From IMG/VR virus record IMGVR_UViG_3300031910_000005, positions 211 through 64,210 of that record: 64,000 nt of DNA, one strand, 5' to 3'. Positions 1-64,000 of the stretch are shown in pieces. The notes beneath the pieces were generated by a model. It made no database searches and had not been told where the DNA came from. It saw only the letters and a list, made by a program, of their open reading frames with translations. This stretch comes from a virus. Both the position numbers and the translations under genes were made by a program. How positions within the stretch are numbered: position 1 is the first letter of the stretch; every line of letters begins with the position of its first letter.

Positions 1-939
1 CCCGGGCTTCGGCAGCACGATGACGACACCGCCGCCATCGTTCCCAGCCGCGCTCGCAGCGGCTTGGATGGTCTGGTACGGCGCCCCGGATCCCGCAGGC
101 CCGACGAGATAGCGCGACAGCCCCATGAACGGATCGAAGTCGCCGCCATTGAACAGCAGTTGCACAACGCCGCCGCCCGAAGCGATCACCGTCGCGATCT
201 TGCGACGGATGGTCCCGGGTGAACTGCTCAGCGTGCCCGCTGTGTCGTTGAGATAGACCGCCGTGCCGACCGGTGTGTCGATCATCGACACGCCCTGGAA
301 CAGCCCGTACACCCGCACGCGCACGAGGTCGCCGTTGTTGAAGGCGTTCGCGCCGCCGACCTTGCCCTCGACGATGCCGAGCTGCCCGGCCTGCCCCGCC
401 ATCGTTGCAGACGACGCCTTCGCGATGGAGGGCAGGTACTCCGCGCCCGGCATACCGACTTTGATCTGCGTGCGCGTGTTGACCATCACGACGTCGCCGC
501 GGTTGCCTGCGTAGCTCGCGATCATCACCTGGACGCCCGAGTCTGCGATGAGCGCGTCGAGCGCCTGCAGATTCGCGTTCGCGTCGCCCTTCCAGCCGAC
601 AGACGGATCAGCCTCGATCGTCTCCTGCGCGGCAGGATCACGCAGACGCGACTTCATCTGCCGCACGGCGACGACGACCTGCTGGACGGACTCGCTACCG
701 AGTCCGTGGTTCACGTCGAGACGGATGAGGTAGGTGCCCTCCTTCTTCGGCGTGAACGTCGGGTTCTGCACCGTTGTCGAGCTGAGCGCGTCCGCGGCCC
801 CGGCAGGCTGATCGAGTATCGACCAGAGGTACGAGACCTCGCCGCCGTTGTTCACGTTGTCGAGCTGAACGAGCGTGTTGATCGGCAGGTCCGTGTTGCT
901 GCCGATGACGCCGTTCACCTTGATGACTGCCTGGGCCAC
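1..939 (-). CDS. Tail fibre/virion structural protein, N-terminal part (runs off left edge); PKD/Ig-like N-terminal region
   Basis: Not in ORF track (truncated). GTG at 939 opens MAQAVIKVNGVIGSNTDLPINTLVQLDN...SYLWSILDQPAG...NPTFTPKKEGTYLIRLDV, open to base 1; directly follows baseplate genes. Confidence 0.7.
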   Translation of the reverse strand, partial: MAQAVIKVNGVIGSNTDLPINTLVQLDNVNNGGEVSYLWSILDQPAGAADALSSTTVQNPTFTPKKEGTYLIRLDVNHGLGSESVQQVVVAVRQMKSRLRDPAAQETIEADPSVGWKGDANANLQALDALIADSGVQVMIASYAGNRGDVVMVNTRTQIKVGMPGAEYLPSIAKASSATMAGQAGQLGIVEGKVGGANAFNNGDLVRVRVYGLFQGVSMIDTPVGTAVYLNDTAGTLSSSPGTIRRKIATVIASGGGVVQLLFNGGDFDPFMGLSRYLVGPAGSGAPYQTIQAAASAAGNDGGGVVIVLPKPG

Positions 940-947
940 GGATCACC

Positions 948-2159
948 TCACTGTGCGGTCGGGATGATGACGCTGATCGAGACGTGCAGCTTCGCGAGGA
1001 AGTTCAGGTCGAACACGTGACCTGTGGGGTCGAACTCGACGGGCGAGAACTGCACGTGCAGCACGTTGCCGTGAACGTCGAACGTCGGCACCGGATCCGG
1101 GAAGCGCTGGTTGATCGCCGATGCAGGCTGCGAGATGAGCGGCTGCAATGACATCGTGTTCTGCGCAAGCGCGAGCGGTTTGTATACGTTGACGCCGAAC
1201 GACGCACCGCCGATGTAGTTCAGCGTGATGTTCACGGTCGGCATCGTGGGCGAGGTGAGCGGCACGCCACCGTTCGCGCTCGCGAGACGGTGCAGGTCCG
1301 GGCCTTCGAGGTAGAAGTCGATCGCCCACTGCCCGCCACCGACCGGCGTCGTCGCGATGAGCGCTTTGTAGCCCGGCGGAAGCGACTGGCTGCCGCGGAT
1401 GATGTTGCCGATCGTGCCCGAGCCGACGACGAGATCGACGAGCGCTTCGACGCCAGCGACCAGCACGCCGTTGGGCGAGAACGTGCGTCGCACGTCAGTG
1501 ATGTTCGCAGCGGTGAGCGCGACCGCACCCGCAGGCACATAGACCTGCGCAACGGCGGTGTACCCCGCATCGACAGCAGGAGCCGCAGGCGTCGCACCCG
1601 GGGTGCCTTGCTTGTAGTTGATCGCCGCGACGCCGCCGAAGCTCAGCGAGCTGTCGATCGCCCACGTGAGCGTCTTGTTCACGAGCTCCGGCAAGAACTG
1701 CTTCGCGATGAGATCGAACACGTCGCGCGTCTGCGGGTTCGTCGAAGGCTGCCGCAGGTACGTCACCTCGATGAGGTCGATGCGAGGCTGCCCTGGATCC
1801 GCGGCGGGCACGGTGATGTTCTGCGGCGCGAGCAGCAGAATCGGCTTCTCGGGCGAGAGATCGTTCAGCCCCAGGACGCCGTTGATGTTTCCGGGCACGT
1901 CTGCCGGGTTGTTCAGGAACCCGAGACCCGAGCGCAGCGTCACCGTCATTCCGGCGACGTCCGCCTTCAGCGAGTCGGCAATGAAACCCGTCGGCGCAAG
2001 CACGCCGCTCGTGCTCGAGAACGGCCCGTGCATCCCGAACATGAGCTGCACGAGCTGACGCAGGGAGTAGTCCTCCTGCGCTGCCTGCGCATTGTTGTCG
2101 TTGGTGAGCGGCCGCTCGCGCGGGTTCCATACGACTCGATCGAAGGGATTGTTCGCCAC
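948..2159 (-). CDS. Baseplate/tail-fibre attachment structural protein
   Basis: 403 aa; PAAPAVDAGYTAVAQVYVPAGAVALTAANITDVR motif typical of myovirus distal tail proteins; position after wedge genes. Confidence 0.6.
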   Translation of the reverse strand: MANNPFDRVVWNPRERPLTNDNNAQAAQEDYSLRQLVQLMFGMHGPFSSTSGVLAPTGFIADSLKADVAGMTVTLRSGLGFLNNPADVPGNINGVLGLNDLSPEKPILLLAPQNITVPAADPGQPRIDLIEVTYLRQPSTNPQTRDVFDLIAKQFLPELVNKTLTWAIDSSLSFGGVAAINYKQGTPGATPAAPAVDAGYTAVAQVYVPAGAVALTAANITDVRRTFSPNGVLVAGVEALVDLVVGSGTIGNIIRGSQSLPPGYKALIATTPVGGGQWAIDFYLEGPDLHRLASANGGVPLTSPTMPTVNITLNYIGGASFGVNVYKPLALAQNTMSLQPLISQPASAINQRFPDPVPTFDVHGNVLHVQFSPVEFDPTGHVFDLNFLAKLHVSISVIIPTAQ

Positions 2160-2168
2160 GGTCCTACC

Positions 2169-3830
2169 TCACTGGCCTTGGAGTTCGATGAGAGCGCCGA
2201 CGCCGCCGGCGCTGATGTCCTGAATGAGCTGCCAGAACGCAGCGTAGATGGCGTTCTTCTGCACGTCCACGCCGTCATAGAAGCCGTGGAACACGCCCGT
2301 GATGTCCGACGGCATATCATACGCCGCAGTCCCGCGATGCCCGAGCATCGTGCCGACGACCACTTCCTGGTCAGTCTGCGTGGTCGCGGTGTCGTCGAAG
2401 ACCATGCCCCAGTCCTCGAGCGTGGGGAAGTTCGGCACCGCGACGACGAACGCTCCGCGCGCTTCGAGCTCGTCGAGCCAGCGGTTGAAGTACGGCAGCG
2501 CGTTCGCAGGCCGCGTCGGATCGTTCGGGTCCCACGCCAGGCGCGGGTCATCGTACGTGAACAGGTTCGGATCGTAGTTCGGGTTCCAGTTCGGATCGTA
2601 GTGGGGGCTCCCCGGGTCGATCTGCGGCAGGTACGTCGGTGACCCTGCGTTCGGCGACGGTGCGTCGAAGCACGTCTGGTAACGCACGTCCCACAGCTCC
2701 TCGAACGCGACCTGCATCCCGTACGGTGCGAAGAACGCAGTCATCGCGCGCACGATCGCGTCCGGCGACACGGTGTCGGGGAGCGTACGAATGCGCAGTG
2801 CGTAGGCCGGGTCGAGCTCGCCGACGTGACGGATCACGCCGCGATCCTCACCGAGCCCGTCGAGCATCGGGTCCGCACCGCCCTGCGTGTCCACGATCTG
2901 CTGCACGATGATGGTCGGGTCGATGAACGTCGGGACCGTCGGCGCCGCCGGCGCGGTCTGGACGAAGTGTCGAATCGTGTCGATCTCGCCTGCGAGCGTC
3001 TCGCCGCGGCTCGTGACGACGCGCCCTCGCACGTTCCACTGCCAGCCCGGAGCGACGGCCTGCACCGTCGCAGCGATCGGGCCGAGGTCGAGAGCGCCGA
3101 ACACTGCGTCCTGCGTGGTGACGAAGTCACGCCCGCCCTTCGACGTCGTGATGACTGTCCCCGCCTTCACGATCACAGCACCCGCAGCCGCGCTCGGGCG
3201 CAGGAACTCGACAGTGCCTGTCGCGAGCGCACCACCGGTAGCGAACATGATGATCGCGCCCTGCTCGAGACGAGAGACTGCGGAGCTGATGCGCGCACCG
3301 ACAGCGGCGTACGCCTGGAGCATCTCGTAGCCGCTGCCCGCGCCGGTCTTCAGGGGCGCGATCCAGTTCGCGTCCATGATGCGATCGAACACGCCGAGGA
3401 AGTACGCTTGCGCGTGCTGCACGACGGGCGCGGCAGACGACGGCCCGGCCGTCGGGAACACAGGGATCAGCGACCCCGGATCTGGCAGCGGTGGAGGCAG
3501 CGCAAGCGTCCACGACGTTGCGAGTACAGTCTCTCCACCAGCCACGTCCTCCGCGTAGACGGTGACGGTAGGAGCGTCCGGCCACACCGGGTTCCGGCAG
3601 ACCGAGTAGTGGAAGCCGCCGGCGATCGCAGTCCGCGCGCTGGTTGCACGATATTGCTCCGTGAAGTTGGTGCCATCGTGGACGAGCTCGGTCGTTCCTA
3701 CCCCCGGGTACGTTGCAGTGACGAAGACGCGGAGCAGCCCCGCGACCGACGTGACGTCGAACGACACAGGCGTGTTCGACGCCAGCGGCGTTCCTGCGGC
3801 AGGTACGATGTTGTTGATGACCGGCGGCAC
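2169..3830 (-). CDS. Baseplate wedge protein (J-like segment plus gpI-like segment)
   Basis: 553 aa; ATGTVEFLR...VIVKAGTVITT..FVTTQD and LDGLGEDRGVIRHVGELDPAYALRI motifs. Confidence 0.65.
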   Translation of the reverse strand: MPPVINNIVPAAGTPLASNTPVSFDVTSVAGLLRVFVTATYPGVGTTELVHDGTNFTEQYRATSARTAIAGGFHYSVCRNPVWPDAPTVTVYAEDVAGGETVLATSWTLALPPPLPDPGSLIPVFPTAGPSSAAPVVQHAQAYFLGVFDRIMDANWIAPLKTGAGSGYEMLQAYAAVGARISSAVSRLEQGAIIMFATGGALATGTVEFLRPSAAAGAVIVKAGTVITTSKGGRDFVTTQDAVFGALDLGPIAATVQAVAPGWQWNVRGRVVTSRGETLAGEIDTIRHFVQTAPAAPTVPTFIDPTIIVQQIVDTQGGADPMLDGLGEDRGVIRHVGELDPAYALRIRTLPDTVSPDAIVRAMTAFFAPYGMQVAFEELWDVRYQTCFDAPSPNAGSPTYLPQIDPGSPHYDPNWNPNYDPNLFTYDDPRLAWDPNDPTRPANALPYFNRWLDELEARGAFVVAVPNFPTLEDWGMVFDDTATTQTDQEVVVGTMLGHRGTAAYDMPSDITGVFHGFYDGVDVQKNAIYAAFWQLIQDISAGGVGALIELQGQ

Positions 3831-3838
3831 CTGCTACC

Positions 3839-5038
3839 TCACAGCGAGTCGGGGTTGCTCGTGCTCTGGATCGCCTGGTCGGGGAGCTGCCCGACCGCGA
3901 GCACGAAGGCCATGGACGTGCGCAGCACCTGCAACGGTTGCGTGATGACGTCGCCGGTCGGGCTGACGATCTCGGTCCCAGTCACCACGAGCCCCTGCAC
4001 TCCGCGCAGCACGGAGATGAGCGAGGTGACCGTCATCGGTGCACCCGACGGCAAAGAGTTCACGTACGCCACAATCGCAGCGCGTGCGGCAACGGTGGTC
4101 GCTGCGATGTCCGCGCCCGCGAGGAACGAGAGCGCGAGCTGCACGGGTTGGATCACGACGGACGCGACGCGGACGTTGATGAAGATGCCCGCAGCGCGCG
4201 TGTCGCTCAGGCCGTCGAAGACCTGCTGCGAGAGGATCTGCGACTGCGTCTGATACGTCGCCGGCGTCGGCGACAGGTTCACGAGCGAGTCGGTGAACTG
4301 GTCGGCGATGATGAGCTGCACCGCGCGCGACGGGCGGCCCATCATGTCCAGCACCTCGAACGCGGTCGCAGTCACCACGCCCGCAATGTCCAGCGCGCGG
4401 GACTGGATCGCAGCGATCGTTCCACGGCGTGCCGTGGTGAAGAACGAGCGGGCACGGGCGCGGAGGCTGTCGTCCGTCTCGTCGTCCGTTGCGCCAGCCG
4501 TCGCGACGGCGTTGGTGACCGCGAGTCCGGCCGGCGCTCCGGTGATCGGTGTGATGATGGACGTGATCGTGCCGATCGCTGCCTGCTGGCTCGACCCGGC
4601 GAGTACGGAGCGGATCGCGACCGTGATCGGTCCTGCGGTCCCGGCAGGGAACGTCGTGGTGACGGTCGTGATGTACTGCCGCCCGTCGCTGGTCCCGAGG
4701 ACTGTGCCGGCGGGGATCGAGAACGCCCCCGCTGCGGGTGCGGCGAGCGAGAAGTTCACCGAACCGACGGCAGCGGACGCGACCTTGCGGACGATCCCGT
4801 AGCGATCGAACACGAGCCGGTCGAGGTCCTGCCCCGTCGCGGAGTCGAGGAACAACGAGGCCGCGACGAGCGCGAGCTGCCCGGTGACTTCGTCACCGAC
4901 AGCGGCCGCAGCGGCATTGAAGATGTTGGTCTCGGTGCCCGGTGTATCGACAACGGCTTCGGTGAGCTTCGCGTTGCGCGCGAGCATCTCGTCCCGGCCG
5001 ATGCGGAACAGGTCATCGAACGATGGAAGGTCAGGCAT
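3839..5038 (-). CDS. Baseplate J-like wedge protein
   Basis: 399 aa; ATGQDLDRLV, IPAGTVLGT, GATDDETDDSLRARA hallmark motifs. Confidence 0.9.
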   Translation of the reverse strand: MPDLPSFDDLFRIGRDEMLARNAKLTEAVVDTPGTETNIFNAAAAAVGDEVTGQLALVAASLFLDSATGQDLDRLVFDRYGIVRKVASAAVGSVNFSLAAPAAGAFSIPAGTVLGTSDGRQYITTVTTTFPAGTAGPITVAIRSVLAGSSQQAAIGTITSIITPITGAPAGLAVTNAVATAGATDDETDDSLRARARSFFTTARRGTIAAIQSRALDIAGVVTATAFEVLDMMGRPSRAVQLIIADQFTDSLVNLSPTPATYQTQSQILSQQVFDGLSDTRAAGIFINVRVASVVIQPVQLALSFLAGADIAATTVAARAAIVAYVNSLPSGAPMTVTSLISVLRGVQGLVVTGTEIVSPTGDVITQPLQVLRTSMAFVLAVGQLPDQAIQSTSNPDSL

Positions 5039-5050
5039 GGCTCGGCTCCA

Positions 5051-5875
5051 TCATAGCTGCACACCGCCATTCAGGGAGAGGGACTGCACGACCTGCACCG
5101 TGCTGCCGGTGTTGGTGAGCACCGCGTCCACTGTGATCGTGAGGATGCCGAGCGCGTTGTTCCACGTCGTCTGCACGCCTGCGCTGTCGATCACAGGGAT
5201 CGCTTCAATCGTACGAATCAGATCTGCTTTCAATCGTCCCAACTTCGACGGTGTGACGATCAGCTTATTGTTCATTCCAAAGCCGTAATCAGGCAGATGG
5301 AAGAACCCGCCAACGCTCGTCGTGATGGCGCGGATGATGAGCTTCTCGGCGAGCGCTGCACCGCCCTCGGTCGCGTAGTCGCCGCCGGGTGTCGTAGTGA
5401 CGGTGCCTGGCACGCCCGCAGTCTGCGGATTCGCGGCGTCGAAGTCAGTGACGCCTGCGTCGTCGTACGGCTTGCTCGCAGCCTCGAGTCCCGGGAACGT
5501 GAAGCTCTCGGGTGAGCTGATCGTGTTGCCCGATGCGTCGACGAGCGTCGTCGAGCTGACCGTGTGCGAGACCCGCCACCCTGCAAGGGGCTCGAGTGTG
5601 CGGATCTCGAACTGAATCGAGGACAGCATGCGCACGGTGAGGATCGTGAGCTGCGCGCCAGTGTCCCCGCGCACGATCGACCACGTCTGCGGGTTGAGCG
5701 CATCGCCGACACTGATGGAGGACTGCGCGAGCGGTGGCTCGGTCAGCGTGGCAATGACTGTGTGCGTGCTCGTCGCCATCGCGAACGTGAGACCGAGCGG
5801 AGGTCCGCCGCCGAGGCCACCCAGTCCGCCCCACGGCCCCAGCCCGAACGTGCCTGTGCCCCACGCTCCGCTCAT
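5051..5875 (-). CDS. Baseplate wedge protein with C-terminal gp25/W-like domain
   Basis: 274 aa; C-terminal KLIIRAITTSVGGFFHLPDYGFG...LIRTIEAIPVI pattern; just upstream of J. Confidence 0.7.
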   Translation of the reverse strand: MSGAWGTGTFGLGPWGGLGGLGGGPPLGLTFAMATSTHTVIATLTEPPLAQSSISVGDALNPQTWSIVRGDTGAQLTILTVRMLSSIQFEIRTLEPLAGWRVSHTVSSTTLVDASGNTISSPESFTFPGLEAASKPYDDAGVTDFDAANPQTAGVPGTVTTTPGGDYATEGGAALAEKLIIRAITTSVGGFFHLPDYGFGMNNKLIVTPSKLGRLKADLIRTIEAIPVIDSAGVQTTWNNALGILTITVDAVLTNTGSTVQVVQSLSLNGGVQL

Positions 5876-6654
5876 TGACCCTTCACCTTTGTCGAGAGGT
5901 AGGTGGTGTGCGCGTCTTGGAAGATCGAGATGGAGATACCGAACTGCGCAATCGCTGTCGCCAGTGTGCTCGCTGCGGTCGCAGCCTCGGAGTGGAGCAC
6001 AGGGTTCGTCGGCGTACCGGTTCCCAGCGCCGTAGCGTACGCGGCGAGCGCAGACTGCATGGTGTTGAGCGCGGTGAGGAAGTCGCTCAACGAGTTCGCG
6101 TAGTCGTTACCCCTCACGTACGCCTGCGAGCCGTCCTGCATCTTCACCAGGGCGCCGGCGGTGAGGTTCACGTTCGTATTGCCCTCGACCGTAATGTCGA
6201 TCTCACCAGTGTCGCCGGACGTGATGAGGCGGAGCTTCTGCCCCGGCTCGACGCGGATCACACGATCGTTGGTCGGTACGTCCGAGCCGTTGTCCTGCTG
6301 CGCAGCCTTGAAGTCGGCGCTGGGATGGTCCGCACCGCTCCACATGCGCGCGATGATGACGGGTCCGGTGTTCGGGTCGCCGTTCGGCACAGCCACGAGC
6401 ACGATGTCGTCGACGTGCAGCGGTGCCCAGTCGCCGAAGCCGTTGCCTGCGTACGAAGTGCCTACGAGCGCAGTCTCGAGCTCGCCGGTCGGCATGAACT
6501 TCACGTCCGCGAAGATCCCGTGGACCGAGTCGAACCCGAGCTGCACCACCGATGCGAGCGTGATCCACACCCGCGGGTCGATCCCCGGGCGCTGCACGAG
6601 CGCGCTGAGACGCGACGGATCGAACGTGCGACGGATGCTGCTACGCGGTGCCAT
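5872..6654 (-). CDS. Baseplate spike/assembly protein (gpV/Gp138-like)
   Basis: 260 aa; OB-fold-like N-terminus with PLHVDDIVLVAVPNGD; between hub and wedge genes. Confidence 0.7.
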   Translation of the reverse strand: MAPRSSIRRTFDPSRLSALVQRPGIDPRVWITLASVVQLGFDSVHGIFADVKFMPTGELETALVGTSYAGNGFGDWAPLHVDDIVLVAVPNGDPNTGPVIIARMWSGADHPSADFKAAQQDNGSDVPTNDRVIRVEPGQKLRLITSGDTGEIDITVEGNTNVNLTAGALVKMQDGSQAYVRGNDYANSLSDFLTALNTMQSALAAYATALGTGTPTNPVLHSEAATAASTLATAIAQFGISISIFQDAHTTYLSTKVKGQ

Positions 6655-8477
6655 CAGCCACCGCTCCCGCCGTTCGTGTTCACGGCCGCAGTTTCGAGCG
6701 CACCGAGGATCGCGCCCGCAGCTCCCCCGAGCGCCGCCGTTGCGCCGCCGGCGACGGCGACCGCGACGATCTCGCCTGCGGTGGTGCTCACGCCGTCGGG
6801 GACCATGCGCGCTTCGTAGTAGTTCTGGAAGTCGAAGTCGATGTCCAGCGCCTCGGCTGCGGTCCAGGTGTACTTCACCGTGGACACGCGGAACGCGCGC
6901 TGCGTGGGGGCGCTCTGCCCGCGCGAGGTTGCGACGATCACCTCGGCCAGCCGTCGGTCGCCGATGCGCGAGGCGATCTCGTTGACCTGTGCCTCGAACG
7001 GTGTGCGGTAGTGGTCGGTCACAGTGGACACGAGGGGCTGGCGCGCCCGCAGCTCCCGCACGTCGGTGTAGAACTCCACCGCGTCTCCGGGCTGCAACCG
7101 CAGCAGGTCAGGGTCAGAGTTGTCGCCGCCGAGCGACGCCAGGTTCCGCGTGCTCGCGTTGCCCGTGAACTCGAGCCGGGCGATCTGCTCGTACAGGTTG
7201 CGCGCGATCTCCTGCAACCGTCCCTGGTCATGGATGCCTGGCACGGGCAGCGTGAGGATCTCCTCCTGCGACTGCTGCCCGCCCGGAGCAGTGCGGTTGC
7301 GGCGCGCGGCTGCGGGTGCAGTCGGCATCGGCCACTGCGCCTGAATCACGTTGTCCAGGCCGCGATGCAGCGCCGTGACCGATACGCAGCGCACGGTCTT
7401 CGGCTTCGCGTATCCGCCGAACTTGCGGCTGAAGTGCAGCTTCTGGATGTCGCGCCCGTAGACGAGACGGCGCACGTTGAACGTGGTGTTCGTGCCTGGA
7501 ACGGTGCGCGGCTGCCCGTTCGCGAACGGCGTGCGCACGGTCGGGTCGAAGCCCGCGCGCGACTGATCGAAGATCGACCGCGCGGGACGGATCACGAGCG
7601 CGGTGCCACGGAAGTACGGGATCGCCCCGACGACATAGCAGAGCTGCACGATCAGATCCCAGAAGCTCATGTTGTTCGAGTCGCCCGGAAGCGACGCACG
7701 CCCGCCCGCGCGCTGCCCGCGTGCCCCACGACGATGGCGCGGGACCAGGTCCGCTGCGCTCGGCGCAGGGACAGTCTCGTTGGGCCACTCGGCAGGGTTC
7801 GTCTCGACGCTGAACTGGCCGAAGAGCAGGTTGTAGCTGAGGAGCTGCTTCACGACCGTGTTGATCGGCTGCGAGAGATCGAGCTGATCGAGGATCGTGG
7901 CGAGCACCCCGGGGGCGACGCCGATCGGTGTGTCCAGCAACGGAGCGCGCATATCGCGTCCGATGAGCGAGACCTCGGCACCGCGGTCCGCCTCATCCAC
8001 GTCCCACTGGTCGACGTAGGCGACCATCACGAGCGTGTCCTGGCGCGGGTTGCCGTTCGCATCGCGCGTGCGGAGTGTGGACGCGCGCGAGCCGTCGCGT
8101 TCCGAGCGCACCATGCCCCGGGCGAAGTCTGCGTGGCTGACCGACCCGAGATGGATCTCGACGGCGCACGCCTGCACCGTCCGCGGGTCGATGGGCAGGT
8201 CGCGAAAGTCGAACGTCGCGTTGAACGTGCCCGCCTGACGATACCCGGGGAGCTCCACGGACAGGTGCTTCGGCTGGCGCGAGTAGATGAACGACGCCTG
8301 CTGCGAAGCGCGTTGCAGCATTGCCGGCTCCTGCGTCGGCTGTCCGCTGGCACCGTCCTTCGGGACCCTGACGTTGTTGTCGACAGTGTCCGGTGGCGGC
8401 GGGTTCGCGTTCGGATTCAGGCTCTCGTCGAAGTAGAGCTTGAAGTTGACCGCGCACGCTGGTCGGAAGGTCGGCAT
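6654..8477 (-). CDS. Baseplate hub protein (gpD/Mu gp44-like)
   Basis: 607 aa; VSLIGRDMRAPLLD and RLQPGDAVEF motifs; synteny. Confidence 0.7.
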   Translation of the reverse strand: MPTFRPACAVNFKLYFDESLNPNANPPPPDTVDNNVRVPKDGASGQPTQEPAMLQRASQQASFIYSRQPKHLSVELPGYRQAGTFNATFDFRDLPIDPRTVQACAVEIHLGSVSHADFARGMVRSERDGSRASTLRTRDANGNPRQDTLVMVAYVDQWDVDEADRGAEVSLIGRDMRAPLLDTPIGVAPGVLATILDQLDLSQPINTVVKQLLSYNLLFGQFSVETNPAEWPNETVPAPSAADLVPRHRRGARGQRAGGRASLPGDSNNMSFWDLIVQLCYVVGAIPYFRGTALVIRPARSIFDQSRAGFDPTVRTPFANGQPRTVPGTNTTFNVRRLVYGRDIQKLHFSRKFGGYAKPKTVRCVSVTALHRGLDNVIQAQWPMPTAPAAARRNRTAPGGQQSQEEILTLPVPGIHDQGRLQEIARNLYEQIARLEFTGNASTRNLASLGGDNSDPDLLRLQPGDAVEFYTDVRELRARQPLVSTVTDHYRTPFEAQVNEIASRIGDRRLAEVIVATSRGQSAPTQRAFRVSTVKYTWTAAEALDIDFDFQNYYEARMVPDGVSTTAGEIVAVAVAGGATAALGGAAGAILGALETAAVNTNGGSGG

Positions 8478-9601
8478 CAGGTCGCCCCCGACGTGAGTCT
8501 CGGCACGAGCACGAGCTGACCGCGCGACAGCCGTGTCCCCGAGAGTTCATTGAACACGAGCAGTGGGCGCCACTGCAGACGCGAGCCGTAGAAGCGCTCC
8601 GCCACCGTGCGCAGGTCATCTCCTTCGCGCGCCGCATACACCCCGATGAGCTGGCTCTGGAGCGTGCGCGCGAGGGCAGCGCGCCGGGCAGCGGCCGTGC
8701 GTGCAAGCGTGCGCGCAGCACGGCGCGAGGTCGCAGCGTACGCTTCCGCGGCCACGACCTTGCCCAGCGGCAACGCTGCAATAGACCCCACAGCGGGGTC
8801 GCCTCCGCTCACGAGAGCGCGGGGTGGCTGCGCGTCGAAGGTCGCTGCAACACCGCCCGCGGTCGCGACCACGTTGTTCGTGGCTGCGAACACGCGACGT
8901 GCGGAATCGGGCGGCGTGGTGACGCCGGTGTACTGGACAGCGACGGCGTTCGCAGCGTCCTTCACTGCGTCCGCGATCGACGCGAGGCCCTCGAGCAGCT
9001 CGGTGTTGAACTTCTGCGGCACCGGCATCGGCGCCTTCATCGCTGCGTTCTGCAGCTCGTTGTTCTGCCCCGTCATCAGCGCGCTGGTGTCGGCTGCGGA
9101 GTTCACCTGATCGAGCACTGCGGGAGCGGTGTGCTCGCCGAGCGAGATCCACTCGAACTCCATCGTCCATGCGCAGTCCTTCAGGTTGTGCCACTCCTGA
9201 CGGAACTTCGTGAGGTAGCCGCGGCGCGTGATCTCGTTCCAGGTGACTTCGATCTCCTGCCCCTGGCGACGGATGTCGTCCATGAGCTTCACCGCAGCCA
9301 TCGTGGTCGTGATCTGGTCACCGTTGACCACGAAGGGCGCCGTGTTCCCGACGTTCGGGCCGGAGAGATACATCTCCTTCCAGAAGCCGTTGATCGACGT
9401 CGTACCCTCGCTCGCGCCCAGTACGGTGCCGGTGCCCTCCGGGTTGCCCGGGTTCCACGTGATCTCGACGCGCTGGTTGCCCTCGAGCGAGAACGGCCGG
9501 TACGGCAGCGCGCGCCCTGCGAGTGTGACGAAGCGCTCGAGCCCGGTGAGCTCCCGGATCTCGAAGACTGCGGCTGTGAGGATGTTGACGTCCGTGGTCA
9601 T
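8477..9601 (-). CDS. Tail tube initiator with C-terminal LysM-like domain
   Basis: 374 aa; C-terminal AREGDDLRTVAERFYGSRLQWRPLLVFNEL...LSRGQLVLVP; follows tape measure. Confidence 0.75.
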   Translation of the reverse strand: MTTDVNILTAAVFEIRELTGLERFVTLAGRALPYRPFSLEGNQRVEITWNPGNPEGTGTVLGASEGTTSINGFWKEMYLSGPNVGNTAPFVVNGDQITTTMAAVKLMDDIRRQGQEIEVTWNEITRRGYLTKFRQEWHNLKDCAWTMEFEWISLGEHTAPAVLDQVNSAADTSALMTGQNNELQNAAMKAPMPVPQKFNTELLEGLASIADAVKDAANAVAVQYTGVTTPPDSARRVFAATNNVVATAGGVAATFDAQPPRALVSGGDPAVGSIAALPLGKVVAAEAYAATSRRAARTLARTAAARRAALARTLQSQLIGVYAAREGDDLRTVAERFYGSRLQWRPLLVFNELSGTRLSRGQLVLVPRLTSGAT

Positions 9602-11526
9602 GGCACCACCGCGTGCTGCGGTTCGAGCTGTCCGCTGAGACGACGATCAGCCGACCCTGCGATGTCGCGCGCGAACGCGACCGCGATGCGATCCGGGTCG
9701 TATCCCTCCGTGAACTTCTGCGTGATGTCGAAGCGCGAGTAGCGGAAGTCCTGCACCGTGTGCGCGCCCCCTCGCGCCTGCGGCGTGGCGTGCGCTGCAT
9801 TCCGCATCGCGTGTCGTGCGGTCGCGGTGATCGCGTTGCCGAATGAGTCGACCATCTGATGGAAGCCGCGCGAGGCGTCGCCCATCCCGCCGAGCTCGGT
9901 TGTGTCTGACGGCTTCGCTTCGCGGTTCACGGAACGGTTGCGACCCGAGAGCGCCTGCTCGATCGACGTCGCCTGATTGTTGAGCAGTCGGTCGTGCGCC
10001 GAGTCCACGAGTCCGAGCGTCACCATGCTCGTCAGCGCGTCCTGCACGGCGGTGCTGACGGTCTCGCCCGACACACGCCCGCCGGTCGCGCGCGAGATCC
10101 AGTCGCCGAGGCGCGACACCCACGTGTCCAGGTTCAGCACGACCGAGGACACGGCGCTCGCGAGACCGCCGAGCGCCTGCCCTGCGAGCGAAAACGCAGG
10201 GGACAGCGCGCCGCCCACGATCGAGGCGAGTGCGCCGAAGCGCTCCCCGATTGGCCCGACGACTGTCTGCACCGTGTCCGTGAGCCCCTGCAGCGCAGGC
10301 ATGGCAGCGGCGATACCCTGTTGCAGCCCCTGCCCGAGCGACTCCACGCCCGACATGACGCCCGGGAGCGCGTTCGCGACCATCGAAGCGAACGAGGTCG
10401 AGAGCTGCTCGCTCATCGACCAGAGCGGCCGCAGCGAGTCCATGAGCCCTGAGCCGACCGTCGTCATGCGGTCGAAGATCCCGACGAGCTCCTCGGTGTG
10501 ATCGCGGAGCAGCGCAGTCACACTGCTCACCAGCATGCCGCCGCCCGGTCCGAGCGCGACGCGCCCTGCGACTGCCGCCATCGAGCCGAGGTGCTGCGAG
10601 GCGAAGCCTGCGACGCGACCTGCGCCCTCGCGCATGGACTCGAAGCGGCTGTGCAGCTCGCCCGCCATGTGCACCGCGCGGTTGAACCCACCGACGATCT
10701 GCTCGCTGATGTTGCGGCCGATGTCCTGGATGCGCTCCTGGTTCTGACCGAGCAGGTCGTTGATGCTGCTGAGCGCGTGCTTCGCGGCGTCGAACAGCGG
10801 TGCGGTCGCCGCGCGCGTCATCTGCGTCGCGTACTGCGAGAACGTGCCGGAGATCGCGTCCCACGTGTCGCCCATGCGATCGAGGAGCGGCTGGTAGGAA
10901 CGCATGAAGGCGAGCAGGTGCTCGTGCCGTTGCTGCACGTTCATGTGATTGAACGCTTCGGCCGAGATGTGCTGCTGCCCTGCGATCGTCTGCCAGAGAC
11001 GGACCTCCGCACCCGCGTGCCCTTGCAGGATGCGCATGAGGTCCATGCCTGCCTGCTGCGCGTCCTCCTGGTTCGACGCGGCGATGGCAGTCATGTGATT
11101 CGTGAAGTTCGCGATCTCGTCCATCGACCCGAACCCGGCGTTCATCGCTGCGGGCAGGGCGGTACGGAACGCTGCGATGTAGTCCTCGGCGGAGCCGGGG
11201 AGCGCGGCCGCGTCGCGGTTGATCTGATCCATCAGGCGCGCGGACTCGGACATGCCCTCCTCGAACGACCCGACGGCGCCCATCGACACCATCGTTCCGA
11301 CGATCGAGTTCCGCATGCCCTCGGCCGCGGACTGCATCTCCATCATGCTGCGCGCCGCCATGCCGACGCCGGCGACGCTGAGCATGGCGGTGAGCGGAGC
11401 CGCGAGCCCGCTGAGGGAGCGAGCAGCGTTCTGCGCCGCGCCCGCCATGCTCCCCAGTGCACGCTGCGCCGACGCGATGCCGCCGACCTTGAACAGGGTC
11501 TCTACTGTCCTGGTCACGTCAGCCAT
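9598..11526 (-). CDS. Tape measure protein
   Basis: 642 aa Ala/Gly/Met-rich helical protein after tail chaperone genes. Confidence 0.85.
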   Translation of the reverse strand: MADVTRTVETLFKVGGIASAQRALGSMAGAAQNAARSLSGLAAPLTAMLSVAGVGMAARSMMEMQSAAEGMRNSIVGTMVSMGAVGSFEEGMSESARLMDQINRDAAALPGSAEDYIAAFRTALPAAMNAGFGSMDEIANFTNHMTAIAASNQEDAQQAGMDLMRILQGHAGAEVRLWQTIAGQQHISAEAFNHMNVQQRHEHLLAFMRSYQPLLDRMGDTWDAISGTFSQYATQMTRAATAPLFDAAKHALSSINDLLGQNQERIQDIGRNISEQIVGGFNRAVHMAGELHSRFESMREGAGRVAGFASQHLGSMAAVAGRVALGPGGGMLVSSVTALLRDHTEELVGIFDRMTTVGSGLMDSLRPLWSMSEQLSTSFASMVANALPGVMSGVESLGQGLQQGIAAAMPALQGLTDTVQTVVGPIGERFGALASIVGGALSPAFSLAGQALGGLASAVSSVVLNLDTWVSRLGDWISRATGGRVSGETVSTAVQDALTSMVTLGLVDSAHDRLLNNQATSIEQALSGRNRSVNREAKPSDTTELGGMGDASRGFHQMVDSFGNAITATARHAMRNAAHATPQARGGAHTVQDFRYSRFDITQKFTEGYDPDRIAVAFARDIAGSADRRLSGQLEPQHAVVP

Positions 11527-11766
11527 CAGTCAGGGTCCTCCCGTTCGGTCCTTCGGAGATGAGGATGCGCGCGATGGCGTCGTTGAACTTCCGCAGTTCG
11601 ACGATCGTGAGAGCCCGCCCCAGGGTCATCTGGGGCGGTGTGCTCCCGTAGCGCGCTGCGTATGCGATCGCGTCCCAGAGACCGTCCTCGACATCCCGCA
11701 GCTCGTCGCGGACGGTGGCGATGGCTACGAAACCTAGACCTGGATCTCGCAGCTCTCGAGAAAACC
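11519..11766 (-). CDS. Tail assembly chaperone C-terminal extension (probable -1 frameshift product)
   Basis: Open -1 frame after GGT TTT C giving ...GFVAIATVRDELRDVEDGLWDAIAYAARYG...; no own RBS/start evident. Confidence 0.55.
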
Positions 11767-12162
11767 GACGGCTTCCTCGTCCTTCGCGACGTGGTGCTTG
11801 GTGTACGCACGCACGATGAGGTCCCGCATGATCGGGTCCATCTTCGCCCACTCACGCTCGGCGGTGCCGTTGAACGTGCTGACGACCATCTTCGAGCTGC
11901 CGCGCTCGATGAGTCGCAGCGATTCCTTCGCGAGCTCCTGATGGAGCGCGACCGCGCTGCCGTTGACCGCTGCGGTGCGATCGACGGCGAGCATCTGCTC
12001 TCCGGGCAGGAGCTTCACGATGCCGATCTTCGTGATGCCGTCCGCGATGGACACGAGGCCCTTCGGGATGGAGTGCACGTACATCGGACGGCTCTCGGCC
12101 GCCGGCGCTGCGGGGTTGTTGGACTGCGCTGCGAGTTCGGGATTGAGGATCGTCGTCGACAT
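11734..12162 (-). CDS. Tail assembly chaperone
   Basis: 142 aa between tube and tape measure genes. Confidence 0.75.
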   Translation of the reverse strand: MSTTILNPELAAQSNNPAAPAAESRPMYVHSIPKGLVSIADGITKIGIVKLLPGEQMLAVDRTAAVNGSAVALHQELAKESLRLIERGSSKMVVSTFNGTAEREWAKMDPIMRDLIVRAYTKHHVAKDEEAVGFLESCEIQV

Positions 12163-12163
12163 C

Positions 12164-12592
12164 TCAGATCACCTGCGCGTCCATGGCTTCCCACGGGAAC
12201 TTGATCGTGCCGAAGTCCGAGCGCGATCCGAAGTTCATCGGGATCTCACCGGCCGAGATGTCGGGAACGACGACGCGAGCCTTCGTCCCGCCACCGAAGT
12301 TGATCGTGGCCTTGGTGTTGATCTGCACACCTGGCTCGCGACGGCGCGCCTTGTTGATGAACGCAGTGACGATGTTGAAGATCGCCTTGTTCTCGAAGTG
12401 GAACTCCTGCGATCCCGAGACGCCGCGGTAGATCGAGTCGCGACGGTCGCTCGTCTCGCCGAGGTAGCCTTCCTTCTGGATCTCGAGCTGCCAGCCCATC
12501 TCGAACGAGCGCACATCGGTCGTCGCGATCTGCGGCACGTTGTCGACAGCGAACAGGGTCTCGACTTCCTGCCCACGTACGCGGTTTGCCAT
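12164..12592 (-). CDS. Tail tube protein
   Basis: 142 aa beta-rich protein immediately after sheath. Confidence 0.8.
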   Translation of the reverse strand: MANRVRGQEVETLFAVDNVPQIATTDVRSFEMGWQLEIQKEGYLGETSDRRDSIYRGVSGSQEFHFENKAIFNIVTAFINKARRREPGVQINTKATINFGGGTKARVVVPDISAGEIPMNFGSRSDFGTIKFPWEAMDAQVI

Positions 12593-12609
12593 GACGGTCT
12601 CTCCGGGTT

Positions 12610-12652
12610 GAAAAGGAAAAGGCCAGGAGGGCCTTGCGGCTGTCTCCCGGCC
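12610..12652 (-). terminator. Intrinsic terminator-like hairpin between sheath and tube genes
   Basis: GGCCGGGAG/CTCCTGGCC stem with inner GCC-GCAA-GGC hairpin followed by TTTTCCTTTT. Confidence 0.55.
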
Positions 12653-12739
12653 CTATCCGCCCTCGCAAGGGCGTGTGGTCGGCGTTGGGTCCGTATCCCA
12701 GCGAAGCGATGATACCGCCCCCTACGGGGAGCGCAAGGG

Positions 12740-14788
12740 CTACCGGCGGTTCGTGATGACGACGCCGGCGCCGATGCTCGTCTGAAGGACGAAGTTCTTC
12801 TGCGACTGGAGCAGCGTGACCTGGACCACGAAGACCGTGATGCCGGCCGCTGTGAGGTCCGCCGTCTGCGCGCTCGTCGGATCGACCGCGTAGTCCACGA
12901 TGCGCTGCTGGGCCGGGTTGTTCGGCGACTTCAGCCCTTCGAGGAACGCGACGATCTCGCCGAACTCGGTCTCGATGAGCTGCGTCGTCTGATTGAGCTT
13001 CGAGTACGGCTTCATCGCGATCGCGATGCTGTCCTCGATGTAGTCGGCCATGCGGTCGCCCGCGATGTCGACTTCGCTCGAGACGAGGGACGTGGTGACG
13101 CCCGACTCGATCTCCGGCTGGTTCGTTCCCGGGTCGATGAACAGCGCGGCCACACCCGCTGCCTTCAGCGCGATGTAGTCGTTCATCTGCAGGTCGGGGA
13201 TGCCGCGACCGTAACCCGTGACCGAAGCGAGCAGCGTCGGCACCGGCGGTGCCGTCTGGCCCGGGTTGTTCTCGGGCGGCAGGTTGGACTCGAGCGACGC
13301 GAGCCACTCGTCGAACGGCGTGTCGAGCGTGCCGTCGAGCACCGTGCTGCCGTCCGCGCCGGTGAGCGCGAAGCCGACCGCCTCGGGGATCGTCGTGGTG
13401 CAGTAGGGCCACGAGTAGTCGATGTGCTCGCTGCGGTTCGCGCCGACGCCAGGCTCGGTGTTCACGATGACCGAGCTCGTCGCCTGCACACCGAGATCCG
13501 GCGCGCAGATACCGCGGCGCGTGAGACCGGCCGCGCGTGCTGCGAGCACGTGCGCCTTGATCTTCTCGCGGATCGTGGCGCGCTTGCGCGACGCGAGCAC
13601 GATCTTGATGCCGTTCGCCGGTGCCTTCTGCGAGAGCATCGCGTCGATCGCCGCCGTGTAGCGCGCGTCGAGCTGTGCGGTGCCGGCGCCGTTGTTCACA
13701 TGGATGTTCGCGTCGTAGACGACGGAGTGGTTGCCAGCACCGTCACCGGTCGTCGGCGAGGTCATGCCCGTCAGGCCCGACAGCGGGTCCCACGCCGTGG
13801 CCGTGTCCGTCGACGGCACGACCGAGGGCGTGAGCGACGTGCTGATCGCGATGCTCGCGTCGATCGGGCGCACAGGCACGCTGAACCCGGACGCGGTTGC
13901 GATGGCGACGTGCTGCGAGCTGACCGCGCCCGCAGTGTCCGCCGTCGCTGCAACGTGGATGCGGTACGGCAGGTTGGTCGTCGGCGAGTTCGTCCAGTTG
14001 AAGTTCGAGCCGTCGAGCATCTCGAGTTCGAGGTGCGTGGCGTCGGTGACTGCCTGCACGCGGTAGGTGCCTGCGTTCGAGCCGAGCCCCAGCGCACCGC
14101 CGATGACGCCGAGGACGACGATGTCACCGACCTTCACGCCGTTCGCGATGAAGTTGCCGCCAGCCGACAGGAAGGTCTGGTGTGCAGCCGGACCACCGCC
14201 TGCCGTCACGCTGCCATCGACACCGGAGAGGTACGCCGCCTGCCCGCCGAATGAGAACGCGGACGCAACGCGCACGCGATGCCCGCCACCGTCGACGAAC
14301 TGGCGACCTGCGGCGACCGTCGCAGCCTGCACCGGGACGATGGGCTGGGGGATCGTCGCGCTCTGGTTGGTCGGGAGGTGACGCCAGAAGCGCACGCCGT
14401 ACGACGACTGCCCTGCAGTCGCGGGCGTGATGTTGTCGACCGGCACGCACACCAGGCCAGCGAACGCCTTGTTGCGGAGCGAGACGAAGCCGTTGCCCAT
14501 CTCGCCGCCGAAGTTGCCGAGCAGCTCGTCGAAGCCTCCGAGCTTGTTCTGCACGTCCTGCGGCACGATGATCTGCACCGCGCGCGGGTTCGAGCTGATC
14601 TGCCCCGTCGTCGCGCTCACCTTCACCGCGTACGTGGCGTCGGCGAACTCGCCGGCGAGTCCGACGGTGCCCTGCTGGACACCGTTGATCGGCGACGGCG
14701 GCGGGAGCCGAACGATGACCGGCCCCTCGATCTGCGAGATCACATCGTTGCCCGGGTAGTACCCGTCGTAGCGTCGCACGAAAGACAT
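12740..14788 (-). CDS. Contractile tail sheath protein
   Basis: 682 aa; N-terminal YPG..VI..IE, C-terminal RMADYIEDSI...EIVAFLEGL...FVVQVTL typical of sheath. Confidence 0.9.
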   Translation of the reverse strand: MSFVRRYDGYYPGNDVISQIEGPVIVRLPPPSPINGVQQGTVGLAGEFADATYAVKVSATTGQISSNPRAVQIIVPQDVQNKLGGFDELLGNFGGEMGNGFVSLRNKAFAGLVCVPVDNITPATAGQSSYGVRFWRHLPTNQSATIPQPIVPVQAATVAAGRQFVDGGGHRVRVASAFSFGGQAAYLSGVDGSVTAGGGPAAHQTFLSAGGNFIANGVKVGDIVVLGVIGGALGLGSNAGTYRVQAVTDATHLELEMLDGSNFNWTNSPTTNLPYRIHVAATADTAGAVSSQHVAIATASGFSVPVRPIDASIAISTSLTPSVVPSTDTATAWDPLSGLTGMTSPTTGDGAGNHSVVYDANIHVNNGAGTAQLDARYTAAIDAMLSQKAPANGIKIVLASRKRATIREKIKAHVLAARAAGLTRRGICAPDLGVQATSSVIVNTEPGVGANRSEHIDYSWPYCTTTIPEAVGFALTGADGSTVLDGTLDTPFDEWLASLESNLPPENNPGQTAPPVPTLLASVTGYGRGIPDLQMNDYIALKAAGVAALFIDPGTNQPEIESGVTTSLVSSEVDIAGDRMADYIEDSIAIAMKPYSKLNQTTQLIETEFGEIVAFLEGLKSPNNPAQQRIVDYAVDPTSAQTADLTAAGITVFVVQVTLLQSQKNFVLQTSIGAGVVITNRR

Positions 14789-14792
14789 CGCT

Positions 14793-15515
14793 CTACTCCT
14801 GCGTGGTGTTCACTCCGCGATGGCTCGCGGGAGTGCTTGAACTGTTGAACGACATAGGCACTCGCGTCTGCATACGAACGCCCGGACCCAGCACGCGCAC
14901 CAAGGGCACGCGGCCCGTGAGCACGAAGACAGCCTTCCGATACCGACGCTTCGCGTCTTCTTCGGAATCAAGATAGCTCATTCCGAGCACATTGAATTCC
15001 GCAATCTGCCCGTGATAGTGCGGCAAATAAAGGCGGAAGCCGTAGAGCCACTCCACGGGATTGAATGCGTCCTCGAGCATGCCGACGACGGCCATGCGCT
15101 GCCCGGGATCCTGGCACCACAGCTCCACGGTGATCTGGAGCACGCACTCGTTGGGCAGGATGTACTGGGTGTTGGTCGCCCCGTCGGTGCGCGTCGTGGG
15201 CGTCATCGGCGACTCTTCGTCGCCGCCGTAGCTCATCGTGTCCATCGAGTACACCGCGGCAGAGGGGAACGCGAGACGCTCCTCCGCTTCGGCCCAGGTG
15301 TCGGTGACGTGCTTGAAGCGCTCGCTGCGCCCGCCGTCCCAGTCGATCGAGAGCTGCTCGATGTACTCCTGCAGACCGCGTGTCATCGCCGTGCGTGCGT
15401 CGGTCTCGCGCACGAGCGTGAACTCCGGTCCCGGCAGCGGCGCTTCGGGGCTCGTGATGAGCACGGTGCCACCGGGAGGCGGCGGTGCTTCGTTCGGGTC
15501 GCGCGTGTAGCTCAT
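14793..15515 (-). CDS. Tail terminator/completion protein
   Basis: 240 aa upstream of sheath; LAFPSAAV...LQITVELWC pattern. Confidence 0.6.
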   Translation of the reverse strand: MSYTRDPNEAPPPPGGTVLITSPEAPLPGPEFTLVRETDARTAMTRGLQEYIEQLSIDWDGGRSERFKHVTDTWAEAEERLAFPSAAVYSMDTMSYGGDEESPMTPTTRTDGATNTQYILPNECVLQITVELWCQDPGQRMAVVGMLEDAFNPVEWLYGFRLYLPHYHGQIAEFNVLGMSYLDSEEDAKRRYRKAVFVLTGRVPLVRVLGPGVRMQTRVPMSFNSSSTPASHRGVNTTQE

Positions 15516-16048
15516 CGCCCCGCGCTCTCCGAGAGGACCTTGTCCAACTCCTTCTCGAACTCCTCGACGAAGAAGTCGGCCATCTTCCGCATCGCTTCCG
15601 GTGCGGTCATCACGTAGCGCCCCACGAGGCCGCGACGCGCAATCGCTCGAGCGATCGGGTATGCGGCAGCGCGTGCGTCCTTCTCGTCCAGCCCGAGCCG
15701 GCGCTGCGCCCAGCGTGCGATCGCCTCACGCGGGGGCACCTTGCCGGTGCGGCGACCGAGCTCGATCACGCCCGCGTACTTCGACGAGTTGTAGACCGAC
15801 GCGCCCTGTGGCGACTGCCCCGTGCGCCACGCGCGCAGGTACGCACCGGTGTTGACTGCGCCGCCCGAGCCGATGCCCGAAGGGTTCGCCGGCATCGCGG
15901 TGCGGGTGCGTTGCTGCATGTACGCGACAGAGCGCATGGCGGCGGAGAGGGACGCGCGGCGCAGCACGAGGTTGAGGCGCGAGCCGAGCTTCTTCTCCAG
16001 CTTGCCGAGGTCGCCGAGGTTGACCGTGATCGCGACGGGGCCAGCCAT
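15512..16048 (-). CDS. Neck/tail completion protein (HK97 gp10-like)
   Basis: 178 aa from MAGPVAIT; VNTGAYLRAW and YAGVIELGRR motifs. Confidence 0.75.
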   Translation of the reverse strand: MAGPVAITVNLGDLGKLEKKLGSRLNLVLRRASLSAAMRSVAYMQQRTRTAMPANPSGIGSGGAVNTGAYLRAWRTGQSPQGASVYNSSKYAGVIELGRRTGKVPPREAIARWAQRRLGLDEKDARAAAYPIARAIARRGLVGRYVMTAPEAMRKMADFFVEEFEKELDKVLSESAGR

Positions 16049-16596
16049 CAGTCGCTCCCCGGCGTCCCGGTGACGCGATCGCGCTCCTCGCCTGCCTTCA
16101 TCAGCGCCACCGACCACCCGAAGCGGGTCGGGTTGTAGTTCGGCACGCCGCTCACCGTGTACCGACGCTGCACCGCCATCTGCGGCAGCGGACGCGGGAA
16201 GGTGATCTCCCAGTAGAAGTTCTCGTCGCTCGGAATCGGCTCGCCCTGCGGCCCCACGCCCACGAGCTGGTCCTCCGTGTACGCCGGCGAGATGTCGGTC
16301 ACACGGATGGTGCCGACTTCGTCGAGACCTGCGGACTGGAGCACCTGGTTCATCGAGTCAAGCGCCTGCACCTTCGGCGTCGGCAGGATCGGCGTCACCG
16401 AGACGACCTCTTCGGTGCCGTGGTTGCGGCGGCCACCGCTCCAGCGCGTGCGCACGAGCGACACCTGGTACGGCACGCCGCCGAGCCGCGTCCTCAGGTC
16501 GCGGATCCTGTCGGCTACGGGCGTGAGCTTCTGCACCAGCGTGTTCGCGTACTGGTCCCCGGTGAGGTTCGTGAATGGTGCGCGCGGCTTGGTCAC
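16048..16596 (-). CDS. Head closure / head-tail adaptor
   Basis: 182 aa in neck position. Confidence 0.55.
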   Translation of the reverse strand: MTKPRAPFTNLTGDQYANTLVQKLTPVADRIRDLRTRLGGVPYQVSLVRTRWSGGRRNHGTEEVVSVTPILPTPKVQALDSMNQVLQSAGLDEVGTIRVTDISPAYTEDQLVGVGPQGEPIPSDENFYWEITFPRPLPQMAVQRRYTVSGVPNYNPTRFGWSVALMKAGEERDRVTGTPGSD

Positions 16597-17012
16597 ATCC
16601 GCACCCGGCCGTTGCCGGCGCCGGCCCCGTTACGGAACCGCGCTGCGAACGGATAGAAGGGAACGCCGAGCGTGTCGCAGAGCAGGTTCGCGTAGAACAC
16701 GAGCTCGCGGCGCAGCAGGTCGGGGTGCGTCTCGCCGCGCTTCGCATCGCGCAACGTCATGTCGCCCATGCGTGCTGCAACGAGGAAGTCCTGGGCCTCG
16801 ACGAGCTTGCCGAAGATCAGGTTGTCGAGAATCCCGAGGATCATCTGCACGCGAGGCACAGCGATCGCCGGGACCTGGTTCATCGCCTCTTCGACAAGGA
16901 AGAGGGTCTGCATCGGAACAGCGAGACCGAATTGGAGCGAGGCGGCAGACGACGTCGAGACGTAGCCGAGATGGAACTTGACGCGGTCACGGTCCAGTGG
17001 GCTGAGCGACAC
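16593..17012 (-). CDS. Head-tail connector protein
   Basis: 139 aa helical protein (DRVKFHLGY) in neck position. Confidence 0.55.
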   Translation of the reverse strand: MSLSPLDRDRVKFHLGYVSTSSAASLQFGLAVPMQTLFLVEEAMNQVPAIAVPRVQMILGILDNLIFGKLVEAQDFLVAARMGDMTLRDAKRGETHPDLLRRELVFYANLLCDTLGVPFYPFAARFRNGAGAGNGRVRM

Positions 17013-17036
17013 GACGAATCACTACCTCCTCCAACG

Positions 17037-17399
17037 TCACTCGGGCATCGGCTGCAGGAGCACGCCCTGCGCGCGGAGCTGTTCGATGTCGTACGAATGG
17101 TTCGACACGATCTTGCCCTTGCGGAGCTGCGTCGACTGCCATCCCGCGTTGCCGATGCGAACGATCTTGTCGTTCAGCACTAGGTACTTCTGCTCCTTCA
17201 CCGCGGGAGGCGGCGGAGGTGCAGGCGGCGGGGGCAGCGACTCCGACTTCGGAGCTTCGGGCTCGGGCGGCGGTTCGGGAGCCACGGCGGACTGCGCCAT
17301 CACCGGTGTGCCGGCGGTCTCGCTCCCCATCTTCGCGAGCTCGAGCGGATCGCTGGGAGGGGTTGCGGTCGAGGGCTTCTTCGGTGCGGGTCCAGCCAT
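17037..17399 (-). CDS. Pro-rich hypothetical protein following capsid locus
   Basis: 120 aa with RBS GAAGGAAGG; low-complexity N-terminus, compact C-terminal domain. Confidence 0.7.
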   Translation of the reverse strand: MAGPAPKKPSTATPPSDPLELAKMGSETAGTPVMAQSAVAPEPPPEPEAPKSESLPPPPAPPPPPAVKEQKYLVLNDKIVRIGNAGWQSTQLRKGKIVSNHSYDIEQLRAQGVLLQPMPE

Positions 17400-17404
17400 G
17401 GCTT

Positions 17405-17880
17405 CCTTCCTTCGGACTCCTCCGCGTCTGTTCGCGCGGGGTGAAAAGGTGATGGCGGCGTCTGTGCGGATCGGTGTCTCGGTGTGACCGGCATAACCCT
17501 GCCGTGGGGAACCGAGTCTTGGTCTGCGCGTCTGCCAGGTCCGTGAAACTTGCGAGAGTCACTGCAACCCTTGAAGTGGTACGAGCGCCGAAGCGCTGAC
17601 TACTTCACGCCATCGGAGACAGGGAGCGGTTCCATGGTCAATGACCAGGGTTTGCTCCCGAACAGGGTGGAGGATCGAACGCAGGAGACCAGTCCTGCAC
17701 GGATCACAGCACCCAAGGGACGACCGACCATTGGCACGGTCCGGCCCCGAAGGGACAGACACAGGTCGGGTGAGTGCCGAGCTGCCTTGCCGGGCGTGCT
17801 CGAAAGAAGAACCGAAGGTTCTTCGCACTCGAAGGTGGGCCCGAAGGCCCACACACCTTGCCGGCGCTACGCGCCGGTTG
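17405..17880 (-). ncRNA. Large highly structured RNA element of unknown class
   Basis: Four UUCG-capped stems (17835-17852, 17806-17824, about 17744-17756, 17584-17597), nested three-way junctions, long-range helix GATGGCG/CGCCATC (17608-17614 with 17451-17457); about 300 nt has no credible ORF. Confidence 0.7.
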
Positions 17881-18414
17881 AACGTACACCGCCTCCTGCG
17901 GTTTGAGCTGCGCCCGCTTTCGCTGCGCGGTCCGTATTGCATGGCAGTTCGCGCAGACAAGATCGCACTTGGCGATCTCCGCGAGAACGCGCGCATGCGT
18001 CGACCGTGCCCGCATGCTGATGTTGAACGACTTCATTTCGCCAGGCCGATGATCGAACTGCATGCACTCCGACGGAAACGTTCCGCCGCAATCCATGCAC
18101 GGCTTCGCTTTCTGCTCGGCAAGCCACGCAGCCTTTTGGCGCATGTGCTTGCGCGAACGTACACGCGCGGGCGAGTCCGGGTGTGCCTCGGCGCGTGCGT
18201 TTTGCTGCGCGCGCACCTTGGAGCGATAGTCCGGGTCGGCCATCTTCCTGACCGTCCACTCGCGCATGTAGGCGTTGTATCGCAGCCGCTGATGGTAGTC
18301 CGTGAGGGACTCCCCTAGCTTCTGCGGTGACGCCGGGGCAGTGAGTGGTTGCGGACATCGTGTGTACCCGTGGTCTCCGTTACAGATCTTGCAGCCCATG
18401 CGCTGAGCTACCAT
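17704..18414 (-). CDS. HNH endonuclease with N-terminal CCHC Zn-knuckle-like motif
   Basis: PCMDCGG...MQFDHRPG...IAKCDLVCANCHAIRT; N-terminal CKICNGDHGYTRC; start could be 18399. Confidence 0.85.
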   Translation of the reverse strand: MVAQRMGCKICNGDHGYTRCPQPLTAPASPQKLGESLTDYHQRLRYNAYMREWTVRKMADPDYRSKVRAQQNARAEAHPDSPARVRSRKHMRQKAAWLAEQKAKPCMDCGGTFPSECMQFDHRPGEMKSFNISMRARSTHARVLAEIAKCDLVCANCHAIRTAQRKRAQLKPQEAVYVQPARSAGKVCGPSGPPSSAKNLRFFFRARPARQLGTHPTCVCPFGAGPCQWSVVPWVL

Positions 18415-18435
18415 GCCCAGCGCACAGACTACAAG
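18388..18435 (-). promoter_or_regulatory. 21-bp RNA hairpin sequestering HNH start codons
   Basis: CTTGTAGTCTGTGCGCTGGGC-ATGGTA-GCTCAGCGCATGGGCTGCAAG pairs fully with five G-U wobbles on the sense strand. Confidence 0.75.
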
Positions 18436-18441
18436 CGTTCG

Positions 18442-19848
18442 TCACGCATGCACCAACGAAACAAAGCGCTTGTAGCGCGCCGCGTCGCCCGTGGCGGCGT
18501 CCGTGCGGACAGGCCAGTCGGCGAACAGCGACCACGCCATCGACACGATCTGCTGGAGGCGGTCGATCGGGGCGCGGATGATGAGCTTGATGCGCTCGCT
18601 CAGCACCTCGATGCCGTTGTTGGAGATCGACGGCTGACCGACCTTGCCGTTCAGACCGGCTTCGGTGATGAGCGCGTCCTGGTCCATCCAGTATTCGTAG
18701 ATGCCGCCCTGGCCCGTGAAGAGCGCGCGGAACAGCGGCGTGCCGGTCGCGGCGTTGCCGTTGTTGAACAGCTCGGGCGCGAACGGATCGCGCTGATCGA
18801 ACGTCGCCGTCGAACCACCGACCACCGTCGTCGACTGCGGGCACTCGGTGTTGTTCAGGAAGAGGATCCCCATGAACTCGCCGAGGGCGTACTGCCGATA
18901 ATAGTAGTAGTCCGGCAGCGCCGTGTTGAGGCGCTGGAACTCGGCGGTGTCGTACAGGCGCGCCTGCGTCACCGGGCTCATGTGGCAGTGGTAACGGCCG
19001 TCGGGATGGACGGGCACGTTGTTCTGCTGGAGGTTCGTGAGGCACGAACGCACGTCCGTGAACGTGGGCACGTCCGTCGAACCGACGTCGTCGACCTTGT
19101 TGCCGCCGCCGACGAGCACGAGATCGCTGCGGTCGATCGTCTTCACGAACGCGCGGTCGAGCACGTTGGTGACGTTGCCGCTCAGCGTGATCGTGCCGGG
19201 GCCGGTTTCGTCCCCGGGGGTGTCCGCCTGGAACGCGATGATGCTGAACGTCGCCGCCGCGCCGTTGTCGAAGATCGAGACGGACAGCGGGTTGTTCGTC
19301 GACACGAGGTCGAACTTCACCTGCGCGCCGTTCGCGAGGTTCGGATTGCGGGCGCGCGTGAGGCCGTTGAGGCGCTTCACGCGGATCGTCGCGACGCCGG
19401 CGAACGGACCGTCGACAACCGTCCAGCCGGACTCGGCCGCGTTATACATGCGGTCGCGAACGGCGCGGTTGATCGCCTGCGACGCCGCGAGACCGAGGCG
19501 ACGCGCGTTCGACAGGAACAGCTTGCCCAGCGCCACGGCGTCGGTCGGCATCGCGGTGTCGATGGCCGGCTTGCCGTACTGCTGGATCTGGGCCGTCCAC
19601 TGCTCGAACGGAGCGGTGGCTGTGTCCGGGTCCTGTCCCGGGATCAGCGGCGACGCATCCGGCGGGATCAGACCTTCACCGGTGAACACCATCGTGTCAC
19701 CGACGTTGCCCGGCCACTTCTGCGGCACAGCCTCGCCGCGGAACATGAGGCGGGGGAAGAGCGCGTTGTGGAACACACGCTCGAGGAGGCCGTCCTGCAC
19801 GATGGCTCGGACGGTGGGTGTCTGCGCGATGACAGAAAAGTCGGGCAC
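18442..19848 (-). CDS. Major capsid protein (N4 gp56-like HK97 fold)
   Basis: 468 aa after scaffold; WTAQIQQYG..IDT, YHCHMSP, PIDRLQQIVSMAW motifs. Confidence 0.85.
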   Translation of the reverse strand: MPDFSVIAQTPTVRAIVQDGLLERVFHNALFPRLMFRGEAVPQKWPGNVGDTMVFTGEGLIPPDASPLIPGQDPDTATAPFEQWTAQIQQYGKPAIDTAMPTDAVALGKLFLSNARRLGLAASQAINRAVRDRMYNAAESGWTVVDGPFAGVATIRVKRLNGLTRARNPNLANGAQVKFDLVSTNNPLSVSIFDNGAAATFSIIAFQADTPGDETGPGTITLSGNVTNVLDRAFVKTIDRSDLVLVGGGNKVDDVGSTDVPTFTDVRSCLTNLQQNNVPVHPDGRYHCHMSPVTQARLYDTAEFQRLNTALPDYYYYRQYALGEFMGILFLNNTECPQSTTVVGGSTATFDQRDPFAPELFNNGNAATGTPLFRALFTGQGGIYEYWMDQDALITEAGLNGKVGQPSISNNGIEVLSERIKLIIRAPIDRLQQIVSMAWSLFADWPVRTDAATGDAARYKRFVSLVHA

Positions 19849-19938
19849 GGTTTCTCTCCTGGTACGCCCACCATCCGGGTGAGCGGTCGTTGCTTCGTCT
19901 CTTCAAGGCACCGCGCAGTCTTCGCCGTGCCCTGCGAA

Positions 19939-20793
19939 TCAGTCTGCGAGGGTCGGATCGAGTCCGAGTTCCTCCATGCGCTTGCGCAGCTCTGCCGGGC
20001 TCATGTCGCGGGCGTTCTTCGCACTGCCGTTTGCGGGCGGTGCAGGAGGCGCCGGGTTCGCTCCGGGCTGCTTCGTCGCCGGCACGCCCGAACCGTTGCC
20101 GGTCGAGGCAGGCTTCACGACGGGAGCGGGAGCTGCGGTCTGCTCGCCGAAGAGGTACGGGCGCTGCTCACGGAGCTGGTCCCAATACTTCGCTTCGTCG
20201 AACTTCGCGAGGCGGTCGTGGTACGCCTTGTTGTCTTCGCCTTCCATGCGCTGCGGAATCGACTTGCGCAGGAGTGCGACGGCAACGTCAGGGTCCTTCA
20301 CACCGGCCTTCACGGCGCTCAGATGGAGCTCGAGCTCACCCTGCTTTTCGAGCGAGGTGCGTTCGATCTCGCGCGCCTTCTTGGCGAGACGCGAGTTCTC
20401 CTTCTGGAGCGTACGGACGCGGTCCTCCAGCTCCTTGATCTGGCGCTGGTAGGCTTCGGCTTCGCGACGGCTCGCACCGTTGCTCTGCCCGCCTTGCGCC
20501 GGAGCCTGTTGCTGAGGACGGCTTGCGGGAGCGCGCTTCGCCTGTGCCGCTGCCTGCTTCATCTCCTCGTAGGAGTTGAAACCGGCAGCCTTGGCTTCGG
20601 CGTCGAGCTTCGTCAGTGCCTCGCGCATGCCACGCTCGCGCTGTTCCTTCTTCAGCGCGGCGATCGTGCTCGGGGCCATGAACTGCCCACGCGGGTTGTT
20701 GGCGCCCTGTCCGTTACCGGACGTGGGTGCCTGCTGCTGGCCCTCGATACCGCCTTCGGTATTCGGGGCGTTCGGATCTGCTTCACCGGGCAT
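19939..20793 (-). CDS. Capsid scaffolding protein
   Basis: 284 aa coiled-coil, ends RPYLFGE...ARDMSPAELRKRM; directly upstream of capsid. Confidence 0.8.
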   Translation of the reverse strand: MPGEADPNAPNTEGGIEGQQQAPTSGNGQGANNPRGQFMAPSTIAALKKEQRERGMREALTKLDAEAKAAGFNSYEEMKQAAAQAKRAPASRPQQQAPAQGGQSNGASRREAEAYQRQIKELEDRVRTLQKENSRLAKKAREIERTSLEKQGELELHLSAVKAGVKDPDVAVALLRKSIPQRMEGEDNKAYHDRLAKFDEAKYWDQLREQRPYLFGEQTAAPAPVVKPASTGNGSGVPATKQPGANPAPPAPPANGSAKNARDMSPAELRKRMEELGLDPTLAD

Positions 20794-20984
20794 CGCTTGG
20801 TCTCTCTTCTGTCTGCCCTGGGGTGTCCCGTCTCTGGTCTTTCCGACTGTTTACCGTCGTCGTCACGTTAGTGAGGGCGAGGGCACTGTCGGGCTGAACG
20901 TCGATGGAACCAGGGATGCCGTTGGACGGACGTTGTCAGACTCAAACCCGCCCCGGCTCAGTCCGGGGATCGGGAGTGACTCAA

Positions 20985-21464
20985 TCAGGTGCTCGGCGCC
21001 CAGCCGGTGCCGAGATCGTTCAGCGCGCGCGGGCTGTACTCGATCGTGAAGCCCGTCACCGTGCCCTCGAACGTGAGCGTCTTGCCGTCGTCGCTGAGCA
21101 GCGCGATGCCGGGGCCGGTCGCTCCTGGAGCACCTGCGGTGCCGCCGGCGTCGGTCACGACACGCGGGCCGAGTGCGCCGGTGCCGACTGCGGTCACGCG
21201 GAGCGTGGTCACCGAGCGGATCGGGGGCAGCGCGCTGGCCGGAACTTCGCCCGCGGGGAGACCGGTCACGGTCGCCTTCGCGAACACAGCGGCCGACGTG
21301 AGGTCGAACGAGTTCGCAGCGGTGAGTCCCGTCACGACGGCCTTCACCGGCGACATCATGGTTCCGAGCGCGATCTTCTTGAGCGCGTCCGCCAGCGTGT
21401 TCGGATTCGCCTCGTTGAGGATCGTCTGGATGGTTTCGGCGAAGGTCTTGGTGGTCGTGGTCAC
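20985..21464 (-). CDS. Putative head decoration/structural protein
   Basis: 159 aa Ala/Gly/Thr-rich in head module. Confidence 0.45.
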   Translation of the reverse strand: MTTTTKTFAETIQTILNEANPNTLADALKKIALGTMMSPVKAVVTGLTAANSFDLTSAAVFAKATVTGLPAGEVPASALPPIRSVTTLRVTAVGTGALGPRVVTDAGGTAGAPGATGPGIALLSDDGKTLTFEGTVTGFTIEYSPRALNDLGTGWAPST

Positions 21465-21483
21465 GATGAACTCTCCTAGCGGA

Positions 21484-21867
21484 CTACGCCGCTTCTCCGA
21501 GGATGACGTCTACGAACGTTTCAACGCCAGGCGAGCGCGTCACGTCGATCGCAGTGATCGGAACCGTGCCCGTCATGACGTAGAAGAACGAGTCGACAGG
21601 GATCGACTGAGTCGCCCCTGCCGCTGAGGTCACGCGCAACGTGACCGGACCGCCAGTGACCTTCACCATCAGCACGTTCACGTTCGCGATCGCGCCGAGG
21701 GAGATGGGCACCGCGGCGTCCGCCGTTAGGTCGTACTGACCCGGGTCGGACAGCCGCTTGAGGACGAGCGACTCCGCGATCTGCGCAAGCACGGACGGCT
21801 GCGCCGACGCCGACGGATCGGTCGGTGTCGACTGCAACGTGCCCGTGAATTGCAGAAAGTCGGTCAT
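21484..21867 (-). CDS. Putative virion structural protein
   Basis: 127 aa beta-rich, in head module. Confidence 0.45.
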   Translation of the reverse strand: MTDFLQFTGTLQSTPTDPSASAQPSVLAQIAESLVLKRLSDPGQYDLTADAAVPISLGAIANVNVLMVKVTGGPVTLRVTSAAGATQSIPVDSFFYVMTGTVPITAIDVTRSPGVETFVDVILGEAA

Positions 21868-21875
21868 GGCTCAGA

Positions 21876-22061
21876 TCAGAGTCCGCCGATCTTGAACGGG
21901 GAGCTCTCGTCGCCCTGGGGCAACATCGGGATCTTCTTCTCGACAGGCATGGTGACCGTCGGGTCCGAGTAGCTCCCGTGCTGCTGGTCGTACACGTCGC
22001 GCGGGTCGTGCGTCTTGTCGATGCCGACCTTGCTCGCGAGATCGTCGTTGGGCGTGCTCAT
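21876..22061 (-). CDS. Small protein 4 of tandem array (paralog of protein 3)
   Basis: 61 aa MSTPNDDLASKVGIDK...SPFKIGGL. Confidence 0.75.
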   Translation of the reverse strand: MSTPNDDLASKVGIDKTHDPRDVYDQQHGSYSDPTVTMPVEKKIPMLPQGDESSPFKIGGL

Positions 22062-22110
22062 CGTCGTCGTCTCCGTGCGCATGCGGTGACACCGCTGCGC
22101 GGTGTAGTTC

Positions 22111-22293
22111 TCAGCGCTTCCCGTTCATCGCCCCGAAGGGCGGCGGGTTGGTCACCGGGGGCTCCGGCACAGACAGGTCCGCAGGGTTGCTGTCGACGTA
22201 ACGGCCGTGCTGCGCATCGTACGCATCGCGGGGATCGTTCGTACCCTTGTCCAGACCGACCTTGCCTGCGAGATCGTCGTTGGGCGTCGCCAT
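22111..22293 (-). CDS. Small protein 3 of tandem array
   Basis: 60 aa MATPNDDLAGKVGLDK...PPPFGAMNGKR. Confidence 0.75.
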   Translation of the reverse strand: MATPNDDLAGKVGLDKGTNDPRDAYDAQHGRYVDSNPADLSVPEPPVTNPPPFGAMNGKR

Positions 22294-22295
22294 GG

Positions 22296-22517
22296 TCACT
22301 TGCCTCCGGTGAGCTTGAACGGCGGCGGGTTGACCAGCGCGTCGACCGAGTCGCCGGCTTCGAGGTCCATGCGCGCACGCGCAGCTTCGCTCGGGTCGGT
22401 GTACCCGGCCTGTGCCGACTGCGGACCGAGGGGCGAGTACGCCTGCCCATCGAACCCGCTCGGGACAGTACCCTTCTGGAGTGCGAGCTCTCGCACGTTG
22501 CGGAACGTCTTGGGCAT
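22296..22517 (-). CDS. Small protein 2 of tandem array
   Basis: 73 aa ending NPPPFKLTGGK. Confidence 0.7.
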   Translation of the reverse strand: MPKTFRNVRELALQKGTVPSGFDGQAYSPLGPQSAQAGYTDPSEAARARMDLEAGDSVDALVNPPPFKLTGGK

Positions 22518-22726
22518 CAGCGCTTCCCCATGAGAGGCCCGAACGGCGTCGGACCGGAATCGGGCGGCTCGCGCTCTGCGTCGCTGATGTTCCCGGCCAT
22601 GATGCCCTCGGGCATCTGAGCTTGAACGCCGAAACCGAAACGCGCGTTGCCTGCGCGATCAGCTTCGACCTCTCGCTCTGCGAAAGGAACGATCGGAGAC
22701 ACAGGAATCGGCCGCCCACCTGCCAT
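22517..22726 (-). CDS. Small protein 1 of tandem array
   Basis: 69 aa ending PTPFGPLMGKR; TGATG overlap with next gene. Confidence 0.7.
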   Translation of the reverse strand: MAGGRPIPVSPIVPFAEREVEADRAGNARFGFGVQAQMPEGIMAGNISDAEREPPDSGPTPFGPLMGKR

Positions 22727-22749
22727 CGTGCTCGCAAGTCTGCGCGCGC

Positions 22750-22778
22750 TTGTCACAGTGCCGCACGGCAAATAAAGT
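22750..22778 (+). promoter_or_regulatory. Sigma70-like promoter with palindromic operator in spacer
   Basis: TTGTCA-N17-TAAAGT; spacer holds TGCCG-CA-CGGCA. Confidence 0.6.
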
Positions 22779-22788
22779 AGGGCACGCG

Positions 22789-23322
22789 ATGAGAGCGCCA
22801 CACACTCCCCCTGCCGGTCCCATTCGTATCGAAGCCGCGATCGAGTGTCTCGCACTCACGCTCGGCGTGAACCCTGTCGACGACGTCGCGATTCAGGCAT
22901 GGGCAGCAGAGCGCCACGTGATCCTCAACGCCCAGCGCAAGGAGTCGAACGACACGCGCTCCCCGGAATGGCTGCGACGCTTCGGCGACGTGAACCCGCG
23001 CGTGCGTGAGCGCACGATCATCGGCGAGTCAGTGCCGTCGACGTACGTTGCACCGCAGCCCGTGACGGGCCGCCCGCACGAGCTCCGCATGGACTCCGCG
23101 AACGCACTGCTCCTGCGCGCGCACCCTGCACTCGCAGTGCTCCCGTTGCACTTCGCGATGCTCGAGTCTCTGTACGGATTGGATGCGCTGGAGGCAGTGA
23201 AGCTGCCGGGGCCGCGCACATGGCACGATTCCCCGGTGTTGGCTGAGCAGCAAAGAGCGGCGGTGAGAAAGCGCGCTGCGGCGCGGTTGGATCGAGCGAC
23301 GAAGTTGAACTCGGATCAGTAG
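22789..23322 (+). CDS. Hypothetical protein on opposite strand (moron-like)
   Basis: 177 aa, protein-like composition, fills the gap, own promoter. Confidence 0.65.
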   Translation: MRAPHTPPAGPIRIEAAIECLALTLGVNPVDDVAIQAWAAERHVILNAQRKESNDTRSPEWLRRFGDVNPRVRERTIIGESVPSTYVAPQPVTGRPHELRMDSANALLLRAHPALAVLPLHFAMLESLYGLDALEAVKLPGPRTWHDSPVLAEQQRAAVRKRAAARLDRATKLNSDQ

Positions 23323-23897
23323 TCCTCGTCGTCGTCTTCGTCGTCGCCGTAGTCCTCGTCGTCTCCGCTCTCGTCGTCCGAGTCGTCGCCCTCACCGCCA
23401 CCGGCCGCGTAGACCTGTCCGCAGTGGAACAGGAACCCTGCGACTGCATCGGCGTCGGTGACGAAGCCCTCGTCTTCGAGGTGGTTCGCGAGCGCTTGCG
23501 CGTCGTCCTTCGAGACGCCCTTGAGCGACGACTTCATCTCGCTCACGAGGTCATCGGGGAGGGACTCGAGGCAGTCTTCGATCTCCTGCTTGTTCTCGTC
23601 GTCGGGGCTCTCGTCACTGGCGAGCATGTCCGCGTCGAGACCTTCGCACTGCTCTTCGACATCGGTCGCGTTGTCCTCGAGCAGCTTCACGAGCTTCGCG
23701 TACGACTTCAGATTCTCGGGGAGCTCGGCTGCTTCGTCGGCAGCGGTCTCGTCCTTCTCGTCCATGTCGGGATGGGCTTCATCGTGCGGGTTGCCACCCT
23801 TCGGCGGCTTCGCACCACCGCCACCACCCTTCGGTGGCATCACGGGGCCGGACTGACCACCGGCAACTGCGGCGAGCTTCTTGGGGTCGATGGGCAT
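23316..23897 (-). CDS. Highly acidic hypothetical protein
   Basis: 193 aa from MPIDPKK with RBS AGGAG; D/E-rich, ends DDEDYGDDEDDDEDY. Confidence 0.75.
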   Translation of the reverse strand: MPIDPKKLAAVAGGQSGPVMPPKGGGGGAKPPKGGNPHDEAHPDMDEKDETAADEAAELPENLKSYAKLVKLLEDNATDVEEQCEGLDADMLASDESPDDENKQEIEDCLESLPDDLVSEMKSSLKGVSKDDAQALANHLEDEGFVTDADAVAGFLFHCGQVYAAGGGEGDDSDDESGDDEDYGDDEDDDEDY

Positions 23898-24021
23898 GGT
23901 GTGCGTCTCCTGTGAGGGCATGGTTTGCACAACGTCGCAACCTATGCAACTGCGGTTGAGCAGGGCGCGGTAGCGAATCCTCGTTTGAGTGCACAAGTTC
24001 TTCGATCACGAGGTGGTTCCC

Positions 24022-24258
24022 ATGATTCGAGCAGCATTCGTTTTCACCGTTCTGTCTTTCGCAGCCTGCGGCCCTGTTTCACCGGAAGTCGTTCCGGTCG
24101 CGACAGGTGAAACGGCGTTTCCGGCAGAGCCCGCAGTTGCTCAGCCGATCGACTTCGACGCAGGACCGCAGCCCGACGGACTCGGCACCGCAGTCGTGTA
24201 CGACGCGAGTGCCGGTGAGGTCGGTGACCTCGGCTACGCTGTCGTGGTAGAGCAGTAG
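24022..24258 (+). CDS. Small lipoprotein (moron-like)
   Basis: 78 aa; MIRAAFVFTVLSFAA-C signal/lipobox; RBS GAGGTG. Confidence 0.65.
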   Translation: MIRAAFVFTVLSFAACGPVSPEVVPVATGETAFPAEPAVAQPIDFDAGPQPDGLGTAVVYDASAGEVGDLGYAVVVEQ

Positions 24259-24269
24259 CCCTCGACGAC

Positions 24270-24386
24270 ATCGCTGCCGCGAAATGGCTGCTTCGTTTCC
24301 GCGCTAGCTTCCGAATGGTTCGGGAGAGGTGCGGCAGGTGACTGACACACCTGGGACCAACGGAGCGGTCATTCCGCGGCAGCGAT
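24270..24386 (+). ncRNA. 117-nt structured element (long stem plus three-way junction) between convergent genes
   Basis: 17-bp inverted repeat (1 mismatch) 24270-24286/24370-24386 extended by GCTGCTTCGTT/AACGGAGCGGT; inner hairpins TCCGAA/TTCGGG and CAGGTG/CACCTG. Confidence 0.55.
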
Positions 24387-25345
24387 CACGTCACCGGAAC
24401 GCGCATCGAGCCGTTCCACTTCCAACCCGGAATCCCCCAGTGCGGACGCCACGGCATTACGGCCGCGCGATCGTTCGGACGGTTCGGCGGGAACTCGTAG
24501 TGCAGCCCCCATCGCTCTGACGCGACGCGCTCGTCGGTCGGCATGACGAACGCCTCTCCGGGGCGCGCGACTTGCCCGTGCATCGCCATCGAGTCCGGTG
24601 CGACGCGATCGTCGAACGGCTGCCCGGTCGCGTCGTCCACGTGCTCGTTCCAGCGCATCATCATGTCGTCGAGCTCAGTCGATGCGTCGCGCACGGCGTC
24701 GTAGGTCGCGCCGTTGTACGCCCACGCTGTCTCGGTGCGCGCGATGCGCTCCGCCTGCCACCACTCCAGGTCGCCGCGGATGCGGATTCGCTCAGTCGTC
24801 TCGAGCACGGTCTCGCCCTGCAAGATGCTCTTCGCGAGCTCCTGCTCGAACTGCGTGATGAGCCGTGCGCCGTAGCGCGCCATCGAAGTCTGGATGCGAT
24901 CAGGCAGCACGCCGTGCCCTTTCGCATTGCGGAGCAGGGAGCGCGTGGGTGCGCCGATGCCGACGAAGCGTGCCGCCTCTTCGACGGGGAGCACGGGCGT
25001 CGTTCCGCTGTACCGCTCTTCGAGCTTCGCGATGTTCTGCAGCGTTGAGGAGCGGCCCTCGACCTGTGCCTCGTGCGCGTGATCGACCAGCGCACCGCTC
25101 AGCCGCGGCACGAGCTCGCGCACTCTGTCCCGCAGTTGTGCGAGCACGATGCGGCGATGGTGCGCAGTGAACGTGTCCTTGTCGCGACCGCGGAGCAGCG
25201 TGCGCGAGCGCCGCTCCATCTCGTCGAGCGACTGCTGGTAGAGCTTGTGCAGACGTGCAGCGCTGCCGCGCTCCGCGACGCGGTTCAGCCGCCGCAGGTG
25301 CTCCTGCGCGACTTCGGTGAAGACCTGCGCGCTACGCTTCGCCAT
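24386..25345 (-). CDS. Head morphogenesis protein (Mu gpF/SPP1 gp7-like)
   Basis: 319 aa; QAERIARTETAWAYN and PPNRPNDR motifs. Confidence 0.85.
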   Translation of the reverse strand: MAKRSAQVFTEVAQEHLRRLNRVAERGSAARLHKLYQQSLDEMERRSRTLLRGRDKDTFTAHHRRIVLAQLRDRVRELVPRLSGALVDHAHEAQVEGRSSTLQNIAKLEERYSGTTPVLPVEEAARFVGIGAPTRSLLRNAKGHGVLPDRIQTSMARYGARLITQFEQELAKSILQGETVLETTERIRIRGDLEWWQAERIARTETAWAYNGATYDAVRDASTELDDMMMRWNEHVDDATGQPFDDRVAPDSMAMHGQVARPGEAFVMPTDERVASERWGLHYEFPPNRPNDRAAVMPWRPHWGIPGWKWNGSMRVPVT

Positions 25346-25649
25346 CGGCAGACGCCTCGGTGCGGACGCGCATCGCCCACTCCCACACGCGGAGCTTCCA
25401 GCCGTACCACATGCGCCGCGCCCACCACTTCATCACGAAGCGCGCGATGCGCACGGCGTTGGCCGGCGAGAGCGAGTGCTGCACGACCACGGCCCCGCGG
25501 GTCGCGTCGTGGTAGTAGAGCTCGATCGCGTCGCCGTCGAACACCCACAGTGCGTAGCTCCCGCCGGGTTCGACGAGTCGGACTGCGGTACGCCCGCCAG
25601 GACGTCCGCTCTTCGCGATGCGCTCTGCGATGCTCGTGCTGATGCTCAT
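25332..25649 (-). CDS. Hypothetical protein
   Basis: 105 aa, overlapping neighbours in operon. Confidence 0.6.
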   Translation of the reverse strand: MSISTSIAERIAKSGRPGGRTAVRLVEPGGSYALWVFDGDAIELYYHDATRGAVVVQHSLSPANAVRIARFVMKWWARRMWYGWKLRVWEWAMRVRTEASADGEA

Positions 25650-25823
25650 TCAATCCATCTCCGGGTTGTGCACGATGACCTGCCCCGAACCTTCACTCGG
25701 GAACTCGATGATCTTCTGCACGCAATGCCCGGCCGCGCAAGTCTCGCAACCGTCTGCGCGGACTTCGTTCACTGTGAATCGGTAGCGGCTACCGTCGAGA
25801 TCTTCGATCCACTCGTCGCTCAC
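25650..25823 (-). CDS. Small hypothetical protein
   Basis: 57 aa MSDEWIEDLDGSRYRF...CETCAAGHC, translated by hand. Confidence 0.5.
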   Translation of the reverse strand: MSDEWIEDLDGSRYRFTVNEVRADGCETCAAGHCVQKIIEFPSEGSGQVIVHNPEMD

Positions 25824-25965
25824 TGCTCGCCCCTTTGCGTGCGTTACGGCGCGCGATCATCTCGCGCAAGTCCATCGCTGCGTCCGCAACGCCGTGCCAG
25901 TCCTCTTCGTTGAACTTCATCAGGAGGTACTTCTTCATGAGCTCGATCTTCTCGTCGTCGTTCAC
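25789..25965 (-). CDS. Small hypothetical protein
   Basis: 58 aa MNDDEKIELMKKYLLMKFNEEDWHGVADAAMDLRE; GTGA overlap with HNH gene. Confidence 0.55.
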   Translation of the reverse strand: MNDDEKIELMKKYLLMKFNEEDWHGVADAAMDLREMIARRNARKGASSERRVDRRSRR

Positions 25966-26399
25966 TTGTCACCTTCGGGCGTGACCTGCGACGAGTCGAT
26001 GCCCTCCTCGCGCGCCTCGTTGTGCAGGCGATCGTGGCAGCGGCGGCAGATGGACGTGATCGCGGAGCGCGCGTTCTTGTGCCCCATGCGGCTCATGCGG
26101 TCGCTCGAGACGACGCCGGCCTTGTGATGGAGCTGGAGCCCGCCGTTGTCCTTGTTGCCTTTCTCCCCGCACACCTTGCAGCGCCATCCGTCGCGCCGAA
26201 AGATGCCGAGCACGAGCGACGGCGACAGCCCGCCCTTCCCTCCGGTCGTGAGCAGCGAGCCTTCCTTCTTCGCCTCGCGTCGCATGCTGCGCAGTGCAGC
26301 GCGCTCCTGCGGAGGCAGAAGGTCGCGGCGCGCCCGATCGCTCTTGCGCTGCTCGGCGGTGACGACTCGTGCGAGATGCTCTCCCATCGGGCTGCTCAC
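25962..26399 (-). CDS. HNH endonuclease
   Basis: IFRRDGWRCKVCG...LQLHHK...ICRRCHDRLH. Confidence 0.85.
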   Translation of the reverse strand: MSSPMGEHLARVVTAEQRKSDRARRDLLPPQERAALRSMRREAKKEGSLLTTGGKGGLSPSLVLGIFRRDGWRCKVCGEKGNKDNGGLQLHHKAGVVSSDRMSRMGHKNARSAITSICRRCHDRLHNEAREEGIDSSQVTPEGDK

Positions 26400-26806
26400 T
26401 TCCTGCCGTGACCGCCGAGGTACTCCTTCTTGCCGGAGCTCGAGACCACGAACGTGCCGCCATGCTTACCACGCTGGAGCGCGTGCATGTGGGCCGCGCC
26501 CTGGCCGTGCATGAGAGCGTGGTGCGCGGCGTTCGCTGTCGCCTGCGACTTGCGGGCTGCGAGTGCGTGCTTCGCTGCCTCGAACAGGCTCCCGCGGGAC
26601 AGCGCGTGCGCAGCCATGTTGCGGTGCTCGGCGGCCTTCTCGGCCTTCAACCCTGAGCGTGCTTCATGACGGCGCTGGTGCTCGGCGGCGATACGGTCGT
26701 GGCGAGCTGCGAGCTTCGTCGCACCCTTCTCGCGCGCCATCGCCGCATGCTTGCGATGCGTCTCTGCGATCTCGGCATTGGAGCGACGTCGCGCGCGATC
26801 CGCCAT
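26396..26806 (-). CDS. Basic His/Ala/Arg-rich protein with C-terminal PBCV basic adaptor-like motif
   Basis: ends QRGKHGGTFVVSSSGKKEYLG. Confidence 0.7.
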   Translation of the reverse strand: MADRARRRSNAEIAETHRKHAAMAREKGATKLAARHDRIAAEHQRRHEARSGLKAEKAAEHRNMAAHALSRGSLFEAAKHALAARKSQATANAAHHALMHGQGAAHMHALQRGKHGGTFVVSSSGKKEYLGGHGRK

Positions 26807-26808
26807 GA

Positions 26809-27465
26809 CTACCGCCCCTTCTTCTTGCCGCCCTTGCCAACGTACTCTTTCTTGCCTGTGCGGGAGACGACGAACTCGCCGCCCTTCTTCCCACGCTGCA
26901 CTATGCCCGGGGCTTTGTGTTCGTGTGGCGCGTTGAGCATCGCTATGTTGTGTGCACTGGCTTGATCCATGTGGCGGCGAGCAAGGTCTTTGTTGCCTGC
27001 ACGTCGTGCCAACTGAGCCGCATGCGAGTGCGCGTCCGCTGCCGTCCCGTGCGCTTCGACCGTGTCGTGCCGTGCAGCGTGATTCGTTGCCGCTGCCGCA
27101 CGCTGTGTCGCTTCACGCGATGCTGCAACGTGCGGAGGCACGGCCGCACCTGTCGGCGTGCGCACAGATGCTTCCGCTGTACCGTGGACATGCTCCCACT
27201 TACCAGGTCCAGGGTGTGTGAACGCCGTTTGTGCTTCGTTCCACGGTGACGGTGTTCCACTGGAATGGAACTGGTGTACCTCTTTCATCGCCTCCGCGAC
27301 GTTCGGATGGAACGTGGTCTGACGACCGCTCGTCATCTGCACACCACCGTGCGGATGCGGCGCGATCTCGTATCGTACGGGACGCTCGCCGCGTTCGGTG
27401 ACGGTCACGGTACGACGACCAGGACCGTGGTCGGTATGCTCGATCTGCGCACTAGGGTATGCCAC
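26809..27465 (-). CDS. Basic His/Ala-rich protein with C-terminal PBCV basic adaptor-like motif
   Basis: ends QRGKKGGEFVVSRTGKKEYVG. Confidence 0.7.
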   Translation of the reverse strand: MAYPSAQIEHTDHGPGRRTVTVTERGERPVRYEIAPHPHGGVQMTSGRQTTFHPNVAEAMKEVHQFHSSGTPSPWNEAQTAFTHPGPGKWEHVHGTAEASVRTPTGAAVPPHVAASREATQRAAAATNHAARHDTVEAHGTAADAHSHAAQLARRAGNKDLARRHMDQASAHNIAMLNAPHEHKAPGIVQRGKKGGEFVVSRTGKKEYVGKGGKKKGR

Positions 27466-27468
27466 GAC

Positions 27469-28011
27469 TCAGTTCTCCTTCATGTTCGAGACCGCGGTCT
27501 CGACGAGCTCCTGCGTTACACGGTCGGCGGCCGTCGGTCCACTGTAGCCACTGACGATCGGATCGGCGCCCGGACCGCGGTCGATCTCGACGACGGCGTA
27601 GCTCGGGCCGTGCGCAGCCGCACGCTCTGCCGCTGCCGCGCAATGCTTGCAGGCGTAGACGGTCGCGATGCGAACGTACGGCACCGGGCGCCCGTCCGAG
27701 CCCTTGAACGAGACGAGCATGCGAGCGACTGCGTCCGGGTCGATCTCGCAGAGCAGGCCGAACCCGTTCGGGTCACGCGCCTTCAAGTCCTTCACCGACA
27801 TGAACGTGCGGATGACGATGCTACCGATGCCGAGCTTGCCGATGCAGCCCGCTTCGATGCCGGCGCACTTCTGCCCCTTGAAGACGTGCGCGGCGTGCGC
27901 CTCTTCGGCCGTGAACTTCCCACCGAAGAGCTTCTCACGGTGGATGATCTCGCCGCCTTTCGTTGCGCGGCGTGCTTCCCGATTCGGACCCTTGTTGTGC
28001 ATGCTGCTCAT
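27469..28011 (-). CDS. Hypothetical protein with Cys motifs
   Basis: 180 aa from MSSMHNK; CAGIEAGC and CKHC. Confidence 0.65.
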   Translation of the reverse strand: MSSMHNKGPNREARRATKGGEIIHREKLFGGKFTAEEAHAAHVFKGQKCAGIEAGCIGKLGIGSIVIRTFMSVKDLKARDPNGFGLLCEIDPDAVARMLVSFKGSDGRPVPYVRIATVYACKHCAAAAERAAAHGPSYAVVEIDRGPGADPIVSGYSGPTAADRVTQELVETAVSNMKEN

Positions 28012-28475
28012 GAGCGTACGGTAGCGCGGCGTCGCACCGCCGTCACCGGCTCTCCGTACGTCGCGGCGATCATCGCCCATCCCGCAGCCGCGGACCCGGT
28101 CGCACGCGGGTTCATGCTGCGGTCGTCGATGTAGAGATCCGCGATCGGCTTGCCCTGCTCCCCGTCGTCGATGGCGTCGAACACACCGGGGAGCTCACGC
28201 GCGATGAAGTTCACCATCTGCATGTGCAGGTGGTTGTGGAACTGCATCGAGCGCTGCCGGGACTCTTCGTCCTTCGGTGCCGAACGGACGCCGGCGCGGA
28301 CGAGCGGATCGAGCTCCGGGTTGAACCGCTGGGCGCGGTTGCTGCGAGCGGAGCAGAGCAGGAGCGTATGTCCCGCCCGCTTGAGCGTGAGCAGCGCGTG
28401 CTTCGCCCCCGGCAGGAGCCGAAGCGGCGCATCGCGAGCTACGACCGTTCCATCGAAATCGACAACAATGACCAC
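28008..28475 (-). CDS. HAD-superfamily hydrolase
   Basis: VIVVDFDGTVV motif I and DLYIDDR motif IV. Confidence 0.8.
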   Translation of the reverse strand: MVIVVDFDGTVVARDAPLRLLPGAKHALLTLKRAGHTLLLCSARSNRAQRFNPELDPLVRAGVRSAPKDEESRQRSMQFHNHLHMQMVNFIARELPGVFDAIDDGEQGKPIADLYIDDRSMNPRATGSAAAGWAMIAATYGEPVTAVRRRATVRS

Positions 28476-28491
28476 GCGCGCACTGTACCCC

Positions 28492-28627
28492 TAGCCGCCC
28501 CCGCAGTGCACGCCCCCTGCGCGCATGCTGCTACGTGCTGCGCACGCTGCAACCGCCCCCTGCGTAAGCGGCTAGACCCCTGCCCGCCCCCGTAGCACGT
28601 GCTGAGGGGCGCTGCAGGGGGCGGCTA
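28492..28627. repeat. G/C-tract inverted-repeat region A
   Basis: TAGCCGCCCCC(T)GCAG inverted arms at 28492-28506 and 28612-28627, third GCGGCTA copy, palindrome AGCACGTGCT. Confidence 0.6.
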
Positions 28628-28681
28628 ACTTGTGGCTTGCTGTTGGGTGGGGGCGTGCGCGCAGGGGCGCTGCGGGGGCTA

Positions 28682-29056
28682 TTAGGGGCGGGGGAGCTTG
28701 CTGGGGGCAGGGGTAGCGGCGCTGAACCCTGCTGCGATCGAGTTGCCGAGGAGAATCGGGTTCTTGTTGCGTGCGTCATCGACGTCGAGACGCCGAAGTG
28801 CGAGTGCCCCCATCGCTGATTCGCGTGTGACACCGTCGCAGAGTCGCCCTTCGAGCACCGTTCCGTCGGTGCGGAGCTCTGCCATTCCCATCTGCGCGAG
28901 TGTTTCCATTCCCCACATCACGCCGAGGCGCAGGTCGTGCGCGGAGACCGTGTCCCATTCGCGCATGCGCTTCGAGCTCATGTCGAACGCGCGACGCTTC
29001 GCTTCCTGCTCACGCTTCTGGTGGAACCGGGTTTGGTGATCGAACTTCTTCGGCAT
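28682..29056 (-). CDS. Hypothetical protein
   Basis: 124 aa ORF in operon. Confidence 0.55.
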   Translation of the reverse strand: MPKKFDHQTRFHQKREQEAKRRAFDMSSKRMREWDTVSAHDLRLGVMWGMETLAQMGMAELRTDGTVLEGRLCDGVTRESAMGALALRRLDVDDARNKNPILLGNSIAAGFSAATPAPSKLPRP

Positions 29057-29294
29057 TGTCGACGCCTACCTTTTTGAAGAACTCGAGGAACACGGACTGT
29101 CGAAACACGCTCTCTTCGACCATCTTCTCCGTCACCGTTTTCAGCGCGTCGTTGAGCTTCTTCATCGAAACGGCGAGCGACTCGCGCGTCATCACGCGCA
29201 GGGGCTGGTCCATGAGCATGCGGAGCGCACTTTCGCGGTACTCGGCACGGTTGCGTGCTGCACGACGGCGAGCACGGCGCTTGCGCTTGCTCAT
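29010..29294 (-). CDS. Hypothetical basic coiled-coil protein
   Basis: 94 aa from MSKRKRRARR; ATGA overlap. Confidence 0.55.
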   Translation of the reverse strand: MSKRKRRARRRAARNRAEYRESALRMLMDQPLRVMTRESLAVSMKKLNDALKTVTEKMVEESVFRQSVFLEFFKKVGVDNAEEVRSPNPVPPEA

Positions 29295-29755
29295 CGCTTC
29301 TTGCCACGTCCCTTCTTCGGGGCCGGTGCAGGCGGGAGCTTCGCCTCTGCCTTGCACGCTGCGGGATCGAGCACCCGGAAGCGCTTCGTGGGGCTGCCCT
29401 GTTCCATCGCTGCGTCCAGCAGCCCGCGCTTCACCCACTCGAGGACCTTCGGGTAGTCGACGCCGTACCAGCCCATCACCACGCCGCCCGTGACCCAGCC
29501 CTCGGCAGGGTTGAGGCGCGCGATGATGCGGTAGACCACCTTGTCCGCGGGGCAGTGGAACGGCTGCCCCGGCAGGAACGGAGAGCGGCGACGCACCGGA
29601 GTGGCCACCGGTTCCGGCTCCTTGTTCTGCTGCTCGATGATCTCTTCGATCTCAGCCTTGCGGCTCTTCGCGAAGCGACGCTGGAGCTTCTGGTCGCGCA
29701 GGTAGTCCGCGGTCGCGAACACCGTGCGCCCGTTCACAATCAATCGCGTGCTCAT
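29291..29755 (-). CDS. Putative DNA-binding protein (winged HTH-like)
   Basis: 154 aa from MSTRLIVNG; YGVDYPKVLEWVKRGLL. Confidence 0.55.
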   Translation of the reverse strand: MSTRLIVNGRTVFATADYLRDQKLQRRFAKSRKAEIEEIIEQQNKEPEPVATPVRRRSPFLPGQPFHCPADKVVYRIIARLNPAEGWVTGGVVMGWYGVDYPKVLEWVKRGLLDAAMEQGSPTKRFRVLDPAACKAEAKLPPAPAPKKGRGKKR

Positions 29756-29913
29756 CGTTGCGCTCCTGGCGTGCGGTAGGGACCTGCGTTGATCGGTGGC
29801 ACATCGGGTTCGTACACGAGCGGATGGAGTGGATCGACCTTCAGCTCCCCGCAGTGCACGCAGACGCAGAAGCCGTGGCCTCCGCTGCACCATCCGTTCA
29901 CGCAGCAGATCAT
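29752..29913 (-). CDS. Small Cys-rich protein
   Basis: 53 aa MICCVNGWCSGGHGFCVCVHCG. Confidence 0.4.
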   Translation of the reverse strand: MICCVNGWCSGGHGFCVCVHCGELKVDPLHPLVYEPDVPPINAGPYRTPGAQR

Positions 29914-30092
29914 CGTGCGCACCGCCACAACGGTCTTCCACCGATGCAGTCCGCACATGCACAAGCCCACGCCCAGACGTTGAGCACCGGCATCACCGCA
30001 CGCGGGATCCAGTACGAGCAAACAGGACAGCGCCAACCGCCGTCCTCACGCCGCATCGGCGTGTTGCACTTCGGACACGTCCACTTCATCAC
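29910..30092 (-). CDS. Small zinc-ribbon protein
   Basis: CPKC...CPVC. Confidence 0.5.
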   Translation of the reverse strand: MMKWTCPKCNTPMRREDGGWRCPVCSYWIPRAVMPVLNVWAWACACADCIGGRPLWRCAR

Positions 30093-30140
30093 TCACACCT
30101 CGTGCACGTAGATTGTGCACGAGGGCGACGATTCGCGCGG

Positions 30141-32069
30141 CTACTGGTTTGCGGGTGGTGCGTCGGGCGACGCGATGCCGAGCACCTTCTCGGCGCCGGT
30201 CTCGTTCGAGACCATGGTGCTCTGGGCGTAGATCGCCGCGTACTTGGCTTTCATCTGCGGCACGGTGAGGTCCCCGTCGATCGCGAGCGGCGGCAGCCCC
30301 TTCGACATGCGCATCTCGTCGATGGTGACGATGCCTGCCTCCATCTCGTACTGGAACGTCTTGAAGGAGCCTTCGCCGTCTTCGCCGCCAGCTTCGACCG
30401 GAGCGGTCGCATCGCCAGTGGTCTGAGCAGCGAACGCAGCCTCTTCGTCCGCGCGCTTCTTCGCGATCGCGGCGAGCATCTCCTTCGGGTCCTCGACCTG
30501 GAAGATGGGCGCGATGTACGCGGCCGCATGCTCGTCGTCCACCAGCCCTGCGTTCATCGCATCACTCGCCGCACCCACTGCCGTGCGCGCATCGCTCACC
30601 GTGGGCGTGGTGTACCCCGGCCACTGGAACGTGATGTAGCCACCGGGGCCGAGTTCGTACTCGGTGACCTTCACCTTGCCCTTGGCGTCCTTCGCGATCT
30701 TCGGCGGCAGGATGATGGCGACGCGCTCGAGCTCACCGGTCTCCGGGTTCTGCGTCGGCGGTGCGGTGAGAAGCGCGCGTGCGGTGGCGAGGAGCTTCAT
30801 GAGCAGGCGCTTCAGCCCGCGCTCACCGTACTGCTCGCGCAGCACGTCGGCCTTCTCCCACATCGCGGAGTAGTCCTTCTCGACCTCCGTCGCGGTCTTG
30901 TTCACGGTGCTGCGGGACTGGTCGAGCACACACTGCGTCAGCCGCAGTGCCTTGTCCTCGAGTCGGTCCGCCTGGTCGATGGCGCTCTTCGGCCCCGAGC
31001 CTTGCATCTCCAGGTACTCAGCCGAGTCGCCCTTCGGCAGCCGGATGAAGGTGTCGCTGCCCTTGCGGATCTCGGCGAGCTCGTCGTCCGTGCTCATCAC
31101 GAGCGTCGGGTCGCAGTTCGCGAGGATGCCGCGGTTGGCCTGTGCGGTGAGCGCGTCGATCTGCTCGAACAGATCGTAGGCGCCGTGACAGTCCGGGTCG
31201 CCGTCGATCTCGCCTGAGACGGGGAGGTTCTGGATCCACTCCACCGGGACCGCAGGACGGCCGCGGTGATCGACGCAACGGTGCTCCTTCACGATGGGCT
31301 CGATGACTTCGCCCATCACATTCTGGGGAGCGTTCCAGTCAGGCTCTTCGCCGTTCTCTCCCGCCATCGCACCCTGCCAGAGGATGTCGTGCTCTTCGTC
31401 GATGATGCGGCGAGACCAGAGCTCGACCTCCAGCCACTCGCCGTCGAGGGCCTGGACCCAGTCCTTGTAGGACCACCGGATCTCGATGGACGCGAGCTCG
31501 TGCGTGAGGCGGTTCTTGAACACCGGCGTGCAGAAGCGCGCGTCGAAGACCTCGAACAGCGGCAGGCCATCGTGGATCTCGTACCCGACGGCGACCGAGC
31601 CCATCGCGCCGCCGAGGTCACGGCCTTCGATCATCTGCGCCCAGAGGCGTCCGGCCTCGATCGCAGCGGCGAGCCACTCCTCGCTCTGCGGGTCGCCGAG
31701 GACCTTCACTTTCGGATGCTTGCGGTGCGAGAAGAGCAGCCCGGTGAAGCGCTTCACGATCACCTTGCCGAGGTAGTACGGCGCGGACGGGCGTCGGTAC
31801 TTCAGCGAGATCGCGTCCGTGTTCCCGTACGGATCGGAGAACCCTGGCGGGATCGACCGCTCGCGCGGGATGGCGTTGGTGTCGAGCACCGGCTCCCCGT
31901 TCCAGTCGAACGCCCGGTGGTCGTAGCAACTGCCGCGGAAGTAGGCGTAGCGCCGGTTGAGCTCCATCTGCCGCGGGTTCATCCGCGATGCAGCCGCATC
32001 CGGTGCTACCGTGCCGCCGAGCTTGTACGCCGCCTGGTTCGCTTCACGAGGGTCTGCAGGGATGGGCAT
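30141..32069 (-). CDS. Portal protein
   Basis: 642 aa between terminase and head genes; IVKRFTGLLF, PVEWIQN, DLFEQIDAL motifs. Confidence 0.85.
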   Translation of the reverse strand: MPIPADPREANQAAYKLGGTVAPDAAASRMNPRQMELNRRYAYFRGSCYDHRAFDWNGEPVLDTNAIPRERSIPPGFSDPYGNTDAISLKYRRPSAPYYLGKVIVKRFTGLLFSHRKHPKVKVLGDPQSEEWLAAAIEAGRLWAQMIEGRDLGGAMGSVAVGYEIHDGLPLFEVFDARFCTPVFKNRLTHELASIEIRWSYKDWVQALDGEWLEVELWSRRIIDEEHDILWQGAMAGENGEEPDWNAPQNVMGEVIEPIVKEHRCVDHRGRPAVPVEWIQNLPVSGEIDGDPDCHGAYDLFEQIDALTAQANRGILANCDPTLVMSTDDELAEIRKGSDTFIRLPKGDSAEYLEMQGSGPKSAIDQADRLEDKALRLTQCVLDQSRSTVNKTATEVEKDYSAMWEKADVLREQYGERGLKRLLMKLLATARALLTAPPTQNPETGELERVAIILPPKIAKDAKGKVKVTEYELGPGGYITFQWPGYTTPTVSDARTAVGAASDAMNAGLVDDEHAAAYIAPIFQVEDPKEMLAAIAKKRADEEAAFAAQTTGDATAPVEAGGEDGEGSFKTFQYEMEAGIVTIDEMRMSKGLPPLAIDGDLTVPQMKAKYAAIYAQSTMVSNETGAEKVLGIASPDAPPANQ

Positions 32070-32123
32070 GGTAGTGCGTCGAAGCTATCGCAACGAACGC
32101 ACAGACGCCACGACCGACCACCG

Positions 32124-32576
32124 TCACGCTACGGCGAGGCCGTACCTGTGACCGAGATAGGCGAAGACACGCGCTCGGGTCGCCGCGTCGTGTGCGCCCT
32201 GGAAGAACAGCAGCTCGGACATGAAGCCAACGAGGGCCTGCCCAGCCGAGCAGCCCCGCTCCGATCTCGAGATCGATGAGCTGCCCCTGCCTGACGTCTC
32301 CAAGCGAGTATGCGGTCTGCGAATCATCGACGTATGTGTGCGACGCGACTCCGACCGCCGTGCTGGTGAACGTCACTGCGAACACGTGTCCCTTGTTCAG
32401 CAGGTCCGTGCGTTGCGGTCCGTCCACGATGTTGCCAGCGGCTGAACGCCGTTCGTCCCGCCGACAATGTTCTGTGCGTCGGAGCGATACCACGCGAACA
32501 GGTTCGGAAGGTCCGAGGGTAGCCACGTGTCCGGGAGCCGCAGACCGTGCGGCCCCCTCTGTGCGAACCGCGGCAT
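32124..32576 (-). pseudogene. Fragmented LamG-like virion protein gene (two compensating frame breaks)
   Basis: N-term WLPSDLPNLFAWYRSD, middle HVFAVTFTS..TYVDD in another frame, C-term GFMSELLFFQGAHDAATRARVFAYLGHRYG back in the first frame. Confidence 0.55.
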
Positions 32577-32860
32577 CAGTACGCCTCGGCCATCACCTGG
32601 ACGTTGGTCGGCGCTGCGCCGGCGGCCCCGCGCTTCAGCCAGACCTTCGTCACGCGCTGGTTGAACACGAGTCGCTGATCGGGCGTCCCTGGCACCATGT
32701 GCGCTGCGTCGGTCGAGCCATCGAACGACACCCATGCGTCGTCCGTGCTGTCCTCACAGACCACAGTGATCGTCTTCGGGATGAACGGGATCGTGACCTG
32801 CGGACTCGCCGGGTACGCTGCGGTGCCCGACACATCGACGGTCTGTGTGAAGGTGGCCAT
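32576..32860 (-). CDS. Small beta-rich structural-like protein
   Basis: 94 aa, AWVSFDGS motif. Confidence 0.6.
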   Translation of the reverse strand: MATFTQTVDVSGTAAYPASPQVTIPFIPKTITVVCEDSTDDAWVSFDGSTDAAHMVPGTPDQRLVFNQRVTKVWLKRGAAGAAPTNVQVMAEAY

Positions 32861-32876
32861 GCCTGCGACGGTAGCA
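32861..32876 (-). promoter_or_regulatory. Extended -10 promoter giving leaderless mRNA
   Basis: TGc-TACCGT exactly 7 nt before ATG 32860; no SD. Confidence 0.4.
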
Positions 32877-32900
32877 GGCCAGAAGAGGGCAGGGAAGGGA

Positions 32901-33020
32901 TCAGGCGTTGAGGAGGAACGCGACGGTTACGGTGCCGAAGCGCTGCGCATCGTGCTGGGATGGAGCCGCACACGCCATGAGCAGAAGCGCGGAGGCGAGC
33001 AGCGAGAGAAGGTTCGTCAC
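32901..33020 (-). CDS. Very short lipoprotein-like peptide
   Basis: 39 aa MTNLLSLLASALLLMA-C lipobox. Confidence 0.4.
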   Translation of the reverse strand: MTNLLSLLASALLLMACAAPSQHDAQRFGTVTVAFLLNA

Positions 33021-33029
33021 GGGGTCACC

Positions 33030-34499
33030 TCACAAGAACGGGAGCTGTGCGCGGTACTTCGGAGCCGCGAGCGGCTGCCCGGCCGACGCGTTCCAATGCA
33101 CCACAGCGCGATTCGGCGAGACCCCATCGACGACGCGGTACGCGTCACCAGTGAGCGGTGGGATAGCACCCAGCGCGGTCGATCCGACGTCCGCGACACG
33201 GATCCCCAGCGACGCCGCGTTCGCTGCAAGCAGCGCGTTGAACGTCGCTTCATCCGGCCCGTAGTTCGCGTAGATCGCGTTCGTGCCCTCTCCGGAGCGG
33301 CCCGTGCAGTTGCCCGCGACGATGACGCACGCCGGATCGACCGCTTGGATCGACTGCACGTACGTCGTCAGATCCGCGAGTACCGTGCTCGGGTTCTGTC
33401 GCTGCTGAAGCGTGTTCACGATCGCCTGCACGCAGATCACCTGCTGCGATCCACACTTCGCGCTGTTGATGAGCATGATCCGTTCGCGGCCAGCGAAGTT
33501 CGGGTTCATGTCTGCGTTGAGCGACTGCCCGCTGATCGCGCCGTTGAAGGAGATCACTGGCGTCGTGATCGTCGAGAGAATCACTGCCAGGAAGTCCGTG
33601 GCGTCGTAGCCCGCCATCTGCGAATCGCCGGTGCCCCACACATACGGCGTGCCCGACGTGGTGAGCGGCGTGCGCAATGGGTTGTGAAGGTATGCAGCGA
33701 GCTTGTCGTGCTCGGCATCGGCGAGCGGGGCGGTGTAGAGCGCGAACTCCGAGACGTGCCCGAAATACGTATCCGCGATCGAGCCGTCGCAACCGATCGT
33801 CTGGAACGTATTGTTCAGGGGCATCCCACCTGTGATCGTTCCAGTCGTCACAGTAGTCGTGCCGTCCATCTGCACGACGGTCATGCGTGTCGCACCCGTC
33901 GACGCGATATGTGTCACGACCACCACGTACTCGCTGAGCGCAACAGGGGTGACGCTGCTTGCGAGCGTGTGCCCAGCACCGTCAGTGAGCTTGATACCTG
34001 CGCCGCTTGCATGTCCCGCGGTTCGCACCGAGATGCCCGCAGCTGCCGGGTTGTTCAGGCCGACAACGGTGCCGCCGTAGAACGAGCCCGAGGCGATCGG
34101 AATACACCGCACGGCGATCGTCCATCCGCTCGGTGCGTTGATTGACGTCGCGGCGCGGGGCGAGCCGTTCGAGAACCCAAAGACCTGCGAGCCTGCGAAC
34201 AGCAATGCGGGACGCCCGACGCCGGAAGCAGGGGCACCGACCCAGTTCGGCATGCCTGCGGGGTTGCCGTCTGCCCGCCAGACTCCGTTCGAACCGCCAG
34301 CGCGATTCGTGATGATTGATACGGGCGTGCCTGACAGCGACTTCGCTGCGCCGAGAGTCATCTCAGGGCCAAAGATAGAGGGCTGGATCCATGTCCAAAG
34401 TGGTGCCGATGTCGCTTGCGCAGGACTCCATGCTTGCGCCGAGCGCCGCGCCCCCCTCGCCGCCGCCGCGAGTAGCGCGCTACTCACGTCATCCTCCAA
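33030..34499 (-). CDS. LamG/concanavalin-like plus SGNH hydrolase protein
   Basis: VSEFALYTAPLADAEHDKLAAYL (LamG end), GTGDSQMAG (block I), late DG...VHWN. Confidence 0.75.
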   Translation of the reverse strand: MEDDVSSALLAAAARGARRSAQAWSPAQATSAPLWTWIQPSIFGPEMTLGAAKSLSGTPVSIITNRAGGSNGVWRADGNPAGMPNWVGAPASGVGRPALLFAGSQVFGFSNGSPRAATSINAPSGWTIAVRCIPIASGSFYGGTVVGLNNPAAAGISVRTAGHASGAGIKLTDGAGHTLASSVTPVALSEYVVVVTHIASTGATRMTVVQMDGTTTVTTGTITGGMPLNNTFQTIGCDGSIADTYFGHVSEFALYTAPLADAEHDKLAAYLHNPLRTPLTTSGTPYVWGTGDSQMAGYDATDFLAVILSTITTPVISFNGAISGQSLNADMNPNFAGRERIMLINSAKCGSQQVICVQAIVNTLQQRQNPSTVLADLTTYVQSIQAVDPACVIVAGNCTGRSGEGTNAIYANYGPDEATFNALLAANAASLGIRVADVGSTALGAIPPLTGDAYRVVDGVSPNRAVVHWNASAGQPLAAPKYRAQLPFL

Positions 34500-35008
34500 C
34501 CGGTCCCATTCCAGTATGCGGCGAAGGTGCCATCGTTCGTGTTGATCTGCTGCGACACTGCTCCGTTGATGAGTACACCGTTCGCACCCTGCACCGTGAT
34601 CGGATTGACCGCTGCGTTGTTCGACTCGTCCGCCACGATGATGACGACGCCCTCCTGCGGGCTCGCAGGGAGCGTGACTGTGCGCGGTGCGCTCGTGTCG
34701 GTGACGCCGACGATCGAGTCACCGGCCTGCATCGCGTAGCTGACTGCGGTCGCGACGTAACGCGATGGCACCTGCGCGATGGTTCCGTCGGCGTTGAGGT
34801 AGCCCTGGTACGCGCTATCCGCTGGGCCGGGATACGTCCCCGTCGGGAGATCCGAGAACCGCAGCTCGCGCGGAGGAGTGACGGTCGCCAGCAACACCGC
34901 AACCGACACTCCGACCACGACGCTCATTCCCGGAGCGAGGATGCCCTGCAGTGGAAACGGCAACGTGATGGACGCATCCGACGTGTTCGTGATCTTCGTG
35001 AACGCCAT
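34484..35008 (-). CDS. Fibre-like structural protein
   Basis: DTSAPRTVTLPASPQEGVVIIVADE...NPITV repeat typical of phage fibre proteins. Confidence 0.6.
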   Translation of the reverse strand: MAFTKITNTSDASITLPFPLQGILAPGMSVVVGVSVAVLLATVTPPRELRFSDLPTGTYPGPADSAYQGYLNADGTIAQVPSRYVATAVSYAMQAGDSIVGVTDTSAPRTVTLPASPQEGVVIIVADESNNAAVNPITVQGANGVLINGAVSQQINTNDGTFAAYWNGTGWRMT

Positions 35009-35046
35009 GCCCGGACGTTACGTCACCGGGACCAGGGTGTCCACGC

Positions 35047-36552
35047 TCAGCGGCGCAGGGTCGTCTTGGTCCCCGACTTCACGCGCCCGACGCGGTGGCA
35101 GGCAGCCTCGCGCGCGATCCAGCACGCCATCAGCTCGTCTGCCGTGTGCGCCCCGGGGTTGTAGTAGAGCATGCCGCGGATCCAGCTCTCGACTTCGCGC
35201 GTGTGGGGCCGGCCCCCTGCGCTAGGGATGATCCACTGGCCGCGCTCCATCTCTACGGCGATGGACTCGACACCGAACTGCGGGTCCATCTTGTTCGCTC
35301 CGGTGCGGAAGTTCTTCACGGGTGCAGCGCCCCCTGTGAACTGGGTGATGAACTTCTGCGTGGCGTTCGACTCCACGGCGACGATGGAGAAGTAGCGCTC
35401 GTGGGTGTCGATGATGCGCTTCACGAGCTCCGGCCCCGACCACTTCCCGGTCTCGACGCAGAGCACTTCGCGATCGCCGCTCGGGTGCAGGCAGATGGTG
35501 AACAGGCACGAGTAGTCGTTGCCCTCGCCAGTCGAGACGTCGACTCCGGTGTACGTCCGATACCCAAGGGGCAGGGCTCGGAGCATCGGCGTCATGCGGC
35601 GCCCTTCTCCGCGGTGAAGGCACTGGTCGATCCACGACCGCTTGAAGCGGGCCTCGGCGTCGTCTCGCGCCTCGCAGTAGAGCTGGCGCGCTGCCTCAGC
35701 GCTGCCCCACTCCCGCTCCCACGCATCAATGCGCGCCCTGCTCCAGCGCTGCGGCCAGCGTAGCGCCCCTGTGCTGCGGTCCATCACGGGGAAGCGGAAC
35801 GCGCGCCACGCAGGGTTGCGCGCCATGTGGTGCAGGAAGTCGTCCGGGTGCCATGCGTTCCCGATGATGATGACGCGCGAGTGCTCCGTGAGGCGACCGC
35901 CGATCGTCGCACCGAACCACTCGATCACCTGACGCCGGCGCTCGTCGGTGCGCGTGTTCTCCCAGTCGAGGATGTCGTCGAGGATCGCGATGTCGAGACG
36001 CGAACCTTGGATGGTCGTGCCGACGCCGACCGCCTGCACGCTGAAGTCCTTCGCGAAGCCCCTGCGTGCTGCAACGGTGAACGCGGTGTCGGTCCACTTC
36101 TTCCCCGGCCGCAGGTCAGGGAAGACTTCGTGCAGCGCCTCAGAGCTCTCGATGTAGCGCTGCATCGCGCCCACGATCTTCTCCGCGTTGCGCGTGCTGC
36201 GGCACACGATGGCGATGCGCAGGTCCGGGTTGCGCCCGAGCATCCACAGCGTGCGAAGGATCGCGATCTGGTTCGTCTTGCCGGACTCGACGTGCCCCCA
36301 GATGATGAGTCGCCTGTGCTCCTCCGCGAGTCGCTGGAAGGAGAGGTGCACAGGGGCCTGCGTGATCCGCTTCCCTGTCTGCTCGTCGCGACCGACGTAC
36401 TCGATGAACTCGTTCACGTCCTCGCGCGCCACGTGCAGCCGGAGCTGGTGATGGCGCTCGACCATGACCTGCGCCTGTGCGGGATGGCGTGCGAGCCACT
36501 CCGCGAGCACGTCAGGGTTCGAGATGACGTTGTCGGGTACGAGGTCGATCAC
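35047..36552 (-). CDS. terL: Terminase large subunit
   Basis: 501 aa from GTG; Walker A GHVESGKT, Walker B IAILDDILD, nuclease YTGVDVSTG..DYS, HTADELMA. Confidence 0.92.
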   Translation of the reverse strand: MIDLVPDNVISNPDVLAEWLARHPAQAQVMVERHHQLRLHVAREDVNEFIEYVGRDEQTGKRITQAPVHLSFQRLAEEHRRLIIWGHVESGKTNQIAILRTLWMLGRNPDLRIAIVCRSTRNAEKIVGAMQRYIESSEALHEVFPDLRPGKKWTDTAFTVAARRGFAKDFSVQAVGVGTTIQGSRLDIAILDDILDWENTRTDERRRQVIEWFGATIGGRLTEHSRVIIIGNAWHPDDFLHHMARNPAWRAFRFPVMDRSTGALRWPQRWSRARIDAWEREWGSAEAARQLYCEARDDAEARFKRSWIDQCLHRGEGRRMTPMLRALPLGYRTYTGVDVSTGEGNDYSCLFTICLHPSGDREVLCVETGKWSGPELVKRIIDTHERYFSIVAVESNATQKFITQFTGGAAPVKNFRTGANKMDPQFGVESIAVEMERGQWIIPSAGGRPHTREVESWIRGMLYYNPGAHTADELMACWIAREAACHRVGRVKSGTKTTLRR

Positions 36553-36950
36553 TTCGCCACCGGTACCAGCGCGTTCGCGTGCAGCGCAATCTGAACGGCG
36601 TGCTCCCGCGTGTTCTGCAGGCTCCTGAACGCAAGCTCGAGCATCTGCACCAGCGCTTCGCTGCGGGTGATCTCTCCGCGCTCCCACCGCACGAACGGAA
36701 TGCGTGCCTCACTGTGCTCATGGATGAGCGGGCGCAGCCGCGCCACGAGCGGGTCGGTGTCGCACGGCATGCGCTCGTAGTGGATGAGGGTCGCCTCCTT
36801 CATCGCGTCGATGAGGGGACCGTCGCTGTTCGCATCGTCCACCGCAACCCACACTGCCGCAGCGCCGCAGTTCGGGCATCGGTCATCGGTGATGAACTGC
36901 GGGGCATCGACCCAGTTCACTCCACATCCGGTGCAGCGGTAGTTGGCCAT
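36549..36950 (-). CDS. Zinc-ribbon hypothetical protein
   Basis: CTGC...CPNC. Confidence 0.6.
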   Translation of the reverse strand: MANYRCTGCGVNWVDAPQFITDDRCPNCGAAAVWVAVDDANSDGPLIDAMKEATLIHYERMPCDTDPLVARLRPLIHEHSEARIPFVRWERGEITRSEALVQMLELAFRSLQNTREHAVQIALHANALVPVAK

Positions 36951-37020
36951 CAGGAGTTCTCCGTCACCAGGACGACGAGCACGGTGAGCAGTGCGACCGA
37001 GAGCATCACGTCGTGTGTCG

Positions 37021-37308
37021 TCACGGGACCGCTCCGCTCAGCAGCCGGTCGATGCACAGCGCGTCGTCCCAGGTGTACGGCGCGAGCAGCTCGTAGTTCA
37101 CCGTGGCGAACCCGCTCCGGTGCGCCGGTCCGTAGTCGCGGTGACGACGCAGCACGCCTGCCGTCTCCAGTGCGTCGATGCGAACAGGAGCGATCGGGAA
37201 GCCCTGTGCGACTTCGCCATCACTGACCGGTGTCCAGCCCATGCGCTGCTTCAGCGCCTTGAGGTCACACTTCTGAGGAGTCGTTGAGGGTTCTGCAGAG
37301 TTGTTCAT
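37021..37308 (-). CDS. Hypothetical protein
   Basis: 95 aa ORF in operon. Confidence 0.55.
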   Translation of the reverse strand: MNNSAEPSTTPQKCDLKALKQRMGWTPVSDGEVAQGFPIAPVRIDALETAGVLRRHRDYGPAHRSGFATVNYELLAPYTWDDALCIDRLLSGAVP

Positions 37309-37326
37309 GGCTCTAACAGGTTGTGC

Positions 37327-38043
37327 TCAGTTCACCTTATTACTACCGAGTTCGTTCACCTGTGCCGCAGCGAGGTCGGAGGCAGCCTTCCGCTCCGCGA
37401 GTCCTTGGGCGCGCTCGAGTGTGCGGGCCATGCTGGAGAGCTCTTCGACCATCTGCTCGGGCTTCATGTGATCGACCCGGACACCGATGACGCTGATAGG
37501 CTCGCCGGCAACGATGCGCTCGATCTCCAGTGCCAGCCGCATCACGGAGTGGGCGTGGTGCATCGTCGTGCCCATCGTCATCACCCACTTCCGCATCTCG
37601 CTCGGGCTGATGGTCTGGAGCCCGCCCGCGTCCATGCGCCGCTCCATCTCGTTCACCAGCTTGTCCACGAGCACGGTCAGCTTGATGGAGATGACGGCGA
37701 GGTTCGTCGCGCCCTTGCGGCCGTGGCGCACCATCGTCGCCTCTTCGGCTCGGGCCTGGATCGCATCGAGTCGGGCCTGGATGGCGCGCTCGGCTTCCTG
37801 GCGTGCCTCCTCCTGCTCCGCTGCGATGCGAGCTGCGCGTGCTGCTTCCGCTTCGTCCTTCAGCACCTGCTCGATCGGCACCTTGCCCCAGGGCTTGAAG
37901 CGCCAGCCCTTCTCCCACGCCTTGTGCGCTGTGGCGCGGCTGACTCCTGCGCGTCTGGCTGCATTGGAGACGTTGCCGGGCTGGTCGCGGAAAGCCGCCA
38001 CCAAGTCATTCCACATCTGAACTGTGAGCGCGCGAGCTCCCAT
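37327..38043 (-). CDS. Probable terminase small subunit
   Basis: N-terminal HTH (NVSNAARRAGVSRATAHKAW), helical middle, upstream of terL. Confidence 0.65.
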   Translation of the reverse strand: MGARALTVQMWNDLVAAFRDQPGNVSNAARRAGVSRATAHKAWEKGWRFKPWGKVPIEQVLKDEAEAARAARIAAEQEEARQEAERAIQARLDAIQARAEEATMVRHGRKGATNLAVISIKLTVLVDKLVNEMERRMDAGGLQTISPSEMRKWVMTMGTTMHHAHSVMRLALEIERIVAGEPISVIGVRVDHMKPEQMVEELSSMARTLERAQGLAERKAASDLAAAQVNELGSNKVN

Positions 38044-38079
38044 CCATCACCTTCGAGTATTCAATAGTTCTTAGCAGTC

Positions 38080-38454
38080 CTACCGAATTGGCTTGTTCTT
38101 TCGTCGACGCTCCGAGAGCAGCTCCTCCATCCGGTCGTCCACAATGAGACCATCGGTACGGGACTTCGCAGGGTTGGACTGTAGCGCACTCGTAGCGCGC
38201 GACGCCAGCTCCACGGTTCCGGGAGGGGGCTGGGGCAGTGCGCAGCCCACAGCGTTCGCCGCCACCAGCAGCGCCTCTACGAGCGCGCGCAGGGCTTCGC
38301 TAGGCTCGTGCCCCTGCGCACGGACGTGGGCGCAGAAGTCTGCCCACAGCGCGTCGTTGAAGCGGATGGGATGGGGCGTCGACGCACCCCTCCGGTAGCG
38401 CGCGGGGCGCTCGGGGAGGGACTGAGGCGGGAGGGGTGCGCGAGGGGAGGTCAC
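38080..38454 (-). CDS. Ribbon-helix-helix-like regulator
   Basis: PHPIRFNDALWADFCAHVRAQGHEPSEALRALVEA. Confidence 0.55.
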   Translation of the reverse strand: MTSPRAPLPPQSLPERPARYRRGASTPHPIRFNDALWADFCAHVRAQGHEPSEALRALVEALLVAANAVGCALPQPPPGTVELASRATSALQSNPAKSRTDGLIVDDRMEELLSERRRKNKPIR

Positions 38455-38966
38455 GGGATGCCTGCTGCCTGCATGATCCGGGTGCGGTACAGGTCGTCGG
38501 TCTCCCCGGTGTGACGGGTGAGGCCGCAGGTCATGCCGAGTGCGTCCAGGCCCAGCCCTGTGTCGAGCTGCGGCTGGAACGCAGGTGCGTACCCCGGACG
38601 TGCTGCGGCTTGCTGCACGGCGTCCTTGATGCTGCCTGGGATCGTCCCACCGAGCTGCTCGTGGAGGCGTGCGTCAGACTCCTGCTTCTCGAGCAGCACG
38701 CGCGCGACGTCCGCGTCCATCTTGTCGGCGAGCGCGCGGAGCTTCTGCGAGATGCTCCCGAAGCCTGCGTTCGAGGTCACGGCGCTGTTCAGCGCCTCAG
38801 CGAGTGCGAGCAGCTCAGGGTTCGTGCGCCCAGGACCGTTGCCGACCTTGAGTCGGATAACGTAGGTGTACCCGTCCAGCCCGTTGCGCGCGTGCTCGAC
38901 CGTGCTGGTCTCGATGAGCACGCCGTTGGGCACGACCGCAGGCGACGGCATCGCGGGGGTCGACAT
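38451..38966 (-). CDS. Hypothetical protein with baseplate-wedge-like C-terminal motif
   Basis: 171 aa; LDALGMTCGLTRHTGETDDLYRTRI. Confidence 0.55.
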   Translation of the reverse strand: MSTPAMPSPAVVPNGVLIETSTVEHARNGLDGYTYVIRLKVGNGPGRTNPELLALAEALNSAVTSNAGFGSISQKLRALADKMDADVARVLLEKQESDARLHEQLGGTIPGSIKDAVQQAAARPGYAPAFQPQLDTGLGLDALGMTCGLTRHTGETDDLYRTRIMQAAGIP

Positions 38967-39706
38967 CACTCCACCCCCAGGTACTTGTGGAGCTGGACGC
39001 CCACGCGCCACTGCGGGTGCAGTTGCACGAAGTCGAGGCAGCGCTTCACGTTGGCGCGGTACTCCGCTTCGTTCGTCCCCTCGCTGGACATGCCGTGCAG
39101 GTGGCTGATCTGGACGAACTTCGGGTTGATCGGATCCATCGGGTTCACGAACAGATGGCGTGCGCGCAGACGGCGCTCGAGCGTGAGCAGCTCTTCGTCC
39201 GTCCAGCCTGCGGCGTCGCTGCCGGGGAGCACGATCTTCAGCTCATCGACGCCGCGATCGAGACCGTGTTGGATCTTCAGCTCCAGGCCGATCTTCGGCG
39301 ACACCGTGATCCAGTCGACGTTGCGAAGGGCAGGGTTGTCCACGCTGCCATTGGTCTCGACGGCGATGGCCCACCCGTGCCCATGCAGTGCGGCGACGAG
39401 CGGGTTGTCGAGTTGCAGGGCAGGCTCACCCCCTGTCACCACAACCTGGCGACGGACACCGGGCGTGCTGCGAGAGGGCCAGCACGCTTCGAGACGGTCG
39501 ACGATCTGCATGGCGTCGAGCTTCTCCCCGCCGACGAAGTCTGTGTCGCACCAGCGTGCGCACGCGCCCTTGCCGATCTTGCGATCCTCGACGTGACCGT
39601 TCCATGCGTTGCATCCCGTGAGGCGAAGGAACACAGCGCGCATCCCTGCACGTGCTCCCTCGCCCTGCACGGTGTCGAACACTGCCTTCACTCCGTACGT
39701 CTTCAC
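38966..39706 (-). CDS. queE: 7-carboxy-7-deazaguanine synthase (radical SAM)
   Basis: FDTVQGEG..AG.RAVFLRLTGCN, extended spacer then CARWCDTDF, TGGEPALQ, QLHKYLG. Confidence 0.93.
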   Translation of the reverse strand: MKTYGVKAVFDTVQGEGARAGMRAVFLRLTGCNAWNGHVEDRKIGKGACARWCDTDFVGGEKLDAMQIVDRLEACWPSRSTPGVRRQVVVTGGEPALQLDNPLVAALHGHGWAIAVETNGSVDNPALRNVDWITVSPKIGLELKIQHGLDRGVDELKIVLPGSDAAGWTDEELLTLERRLRARHLFVNPMDPINPKFVQISHLHGMSSEGTNEAEYRANVKRCLDFVQLHPQWRVGVQLHKYLGVE

Positions 39707-40134
39707 TTCCGCACCTCGCTGTAGCCGGCGCGCGAGGTCGGAGTCTCGTAGCAGCTCACGTGCACGACCTTCGCCCCGGTGTCGTGCAGCGCGTGCTGGG
39801 CGACATCGAAGACGACGCGCGCGAGGTTCTCACTCGTCGGTGCGGTGCCGGGCTGCAGGATGAACAGCTTGTGGCGCTGCTCCTGCAGGAACGGGATGAG
39901 CGGGTCGCCCATCTCCAGGATCATCCCGTGGTCGAACTGCTCGTCGAGCCACTGCCCGACACGGCGCTTGATGATCGAGAAGTCCACGATGCGGCCGACG
40001 TCGTCGAGCTCGTCCGCGGTGCACGTGATCTCGAAGGCGAAGCGGTGCCCGTGGTAGTTCGCGCACTTGCCTTCGTGCTTCATCAGGCGATGCCCGGCGT
40101 CGATCTCCAGGCGCTTGGTCACTGTCGTCGGCAT
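39703..40134 (-). CDS. queD: 6-carboxy-5,6,7,8-tetrahydropterin synthase
   Basis: AGHRL..HEGKCANYHGHRF, FDHG, PTSENLA, ETPTS. Confidence 0.93.
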   Translation of the reverse strand: MPTTVTKRLEIDAGHRLMKHEGKCANYHGHRFAFEITCTADELDDVGRIVDFSIIKRRVGQWLDEQFDHGMILEMGDPLIPFLQEQRHKLFILQPGTAPTSENLARVVFDVAQHALHDTGAKVVHVSCYETPTSRAGYSEVRK

Positions 40135-40138
40135 GGTC

Positions 40139-40951
40139 TCACCCCTCTCCCTTCGCTGCGGTCTGTGCCTTGGGCTTGCGTCCGCCGCCCTTCTTCGCTG
40201 CGGGCTTGGACTTCGCCCCTGTGCGGGCGCGCTCGTTGGTCGACGGCTCGGTGTTCTTCAGGCGCTCAGCCCAGTCCATGAACACGGCTTCGAGTGACGT
40301 GCTCCCCCGCGCCGCAGCGGTGCGGTCGAACTCGGCGGCCAGCTCGTTCACGAGCCAGGTCGGGATCGTGCCTGCGATGCGCCCGATGGAGACGCGACGG
40401 TGCTCGGCCCCTGTGTCCACGTGCTGTGTGCGCTTGCCGTTGCCGACGGGCGTCATCTCCTCTTCGCGGATCTTGCCCCAGTCGAACTGCTCGGTCGTGC
40501 GCACGAGCGCAGTGATCTCCGCCCCCGTGTACGGGAGCGTGGCCTCGAGCTCGCTGAGGGGCTGCACCTCGGACAGCTCCTTGGCGACGAGCGCCAGCTT
40601 GTCCGGCGTCGGGCGGCCGCGCAGGTAGTCCGTGATGATGGTGAGCTTCTGCGCCTGCGGACGCTCGACCTTGCCGAGGTTGATGACGGGGATCGCGTCC
40701 AGCTCGAGCTCCAGCGCAATGCGCACGCGGTGCTCGCCGTCGATCACTTCGAGCTGGCCCTCTTCGAGGTCATCGACCTCGCGCGCCAGGATCGGGTCGA
40801 TGAAGCCGTTCTCGCGGATCGACTGCTTCGTCTTCTCGTACGTCGCAACGTCCATCTCGTTCGGGTTCCAGTTGTTCGCGATGAGCTGCGTCGGGCTCAT
40901 CGCACGGAGCTCGAGTCCCGCCACCTTCACCTGTGTCATCTCCGTCGTCAT
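40139..40951 (-). CDS. ParB-like N-terminal domain protein
   Basis: NNWNPNEM...SIRENGFIDPILAR...VIDGEHR. Confidence 0.85.
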   Translation of the reverse strand: MTTEMTQVKVAGLELRAMSPTQLIANNWNPNEMDVATYEKTKQSIRENGFIDPILAREVDDLEEGQLEVIDGEHRVRIALELELDAIPVINLGKVERPQAQKLTIITDYLRGRPTPDKLALVAKELSEVQPLSELEATLPYTGAEITALVRTTEQFDWGKIREEEMTPVGNGKRTQHVDTGAEHRRVSIGRIAGTIPTWLVNELAAEFDRTAAARGSTSLEAVFMDWAERLKNTEPSTNERARTGAKSKPAAKKGGGRKPKAQTAAKGEG

Positions 40952-41910
40952 CGCCCATTCACCTCAACCGCTTTGTCCCAGTCCACTCCACGCCCGCGCC
41001 ACATGCGCAGCATGTCCTGCCCGAACCGCACCCACGCCTCAGCGCTGTACTTCAGCGCGTCGATCCGATCCGGCATCGTGCCGCCGCGGCACTTGTCGAG
41101 CACCGCAGGCGGGATGATGAGCTGGCTCGGACTGAGCTTCTTCTGCGCGTTGCGAGCGATGCCCTGCAGCGTGCCGTCGGAGCGGCGCATGAAGTTCATC
41201 CCGTACAGCATCGGCGCGATCCACGACGACGAGTCCACGGAGAAGAACGGGTACAGGTGCATGTCGTCGGACGCGGTCATCTTGAAGCCATGCACGCGCA
41301 CGCCGCGATCATAGGCAGCGCGCAGGAACTTCGCGTACTCGAGCGGGCGACGATCGCGCTGATGTGACTCGATGGCGACGTAGCGGGAGCGCCCCGGTCG
41401 TCGCGCTTCGTCGAGCAGGTACAGCCAGTAGTCCCAGTCCTTGTCCGAGTGCCAGACATTGACGAGACCTTCGGAGAGCCCTGCGCGCTCGTATGCGAGA
41501 CGCTGCTTCTCGACCCACGGGTAGCCGACAGCGACCGCAATGTCCATCTCCACCCAGTAGTCCGCGAGGCCGGCGCGCTTCTGCACCTTCAGCCACTCGA
41601 TGTACTCGGAGAGGTACTTGTCGTAGTCGACGCCCTCAGTGTCGCGCCCGTCCTTGCTGCCCTTGGTGATGGTCGCAGTGCGGATGGTGAACGCGCCCGA
41701 GTCCGCGAGCCGGAGCTCCGCTTGCCGCATCGCACGGTCCCACCACAGCGGGCTCGATGGCTTGCGGGCGTAGAAGTACGAGGACAGCACCCAGGGCACG
41801 CGCGCCTTCACCGCGGCGACGCTGTGCTCGGGAGCTGTCTCGATTGCTGCGAGGAAGATCCTCACGCCACGCTCCGTTGCTTCCCCACCGAAGCAGCCCA
41901 CTCCCAGCAA
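40948..41910 (-). CDS. dpdA: TGT-like DNA deazaguanine transglycosylase (DpdA-like)
   Basis: LADSGAFT, VEMDI, VHGFKM, FFSVDSSSW motifs; context of folE/queD/queE. Confidence 0.7.
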   Translation of the reverse strand: MLGVGCFGGEATERGVRIFLAAIETAPEHSVAAVKARVPWVLSSYFYARKPSSPLWWDRAMRQAELRLADSGAFTIRTATITKGSKDGRDTEGVDYDKYLSEYIEWLKVQKRAGLADYWVEMDIAVAVGYPWVEKQRLAYERAGLSEGLVNVWHSDKDWDYWLYLLDEARRPGRSRYVAIESHQRDRRPLEYAKFLRAAYDRGVRVHGFKMTASDDMHLYPFFSVDSSSWIAPMLYGMNFMRRSDGTLQGIARNAQKKLSPSQLIIPPAVLDKCRGGTMPDRIDALKYSAEAWVRFGQDMLRMWRGRGVDWDKAVEVNGR

Positions 41911-41958
41911 CCAGAGTGGGTGCAGGTGATGATCTTCTTCTCGAAGCGAGCCCGGCGA

Positions 41959-42816
41959 CTACACTTCATGTGAGGCCATGCCCTTCGGCGTGACGAGGAT
42001 GTCGAGATCGCCTTGGATGATGTTCTCGAGCTGCTCCTTGTGCGCGATGAAGTCCGCACGCACTTCGATGGCGTAGTTCGCATCACCGTCGACGATGAGC
42101 GTGACGTCGAAGTCGTCGTTGTCGCTCGCGGGATGGAAGCGCACGAGGGAGTTCGAGCCCTGCGGCCGCACTGCGAGCACGCGCCATCCGCGTTCGCGGA
42201 ACCACTGCTCGACCTGTTGGTAGACGCGCCGCACCTTGTGCTTGCCGAGCAGCTCTGCGAGCACGTGCTGCCACACCCACTCGCTCCGCTCGCGCAGGTT
42301 GATGCCACCGGGTGTGAGCGCAATGCCGTTCAGCTCGGAGCGCAGATGATCGGACACCCCTGCGCGCCAACTGTTCTCGGCGAGCGCTGCACGATACCCG
42401 TCGGCATCGTACGGCGTCGCTTCAGTCGGCATGAAGTAGATGCGGTCGTACGAGCGGAGCATCTCGTGCGCCATCGCACGCAGGCGCAGGTGCACAGGCG
42501 TGTTGAAGTGCTCGGAGTGCTTCACTGCCTGGTACGCAACGAAGTCGAGCGGCGTGCGGTCGGCGATGATGACGTCCGTGTTCGGACGACACGCCACCTC
42601 GAACAGCGTCGTCCACGACTTCATCGCCGCGTAGGTGTGCGCCTGCGGCTCGGTGTCGAACAGCTTCGGGTCGAAGGGCAACGCACTGCCCGGCTCCGCT
42701 GCGAGGGCAGCGCGCACGCCGTGCGTCCGCAGCCTCCCGACCAGCATGTGCGCCAGCGTGCTCTTCCCTGTGCTCTCTGCGCCAGTGAGCGCGATGATCT
42801 TCTTGCCCAGCAGCAC
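41959..42816 (-). CDS. P-loop nucleotide kinase (AAA_28-like) fused to nucleotidyltransferase-like domain
   Basis: LTGAESTGKST, IIADRTPLD; C-terminal QGS...DFDVT. Confidence 0.7.
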   Translation of the reverse strand: MLLGKKIIALTGAESTGKSTLAHMLVGRLRTHGVRAALAAEPGSALPFDPKLFDTEPQAHTYAAMKSWTTLFEVACRPNTDVIIADRTPLDFVAYQAVKHSEHFNTPVHLRLRAMAHEMLRSYDRIYFMPTEATPYDADGYRAALAENSWRAGVSDHLRSELNGIALTPGGINLRERSEWVWQHVLAELLGKHKVRRVYQQVEQWFRERGWRVLAVRPQGSNSLVRFHPASDNDDFDVTLIVDGDANYAIEVRADFIAHKEQLENIIQGDLDILVTPKGMASHEV

Positions 42817-42817
42817 G

Positions 42818-43318
42818 TCAGACCTCCTCGTCGCCCTTGTAGTCTTCGGGCACCGTCACCACTGCGTCGTGCACGGCGAACGTGCTCATGTCGTAGGGCA
42901 CGCCGACCGAGACCTGATCGTTAGGGCGCAGGAGCTTGATCCACGGCGAGTCGAACACGCGCACGAGAAGTTCGACGCGCTCGGTGATCTCCTTGGGGAG
43001 CGCGAAGAACGCATCGAGCTGCTTCGTGTAGCGGCCGCAGGAGATCGTGACCTCCCCCATGTCCACAGCTTCGAGCAGGCTGGACGTCTTCAGCCAGTCC
43101 CAGTCCTCGAAGTCCTCGGTGAGGAACACGACGTCGAAGTTGCGGTGCATCATCGCAGCGGACTCGACGAGTGTCGGCTTGCGCGCGAGGAACACTGCGG
43201 GCTCACCGAAGTGGTAGCCCTCGATCTCTGTACCGAACCAGACGCCCTTCGCTGCGATGCCTGCCGGGTGCCCCATCACGTCAACTCCTTCACAATGTTC
43301 TCGATCGACTGATCCCAC
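42818..43318 (-). CDS. Hypothetical protein in modification cluster
   Basis: 166 aa; WFGTEIEG motif; start uncertain. Confidence 0.6.
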   Translation of the reverse strand: MGSVDREHCEGVDVMGHPAGIAAKGVWFGTEIEGYHFGEPAVFLARKPTLVESAAMMHRNFDVVFLTEDFEDWDWLKTSSLLEAVDMGEVTISCGRYTKQLDAFFALPKEITERVELLVRVFDSPWIKLLRPNDQVSVGVPYDMSTFAVHDAVVTVPEDYKGDEEV

Positions 43319-44295
43319 ATGCGCGTCGCGTACGGCGCTGCCTCGGCTGCGTTCAGACCTTCGTGGATCAGGTCCACGGCGCGCTCCAGGTCGTCAGCCG
43401 GGTAGCGCGGGAAGTGTTGCAGCGTCTCCTTGTAGCTGAGCGCGTCGGGCACGACGGGATGGCACCCGAGTGCGAGCGACTCGAGCATCGCGATGCCCCA
43501 GGTCTCCTGCAACGCACAGCTCACTGCGACGCGCGACTTGCCGAGCAGTGCGTAGTAACTCGACTTCGACGCGCACACCTCCTTCGTGCGTGTCCAGCGT
43601 GTGCCGTCGTTCCCGTACCGCTGCTGGTACAGGTACTTCATGTGCTCGAACTGCCAGGGCTGCTTCTCGGCTGCGAGGCGATGCGGGAACACCACGATGC
43701 GTTCGCGCGAGACCCACGGTTCGCGGTGCTTCTTCAGCCCGTCGACGAACAGCGGGAACCCTGTGACACGGAGCTGCGGGCCGACACGGTTGCGCTCCCA
43801 GTCCCCGTTGCAGACGTAGTCCATGAAGAGCTTCTTGTGGAACTCGGTCGCGAAGAACATCCGATCGTAGATGTGCGCCCACGACCGCTCCGCACGCTGC
43901 GCCCACATGCGCGTGGGCTTGGTGATGAAGTCGTGCGGATCCCAGGTGCCTGCATGGAACAGCCCGGCGATCTTGAACTTCACCTTGCCGAGGTCACGCA
44001 TGTAGGCGAGCTGCTCGACGGCAGGGTTCCATCCGTCGTGCAGCACAACCCAGTCACCGTCCTTCACGTCGCCTGAGTGCAGCGCGCCGATGAAGTTCGA
44101 GAGCTGCGTGGCCTTCCAGTAGTTGGTGCCGAGCACGTCGAGGAACTCACCCTGCTCGATCTTCTCGGTGAGCTTGCCGCCGTCCACCATCGCCCAGTGC
44201 ATGCGAAGGCGCGAGAGCTCCTCGACCCACCAGGTGTACCAGTCGGCGCTGTAGCGCTCCTCGAGCGGCTCGATCGGGAACATCCAGATCTTCAT
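43276..44295 (-). CDS. GT-B (GT4-like) glycosyltransferase
   Basis: 339 aa from MKIWMFP; VFPHRLAAEKQP, ALQETWGIAMLE..ALGC..VVPD. Confidence 0.85.
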   Translation of the reverse strand: MKIWMFPIEPLEERYSADWYTWWVEELSRLRMHWAMVDGGKLTEKIEQGEFLDVLGTNYWKATQLSNFIGALHSGDVKDGDWVVLHDGWNPAVEQLAYMRDLGKVKFKIAGLFHAGTWDPHDFITKPTRMWAQRAERSWAHIYDRMFFATEFHKKLFMDYVCNGDWERNRVGPQLRVTGFPLFVDGLKKHREPWVSRERIVVFPHRLAAEKQPWQFEHMKYLYQQRYGNDGTRWTRTKEVCASKSSYYALLGKSRVAVSCALQETWGIAMLESLALGCHPVVPDALSYKETLQHFPRYPADDLERAVDLIHEGLNAAEAAPYATRMWDQSIENIVKELT

Positions 44296-44678
44296 CCGAA
44301 CTCCACGCGCGCGCCGTTCTCTGCGTCCTCCCACACTTCGATCGCGGAGATGGGCCACGGCCCTGCTGTGTCCATCTTGAACGCAGCGCAGAGGTCGAGC
44401 GCGATCTGCTCGCACGAACGCGCGCCGAGCATGAGCTCCAGGTGGTCCGCACTCTCTGGCAGGTACAGCTCGCACAGGAGCTTGAACGCACGGCGCTTCA
44501 GCATGTGGAACTCGACCTGGCGGTCGGGATCCGTGACCGTGCACTCGACACGCACCTTGAACACGTGACGGTGCATGTCTGCGAGATACCCGACGACGGC
44601 CGGGGCACTCGGCCATCCGTGGAACCCGACCACATCGAGTGCGGCGATGACGACCTTCTTCTTGACCTCGAGCTGCAT
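44292..44678 (-). CDS. Second QueD-like T-fold protein (DpdL-like candidate)
   Basis: GFHGWP...HRHVF...RQVEF...SCEQIA...VWEDAENGA. Confidence 0.7.
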   Translation of the reverse strand: MQLEVKKKVVIAALDVVGFHGWPSAPAVVGYLADMHRHVFKVRVECTVTDPDRQVEFHMLKRRAFKLLCELYLPESADHLELMLGARSCEQIALDLCAAFKMDTAGPWPISAIEVWEDAENGARVEFG

Positions 44679-45679
44679 CACTTCACCGCTTTCGTCTTCC
44701 TGCGCCGCTGCACCATCCGCGACACGATGTTCAGGTGAATCGACATCGGGGAGCGCAGGTAGCACGTGCGGCACTGGCCGACGTACTCGCCGCTCCGATG
44801 AGAGCTCTGGAGCTCTTTCACGCGCCGCCCTGCCCACACTTCTGCGAGCGATGCGTCGCGCAGGTTCCCGTAGACGTTCGGGCTCTCTGGCGTCGGGTCG
44901 AAGATGAAGCAGCACGACAGCACCGTGCCGTCCTGCGCAACGCTCACGCTCGCGAACGGGTTGATGCAGAGCTCCGCGTTGCGCGGCTTGCTGCCCTCGT
45001 CCGCGCGCCCGCTCATCTCCGAGAAGCAGTCCGCGGTCGTGCGGATGGTGACGACGTCGCCCCAGTTGCGCACGGCGACGATGTCCGTGAGTGCTTCGAC
45101 ATCCGCGCGCGTGCCGACGACGTCGGTGTCCACGAGTTGCAGCTCGACGAACGGAACGTCGTGGCCTGCATCGCGGCGCGTGCGGTACGCGAGCACGAAG
45201 GTCTCGATCGCCGCCATGAGCTGCGGCAGTTGCGCGGGGTAGCGGAGCTGGTGGTAGACCTCGGGGCGCACCGAGTCGACGCTGATGGTGAGCGCGTCCA
45301 GATCGAGCAGCGCTTCGGTGACGCCCTGCTTCTTGCCGATGAGCAGCCCGTGCGTGCTCAGCCCTGTCATCACTCCGGCGTCGTCACGAAGCATGCGGAT
45401 CGCGTCGTGCAGATGCGGGTGCAGCGTCGGCTCCCCTGCCATCTGAAGCTCGGTGTAGAAGCTGCCCCCGAAGTCACCGCGCGCGATCATCGCGCGCAGG
45501 AGCTCGAGATCGAGCAGACCGTCGGGGCGTTCCATGTCCGTGGTGCGCAGGCACATCGGGCACTTCAGGTTGCAACGGTTGGTGAGCTCGACCTGGTAGA
45601 TCTCAGGGAGCGCCTTGAACTCGGTCCCTACCGAGTGCACGTAGGCATCGGTCGTCACCACAGGGAGCTTCACCATCAC
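44678..45679 (-). CDS. Radical SAM protein with SPASM/twitch domain
   Basis: CNLKCPMC; C-terminal CINPF...SCC...CRTC. Confidence 0.88.
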   Translation of the reverse strand: MMVKLPVVTTDAYVHSVGTEFKALPEIYQVELTNRCNLKCPMCLRTTDMERPDGLLDLELLRAMIARGDFGGSFYTELQMAGEPTLHPHLHDAIRMLRDDAGVMTGLSTHGLLIGKKQGVTEALLDLDALTISVDSVRPEVYHQLRYPAQLPQLMAAIETFVLAYRTRRDAGHDVPFVELQLVDTDVVGTRADVEALTDIVAVRNWGDVVTIRTTADCFSEMSGRADEGSKPRNAELCINPFASVSVAQDGTVLSCCFIFDPTPESPNVYGNLRDASLAEVWAGRRVKELQSSHRSGEYVGQCRTCYLRSPMSIHLNIVSRMVQRRRKTKAVK

Positions 45680-46254
45680 GGCCTCCGCAACATCTGCAGC
45701 ACCTCGGCGCGCGCTGCGTGGTTGTGCTGGAAGATGCCGCGCATGACGCTCGTGCGCATGACGGCACCGGACTTCTTGATTCCGCGGCAGGACATGCAGG
45801 TGTGCTCCGCTTCGAGCAGCACGGCGACGCCTCGCGGGTCCAGGTGCTTCTGCAGCGCGTCCGCGATCTGCGTCGTCATCTGCTCCTGCAACTGGAGACG
45901 GCGCGCGAACACATCGACCACGCGCGCGAGCTTCGAGAGTCCGACGACGCGGTAGTTCGAGCCGACCTTCCCTGGGAGGTACGCAACGCCTGCGAACCCG
46001 GTGAACGGCAGCAGGTGATGCTCGCAGGTGGACGTGAACGGGATGCCTGCGAGCGAGACCACTTCGTCGTAACTGCCGCCGTCGAACGAGACCTTGAGCA
46101 GCGCGGCGACGTTGTCCTCTTCGCCCGAGGTCATCTCGCGCAACGCCTTCACCACACGCCGTGGTGTGTCCTTCAGTCCTTCGCGCTCCGGGTCTTCGCC
46201 GATTGCGAGGAGCAGCTCACGCACCGCTGCCTCGCCTCTCTCGATGTTGTTCAT
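45676..46254 (-). CDS. folE: GTP cyclohydrolase I
   Basis: REGLKDTPRRV, CEHHLLPF, GLSKLAR, LQLQEQMT, HTCMSCRG. Confidence 0.95.
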   Translation of the reverse strand: MNNIERGEAAVRELLLAIGEDPEREGLKDTPRRVVKALREMTSGEEDNVAALLKVSFDGGSYDEVVSLAGIPFTSTCEHHLLPFTGFAGVAYLPGKVGSNYRVVGLSKLARVVDVFARRLQLQEQMTTQIADALQKHLDPRGVAVLLEAEHTCMSCRGIKKSGAVMRTSVMRGIFQHNHAARAEVLQMLRRP

Positions 46255-46290
46255 GGAGGGCACGCTACACTTGCGCTACAGACGAGGCAA
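46255..46290 (-). promoter_or_regulatory. Sigma70-like promoter, leaderless start of folE operon
   Basis: TTGCCT-N17-TAGCGT then 7 nt to ATG 46254. Confidence 0.55.
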
Positions 46291-46680
46291 GGGACGACGG
46301 ATGCCTGCTTCGCGTTCAACCTTCTCGCGCGCCCACTGACGGCGTGCGTCGTCGACGTACTCGTGCAGCACCTTCGTGAACCCGGTGTCATCCTGCATCA
46401 CGTATGCGAGTGCGATGAGCGCGTCGACGAACTCTTCGGTCACGAGCGTTGTGCTCGTCGCGAGTGTCGAGACATACGTGAGCAGGTCACTCGGGAACAT
46501 CTTGCGAACGATGTCGCTCTCGGCGAAGCGCGCGAGAGCTGCCGTCTGGAAGTGCCAGCGGGATTCAACTTGATCCGGTGACTCGCACAGCCGCCCGCCC
46601 ACCGAGCGGAAGTACGTCGCTGCCCCGGTACGGTGTTGCACGAACGGCAGCCCGTGCACGCATCCGTGGCAGCGACTCAC
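46276..46680 (-). CDS. Hypothetical protein
   Basis: 134 aa ORF. Confidence 0.6.
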   Translation of the reverse strand: MSRCHGCVHGLPFVQHRTGAATYFRSVGGRLCESPDQVESRWHFQTAALARFAESDIVRKMFPSDLLTYVSTLATSTTLVTEEFVDALIALAYVMQDDTGFTKVLHEYVDDARRQWAREKVEREAGIRRPLPRL

Positions 46681-47141
46681 AGCGCGACACCGGGAAGGTC
46701 GAGTGCGCGGTCACGCTCGTAGAGTTTCTTGCACTCGAGACACACGCGAGCACCGCGCTTCGAGCGCTTCTCCGGCAGCAGGTGATTGCGGATGCAGTGC
46801 GTCTTGCGGGCGTTGTGCGCGCTCGGTCCTTCGCCGCGCAGTGTGTTGACCTTCGGCGTCACCGCTTCGAGGTGCGAGGGGTTGAAGCACAGCCTGTTTC
46901 GGCACTTGTGATCGACGACCAGTCCGTCGGGCACGATGCCGTGGAACAGTCGGTACGACAGGATGTGCACCATCTCGTAGGACTGCTTCCCGTTCTCGCG
47001 CGGCAGGATCAGACGTCCGTAGCCGTTGCCGTTCTGCGAGCCAGTCCAGACCCAGCAGTTGCCTTCGCAGTCGAGCGGGCCGCGCTCGAAGCTCACGTGC
47101 TCGAGCATGGCGCTTCGGATGTGCCAGAAGTGCGATGTCAC
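46677..47141 (-). CDS. HNH homing endonuclease (HNH_3-type)
   Basis: CWVWTG..NGYG...HILSY...VDHKCRNRLCFNPSHL; KTHCIRNH. Confidence 0.9.
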   Translation of the reverse strand: MTSHFWHIRSAMLEHVSFERGPLDCEGNCWVWTGSQNGNGYGRLILPRENGKQSYEMVHILSYRLFHGIVPDGLVVDHKCRNRLCFNPSHLEAVTPKVNTLRGEGPSAHNARKTHCIRNHLLPEKRSKRGARVCLECKKLYERDRALDLPGVAL

Positions 47142-47419
47142 AGCTCCTCCAACTCGTCAGGGGGCGCGCCGGGATGCGGGTACTCCGCGGGTTCGACGGG
47201 CCAGCCCCAGAAGATCATCGTGTTCATTGTACCCGGCTGACGTGTGAACGGTCCCTTCCGCGATGCTTCGATCTCCCACAGCTCCATGCGCTCCCCGGAG
47301 CAGAGATCGTCCTCACACATCTCGGCGACGACCTCGCCCCAGTGGAACGCACCGCGTCGCATGCACAACGCGACGGCGATGTGGATTGCGTACGCAACGC
47401 GCCACTCGTGCATCGTCAT
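47138..47419 (-). CDS. Hypothetical protein
   Basis: 93 aa from MTMHEWR; ATGA overlap. Confidence 0.55.
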   Translation of the reverse strand: MTMHEWRVAYAIHIAVALCMRRGAFHWGEVVAEMCEDDLCSGERMELWEIEASRKGPFTRQPGTMNTMIFWGWPVEPAEYPHPGAPPDELEEL

Positions 47420-47655
47420 GGCTCGTCCTTGAAGAAGCGCCGCACGAGCTCGCGCTGCGTGAGCAGGTTGCGCTGGTCGCACGCCACAGGGTCCTTCGAC
47501 AGCACACTGACGACGCACGGTGTGCGAGCGAGCCAGCGGAACTCGGGACCGCCGACGTGCTCGCGGATGTTGATGCCGCGAGCGCACGTGGGCTTGTTCG
47601 CTCCGGGCGCCCATCCGTAGTGCTCGCACATCATCGGCTGCTTCCGCTCGGCCAC
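47416..47655 (-). CDS. Small Cys-containing hypothetical protein
   Basis: 79 aa ORF. Confidence 0.55.
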   Translation of the reverse strand: MAERKQPMMCEHYGWAPGANKPTCARGINIREHVGGPEFRWLARTPCVVSVLSKDPVACDQRNLLTQRELVRRFFKDEP

Positions 47656-47657
47656 GG

Positions 47658-48251
47658 CTACTTCGCCCCCTTCTTCGGGCGAGGTTGCTCTACGACGGGC
47701 TCCTCTTCCACTGGCGGCGGATCGAACGTGGGCGGCGGCTGACCCGGATCAGGGAAGTCCTCGGGCGTGATGCCTGTCTCGAGTACGTACACACCGGACT
47801 GATCTCCGGCAGTGAACGGCCCGAGGCGCACGATGTCGAGCGCCCACACATCACCCGCGCGCTCCACGCCGTCGAGCAACCCGAGGTCATCCATCTCGCT
47901 GCGGATCTCTTCGAGCGTGACCTCGCCGCGCTGTAACTCCGCGCGCCGCTTCGCTGCGATCGCGACGCCCACATGGATTGCGTACTGAACCAACCAACGT
48001 CTGTAGTTCTTGCCCACGTCGTCCTGCTCCTCTACTCGTTCGATCCGCCCCACACCTTCACCGGACAGGTTCGGCAGAAGCTCTGCCCAACTCAGCGAGT
48101 ACCAGGGACCGCGCCCGTAGCGCGCACGCACACCGTCCTCGCCGATCTCGACGCGGAATGTTCCGCGCGCCGGCCACCCTCTCGACGACCACACGGCGCC
48201 GAGGTTCACCTCAACCTCACGCACCAACCGCCCCTTCAACCGTGCTGCCAT
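47658..48251 (-). CDS. Hypothetical protein
   Basis: 197 aa from MAARLKG with RBS GGGAGG; RWLVQYAIHVG segment resembles WRVAYAIHIA in 47138-47419. Confidence 0.65.
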   Translation of the reverse strand: MAARLKGRLVREVEVNLGAVWSSRGWPARGTFRVEIGEDGVRARYGRGPWYSLSWAELLPNLSGEGVGRIERVEEQDDVGKNYRRWLVQYAIHVGVAIAAKRRAELQRGEVTLEEIRSEMDDLGLLDGVERAGDVWALDIVRLGPFTAGDQSGVYVLETGITPEDFPDPGQPPPTFDPPPVEEEPVVEQPRPKKGAK

Positions 48252-48342
48252 GGACACAAAACCTCCCTGCTGTCGAGTTCCTACCCCGAAAAACGTCTGC
48301 GCTTGTGTGTCCGCAAGGACACGCGCTCCCCTGGGGGTGCCT

Positions 48343-48449
48343 AGGGGTCTAAACGCCCCTACAGCGACCCATGCGCCAAGGGGTGGGGGCAAGGGTGCTA
48401 CGGGGGCGATTACCGCCCCCTGCCGCCCCGTTTAGACCCCTGCAGGGGT
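48343..48449. repeat. G/C-tract inverted-repeat region B
   Basis: 13-bp IR AGGGGTCTAAACG (48343-48355/48429-48441), hairpin GGGGGCG-ATTAC-CGCCCCC, palindrome ACCCCTGCAGGGGT. Confidence 0.6.
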
Positions 48450-48450
48450 G

Positions 48451-50157
48451 CTACCCCCACGCCTGCACGGCGTAGCCCTCGCTCCCCTCCCCCTCAGCGC
48501 TGCGGGACACGTGCTGCAACGCCCCCGCGCTGACCCGCACGCGCTGCACGACGCAGGTCGGTTCGAGGGACTGTTCGAGCAGCGGTGAGTGGGTGATGAG
48601 CACGATGGGGCGTTCGATGGCGAGCTCCTCGATCACCCGGCACACGGCTTCCACTCCGTCGGCGTCGAGTGCGTCGAACACCTCGTCGAAGAACAGTGTG
48701 CTGGCGACCGTGCCGTGCGAAGCGTTCGCGACCTCTGCGAGTGCGAGCAGCAGGGCCACGTCGATGCGACGGCGCTCGCCTGCACTCGCACCCTTGTAGC
48801 CGAAGCCGCCGCCTGCACCGTGCACTTCGAGCGAGATCGCGTCCTTCACACCACCGTTCGCCTTCTCACCGTACGGCTTGAGCTCCAACCGCAGCCCCCA
48901 GCCTGCGATGCGACCGAGCCACACGTTCGCGATCTGCTCGACGCCGGAGAGCGCGTCGGTGAGGAGCTTCGACCGCACGCCCGTGAGGGACAGCACGCGC
49001 TCGCACGCGAGCAACTCGTCGGCGATGCGCTTCGCTTCCTGCGCCTGTGCGGTGAGCTCGGCGAGCTTCGCTTCGGCTTCCGCTGCACCCGTCGCGACCG
49101 TGTTCAACTGCTCGGAGAGGCGCGCGTGCTCCTTCGCGACCCCGACAGCAGTCACGCGCTCGGATGCGATTTGGAACTGCCGCTTCGACGCCGCGTCGCG
49201 ATCCTCGCTGAGCTCGACCTCCTCAGCGGTCAGGTCTGCGAGATCCTTCTGCCACTGCACACGCTGTACCGTATGCGCTTCGAGCATCGCGTCGTGCTTG
49301 GCCTGCGCGGCGGCGATGAGCTCCGGTGCCCACGGCGTGTTGCATGTGGGGCAGTGGCCGGACTCCAGGCGCTTCAGCTCGCGCTCCACCTCCTTCATGT
49401 CGCGATCGAGGTTGAGCAGCGCGCGCTCCGCAACGGTCTTGCGTGCGCGGCAGGCGTTGATGTCCTTCGTGATCGCATCGACCGTCTCGCGCAGCTCGAT
49501 GAGCTTCGCGTCCATCGCTGCGACGTCCGGGACTGCGCCGAGCTCTGCGAGTGCGCGCTCGGCATCCTCGCGCCGCTTCGCTTCCCCTTCCGTGCGCGCC
49601 TGCTGCACCTGCATCGCCGTCTCTGCGCTCGCCTTCGTGCGCTCTGCGGTGCGGAGCTCCCTGCGGCAGCGATCCAGCGCTTCGTCGAAACGGTCCAGGC
49701 CGAGCAGCGTCTCCAGCAGCCGCTTCCGATCGCCGTCGGTCGCGAGTGTGAAGTGCGATGCGTCCTGCGAGCTGAACACGCTGGTGCGACGCCACACATC
49801 GTGCGTGCCGATCACGTGCTCCAGCGCGTCCTGCGCCTTGGTCGCGGTGTCGAACTTCGTCGTGTCGTTCGCGTGCGACCAGCCGAGCGAGGTCTTCCCT
49901 TTCACGCTGCGGGTGCGAGTGACGCGCAGGTCGTTGTCCGTGACGATCGACACGACGCCCTCTTCACCCTCGCGCCAGGGCTGGGTGCCGCGCAACGTCT
50001 TGCCCCACAGCCCCACGGACACGGCTTCGATCAGCGAACTCTTGCCGCTGCCGTTGTGCCCCTGCACGAGCACGACGCCGCGATCGGGGAGCGTGATGAT
50101 CTCCCCCGCTGGCCCGTAGGACATGAAACCGCTCATCCCGATGCTCTTCACGATCAT
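48451..50157 (-). CDS. Rad50/SbcC (gp46-like) ABC ATPase
   Basis: GHNGSGKSS, central CPTC hook in coiled coil, ASAGERRR signature, FFDEVFDALD. Confidence 0.92.
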   Translation of the reverse strand: MIVKSIGMSGFMSYGPAGEIITLPDRGVVLVQGHNGSGKSSLIEAVSVGLWGKTLRGTQPWREGEEGVVSIVTDNDLRVTRTRSVKGKTSLGWSHANDTTKFDTATKAQDALEHVIGTHDVWRRTSVFSSQDASHFTLATDGDRKRLLETLLGLDRFDEALDRCRRELRTAERTKASAETAMQVQQARTEGEAKRREDAERALAELGAVPDVAAMDAKLIELRETVDAITKDINACRARKTVAERALLNLDRDMKEVERELKRLESGHCPTCNTPWAPELIAAAQAKHDAMLEAHTVQRVQWQKDLADLTAEEVELSEDRDAASKRQFQIASERVTAVGVAKEHARLSEQLNTVATGAAEAEAKLAELTAQAQEAKRIADELLACERVLSLTGVRSKLLTDALSGVEQIANVWLGRIAGWGLRLELKPYGEKANGGVKDAISLEVHGAGGGFGYKGASAGERRRIDVALLLALAEVANASHGTVASTLFFDEVFDALDADGVEAVCRVIEELAIERPIVLITHSPLLEQSLEPTCVVQRVRVSAGALQHVSRSAEGEGSEGYAVQAWG

Positions 50158-50597
50158 TGGTTCACCTCGCTGCCGCTGTTCGCAAGACGCCGCTCTGCGT
50201 CGAATCTGAGATTGAGGAATGCGTTGTAGATGCTCTTCACCTGCTCCGAGTGAAGGCTCACCGCCGGCCGGTGGTCGATCAGGTCGTGGATGTTCTCGAG
50301 CATCGTGTCGATGTCGGCGTGGTGCACCCAGTTCTCTGCGAGCCACGGCCGGTCCATTGCGAGGTACTCGAGCCACTCGGCGATCGAGTCCAGCGTCGTC
50401 CAGAGCCCGGTGCCGTTGCAGCGCAGGCACACGGCAGCGGTGATGCGCCGGTTCACGAACGAAGCGACCGATCCAGGATCACGGAGCGAGACGAGCGGCG
50501 GGATGTAGAGCGGTGTCTGCATCGAGCGCGACGCAGCGTTGTTCATCCCTGTGCCGTCGCACGCAGGGCAGTCGGTCGTGGGTGACGTGTCCATCAC
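50154..50597 (-). CDS. Hypothetical protein with DnaJ-like CxxCxGxG motifs
   Basis: CPACDGTG and CLRCNGTG. Confidence 0.6.
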   Translation of the reverse strand: MMDTSPTTDCPACDGTGMNNAASRSMQTPLYIPPLVSLRDPGSVASFVNRRITAAVCLRCNGTGLWTTLDSIAEWLEYLAMDRPWLAENWVHHADIDTMLENIHDLIDHRPAVSLHSEQVKSIYNAFLNLRFDAERRLANSGSEVNQ

Positions 50598-50971
50598 TCC
50601 GTCTCCAGCGAGACGACGGTGTCCTCGGCCAGCAGGTCGAGCAGCACGCGCACCATCACGAGTTGCTTCCCGGTGAGCGGGCGTGCGTGGCTCGACAGGT
50701 CCGCCTGCTTCTTCACGTTGCGGATGAACTCCTGCTCGTGGAACGAGAAGAGCTGTCCGCGCCGCTTGCGGTCACGGCGTGCGACGCTGATCTTCGCCTC
50801 CACTTCGGTGTTCGCGTGCAACGTGTTCACCCACTCGTAGACGGTCTCGCGGGGCGTGGTGCGGTACAGGTGATCAGGGTCGCGATCGCCGCCCGTACCC
50901 GGTTTGCAGAACTTCGCGATGCGTCGCGGGACCGTGGTGAAGATCACCGCGCGCTGCTCATCCCTATCCAT
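50594..50971 (-). CDS. Hypothetical protein
   Basis: 125 aa ORF. Confidence 0.55.
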   Translation of the reverse strand: MDRDEQRAVIFTTVPRRIAKFCKPGTGGDRDPDHLYRTTPRETVYEWVNTLHANTEVEAKISVARRDRKRRGQLFSFHEQEFIRNVKKQADLSSHARPLTGKQLVMVRVLLDLLAEDTVVSLETE

Positions 50972-50980
50972 GGTCGGCTC

Positions 50981-52090
50981 CTACTTCTGGAGGTATGCGA
51001 GGGTGCGGGTGAGGACGTTCGTGCGATCGACGCTGGCGTCCAGCTCCATCGAGCCGACGTACGCACGCACCGCGCCCTCCCATCCACCTGTGCTCGCGAC
51101 GACGGTCTGGATCTGCGCACGCGCTGCTTCGTCCGCTGCCTTGTCGTCGAGCGCGGGATCGACTCCTGCGAGGCCGAGGTTGACCTCCATGTCCTGGAGC
51201 ATGCGGGTCGCCGATCCGACGAGCGACGGCCCCACCTTCCAGCGTGCGTACAGGAGCGTCGGAATACACTGCTCGGCACACTTGCGGATGTACTGGTCGC
51301 CGCCGGGGCCGGTCGCCATCACGAAGCGCGGGCCGGGGATCTCGACGCGCTCCCATGTGTTCGCTTCGGTGTCGACGAGGATGAGCGATCCGTACCCTTC
51401 GAGCCCAGGGTTGTCGTAGCCCGTCGGCACGAGCGCACCGCACTGGATGATCGTGCGACCGTTGCGCTCCCAGCTCTTGTGATCGTGCCAGTTGCCGGCG
51501 ACCGCCCACTTGATGTCGTGCTTGTCCATCAGGTCGAAGAGCGTGTCAGCCTCGATGCTGTCGTGCGCACCGAGCATCCACGCAGGGGTGCCGGCGTCCG
51601 CGATGCCCATGTGGAGCACGAGCACGTTGGGCTTCCCTGCGATCGCCTCCAGCTCGGTCGGGAGCCACTCGCGCGCGTCCCCTGTGCGGTACGGCATCAG
51701 CAGGATCGACACCTCTGCGCCTGCGCTGATGATCGCAGGACCGTCGAACGCGCCGACGTCCGCGTCCATGCGGTCGATGGGGCCGAGCGCGTCATCGTCC
51801 TCGCTCATCGACACGGTGTCGTGGTTGCCGCGGATGATCGCGATGTTCAGCTCGCGCCCGCGCAGCACGTCCATCGTCTTGGAGATCACCTGCGGCTCCG
51901 GGCGCACGTTGTCGAACAGGTCGCCGCACACCACGAAGCCGTCGCAGTTCGCGTCCTCTGCGGCGCTGAGCGCAGAGCCCAACGTGTCCAGGATTGCGCG
52001 GCATCGGTGGTTCAATCCGACGTGCATCGCGCCGCCGTGCTTCCGGTGGTTCGCGATGTGCACGTCCGCTACGAATGCGATCTTCGCCAT
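50981..52090 (-). CDS. Mre11/SbcD (gp47-like) nuclease
   Basis: ADVH, GDLFD, GNHD, GNWH metallophosphoesterase motifs. Confidence 0.92.
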   Translation of the reverse strand: MAKIAFVADVHIANHRKHGGAMHVGLNHRCRAILDTLGSALSAAEDANCDGFVVCGDLFDNVRPEPQVISKTMDVLRGRELNIAIIRGNHDTVSMSEDDDALGPIDRMDADVGAFDGPAIISAGAEVSILLMPYRTGDAREWLPTELEAIAGKPNVLVLHMGIADAGTPAWMLGAHDSIEADTLFDLMDKHDIKWAVAGNWHDHKSWERNGRTIIQCGALVPTGYDNPGLEGYGSLILVDTEANTWERVEIPGPRFVMATGPGGDQYIRKCAEQCIPTLLYARWKVGPSLVGSATRMLQDMEVNLGLAGVDPALDDKAADEAARAQIQTVVASTGGWEGAVRAYVGSMELDASVDRTNVLTRTLAYLQK

Positions 52091-52091
52091 G

Positions 52092-52352
52092 TCACTGCTC
52101 CTTCTCCAGCATCCTCAACGTCGTGAGAGCATCCTCGATCTCACGGTACGTCTTGCCCTGCTTCTGCAACTGCATGCCGTGAGCACGCAGGCCACGGACG
52201 TCATCGTCGGAAGCCGTGCGCCGCCCGAGTGCACCGTCGACCGTGCTCGCGAACATGAGTTTGTGCACGACTGTTTCGATTCGCCCGCGCGCCACCTTCA
52301 GCTTCTTGCGACGACGGTCACGCCGCGCGTGCGACCTATTCTTCTTCCCCAC
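52092..52352 (-). CDS. Small basic hypothetical protein
   Basis: 86 aa from GTG; start uncertain. Confidence 0.45.
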   Translation of the reverse strand: MGKKNRSHARRDRRRKKLKVARGRIETVVHKLMFASTVDGALGRRTASDDDVRGLRAHGMQLQKQGKTYREIEDALTTLRMLEKEQ

Positions 52353-53313
52353 TGGCCTTTGCCTCCGCGCTCGACACAACGCCGCCCCAGCCGAGTGAGA
52401 CGAGCGCAGCCTGGTGAGCCTTGTCGCCCTTCGCTCCGCGTCCTGCCTTGCCGACCTTCTTCGCGTGCTCCAGCGTGCTCCACTCGTTGTTCCATCCCGT
52501 GTCGTAGTCGAGACGGATGCGGGCTTTGCGGAACGGCGGAGAGAAGCGCGTCTTCGCAGTGACGAGCGTGACGATCTTGCCGGTGTGCTCGTCAGCCTTG
52601 TTCTTGATGGCCTTGCCGCCGAAGAGCTGCAACCGGAGCGAGGCGTAGAACTTCACCGCCTTGCCGCCGGGCGTGATCGTGTTGGGGCCGAACATCACAC
52701 CGAAGTTCGCGCGCACCTGATTCAGCGCGAGCAGATGTGCACGGTGCTTCGCGAGCAGCGGGATGAGCTTCTTCAGCTCCGCGCTCATCAGCATGCTCTG
52801 CAACGCGGGTGCACGGTCGCCTGCCTCCTTGCCGAGCTCCACCTTCGGCGTCATCGCTGCGATCGTGTCCCACACGAGCAGCAGGGGGCCGCGCTTCGCA
52901 TTGTGCGACGTGAGCAGGAGCTTCGACTGCTCGAGCGCCATCTCCATCGTCTCGGGCTGCACGATGATGAGGTTGTCGATGTCGACGCCGTACACCTTCG
53001 CGCGGTCTTCGTCGAAGCTGTACTCGACATCGACGACGACGCACGTCGCTCCGTGTTGCTGCGCGGACGCGATGCACTGCCACGAGAGCGCTGTCTTGCC
53101 TGCGCCCTCCTCACCGCTCAGCTCACTCATGCGGCCGACAGGGAGCCCGCCGATCCCGATGCTGTAATGGTCGATGATCTCGACGCCGGTCGGGATGACC
53201 TCCTTCACCTGTGCCGCTGCCTCGCGTCCGCTGCCGAGCCGCAGTGCACTCGTGGTCCCGAACTTCTTCTGCAAGAGCTTCACGGTCTGATCGAGCACGG
53301 TCTTGTTCGACAT
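52336..53313 (-). CDS. recA: RecA/UvsX recombinase
   Basis: 325 aa; IPTG...GGLPVGRMSELSGEEGAGKT, TPGGKAVKFYASLRL. Confidence 0.93.
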   Translation of the reverse strand: MSNKTVLDQTVKLLQKKFGTTSALRLGSGREAAAQVKEVIPTGVEIIDHYSIGIGGLPVGRMSELSGEEGAGKTALSWQCIASAQQHGATCVVVDVEYSFDEDRAKVYGVDIDNLIIVQPETMEMALEQSKLLLTSHNAKRGPLLLVWDTIAAMTPKVELGKEAGDRAPALQSMLMSAELKKLIPLLAKHRAHLLALNQVRANFGVMFGPNTITPGGKAVKFYASLRLQLFGGKAIKNKADEHTGKIVTLVTAKTRFSPPFRKARIRLDYDTGWNNEWSTLEHAKKVGKAGRGAKGDKAHQAALVSLGWGGVVSSAEAKASGEEE

Positions 53314-53564
53314 CACATCTTCTCCAGAAGCAGAAGCGCGTGCTCCCGCTCCAACTGTTCGGCACGTCCGGGAACACCTTTGTGCCGAAGCCAGCGTGCG
53401 ATGGCTCCGACGTCGTTCATGTGCACGCGAGCTTCGCGCGTGCGCGGGTGGCGCTTCTGCACGAACAGCGGAGCAGGCATCGCGCATCCGCTCACACCGA
53501 GGATCTCGCGCGCTTCGTTGAACGAGAGCGCGCCATACTTCAGGAACTGTCGAAGCGTACGCAT
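53313..53564 (-). CDS. Small HTH-like protein
   Basis: 83 aa MRTLRQFLKYGALSFNEAREILGVS; TGATG overlap with recA. Confidence 0.55.
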   Translation of the reverse strand: MRTLRQFLKYGALSFNEAREILGVSGCAMPAPLFVQKRHPRTREARVHMNDVGAIARWLRHKGVPGRAEQLEREHALLLLEKM

Positions 53565-53662
53565 AGTGGACGCCGATGGAGTTGAACCATCGCCCTGCAT
53601 CTCGGTTGCCGACGTAGCCGCGGGCGGCGGCAGTCGAGAGAGGCAGTACACCGTTCGCGCCC
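53564..53662 (-). ncRNA. tmRNA tRNA-like-domain / tRNA-Ala mimic without tag ORF
   Basis: Acceptor GGGCGC/GCGTCC with G3-U, discriminator A, T-arm GATGG-TTCAACT-CCATC, no D-stem, long irregular helix. Confidence 0.55.
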
Positions 53663-53792
53663 ATAAACCCCCAGCCCCGGAGAGGGTGAGTCTCCGGGGT
53701 TGTCCACGCCTGGGGGAGCCGCGCAGGTGACCGTGCGTGCAAGGGAGCAGCAACGCTCGCATCGCGACGGCCGGGACACTGAGACCTTACAT

Positions 53793-54602
53793 CTACAGGT
53801 CGTCGTCGTCCACGTCCGCAGTGCTGTCGTACACCTTGCCGGCGGCACCTTCGCCCACGTCGTACTCACCGCCGCCCGTCTGCGGCTTCGGCTGTGGGCG
53901 ACGCCCTGCGAGCATCTCCTGGATGTCGTGGTCGCTCGGGACAGCGGCGAGCGATTCGAGGTTGTGCATCTGCTGGAGCAGCTCGGTCATCTCCGCGTTG
54001 TCGGGGAGCAGCGGACTCGGTCCCTTCGGGTCCACGGCCACGCTGTAGCGCGTGTTCTTCTTCTCGCCCGTGCGGATGATGATGAGGTCGTAGCCGTTCA
54101 CGGGGTGCGTGAAGTTGAGGCCGAGGCCCTCGTCCGGGTCACGAATCTCGATGAGCTTCTTGTGGATCATCGTGCCGAACTTCCAGACCTTCCAACCCTC
54201 CTCCGGCGCAGCGCGCTGGAACACGTTGGCGAAGAGCTGACGCTGCGGGAGCAGGTTCTCGCCGCGCTTCTGATCGACGGGGTTGTTCGACGCCTGCATC
54301 TGCTTCGCCTTCGTGCACACACGGCAGGGGAGCTTCGCTTCCATGCGCGGGCAGACGAACGCGACGGAGTTGTCCAGCCCGGGGACGTCGACGTAGTGCA
54401 TCCACACGGGACGCCAGGGCGTCTTCGTGCCGGGGCGCGGCGGTCCCATGCGCAGCACAGTCTTGCCCTGCGGGAGCGCGCCGAGGTTCTTCGACTTGCT
54501 CGACTTCTTCGAGTCCTCGCGATCCTGCTGGAGCGCGTCGAGATCGAAGTCTTCGTACAGTGCGAGGCTGGTGTTGGTGTTCTTGGTCGGTTGCTTTGCC
54601 AT
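53793..54602 (-). CDS. Single-stranded DNA-binding protein (gp32-like)
   Basis: TVLRMGPP...HYV...CP....CRVC, GYDLIIIRTG, acidic tail. Confidence 0.85.
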   Translation of the reverse strand: MAKQPTKNTNTSLALYEDFDLDALQQDREDSKKSSKSKNLGALPQGKTVLRMGPPRPGTKTPWRPVWMHYVDVPGLDNSVAFVCPRMEAKLPCRVCTKAKQMQASNNPVDQKRGENLLPQRQLFANVFQRAAPEEGWKVWKFGTMIHKKLIEIRDPDEGLGLNFTHPVNGYDLIIIRTGEKKNTRYSVAVDPKGPSPLLPDNAEMTELLQQMHNLESLAAVPSDHDIQEMLAGRRPQPKPQTGGGEYDVGEGAAGKVYDSTADVDDDDL

Positions 54603-54635
54603 CTGGGTACTTCTTCTCTTTCGTGTTGGTTCGGA

Positions 54636-55097
54636 TCAGCCGTGAATGTGTGCGTCGCGCATCTCGTTGCGGAGACGCGGGTTACCGTCCATCTCCTTGC
54701 GGACGGTGGCGCCGAGCGAGATCAGCATGTCCTTCTTCGCGATGATGGAGTCGACGACGCCGCGCGACTTCAGGCGCTCGACCTCTGCGTCGATCTTCGC
54801 GATGCGTGCTGCGATGTACTTCTGGTCGGTCTGCACGCGCTCCTTCACCGCACCCTCGGTGACCTTGCTGCCCTCGTCGGCGAGGCGCTCGCGCCACTCG
54901 ATGTGGAGCGCCGCTTCGGTGCGATCGAGTTCGAGGTCCGCTTCGAGGTAGTTCTCGTGCGCGAGGGCGTACTTCGCGTTCCAGTGCGCGAGATCGGCCG
55001 AGAGCCGCACGAACTCCTCGTGCAGGTTCGTCGGGTCGATGTGCGTTGCGCGGGTGCTGTACTCGTCGGGTTCGATGTCGTTGGTGTCCATGTTCAT
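54636..55097 (-). CDS. UvsY-like recombination mediator
   Basis: 153 aa coiled coil; VTEGAVKERVQTD..Y; next to SSB and RecA. Confidence 0.65.
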   Translation of the reverse strand: MNMDTNDIEPDEYSTRATHIDPTNLHEEFVRLSADLAHWNAKYALAHENYLEADLELDRTEAALHIEWRERLADEGSKVTEGAVKERVQTDQKYIAARIAKIDAEVERLKSRGVVDSIIAKKDMLISLGATVRKEMDGNPRLRNEMRDAHIHG

Positions 55098-55137
55098 CCT
55101 CGTGTGAGTAGGTTGTGCGGTTGGAGTTGAATTCTGC

Positions 55138-58100
55138 TCAGTCCTTCACTTCGATCATCGAGCCCCAGGAACGACCGTACTTGAAGTCGACCTTCAGCGG
55201 TACGCCGCCTGAGTACCAGCCGGACATTACCTGTCCCATGATCGCGATGGACTCGGCGACCTGATCGTCGCGAACCTTGGCCATGATGGAGTCGTGCACC
55301 GTCAGCACCACTGTCGCGTCCAGTCCTTCGTCGTCGAAGCGCTGCTGGATCGGGTCGAGCGAGCGCGTTGCGTAGTGCGCCGCAGTGCCCTGCACGGGGG
55401 TGTTCCCGGTGATGAACACGTGGCCTGAACGGCGCACCACGAAGAACGTGTTTGGCACAATCGGACACCACACTGATGCCTTTGCACGGTACGAGCGCCA
55501 GTGATGCCACATCACCTGTGCCTTGTCGCGCTTGAGCACGGTGACCGCCCACACGCCTGTCATGCGCGGCACATTGCGTAGGTGGCGCGACTTCGGCTTG
55601 TACTTCGACATGTCGCGCCACTTGAGTGAGGACGCCTTACCAGCAGCAACACACAACGCTTGAAAGGCGTCCGCAGTCGCTTCCGACCGCGTTATAAACA
55701 CAAGCTTGCCGCCGCTACGGCTGCCATCACCGTCTATCATTGTGTCAAGGAGCAACTGGGCCTGCGCACCGTCCAATGACGCGACGAACTCGTGCGTGAG
55801 TTCTCGTGTTGGAAACAAGCGCACAAGGTCCTGCTCACGCCAATCCCAGTGCACGAGCTGATCGCGTTGAACGACGCGGCGCGTTGCGATTGGGCGTTCA
55901 CGTTGTAGCAGCGCGTCGATGCGCGCGACCTTCTGCGGATTCGCACGTGCGCTCTGGCACAAACCGACAGCGCGACCTGGCTTCGGTTGTGGGCCACGTA
56001 AGCCCTTACGCCCTGTCACGCGCCGAGTTTGTTTGATGTACCCATCGGTGAGGAACCATCCGGCCAACTCAACAAAGTCATTCCCATATGTAGCCGTGTT
56101 CGACCACAGACCTGTGCGGTGGATACGGTCGTCGCCGTGCTTTGAAATAGTTGCCGACGTGCGCACAACGTTGGCGCGTAGGGACTTGTTGAATGTGAGC
56201 CAGCGGTGATCCGGTGTCGTCACTGCGTGAAACGATGCGGATCGAAACTCGTACAAGTCGCCCACATAGTCAGGCCACAACTTGAGATCCGTCGGTAGCT
56301 GCCACTCCAACACCCCTGTCGCTGGGTTCTTCGTAAGTAGCTCGTCCTGCATTGTAAGCTCGAACCCCCGCACCCACCCACGACGAGTCAGCGCCTCGGT
56401 TTCGTCGTCTAGGCAGTTCCACGCCGCGTTGCTCGCGTTGCGCAGACGCCCGCGCGATTCGTCCGCGCCGCTCTCACCGATCATCGGAAGCGGACGCCAG
56501 TTCGCAGGCTGTCCGTCGAGGTAGACGAACACGCCGCCGTGCTTGCGTGCTGCGGCGACGGTGTTGTCGATCGTCTGCTTCAGCTTGCGGAACTTGCCGA
56601 AGACGAGCGCGACGAACTTCTCCGCATCGCGCGTCGGGATGCCGAGCGTCTTGCCGAGCTTGAACGCAGGCTCCAGGTCGTAGTTGACCTGGAAGTTCAT
56701 CGACTTCGCAGCGCGTCGATACTGCTTCTTGAGCTCCGGTGTGAGGGCGTCCCAGTCCGTCACGTTCCACGCGACCGGCGCGACGAGCTGCGCAGTGCGT
56801 TCGTGGAAGTCGTGCCCGGAGAGGAACATCTCGATCATCACCGGGTCCTGCGAGAGCATCGCAGCGATGCGAAGTTCGAGCTGCGAGTAGTCCGCTTCGA
56901 CCAGCATGTAGCCGGGCGGTGCGATGAAGATGTCGCGGCTCATCTTCCCGAGCACCGGATCGCGGTCCGGCGAGGGGATGTTCTGCAGGTTCGGGTTCTT
57001 CGACGACATGCGGCCGGTGTTATGGGTGACGACCCCGCCGGTCACGTGACTGTGGTCGATGTCGACAGTCGCGCCGTAGGTGGGCTCCGCCGCTTCACGT
57101 TGGACGCTGACGACACTGACTTCGAAGAAGTCTGCACGCGCACCGACGATGTGCTCTTCCGACTGCCAGCGCTTCCCGCTGCGGATGTCACGGATCGTTT
57201 CACGGGCAACGCCATACTTCTGAGCGAGCTTGCTGTCCGACACACCTATCTTGGACCAGCGGCCACCGCCACCAGCGGTAGGGCGCGACGTCGCGCGAAT
57301 CTCAGCAACGATCTCCTCCGAGAGCTTCAGTTGCGGGTGTCGCATTCGGCGCTTCGAGAGCGTGCCGTGCCGCGATGCGTCTCGGTGGTTCTCGGAACTC
57401 GTGCCGTACTTCAGGTTCCCGGCAGTGTTATCCCACGCAATGCCGTTCATGTGACGAACGTGCACCTGCTTCTTCCCGATGCAAAACGCGCCGGCCACGA
57501 GACGATGGACACCAAAGTCCTTCCGATCACCAGTACCGCGCGTCTGCGCACCGTTTCGGTGCAGGCACACCTTCAAGTGCCCCCATCTCCCCTTCGGCTG
57601 GAGAGCGAGAACGTTCCCCGTGCGCTTGTTCCGCACGCGCCCCCAGGACGATACCTCGAATGCGGTCCAGCCCTTCACATGGCGCCACTGCTCGGGAAGT
57701 GAATGCGCGAGAACGAGCTCACCCTTCACGAGTGCGTCGGCGCGCTTCCACTCACCATCAGGGCGCAGGTACTTGTGGTCTGCCGTCGTGCGCAGCTCGA
57801 GCCCGTTGCTGAGTGTTACGCGGTAGATCTCGCTTGGCGCGTTCACACACGTCGCAATCACAAGCCGTGGCACGCCTGTGTGCGCAATGACCTGATCGCC
57901 AACACGCACCTTCTCGGCTGGGATGTACCCGCGATTTGTGAGCACGAGTTCGCCTGCTGGAAGGCACCCTGCACCGTCGAGGAGGAACGTCGTGTGGATG
58001 CGGCCGTCGTCGCGGATGTACGCACGCGCTCCGCGCCCGTTCGTGCTCTGCACCTTCACCAGGTGTCGGTACTCGAGCAGCGAGGCGATGATCGGATGCT

Positions 58101-59694
58101 GCCCTTCGAGCTCATGCAGCACCTCCGCGTCCGTGCTGTTGCCGTCGATGCGGGGCAGGCGCAGCTTGCCGAAGAGCAGCTCGCTGAGCTGCTTCGGTGA
58201 GTCGTAGTTGATGTCGCCGTACACCTTGAGTTGTGCTTCGAGCGGCTGGATCTTGGAGTCCAGGTACTGCTCGAACATATCGAGCGCGATGCGGTCCACG
58301 TGCACGCCTTCGCGCTCGATCCGAACGAGCGCCTGCATCGCAGGGAGCGTCACCTTCTCCCAGACGTTCACGAGGTTCTTCTTCGCCATCAGTCGCGGGG
58401 TGTACTGGGCGTCGAGCAGATCCGTCGAAGCCGCGTCGCGCGCGTTGTACCGAACGCGCACGGTCGGATTCATGAAGCGGTATGCGTACTGGATCGTCTT
58501 CGCGCGTCCAGCACGGAGCTTCTGCAACACCTCTTCGGGGACGTGCTCGCGCTGGACGTACTTGGGCTCGTAGGGCTTGCGCGGCTTGCCCGACTTCAGC
58601 GGCTTCTGCAGCGGTTCGCCGGCGAGCTTCGCGAGGTCCTTCTTGATGAGCTCGAGCGCGTCCTGCGCTTCGCCTTTGTGCCCACCCATGCCGACGGTCT
58701 CGGCTGCGTTCTCCAGGTCCGCACCGACCTCGCCGTCGAGCAGCTTGCGGGACAGGCGCGTGTCGCGCTTCATGCGGCGCGACGTGTCGATGCCGAACTC
58801 GAGCAGCACGGCGATCGTGTCGTACTTCAGGTTGTGCCCGACGGTGTCGACGTTCTCGAGAATCGAGACAAGCACCTTGCGGTGCTTCGGGTTCTCGATC
58901 GCGTCGCGGTCCCAGGTGAAGCCGTGGTCGCTGCCCGCTGCCCACAGCGTGATCGTCTCGATGCGGAAGTCTTTGTCGAACACCACGCCCGAGGTCTCAG
59001 TGTCGTAGATGACCTCGCCTCGCAGCTCCGCCATCGCTGCCGCTGCCGTCGCACCGTCGTGCACCGTCACCGTGTAGCGCCCGACCATCGTCGGCTCCGG
59101 GACAGGCGCAGTCAGTGCCCACGCGAGATCGTCCTCGAACTGCTTCGCGATGAAGCGGTTGGTCAGCGCGAACTTCGGCAGCGGCATCACGTACACAGGA
59201 ACGAACGACTCCGGGTCCGGGTACGTCTCCTCGTCGATCCACCATCCGTAGCCGCGCCGCAGCTCGTGCACAGGCGGACGACGACCGAGGATGGACTCCG
59301 CTGCGTCCGGCCCGACTGCGATGATGCGCGTCGGTCGAACCTCGCGCAGAAGCTGTGCGGTGTACGGCCGGCACGCATCAATGTGCGACTGCTCGGTGAG
59401 CGAGCCTGGACACCGGACCGCGTTGTCGTACGCGATGGCGTGCTTCCAGTGCTTCGTGATCCGGCTGCGGAGATACTTCCCCATCTGGCTCGTGAAGGGC
59501 CGTCCGATGTTGTCGTCGTCGCGCGTCGCGGCGCCGAACAGCACGTAGAGCCCGCCGGGCTTGCCCTCCGCCTGCAGACAGACGTTGCGAGTGCCTTCGT
59601 GCCGCTCGCACCGCGTGCAGGACGAGTCGCGAGCGCGCTCGGTCTCCCAGCCGACGACCGCCTGGGGAGCTTGCGGATAGAGCGGCAGTCTCAC
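55138..59694 (-). CDS. polA: Family A DNA polymerase with N-terminal UDG-like domain and 3'-5' exonuclease, two inteins
   Basis: CTRC..., YDTETSG, HNLKYD, TGRMSS.NPNLQNIP, ADYSQLELR, VHDS; GTG start at 59694 preferred. Confidence 0.92.
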   Translation of the reverse strand: MRLPLYPQAPQAVVGWETERARDSSCTRCERHEGTRNVCLQAEGKPGGLYVLFGAATRDDDNIGRPFTSQMGKYLRSRITKHWKHAIAYDNAVRCPGSLTEQSHIDACRPYTAQLLREVRPTRIIAVGPDAAESILGRRPPVHELRRGYGWWIDEETYPDPESFVPVYVMPLPKFALTNRFIAKQFEDDLAWALTAPVPEPTMVGRYTVTVHDGATAAAAMAELRGEVIYDTETSGVVFDKDFRIETITLWAAGSDHGFTWDRDAIENPKHRKVLVSILENVDTVGHNLKYDTIAVLLEFGIDTSRRMKRDTRLSRKLLDGEVGADLENAAETVGMGGHKGEAQDALELIKKDLAKLAGEPLQKPLKSGKPRKPYEPKYVQREHVPEEVLQKLRAGRAKTIQYAYRFMNPTVRVRYNARDAASTDLLDAQYTPRLMAKKNLVNVWEKVTLPAMQALVRIEREGVHVDRIALDMFEQYLDSKIQPLEAQLKVYGDINYDSPKQLSELLFGKLRLPRIDGNSTDAEVLHELEGQHPIIASLLEYRHLVKVQSTNGRGARAYIRDDGRIHTTFLLDGAGCLPAGELVLTNRGYIPAEKVRVGDQVIAHTGVPRLVIATCVNAPSEIYRVTLSNGLELRTTADHKYLRPDGEWKRADALVKGELVLAHSLPEQWRHVKGWTAFEVSSWGRVRNKRTGNVLALQPKGRWGHLKVCLHRNGAQTRGTGDRKDFGVHRLVAGAFCIGKKQVHVRHMNGIAWDNTAGNLKYGTSSENHRDASRHGTLSKRRMRHPQLKLSEEIVAEIRATSRPTAGGGGRWSKIGVSDSKLAQKYGVARETIRDIRSGKRWQSEEHIVGARADFFEVSVVSVQREAAEPTYGATVDIDHSHVTGGVVTHNTGRMSSKNPNLQNIPSPDRDPVLGKMSRDIFIAPPGYMLVEADYSQLELRIAAMLSQDPVMIEMFLSGHDFHERTAQLVAPVAWNVTDWDALTPELKKQYRRAAKSMNFQVNYDLEPAFKLGKTLGIPTRDAEKFVALVFGKFRKLKQTIDNTVAAARKHGGVFVYLDGQPANWRPLPMIGESGADESRGRLRNASNAAWNCLDDETEALTRRGWVRGFELTMQDELLTKNPATGVLEWQLPTDLKLWPDYVGDLYEFRSASFHAVTTPDHRWLTFNKSLRANVVRTSATISKHGDDRIHRTGLWSNTATYGNDFVELAGWFLTDGYIKQTRRVTGRKGLRGPQPKPGRAVGLCQSARANPQKVARIDALLQRERPIATRRVVQRDQLVHWDWREQDLVRLFPTRELTHEFVASLDGAQAQLLLDTMIDGDGSRSGGKLVFITRSEATADAFQALCVAAGKASSLKWRDMSKYKPKSRHLRNVPRMTGVWAVTVLKRDKAQVMWHHWRSYRAKASVWCPIVPNTFFVVRRSGHVFITGNTPVQGTAAHYATRSLDPIQQRFDDEGLDATVVLTVHDSIMAKVRDDQVAESIAIMGQVMSGWYSGGVPLKVDFKYGRSWGSMIEVKD
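55402..56415 (-). mobile_element. Intein 2 in PolA (338 aa, LAGLIDADG-type)
   Basis: N|CLDDETEALTRRG...VFITGN|TPVQG; LAGWFLTDG and LLDTMIDGDGS. Confidence 0.9.
57019..57966 (-). mobile_element. Intein 1 in PolA (316 aa) carrying an HNH endonuclease
   Basis: G|CLPAGELVLTNRG...VVTHN|TGRM; internal EVSSWGRVRN...HRLVAGAF...HMNGIAWDNTAGNL. Confidence 0.9.
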
Positions 59695-59783
59695 TTCTTC
59701 CCTCCACCGAAGAAGCCGAGAATCACGATCCCGGCAACCAGCACCACTACGATCCCCAGGCTTGCATCTGGCCACGTCAGCAT
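59691..59783 (-). CDS. Small membrane peptide
   Basis: 30 aa MLTWPDASLGIVVVLVAGIVILGFFGGGKK with RBS GGAGGTG. Confidence 0.5.
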   Translation of the reverse strand: MLTWPDASLGIVVVLVAGIVILGFFGGGKK

Positions 59784-59948
59784 CACTCACCTCCACAAAC
59801 TGTCGGCGGCGCCGCACGGAGTCGCACCGTGCGCATCGACAGAGGTCCACCCGTTCGTCGCACCGGATTGCGACGATGTAACGAAACGGCACTGTCGATC
59901 ATGCTCTGCGCCATCAGTCCCGAATTGGCTGCTCGGAACCAGCAGGTG

Positions 59949-60512
59949 CTACTCGATCGCGAGCAGACCGCACGCGCGGGTCACACGATCGACCATCACA
60001 TCCTTGAGGCGTTCGAGCGCAGGGACCTGCGCCTGGTGCTCGGTGCACCACGCGATGATCTGATCCTTCGTTGCGAGCCCGAGCTTCTGCTGCAACGCCT
60101 GCACGACCTCGCGGAGCTTCTCCGCAGCGAGCACTTCGGCGGGAATGTCACCGCCGCCTTCCTCCTCGTCCGCGGGTGCGTCGAGGTCCTCGTCCTCGGC
60201 AGCCGGGGGCGGCGCTGCCGGGGCAGGCTTCGGAGCGGGTGCGGTCTTCTCCTTCTTCGCTGCCGGAGCCGCTGCGGGCGCAGCCGCGGCGGGCTTCAGT
60301 GCCGGTGCAGCCGGCGCAGCGGCTGCCGGTTTCGCTGCCGCAGGTGCAGCGGTCGGGGCCGGGGCTGCCGCGCTCACCGCGCTCACCGCGCGCAGGATCT
60401 CTCCCATCACGATGCGCTTCAGCAGCTCCTGGATCTCGGCCTCTTCGGCTTCGATCACGAACGCTGCGGTCTTGGAGTTCTGGGTCTGGAACTGAATCAG
60501 CTTGATCGACAT
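59949..60512 (-). CDS. Hypothetical protein with Ala/Pro/Lys linker
   Basis: 187 aa; RBS AGGAG; 9-bp hairpin CCGCGTGCT/AGCACGCGG upstream. Confidence 0.7.
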   Translation of the reverse strand: MSIKLIQFQTQNSKTAAFVIEAEEAEIQELLKRIVMGEILRAVSAVSAAAPAPTAAPAAAKPAAAAPAAPALKPAAAAPAAAPAAKKEKTAPAPKPAPAAPPPAAEDEDLDAPADEEEGGGDIPAEVLAAEKLREVVQALQQKLGLATKDQIIAWCTEHQAQVPALERLKDVMVDRVTRACGLLAIE

Positions 60513-60588
60513 TGTCTCTGCTCCTGTTGTCCGCGTGCTGCACTTCGAGCACGCGGGGTCCTCGTTACGTTGTGCGCTGGCTACGGAA

Positions 60589-60888
60589 TTACACCCGCGT
60601 GCGGATCTCGAAGAACCCAGCCAGGTCGGGTTCGTTCGCCATGAGCTGTCGTGCGTACCAGCTCGTGTAGTGGTCGTTCAACTTGAAGTCGGCCCCGCTG
60701 GGATCGGTGGTGGCGAGCATGAACTCCCACCGCATCACTTCCCACAGCATGCGGATGCCGCACTTCGGCTGCCCCTTGTGCAACGCCTGCCGCGCGAGAC
60801 GGCGAAGCGTGGTGTAGACTATCGGGTTCGCTGCGTAGAACGCGGCAGCGGCTGCGTAGAACGCGGCAGCGGCTGCGTCGTGATTCAC
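60589..60888 (-). CDS. Conserved phage hypothetical protein
   Basis: FYAANP..Y...IRMLWEVMRW...FKLNDHYTSWYAR pattern. Confidence 0.7.
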   Translation of the reverse strand: MNHDAAAAAFYAAAAAFYAANPIVYTTLRRLARQALHKGQPKCGIRMLWEVMRWEFMLATTDPSGADFKLNDHYTSWYARQLMANEPDLAGFFEIRTRV

Positions 60889-61271
60889 AGGAGTCCGTGC
60901 TCCGAGAGCATCGCCTTCACCGCGGATCCGAGCTGCGGAGCAGCGCGTGCGATGATGTCGACGTTGTGGCTCAGGCGCTCGAGCACGCGAGCTGCGACAT
61001 TCTTCTCGAGCACTGCGATCGCGTGATCGGGGCTCTTGATGCTGTGCCCGTCGACGACGCCCGAGCTCAGCGTAATCACGGCGACGAACTGCCAGTGGCT
61101 GTTCAGGTGAACGGTGAAGTTACGCGGGAGCAGTCCGACTGCGTCGAGGTCCTTCAGCATCTTCTTCACGCGCGGTTTGAAGCGCGCGGCGAAGCTCTCC
61201 CCTTTCTCAGTGCCGTTGGTGTAGACGCGCGGCTTCTTGCCGACAGGCTTCTTCGTTGCAGGCTTCTTCAT
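60885..61271 (-). CDS. Hypothetical protein
   Basis: 128 aa from MKKPATKK with RBS GGAGGAG. Confidence 0.65.
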   Translation of the reverse strand: MKKPATKKPVGKKPRVYTNGTEKGESFAARFKPRVKKMLKDLDAVGLLPRNFTVHLNSHWQFVAVITLSSGVVDGHSIKSPDHAIAVLEKNVAARVLERLSHNVDIIARAAPQLGSAVKAMLSEHGLL

Positions 61272-62134
61272 AGTGGCTCCTCCAGTGATAGACGGGCTGC
61301 ACCTCGCAGCCACGCCGTTGGTACTTCGTCCGGGTCCTTCTTCGGCGGGAGTCTCACCCACCCTGCTGTTCGTCCGAACAGCCGAAGCTCCATGCAGAGC
61401 GCGTGTGCCTCGCGCCATGCGTCACCATCGAGCACGAGCACCACCGGGCGCTGCGCTCGCATGAGCGATTCCTTCTGCGTGTGACTCGGCTTGCCGAGCA
61501 CCGCCACCGCGTCAGGCCAGTAGGGAACAGTGTCGAGCACGCCCTCGACTACGAGCACAGGTTCCTCGGTGCGTTCCCACAGTGCGCTCTCGTTGAACAG
61601 GTGCTCGCGCGACATACCCCGCGGGTACAGGTAGGGCTTCTGCGCTCGCCCCGTCCAATCGCGCGCGACGTACCCGACCCAGTCGCGTTCGTCGTTGAGC
61701 ATCGGAATGATGATGCGCCCTGCGTAGTACCCATCGAGCACAGCACCGACGCCCATCTCGCGGCACATCGCCTCGTCCAGCCCTCGCTTGCGTGCGTACG
61801 CACGCGCGTCCTCGAGCGACTCTGCACTCAGCCCTGGCTCGTGCCCGAGCGGGATGAAGCCGTCTGGCGGCTCCGTGACCTCGATCGTTTGCTCGACGGA
61901 CACGTCGGCGTACGGATCAGGGGCTTCGCGCAGTCGTCCGCCGTGCTCGCAGCGGTGGCAGTAGTAGAGCCCTGTGCCCGAGGCGACGGACATCGAGTAG
62001 TCCGGGCGTCCTGTCTTCGAGCTCGTGCAGAACGGGCAGACGATGCGGTACTTGCCGCCCTCCCGTTTCGCAGTGGAGCGGAAGCTCTCCTCGACTGCAT
62101 CGCGTTGCGCTCGCCAGTCCATCTCACGGGACAT
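61268..62134 (-). CDS. DNA primase (Zn finger plus Toprim)
   Basis: CPFC...YYCHRC; VLVVEGVLD; VLDGD; KDPDE. Confidence 0.88.
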   Translation of the reverse strand: MSREMDWRAQRDAVEESFRSTAKREGGKYRIVCPFCTSSKTGRPDYSMSVASGTGLYYCHRCEHGGRLREAPDPYADVSVEQTIEVTEPPDGFIPLGHEPGLSAESLEDARAYARKRGLDEAMCREMGVGAVLDGYYAGRIIIPMLNDERDWVGYVARDWTGRAQKPYLYPRGMSREHLFNESALWERTEEPVLVVEGVLDTVPYWPDAVAVLGKPSHTQKESLMRAQRPVVLVLDGDAWREAHALCMELRLFGRTAGWVRLPPKKDPDEVPTAWLRGAARLSLEEPL

Positions 62135-62573
62135 GCTTCCACTGCCTCCGATCCACGATGTTCCGCACCTGCTGCTCCGTCAGTCCGTACCGCTCTGCCA
62201 GCGCACGCACGCCGTGCCCTGCGCGGGCCATCATGCGAATCACGATCACGTCGTTCTCAGTCAGCTTCGACTGCGGGATCGCCTCGCCCTTCGTCTGCCG
62301 TTGCTTCGCGACCTTGTCGGCGACGTTGGTGCCGTGCGTCCCTGGGATGAAGTGCGAGAAGCGCACGCACGAGGGAGTGTCGCAGCGGTGCTGGATCACG
62401 ATGCCGTTCGGCGGGGAGCTCCCCGTCTCGAGCTCCCAGGCGACGTGGTGTGCGCGCTGCGTCCTGCCGTTCCAGTGCAGCAAGCCGTACCCGTCGCGGT
62501 CCTTCGCGCGCGTCCACAGCCAGCAGCCGTCGCCGGGCTGCTTCTGCACGTTCGACCAGAAGCGCGTGCTCAT
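62124..62573 (-). CDS. HNH homing endonuclease
   Basis: RFWSNV...CWLWT...GYG...AHHVAW...HRCDTPSCV. Confidence 0.9.
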   Translation of the reverse strand: MSTRFWSNVQKQPGDGCWLWTRAKDRDGYGLLHWNGRTQRAHHVAWELETGSSPPNGIVIQHRCDTPSCVRFSHFIPGTHGTNVADKVAKQRQTKGEAIPQSKLTENDVIVIRMMARAGHGVRALAERYGLTEQQVRNIVDRRQWKHVP

Positions 62574-63886
62574 CACTCCACTCGCGGGACGAAGCGCGCG
62601 CACGCGAACTCGTGCACGAGCGGGCCGACGCTGAACTTGTCCTCGCCGTAGCGGAATCCGGCGACGAACATCTCGACCTCCTGCTCGCTCGGTCGGATGC
62701 ACGTGATGATGAGATCTGCGATGCGGCCCTTCTTCATCGAGTCCGCGATGTCGTCGATCTCCAGTCGCTTCGTGCGCGTCTGCACGTCGCGGCGTTTGGG
62801 CTGTGCTGCGGTCCAGCCGTAGATGCTGCGACCGTGCACGTAGAGACGCACGTCGCGCATCGCCTGCCCTTGCACCTCGTACTCGCTGCGCAGCGTCTTG
62901 TTCGTCACGCCCATCTCGTCGACGTAGTCGATGATGAGCGCGTCGATCTTGCGCCCCTCCTCTGCCTCGATCTCCTTCACCCAGTCCGCGATGTCCTCCA
63001 TCGTCGTGATCTTCGCGGGGTAGAACTTCACGCGGAACACGCCGAGCGTGGGCAGCTTCTCGTTCAGGCGGCGCTCGACCTCAGCGCGGTTGGTCACGTC
63101 GGCGATTGCGTCGATCGGCATGCCGGTGAGGTTCGCGATCAGTCGCGCCTGCTGATCCTCTTCGCTCAGCTCCAGCGTCACCATCGCGACGAACATGCCC
63201 TGCTCGAGCGCGCACGCAGACACGTTGATGAGCCACTGAGACTTGCCCGCCTTCGCAGGTGCAACGAACAGCCCTGTGCACCCGCGGGGCAGCCCGCCGC
63301 CGAGCCGCACGTCCAGCTCCAGCACGCCTGTGCCGAGCCGGTCTGCCTGTCGCATCGCTGCGATGTTGTCGAGCACGCCGACGCCGAGCTTCGATCCGAT
63401 GCTCTTGTCGATCACACCGATGGCGCGCGACTGCTGGATCATCTTCTCGACTGCGTCGAAGCCCTCGCCCTTCTTGTACGCTTCGATCGCCGCGAGCGCT
63501 GTCTCGCCGTGCAGCAACCGCGTCATCACGGGGACGACCTCGGCAGCGACCTCGCGCTCGTCCGGGAGGCTGTCGGCGTGATCGTCGATCATGTCAATGA
63601 CGTCGTTCAGCTCCTCCTGCGTCTGCCTGCCCTCAGTGACCCAGCGTCGGATGCGCTGCACGACAACGAGGGGTGAGGATGCGCCGCGTCCTGTGTCCTT
63701 CGCGTGCGCCTGCGCAGCACACAACGCGAGGGCAGCGGGTGCGACCGCGAGTCGCTCCGCTTGCATCGCGTGGCCGACGGTGCCGTAGAACGTCGGACGA
63801 CAGCACGCCATCGTCGCCACCATGCGCTCGAAGGACGGGTCGAGCCCGTACATCTCGATCGGCTTCTTCGCTGGGCTACCGGCCAC
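62573..63886 (-). CDS. DnaB-like replicative helicase
   Basis: FVAPAKAGKS, TLELS, IIDYVDEM, TAAQ motifs. Confidence 0.9.
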   Translation of the reverse strand: MAGSPAKKPIEMYGLDPSFERMVATMACCRPTFYGTVGHAMQAERLAVAPAALALCAAQAHAKDTGRGASSPLVVVQRIRRWVTEGRQTQEELNDVIDMIDDHADSLPDEREVAAEVVPVMTRLLHGETALAAIEAYKKGEGFDAVEKMIQQSRAIGVIDKSIGSKLGVGVLDNIAAMRQADRLGTGVLELDVRLGGGLPRGCTGLFVAPAKAGKSQWLINVSACALEQGMFVAMVTLELSEEDQQARLIANLTGMPIDAIADVTNRAEVERRLNEKLPTLGVFRVKFYPAKITTMEDIADWVKEIEAEEGRKIDALIIDYVDEMGVTNKTLRSEYEVQGQAMRDVRLYVHGRSIYGWTAAQPKRRDVQTRTKRLEIDDIADSMKKGRIADLIITCIRPSEQEVEMFVAGFRYGEDKFSVGPLVHEFACARFVPRVE

Positions 63887-64000
63887 TGGTCACCTCCGTG
63901 CCACGGGTCTGTTCGAGTTCGCGACGGCTGTGCGGCCACCGCTTCTTCGCGAGGAAGAACTGGCGCTCGGCAGCCGTCGACTTCTTACACCGCTTCGTGT

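Follow-up and report, generated by a model that had tools for sequence, protein, structure and literature searches.

Comparative sequence evidence for a pseudoknotted RNA family behind the major capsid gene of tailed phages, beside a mobile HNH cassette

The DNA behind the major capsid gene of this soil phage encodes, as comparison with related loci shows, a real, multiply pseudoknotted RNA of ∼415 nt, and between the two lies what is evidently a free-standing mobile homing-endonuclease cassette of the HNH type, independent of the RNA. The RNA represents an undescribed family, for which a search of the literature returned no description. Its members come from one tailed-phage lineage of soil, sediment and freshwater, in which they separate the major capsid gene from a small conserved gene. 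Throughout, the window is the whole 64,000-nt stretch that was analyzed (positions 211 to 64,210 of IMG/VR record IMGVR_UViG_3300031910_000005). All genes of the locus lie on the minus strand, in the order major capsid gene, HNH cassette, structured RNA and small gene, here called p120 (Table 1). As the best explanation we propose that two unrelated things stand side by side, a resident late-operon RNA that would act at the capsid/neck boundary and a mobile HNH cassette, and we judge the chance that this is right to be about even. Falling just short of an even chance is the narrower proposal that the RNA is made within the late polycistronic message and exerts its effect in cis at that boundary.

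The capsid gene is intact, as judged by its family-typical length and a predicted full HK97 fold. Its product has 602 homologues of ∼468 aa each that match it in length and C-terminus, an AlphaFold model (pLDDT 71.8) matched solved HK97-fold phage capsids with a Foldseek probability of 1.00 (E 5e-7), and a scaffold-like gene (PF06810) lies upstream. On the other side of the RNA, p120 has its own ribosome-binding site and ATG; across GC-rich spacers, picking the p120 start codon automatically proved unreliable. The p120 gene occurs in relatives both with and without the RNA; its product had no Pfam or PHROG family match, and its structure model (pLDDT 79) had no significant match in the PDB.

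Table 1. Features of the locus, with positions in the window.
Feature	Position	Strand	Basis or remark
Structured RNA, ∼415 nt	17443-17857	−	Alignment with the HNH-free L002 spacer with compensatory changes; folding
H1, UUCG-capped hairpin at the RNA 5′ end	17835-17852	−	Folding; L002 has a UUCG hairpin there with a different stem sequence
Three-way junction 1: stem A, UUCG hairpin B, hairpin C with conserved loop C(C/U)GGCR	17772-17830	−	Covariation versus L002
Three-way junction 2: stem D, UUCG hairpin E, single-stranded UGCCA able to pair with the hairpin C loop (pseudoknot 1)	17725-17768	−	Folding
Hairpin F, loop CUGGUC (family loop YCGGUCR)	17681-17698	−	Absent from L002
M hairpin: covarying outer helix, invariant GCAAACCC ... 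GGAACCGC, covarying inner stem	17622-17659	−	Optional family module
3′ domain closed by long-range helix C (17608-17614 with 17451-17457)	17451-17614	−	Holds hairpin Ha (17572-17607) and the pseudoknot arm
Helix Pa enclosing the H-type pseudoknot CCCC - n - AC - S2 - GGG - loop - S2′ - GGU	17478-17516	−	Covariation
Tail ACCUUUUC	17443-17450	−	Directly after helix C; family consensus GCCGCC-ACC/ACU, then U run
Putative mobile HNH homing-endonuclease cassette, type A (phrog_3106)	17866-18441	−	Directly 3′ of the capsid stop codon; apparently 3′-truncated, no stop of its own
HNH ORF as read	17704-18414	−	236 aa; past residue 183 (residues 184-236, 17704-17865) it reads through RNA sequence and is not conserved protein
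21-bp hairpin at the 5′ end of the HNH cassette	18388-18436	−	Encloses both candidate HNH starts, ATG 18414 (loop) and ATG 18399 (stem)
Major capsid protein gene, complete	18442-19848	−	468 aa, predicted HK97 fold; upstream neighbor of HNH and RNA, sets the context
Small downstream gene p120	17037-17399	−	DPLEAAK-like N-terminus, Pro/Ala-rich linker, beta-rich C-terminal domain of ∼55 aa
Small hairpin (17422-17439), purine-rich ribosome-binding site and ATG of p120	17397-17439	−	Sequence, folding

Read 5′ to 3′, the RNA begins with a hairpin and continues through two three-way junctions joined by a proposed loop-to-strand pseudoknot, hairpin F and the optional but highly conserved M hairpin to a 3′ domain, which a long-range helix closes and which bears an arm tipped by an H-type pseudoknot; last comes an ACC-U-rich tail abutting the next ribosome-binding site. 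Several of these elements had been recognized in the original prediction, made from this DNA alone, and are present: four UUCG-capped stems, both three-way junctions (GAGUGC/GCACUC and CGACC/GGUCG), the GGGAGC-AAA...AACC-GCUCCC hairpin and the long-range GAUGGCG/CGCCAUC helix. Other parts of that reading had to be given up. A proposed AACCCUG/CAGGGUU pseudoknot is not supported, since the loop GGG covaries with CCC(C) a few bases upstream, the AAACCC hairpin being invariant or absent; the suggested GUGUCUG/CAGACGC pairings are not conserved in the closest relative (L002); and the 5′ hairpin once assigned to the RNA belongs to the HNH cassette instead. Searches by sequence and with a covariance model of the M hairpin found one copy of the RNA in the window. 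By folding alone its stability is modest (z = −2.47, with 2 of 100 shuffles folding as well; −2.68 for L002 and −6.3 for relative L179), and the comparative evidence is much stronger.

The key comparison is with L002, a locus found through its capsid protein alone (76% identical), which has no HNH gene and whose 416-nt spacer between capsid and next gene aligns with the window RNA. Six helices align well and together hold 38 pairs, in which the two sequences differ by 15 double compensatory changes and a single pair is broken. Stems A, B and C of junction 1 carry eight double changes and no broken pair, helix Pa carries three, and helix C (GAUGGCG/CGCCAUC in the window, GGCGGU/GCCGCC in L002) has two double changes and one single; a permutation test on helix C was weak (self mean 5.8 versus cross mean 5.2), and other variants of this helix exist. 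When the whole minimum-free-energy (MFE) structure of the window was compared with L002, 27 double changes were counted versus 9-18 in shifted controls, along with 46 broken pairs, a comparison diluted by wrong MFE pairs and by misalignment.

Covariation, which the original prediction had suggested seeking in homologous capsid-neck spacers, was likewise present in the M hairpin. In 37 sequences, 87.9% of the cells in the helices were paired (64.9% in shuffles), with a covariation score of 0.526 versus 0.124 in shuffles, a value reached by none of 500. The covariance model of this hairpin (R1) gave one match in the window and 31 matches at E < 0.01 in 100 capsid loci, and the hairpin is precisely deleted in two loci (L092 and L189) relative to a third (L105). 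For helix S2 of the H-type pseudoknot, 24 sequences were 92.5% paired (55.6% in shuffles) and scored 0.954 versus 0.232, in a set chosen by a descriptor that itself requires S2 pairing; this descriptor matched 34 of 111 spacers, compared with 3 shuffled and 7 reverse-complement controls. The other stem, S1, occurs as CCCA/UGGG, CGCG/CGCG, CCGC/GCGG, CGGG/UCCG, CUG/CAG and CCG/CGG. In 22 of 26 loci the pseudoknot arm is flanked by a 10-16-bp helix of unrelated sequence (self median 13 bp versus cross-locus median 7), which is absent from the window and L002. The partners of pseudoknot 1 change jointly from GGCA/UGCC to GGUGU/ACACC in two loci (L098 and L128), as seen by eye and without statistics. 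Covariation backs most helices and both stems of the H-type pseudoknot, and pseudoknot 1 is proposed from a reading of the sequences. Both the M hairpin and the pseudoknot contain invariant unpaired nucleotides. When the RNAs were aligned over their full length with MAFFT, the noise was too great to derive one structure for the whole family. MAFFT also placed helix Pa in shifting registers, for which reason the covariance model covers the M hairpin; an attempt to find the 5′ junction by regex and descriptor caught capsid coding sequence and was abandoned.

These data bear on the possibility that the region has no RNA function and is either a GC-rich spacer that folds by chance or a coding region, whether a C-terminal extension of the HNH protein or another ORF. 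At 66% GC such DNA folds strongly anyway, the window z is only that given above, and several long ORFs cross the region. However, compensatory changes extend over many helices and many loci, no ORF in the RNA region is conserved, HNH homology ends before the RNA, and the indels are not divisible by three (two 1-nt insertions in a metatranscriptome variant and a 55-nt difference from L002, all frame-breaking). Contradicted in this way by covariation, chance folding or coding is scarcely credible.

A trace of the RNA was found in a soil metatranscriptome, in which a 342-nt contig covers positions 17506-17832 only and nothing else of 16900-18700. The variant sequenced there (∼95% identity) has three fully compensatory pair changes, two of them in the stem of hairpin F. 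The match came from one run alone (X15), and a second run search gave the same run. Being one assembled contig that cannot show ends or strand and could be DNA carry-over, it counts as weak support for a stable RNA fragment.

The family is confined to one genomic position in the data searched. The conserved M hairpin was found at 44 non-redundant loci, and at every one of them it lies a short way downstream of a capsid gene homologous to that of the window. An exact longer M motif had matched only the contig of L002 in viral contigs, and a looser pattern was therefore used; all 43 of its viral-contig matches lie 180-850 nt downstream of the homologous capsid gene, on the same strand and upstream of a p120-type gene and the neck genes. 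In prokaryote genomes (596 Gb) one of 25 pattern matches was a true member, again adjoining this capsid, and the other 24 were chance matches with no hairpin and no capsid. Members range from 330 to 480 nt, and the great majority, including L002, occur without an HNH gene. On the capsid tree the RNA is patchy: the motif places it in 42 of 116 loci, and the well-supported branches require no fewer than 9 changes. Because related phages do without it altogether we regard it as accessory. A blastn search of the region against 50,697 phage records gave no match. No Rfam 15 family matched the RNA in the window, either at the gathering score or at E ≤ 10, none matched in ten relatives at the gathering score, and none in eight at E ≤ 5; E-value thresholds yielded chance matches only (DENV_SLA at E 1.6, snoRNAs). 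The view that the RNA fits no known class therefore withstood the Rfam covariance search that had been proposed as a check, in the window and in ten relatives.

The HNH gene has a different history. The ORF carries an HNH nuclease domain, with the CX2CX3HX4C knuckle noted earlier near its N-terminus, and matches phrog_3106 across residues 32-170 (E 1.6e-29), the PHROG match ending at residues 170-176; the product is a putative homing endonuclease. It is 56% identical to the HNH protein of another locus (L170) across residues 8-183, where homology stops (∼17866), and the DNA of residues 184-236 is the covarying 5′ domain of the RNA. The overlap of ∼60 codons between ORF and RNA, which had suggested a functional tie, is real but fortuitous: the cassette has no stop of its own, so that the ORF reads 53 codons into the RNA until the first stop at 17704. 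At its other end stands a stable hairpin (MFE −37.8 kcal/mol, z = −6.07), and the L170 cassette begins with an analogous one of 13 + 4 bp. A unit made of this start-codon-hiding hairpin and the ORF appears to have inserted right after the capsid stop, upstream of the RNA.

Relatives with an empty site, a further check named in the original prediction, were found in L179 and L002, both of which lack the HNH gene and keep the RNA. The contigs of L170 and L179 are otherwise identical; their sole difference is that L170 has, 4 nt past the capsid stop codon, a precise insertion of 667 nt made up of hairpin and HNH gene, with flanks 100% identical and CCAC on both sides, although this pair documents the insertion for a 56%-identical homologue and not for the window's own copy. 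In the samples with matching contigs no HNH-free contig spanning the HNH region was seen, the uncovered parts being uninformative. A second HNH family, type B (phrog_1035/PF01844), occupies the same site in L158, L188 and L120, with the RNA, and in L107, without it; Pfam HNH models match the type B proteins at the site but miss type A. The window HNH has 194 relatives, found in many other phage contexts. With two HNH families inserted at it, the site 3′ of the capsid gene cleanly illustrates a hot spot for homing endonucleases.

An HNH-associated guide or cofactor RNA, of the HEARO/IscB omega-RNA or TnpB-like kind, had been one option in the original prediction, and two findings speak for it: the overlap of 53-60 codons, and the presence of the RNA at five of the six loci where an HNH insertion was seen at this site. 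As an obligate pairing, however, it is refuted by the dozens of RNA loci without an HNH gene, L002 among them, by the pair L170/L179, which differ by a discrete recent insertion only and in which the L170 gene has its own stop and no overlap with the RNA, by the use of the site by two unrelated HNH families, and by L107, with HNH and no RNA. No RuvC domain was found, the homologous protein of ∼183 aa giving HNH matches only, and no Rfam HEARO match was obtained in the window. We consider a partnership of this kind extremely improbable.

The RNA could also be a ribozyme, either a group I-like self-splicing intron, as had been suggested, or a self-cleaving element cutting the late message at the capsid-neck boundary. 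In size range and pseudoknotted architecture it is similar to catalytic RNAs, and group I introns are often found together with homing endonuclease genes. An intron reading is not supported by the locus: the capsid gene is complete and of family-typical length, p120 has its own start signals, and RNA-less relatives have a different element, a terminator-like hairpin, and no joined exon sequence. The hairpin proposed as P1 belongs to the HNH cassette, and L002, L179 and most members do not have it; the HNH gene lies outside the RNA and not within one of its loops, and the RNA ends in ACC and a U run, with no conserved G at its 3′ end. Rfam covariance models of the group I core gave no match in the window at the gathering score or at E ≤ 10, nor in the relatives tested, and no self-cleaving ribozyme matched, even at E ≤ 10. 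A ribozyme of either type is very unlikely.

The surroundings of the RNA 3′ end suggest a role in cis. In 24 short-spacer relatives without the RNA, the position that it takes is held by a GC-rich hairpin and U tract with the ribosome-binding site directly after (12 pass a strict terminator scan, and ∼17 qualify by eye as hairpin plus U tract). Where the RNA is present, ACC or ACU and a U run come after the closing helix, and the ribosome-binding site then follows, often within 0-10 nt. In the window helix C is followed by ACC and UUUU, a short U tract offset by the ACC, and a standard terminator scan found no canonical site at the RNA 3′ end. If the cis proposal is right, the 3′ coaxial arm and U tail would attenuate read-through and/or block 3′ exonucleases, the capsid mRNA would outlast and outnumber the downstream head-completion message, the RNA would present the p120 ribosome-binding site, and its compact fold might let it persist as a stable fragment. 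Two other readings of the 3′ part were dropped. One saw helix C and the ACC as tRNA- or tmRNA-like, but ARAGORN found no tRNA or tmRNA gene over the whole window, the Rfam tmRNA models were also negative, and there is no adjacent T arm and no G3-U70 pair; the other, stimulation of read-through or frameshifting at the capsid stop, was dropped because the downstream sequence has frame-breaking indels.

Against a simple cis model stands the elaboration of the RNA: an attenuator or nuclease barrier would hardly need 330-480 nt, two or more pseudoknots and invariant unpaired nucleotides. The short, offset U tract, the lack of the long flanking helix in the window and L002, the accessory nature of the RNA, and two loci (L093 and L175) in which a terminator-like hairpin precedes it also weigh against this model. 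It is conceivable, though on balance doubtful, that these large, multi-pseudoknotted phage RNAs make up a new class with its own biochemical activity, such as a ligand- or protein-responsive switch of read-through from capsid to neck and tail genes, or a bulk late self-assembling or decoy RNA, with the invariant nucleotides of the M hairpin and pseudoknot as the binding site.

We also considered a trans-acting accessory noncoding RNA of the ROOL/GOLLD kind, which would ride the strongly expressed late transcript, be trimmed to a stable and possibly multimeric or protein-bound particle, and act elsewhere, for example as a decoy versus a capsid-sensing host defense or as a structural cofactor. 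The same size, pseudoknots and invariant unpaired nucleotides would suit it, as would the gain and loss of the M hairpin as a module, the patchy accessory distribution and the RNA-only metatranscriptome contig. So would the terminator-like hairpin before the RNA in L093 and L175, where the RNA would be a leader of the downstream genes and not a capsid 3′ UTR. However, ROOL and GOLLD are not tied to one junction, whereas every copy of this RNA that was found lies on the sense strand in the gap from the capsid gene to p120, and its 3′ end abuts the next ribosome-binding site. A scan for sigma-70-type promoters found none in the window, L175 or L132, and no accompanying partner protein gene was seen in the flanks examined. 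Action in trans is possible but the less expected outcome, and the fixed late-operon position speaks at least as strongly for a cis role.

To our knowledge, few bacterial or phage RNAs above 300 nt have a conserved tertiary structure, and new classes of them have tended to bring new biochemistry to light. The present family, with dozens of diverse members, holds a fixed and interpretable place where the gene for the most abundant virion protein gives way to the low-copy genes for head completion. Natural controls exist in relatives with a plain terminator-like hairpin, relatives lacking only the M hairpin, and a genome pair differing by the HNH cassette, and the setting of the capsid-to-neck expression ratio within one tailed-phage operon is therefore directly testable.

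Several known systems invite comparison. Group I introns with HNH genes resemble this locus in that a structured RNA of similar size lies by an HNH gene in a phage structural module; unlike them, the RNA here has no exon context and no core match, the ORF is outside it, and it occurs without the ORF. A closer parallel for the cassette is offered by the free-standing homing endonuclease genes of T4-like phages (seg and mob; HNH and GIY-YIG), since it too appears to be an intron-less HNH gene between conserved genes, with presence/absence polymorphism and a start codon in a predicted hairpin; it differs in having no stop of its own and reading into the RNA. For the RNA, intrinsic terminators and intercistronic mRNA stabilizers behind highly expressed genes, such as T7 T-phi after gene 10 and the Rhodobacter puf operon hairpins, share the site directly 3′ of the most highly expressed late gene and, less closely, a GC-rich terminal helix with a U run after it. 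The present RNA is tenfold larger, contains pseudoknots and conserved tertiary motifs, and has a short, ACC-offset U tract. The Mu-gpT-DE motif of Rfam is likewise a conserved RNA structure 3′ of a major head gene, being found consistently downstream of the major head subunit gene in Mu-like phages, but it is small, belongs to Mu-like phages of other hosts, and gave no Rfam match here at any threshold tried.

ROOL and GOLLD RNAs measure ∼580-800 nt. They are large ornate RNAs with structures solved by cryo-EM (PMC12286853), and the likeness to them raised in the original prediction survives as the nearest analogy, although the RNA is not a member of either class and gives no covariance-model match. 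At 330-480 nt it is also smaller, and it is fixed at one late-operon junction with its 3′ end at a ribosome-binding site. Like ROOL and GOLLD, it is large, multi-domain and pseudoknotted, carried by phages or prophages, and accessory rather than universal.

The genes around the finding all lie on the minus strand of the phage record (64,239 bp, ∼66% GC), and their positions are collected in the table. More than 600 homologues share the length of the 468-aa protein, which matched no Pfam or PHROG family, and the AlphaFold model of this protein (pLDDT 71.8) resembled solved HK97-fold phage capsids with a probability of 1.00. This match shows that the original prediction was correct in placing the element behind the major capsid gene, and its assignment of the next ORF as an HNH gene was likewise borne out (E 1.6e-29).

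Features of the capsid-neck region in window coordinates
Feature	Position	Strand	Assignment or remark
Scaffold-like gene	19939-20793	-	PF06810
Major capsid gene (468 aa)	18442-19848	-	homologues and structure match
HNH ORF	17704-18414	-	phrog_3106
Stretch without a credible gene	∼300 nt, between the HNH ORF and the 120-aa gene	-	
120-aa gene	17037-17399	-	strong ribosome-binding site
Neck genes	beyond the 120-aa gene	-	include phrog_5 tail completion/Neck1

In the structured RNA (17443-17857), the four UUCG-capped stems, two three-way junctions, GGGAGC...GCUCCC hairpin and GAUGGCG/CGCCAUC helix described in the original prediction were all found where it had placed them. The folding energy (z = −2.47) is moderately unusual for a GC-rich sequence. 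To examine pairing across relatives, we used the closest relative, L002, which was retrieved via its capsid protein alone (76% identical) and not by any RNA feature, so that the comparison is unbiased. L002 has 416 nt from the capsid stop to the next gene start with no HNH gene between, and this spacer is alignable to the window RNA and folds with a z of −2.68. Within six well-aligned helices (stems A, B and C of junction 1, the outer helix of the M hairpin, the long-range helix C and helix Pa), 15 pairs were changed on both sides yet remained paired, and only one of 38 pairs was broken. The RNA is thus independent of the HNH gene.

Sampled words of the region were found in soil DNA runs (half or more in twelve, small shares in ten others), and the sole RNA run with part of it was the soil metatranscriptome X15. 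Over 16900-18700, X15 yielded one 342-nt contig (depth 8.9, ∼95% identity) that covers 17506-17832, the RNA core alone, leaving the flanking genes uncovered. Among its 16 substitutions, six are partnered in predicted helices as three fully compensatory changes and two more are wobble-compatible; two 1-nt insertions argue against coding. As it shows neither ends nor strand and may reflect DNA carry-over, the contig hints only weakly at a stable RNA. Given these insertions and the compensatory changes against L002, we regard the explanation that the structure reflects chance folding or coding sequence as highly improbable.

A search of Rfam 15, proposed in the original prediction, matched no family: the window had no match at the gathering score, 17000-18600 had none at E≤10, and none of ten relatives matched. 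ARAGORN found no tRNA or tmRNA. A ribozyme or intron, of which a group I-like intron had been one proposed form, is improbable given the lack of an Rfam match and the equal length of the capsid homologues.

The relationship between the RNA and the HNH gene is best illustrated by two related capsid loci, L170 and L179, with flanks of 100% identity to either side of a single difference. An extra 667 nt in L170, beginning 4 nt past the capsid stop and flanked by CCAC (L170:4902-5571 vs L179:4902-4905), holds a hairpin and, from an ATG to a stop codon of its own, a 204-aa HNH ORF; L179 is the empty site, of the kind the original prediction had suggested looking for, and it retains the RNA. The pair offers a ready-made filled and empty site for a homing assay. 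The L170 and window HNH proteins are 56% identical over residues 8-183, where homology stops, indicating that the window cassette spans ∼17866-18441, lacks its own stop and reads through the 5′ domain of the RNA to 17704. Its 5′ hairpin (21 bp, −37.8 kcal/mol, z = −6.07) encloses both candidate ATGs, in agreement with a separate part of the original prediction, and at least 194 further phage stretches carry relatives of the window HNH. The same junction also hosts a second HNH family, unrelated to the first (phrog_1035/PF01844), followed by the RNA in L158, L188 and L120 and with no RNA after it in L107. Judged from these sequences, the HNH gene is probably a mobile cassette and the capsid/RNA junction a likely homing hot spot, with cleavage by HNH predicted, and the RNA is neither partner nor vehicle of the endonuclease. 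An HNH-associated RNP, also proposed originally, is contradicted by RNA without HNH in L179 and L002 and by HNH without RNA in L107, and we consider it extremely unlikely. L188 has two phrog_1035 HNH genes (type B; 4934-5647 and 6365-6997), one before the RNA and the other beyond the small 120-aa gene; endonuclease cassettes are thus accepted on either side of the RNA/120-aa gene unit. The near-identical L168 and L169 differ by another capsid-neck insertion of ∼600 nt past the small gene, the distance from capsid stop to neck gene being 1351 nt in L168 and 748 nt in L169.

The most conserved piece of the RNA is the M hairpin, in which a variable outer helix and a variable inner stem accompany the invariant GCAAACCC ... 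GGAACCGC. Among 110 distinct spacers located 3′ of capsid homologues, drawn from metagenomes and viral contigs, 29 contained M. Across all IMG/VR contigs its pattern matched 43 stretches, each of which follows a homologous capsid gene at a distance of 180-850 nt on the same strand and precedes the same small gene and neck genes. The 25 matches in 596 Gb of prokaryote genomes comprise 24 chance hits and one true member, which adjoins the same capsid and whose contig was assigned to a Gemmatimonadaceae MAG by binning. This locus (L307, JBAZTM010000029.1; same sequence as L248), the sole RNA-bearing one in that collection, lies on a 39.7-kb contig with a capsid on a very long tree branch; it may point to the host or be a phage contig binned in error. 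Pooled M-bearing members numbered 44 after redundancy removal. In 37 sequences M was 87.9% paired (64.9% when shuffled); its covariation score was 0.526, compared with 0.124 for shuffled sequences and ∼0.1 for slid controls, and none of 500 shuffles reached it. A covariance model of M gave one match in the window and, at E<0.01, matches in 31 of 100 capsid loci. Compared with L105, its close relatives L092 and L189 show a clean deletion of the whole M hairpin including its outer helix (∼46 nt), ∼320 nt past the capsid stop, and L099 has a truncated M when set against L187. The most conserved module is dispensable, an optional unit that behaves as insertable. On the capsid tree the motif looks patchy (42 of 116 loci; supported branches require at least 9 changes), a mapping that undercounts the family.

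Downstream of M, the 3′ domain is closed by helix C and ends in an arm, helix Pa around an H-type pseudoknot (CCCC-n-AC-S2-GGG-loop-S2′-GGU). S1 varies in concert in several lineages (CCCA/UGGG, CGCG/CGCG, CCGC/GCGG, CGGG/UCCG, CUG/CAG, CCG/CGG), which rules out the AACCCUG/CAGGGUU pseudoknot of the original prediction. S2 also covaries (92.5% paired, score 0.954 vs 0.232), values inflated by choosing sequences with an S2-requiring descriptor. The pseudoknot descriptor matched 34 of 111 spacers, including loci without M, as against 3 hits in shuffled and 7 in reverse-complement controls. A contiguous 10-16-bp helix of unrelated sequence flanks the arm in 22 of 26 loci, the window and L002 being exceptions; in an unbiased check its median length was 13 bp within loci and 7 between loci. 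In most members helix C stacks on this helix and Pa, and the subgroup L090, L185, L187 and L198 differs in its 3′ pseudoknot.

The capsid-to-neck spacers of 24 relatives leave no room for the RNA. Most of these spacers run 75-100 nt from capsid stop to small gene and consist of a strong GC-rich hairpin, a U tract and directly the ribosome-binding site (12 of 24 pass a strict scan, ∼17 by eye). RNA-bearing loci have helix C, then ACC or ACU plus a U run, then the ribosome-binding site, often within 0-10 nt, and the same small gene follows with or without the RNA. By its shared position, and with the stacked helix C before a U run, the ornate RNA takes the place of a putative post-capsid terminator or attenuator. 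This reading is complicated by the window's short, offset U tract, which a terminator scan did not call, by leader lengths that form a continuum from ∼220 to 600 nt, by a scan for sigma-70-type promoters in the window, L175 and L132 that detected none, and by a canonical terminator-like hairpin and U tract between the capsid stop and the RNA in L093 and L175. These hairpins (L093:2373+33..62; L175:4912-4943) bear on whether the RNA is a capsid 3′ UTR or a downstream leader. In the small protein, a Pro/Ala-rich, disordered N-terminus precedes a C-terminal domain that is small and beta-rich, and no significant structural match was obtained; the protein may be a head accessory protein and is uninformative on RNA mechanism. 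In its family (alignment A7), which has no family or fold match, a DPLEAAK-like N-terminal motif and Pro/Ala-rich linker precede a YRV...G...L..G..VS...YG...GV.LE domain.

We tentatively favor, at somewhat short of even chances, a role in cis within the late transcript: as an element of the capsid/neck boundary, the RNA would attenuate transcription and/or block 3′ exonucleases, would present the ribosome-binding site of the next gene, and may persist as a stable fragment. The complexity, modularity and invariant unpaired nucleotides of the RNA speak instead for an accessory trans-acting RNA merely using a highly transcribed slot, the main rival reading, which we consider less likely.

The RNA is described neither in Rfam 15 nor in the papers searched, and a survey of IMG/VR, with candidates of 30-151 nt only, does not mention a capsid-junction context (PMC10690425). 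Categorical newness hinges on function; among the loosely defined large structured phage RNAs and intercistronic elements, we rate the RNA a new family.

Follow-up and report, generated by a model that had tools for sequence, protein, structure and literature searches.

tRNA-like elements between genes

Where tRNA genes are co-transcribed with mRNAs, as in mitochondrial "tRNA punctuation", a tRNA lying between coding regions is excised, and the excision creates the ends of the flanking mRNAs, leaderless mRNAs included. Plant mitochondrial t-elements (PMC1920247; bioRxiv 10.1101/2024.09.09.612099) are described as non-canonical tRNA-like folds situated at gene borders within polycistronic RNA, with a T arm of the form GGTTCRANYCC, an acceptor-like closing stem and ends that coincide with mRNA ends. 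According to these accounts, cleavage by RNase P and RNase Z sets the 3' and 5' ends of the plant messages, and a t-element places the 5' end of rps4 at +2, giving an almost leaderless mRNA (PMC1920247). Reduced tmRNAs without the message part are described from jakobid mitochondria (PMC3590771). Such punctuation is known in organelles, and the literature search found no paper on t-element-like signals in phages.

The element presented here resembles the plant t-elements in its tRNA-like fold, in its placement at a gene border of a polycistronic RNA, in its GGTTCRANYCC T arm and in its closing stem. In contrast to those organellar elements, whose RNA ends have been mapped according to the sources cited above, it belongs to a bacteriophage operon and has a recognisable origin of tRNA-Ile type. 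Unlike a punctuating tRNA it can no longer decode, so that punctuation would be its sole role. With phage tRNA-Ile genes (GAU in L106, L115 and L119, UAU in L110; RF00005) it shares the T arm, the GGGCGCG strand, the C4-G69 pair, A73 and the AACGG(T)G motif, whereas these genes have G3-C70 and the element has G3-U70, no D stem and no anticodon loop. With the tRNA-like domain of tmRNA (RF00023; jakobid mt-tmRNA, RF02544) it has in common an acceptor with G3-U70 and A73, a stemless D loop, a long helix and the T arm; it differs in matching no tmRNA model, in lacking a message domain and an encoded CCA, and in its affinity to tRNA-Ile.

The locus and its genes

The window is a stretch of 64,000 nucleotides (positions 211 to 64,210 of the record IMGVR_UViG_3300031910_000005) of a soil virus contig in IMG/VR, which is 64,239 nt long, has 65% GC and is about 73% complete; its phage is called W below. 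The element is part of an operon for replication and recombination, with all genes in the same orientation on the minus strand. The order of genes on this strand is a UDG-fused, intein-bearing PolA (55138-59892), an ORF of 153 aa (54636-55097), a gp32-like single-stranded-DNA-binding protein (SSB), the element, an ORF of 83 aa, recA, and genes for Mre11-like and Rad50-like proteins. A frame of 175 aa listed on the same strand at 55094-55621, overlapping the 153-aa ORF, is unlikely to be a gene, its codon-position GC of 0.81/0.57/0.44 being of a non-coding kind; in identical contigs a 151-aa gene at 54636-55097 is called in place of that frame. In a relative (the contig behind P0010/P0024) the recA homologue, 492 aa long, contains an intein (PF14890), and the PolA of W is likewise intein-bearing.

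The upstream neighbour of the element, the gp32-like SSB gene (53793-54602, minus strand), encodes 269 aa with an acidic C-terminal tail and matches Pfam PF08804 (gp32, E 1.2e-12). Past its stop codon there is a GC-rich hairpin of 9 bp, CCCCGGAGA/TCTCCGGGG, followed by CTGGGGGTTTA (53675-53699, minus strand). It was not called by a consensus terminator scan; its sequence suggests a terminator-like structure or one that stabilises the 3' end. Most lineages have a strong hairpin past the SSB stop, and L015, L021, L022, L024, L033 and L105 have one equivalent to that of W. A promoter scan gave no sigma-70-like promoter near the element.

The 83-aa ORF on the downstream side (53313-53564, minus strand) carries a helix-turn-helix-like motif. 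Its stop overlaps the start of recA (ATGTGATG), to which it is predicted to be translationally coupled. Its codon-position GC of 0.71/0.44/0.73 is coding-like, and that of the in-frame upstream extension is not. It is an orphan: a collection of 5.8 billion proteins contains no homologue, it falls into no Pfam or PHROG family, and a search for relatives with it returned only two AT-rich portal genes, which are unrelated. Related phages have either no ORF at this place or a different orphan, of 123 aa in L102 and of 155 aa in L010. The recA-type recombinase gene itself (52336-53313, minus strand) matches PF00154 with an E-value of 1.6e-61.

Structure of the element

The element occupies 53564-53663 on the minus strand and consists of an acceptor stem, a D-loop-like linker without a D stem, a long irregular hairpin, a T arm and a discriminator. 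The 5' acceptor strand GGGCGCG (53662-53656) is followed by the linker AACGGTGTA (53655-53647), a D-loop motif common to L105, L033 and the phage tRNA-Ile genes of L106 and L119. An irregular hairpin of 52 nt (53646-53595) stands where the anticodon arm would be, and no anticodon loop of 7 nt is formed. Then comes the T arm GATGG-TTCAACT-CCATC (53591-53575), in which GGTTCRANYCC takes the form GGTTCAACTCC, the 3' acceptor strand GGCGTCC (53574-53568) and the discriminator A73 (53567), after which only CT precedes the ATG of the 83-aa ORF (53564-53562). The sequence reported in the first-pass annotation was recovered base for base at 53662-53564 (minus strand, 99 nt, ending on the A of the next ATG), and the structural details listed there, namely G3-U70, G-G at pair 7, A73, the canonical T arm, the missing D stem and the long irregular helix, are all present. 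In the minimum-free-energy fold the register is displaced by one position (TGGGCGC, 53657-53663), so that seven clean acceptor pairs, TGGGCGC/GCGTCCA, start from T53663 and the T stem has six pairs.

Taken alone, the element of W is barely above chance, with a fold z-score of -1.94 and about 2.5 sites per shuffled window for a loose acceptor/T-arm descriptor. It is regarded as more than chance because relatives conserve the same architecture in the same slot. The final covariance model (R3, described below) finds a single significant copy across the window, the element itself (49.2 bits, E 3e-6). Two further tRNA-like matches on the plus strand, at 51103-51180 and 13011-13142 (22 bits with E 0.2 in model R3, and a descriptor match, respectively), lie inside or antisense to coding sequence; as additional copies they were rejected as noise, being at chance level. 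In contigs from four soil DNA runs the element showed no sequence variation, and the sequencing runs listed for this DNA include no RNA run.

Related elements in the same slot

Homology searches with the gp32-like protein and with RecA led to the relatives, whose syntenic loci come from soil metagenomes and IMG/VR. GenBank phages gave no DNA match to the locus, and with the RecA protein only distant relatives of less than 42% identity; metagenomes scanned with gp32 yielded only two short loci, both lacking the junction, and a genome scan one bacterial recA only. An element built of an acceptor stem and a T arm is found in the same slot in seven lineages (W, L004, L013, L021, L025, L030/32 and L031), all of them related high-GC soil phages with protein identities of 40-65% among the lineages. 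The slot follows the gp32-like SSB gene and its hairpin and lies directly before recA or before the small ORF that precedes recA. In each of the seven lineages the strand just 3' of the T-arm hairpin finds its pairing partner 34-72 nt upstream of the hairpin. The interiors, 26-64 nt long and unrelated between lineages, form one hairpin (W, L004) or two (L025, L030, L031).

Versions that are tRNA-like to a varying degree occur in L015/29, L033/34, L102 and L103, and some syntenic homologues are four-way cloverleaf-like forms without alanine identity. An N-CCA is encoded exactly 7 nt past the T stem in L015 and L033. In L033, as in the unrelated phage L105, an extra hairpin stands between the element and the next gene, an arrangement which looks more like that of a self-standing RNA gene. 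At the same junction a T arm is missing from L024, which has a plain long closing helix, and from L026-28, which have a hairpin sequestering the ribosome-binding site, and nothing comparable is present in L010, L016 and L104. As these relatives have the junction but no T arm, a tRNA-like signal is not a necessity.

Conservation and covariation

As MAFFT failed to align the 5' acceptor strands of divergent members, a manual register table and iterated covariance models were used. In the register table of the seven lineages, pairing holds for 48 of the 49 acceptor cells, with two to four pair types at each acceptor position, and for 34 of the 35 cells of the T stem. A 7/7 partner strand, expected by chance at 0.11 per site, is seen in six of the seven lineages. 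The seed model was built from W, L105 and three phage tRNA-Ile genes, with only the 12 pairs of the top half specified. Run with filters off, model R1 gave L103, L025 and L013 as its best non-seed matches, each at the expected coordinates. In model R2 the top three non-seed matches in 73 kb were L030, L031 and L033, at the syntenic site, and in model R3 L015 and L021 ranked third and fourth at noise-level E-values of 0.4-0.8. L004 and L102 were not recovered by models R1-R3, and since these and other divergent members escape the models, the limits of the family rest partly on the authors' own descriptor.

In an alignment of 11 sequences made by the model, 94.7% of cells pair, as against 63.7% in shuffles and 39-51% in slid controls, and double-sided changes affect 39 cells, as against 12.1 in shuffles; the alignment was fitted to the structure and these figures are biased in its favour. 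Pair 7 is unpaired in 5 of the 11 sequences, which is consistent with the alternative register. The first-pass annotation had made its reading depend on covariation of the acceptor and T arm in relatives, and both stems do covary strongly. By this comparison it is only the top half of the molecule, the acceptor stacked on the T arm together with a D-loop-like GG linker, that selection appears to keep.

Searches with tRNA and tmRNA models

In the element of W the acceptor stem stacks on a T arm whose loop is canonical; of the features of a canonical tRNA (RF00005) it lacks the D stem and the anticodon loop of 7 nt. ARAGORN, run for tRNA and tmRNA, makes no call on it apart from inconsistent ones at 80% thresholds, and the Rfam models of tRNA, tmRNA and mt-tmRNA give no match, neither at gathering thresholds nor, on a slice of 451 nt, at E<=10. 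The tmRNA covariance models RF00023, RF01849-51 and RF02544 do not recognise W, in which ARAGORN reports 0 tmRNA genes. There is no room for a message domain, since the interior is the single 52-nt hairpin; a resume codon and tag frame belong to all tmRNAs but the mt-tmRNA of jakobids. An origin as a known ribozyme or riboswitch was rejected, no Rfam match being found, and so was a fragment of an attP or integration site, as both acceptor strands are present and no integrase is nearby.

The relatives are seen only in part by the same programs. ARAGORN in its default mode calls the syntenic element of L025 a tRNA-Ile(gat) and that of L013 a tRNA-Ala(cgc); at 80% thresholds it frames nine of nine candidate elements with the same 3' end and with inconsistent anticodons, while the Rfam tRNA model reports none of the nine. 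L004 has a weak match to tRNA-Sec (23 bits, E 0.87). A tRNA-Sec-like identity (an 8+5 or 9/4 stack with a long variable arm and a UCA anticodon) was considered and rejected: the stack of L105 has 12 layers, no UCA loop is present and no recoding is visible in the ORFs. Thirteen stacked acceptor/T layers can be drawn in all seven syntenic elements and the next pair never forms, but with 12 in L105 this pattern is an observation and not a rule of the family. The elements would represent an uncatalogued family of structured RNA that is missed by tRNA finders and Rfam.

The first-pass annotation had described the element as a minimal form of the tmRNA tRNA-like domain and had offered a decoy of SmpB or alanyl-tRNA synthetase (AlaRS) among its possible functions. 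Neither finds support as a property of the family. No tmRNA model matches, and the features which looked tmRNA-like, i.e. the AACGG loop, the TTCAACT T arm and the GGGCGCG acceptor, are also those of ordinary phage tRNA-Ile genes. Alanine identity (G3-U70 with A73) is not conserved across homologues, being confined to W and L105; in the other syntenic lineages pair 3 is G-C, C-G or U-A, and A, C, U and G all occur as discriminator. It should be borne in mind that G3-U70 in one sequence is not evidence of a tmRNA or of an alanine mimic.

Origin from a tRNA-Ile gene

A pattern scan for the T arm of W led to ordinary phage tRNA genes and to L105. The T arm is identical at 17 of 17 positions to that of the tRNA-Ile(GAU) genes of L106 and L115, and that of L119 is identical or nearly so. 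The D loop of all three contains AACGG (GAACGGTGA in L106 and L115), and the tRNA-Ile(UAU) gene of L110 has the acceptor GGGCGCG/CGCGCCC and discriminator A. Judged by these likenesses, the element is a remnant of a phage tRNA gene of isoleucine type, and its AACGG motif is to be read as a tRNA-Ile-type D loop that lost its stem. The G3-U70 pair of W is a single C-to-U step away from the CGCGCCC strand of L110 and L013.

L105 is a sequence of 41 kb with 68% GC, from a phage unrelated to W. Its element reads GGGCGCG ... AACGGTG ... GATGGTTCGAGTCCATC CGCGTCC A, with G3-U70, A73 and a clean pair 7, and it is located directly 3' of two hairpins after an SSB gene of a different family (phrog_378). 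The top half is near-identical to that of W and the interior is unrelated, so that the two make up a sub-family which retains the alanine determinants. A scan for GGGCGCG-N(0-4)-AACGGTG gave at least 119 sites, and among the matches listed only L105 is tRNA-like.

Position relative to the neighbouring genes

Between the gp32 stop and the element lie about 130 nt in W and as many as 300-420 nt in L004 and L013. On the other side, the start codon follows the helix after 2-4 nt without a Shine-Dalgarno sequence in W (83-aa ORF), L030 and L031 (both recA); in W the ATG lies 2 nt past the discriminator. In L013, L021 and L025 it is the Shine-Dalgarno sequence that begins 2-3 nt past the helix, and in L004 a leader of 28 nt follows the element. 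A tRNA-like 3' end of the gp32 mRNA was rejected as an explanation, as the distance to gp32 varies and that to the next gene is fixed. Judging by this spacing, translation of the next cistron in W, L030 and L031 would scarcely be possible without a cut in the RNA immediately past the element.

Possible function

It is tentatively proposed, with a probability put somewhat below even but higher than that of any other reading, that the element is a t-element-like punctuation signal for RNase P and RNase Z which releases a near-leaderless mRNA. The first-pass annotation had included among its options a tRNA-like processing signal of this kind, releasing a near-leaderless message for the helix-turn-helix ORF and recA. 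This option fits the comparative data best, because only the acceptor/T half is conserved and covarying and because the 3' edge abuts the next Shine-Dalgarno sequence or start codon; the transcription, the cleavages and the leaderless translation which belong to it are predicted steps. The non-canonical tRNA-like fold, the GGTTCRANYCC motif, the closing acceptor-like stem, the covarying stems and the position between gp32 and the ORF or recA, co-oriented on one strand, are all features of the t-element type. The half which seems to be under selection is the part seen by RNase P, RNase Z and the CCA-adding enzyme, while the decoding half drifts, and the position of the element is linked to where the next cistron begins, which in three lineages would hardly be translatable uncut; both considerations favour a punctuation signal.

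The following course of events may be envisaged. The element would be transcribed within the polA...gp32...recA operon RNA and would fold to a tRNA-like shape recognised by host enzymes that process tRNA ends. A cut by RNase P on the 5' side would leave the gp32 mRNA ending just past its protective hairpin, and a cut by RNase Z or another 3' tRNA nuclease after the discriminator would give the downstream mRNA its 5' end. In W that mRNA would begin 1-2 nt ahead of the AUG of the 83-aa ORF and would be translated as a leaderless message. It is assumed here that the host possesses RNase Z and uses leaderless mRNAs. If the proposal is correct, phages share a mitochondrial trick, and a tRNA relic unable to decode is kept solely for cutting an operon RNA at a fixed point. 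The fate of the very abundant SSB message would be uncoupled from that of the recombination genes, with a leaderless mRNA formed in some lineages.

Not every property of these elements points to punctuation, and other readings have to be weighed. The excised element may itself be the product, a stable CCA-tailed small RNA of tRNA-like shape acting in trans, for instance as a decoy that occupies a host enzyme binding tRNA or a defence nuclease directed against tRNA. The N-CCA encoded by L015 and L033 and the hairpin past the element in L033 and L105, as expected of a separate RNA gene, agree with this, and so does the retention of G3-U70 and A73 by the unrelated phages W and L105 despite fully diverged interiors. 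Such a role is nevertheless considered unlikely, since pair 3 and the discriminator vary in the other syntenic lineages, so that no single amino-acid identity is conserved, and the lower half, which a decoy of an anticodon nuclease would need, is the least conserved part. The G-U pair shared by W and L105 may also stem from recent common descent with a single C-to-U change, and the plant t-elements to which the element is compared are described as not aminoacylated. AlaRS is able to charge acceptor/T minihelices bearing G3-U70. Under the trans-acting reading, W and L105, which both have G1-C72, G2-C71, G3-U70 and A73, could therefore provide an alanine-accepting minihelix. The fuller version, in which the top-half RNA of these two phages, having acquired G3-U70 on an acceptor of tRNA-Ile type, would be CCA-tailed, charged with alanine and active in trans on the translation or ribosome-rescue machinery of the host or on a tRNA-sensing defence, while its excision also makes a leaderless mRNA, is held to be a long shot; if it were true, one RNA would serve both as a punctuation mark in mRNA and as a charged tRNA mimic. 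The still more literal reading as a true minimal tmRNA, reduced to the tRNA-like domain as in jakobid mitochondria and working with or against SmpB rescue, takes up the real resemblance of the layout of W to that domain (the G3-U70 pair, A73, a missing D stem, a single long helix and the T arm), but it is scarcely credible in view of the empty ARAGORN tmRNA search, the silence of all Rfam tmRNA families including mt-tmRNA even at E<=10, the missing tag frame, the tRNA-Ile nature of the supposed tmRNA motifs and the cloverleaf-like syntenic homologues devoid of alanine identity.

Alternatively, the element might stay on the downstream mRNA and have a role in cis, whether as a structured 5' cap that protects the message from decay dependent on the 5' end or as a device of translational control. 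The relatives without a T arm, which still put a strong closed helix at the recA Shine-Dalgarno sequence (L024) or sequester it (L026-28), are consistent with a cis function, as is the Shine-Dalgarno sequence placed 2-3 nt past the helix in L013, L021 and L025. Yet in W, L030 and L031 an AUG 2-4 nt from a helix of 12-13 layers, with no Shine-Dalgarno sequence, would make loading of the 30S subunit difficult on uncut RNA, and a plain hairpin would suffice as a cap, while here the T loop and the acceptor geometry are conserved; a cis role is accordingly given a rather low probability. Lower still is that of a decaying tRNA-Ile pseudogene devoid of present function. Its clear tRNA-Ile-type ancestry, a degenerate lower half that differs between lineages and the loss of the element in some relatives are what would be seen in a pseudogene, but neutral decay should affect both halves, whereas the acceptor and T stems keep 95% pairing with compensatory changes beside interiors that are unalignable, and the position at the start of the next gene is kept across protein identities of 40-65%.

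Other structured RNAs in related loci

Several related loci contain other structures in or near the spacer. In the recA leaders of L026 (1100-1200), L027 and L028 a long hairpin, TCATGGCCT/AGGCCATGA, sequesters the GGAGG Shine-Dalgarno sequence and the recA ATG, and a conserved structured stretch common to L026 and L028 lies upstream of it. The closing helix of L024 (1341-1463) has 15 bp, CGCTCTGCACCATAT / ATATGGTGCAGAGCG, and belongs to a structure of about 120 nt which has no T loop and ends at the recA Shine-Dalgarno sequence. L022 (1400-1500) and L023 keep a W-like 5' part (GGGGCGAACGGC) without the T arm, and this stretch may be a degenerate form of the element. In the gp32-recA spacers of L013 (985-1060) and L014 (1500-1545), which are 400-500 nt long, a GC-rich motif GCGGGCGC..CCGGCGC..ACAACCTCGGG.GCAC is conserved, which suggests that a further structured RNA precedes the tRNA-like element.

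L103 possesses a near-canonical tRNA (205-283) with a normal D arm, a T arm close to that of W and an anticodon loop of 6 nt, designated "tRNA-???" by ARAGORN; it lies 1.2 kb upstream of recA, before an orphan ORF of 164 aa. The element of L114 (3812-3931), which receives no ARAGORN call, is 120 nt long and has a perfect acceptor CAGCGCG/CGCGCTG, discriminator A and two internal hairpins resembling T arms. Acceptor/T-arm minihelices of about 52 nt are found in L112 and in L108, a phage of 92 kb with 46% GC that carries two of them on the minus strand (7616-7667 and 9074-9126). One of the L108 minihelices starts just past a stop codon, has G-G at pair 7 as in W and is followed on its 3' side by AT-rich sequence.
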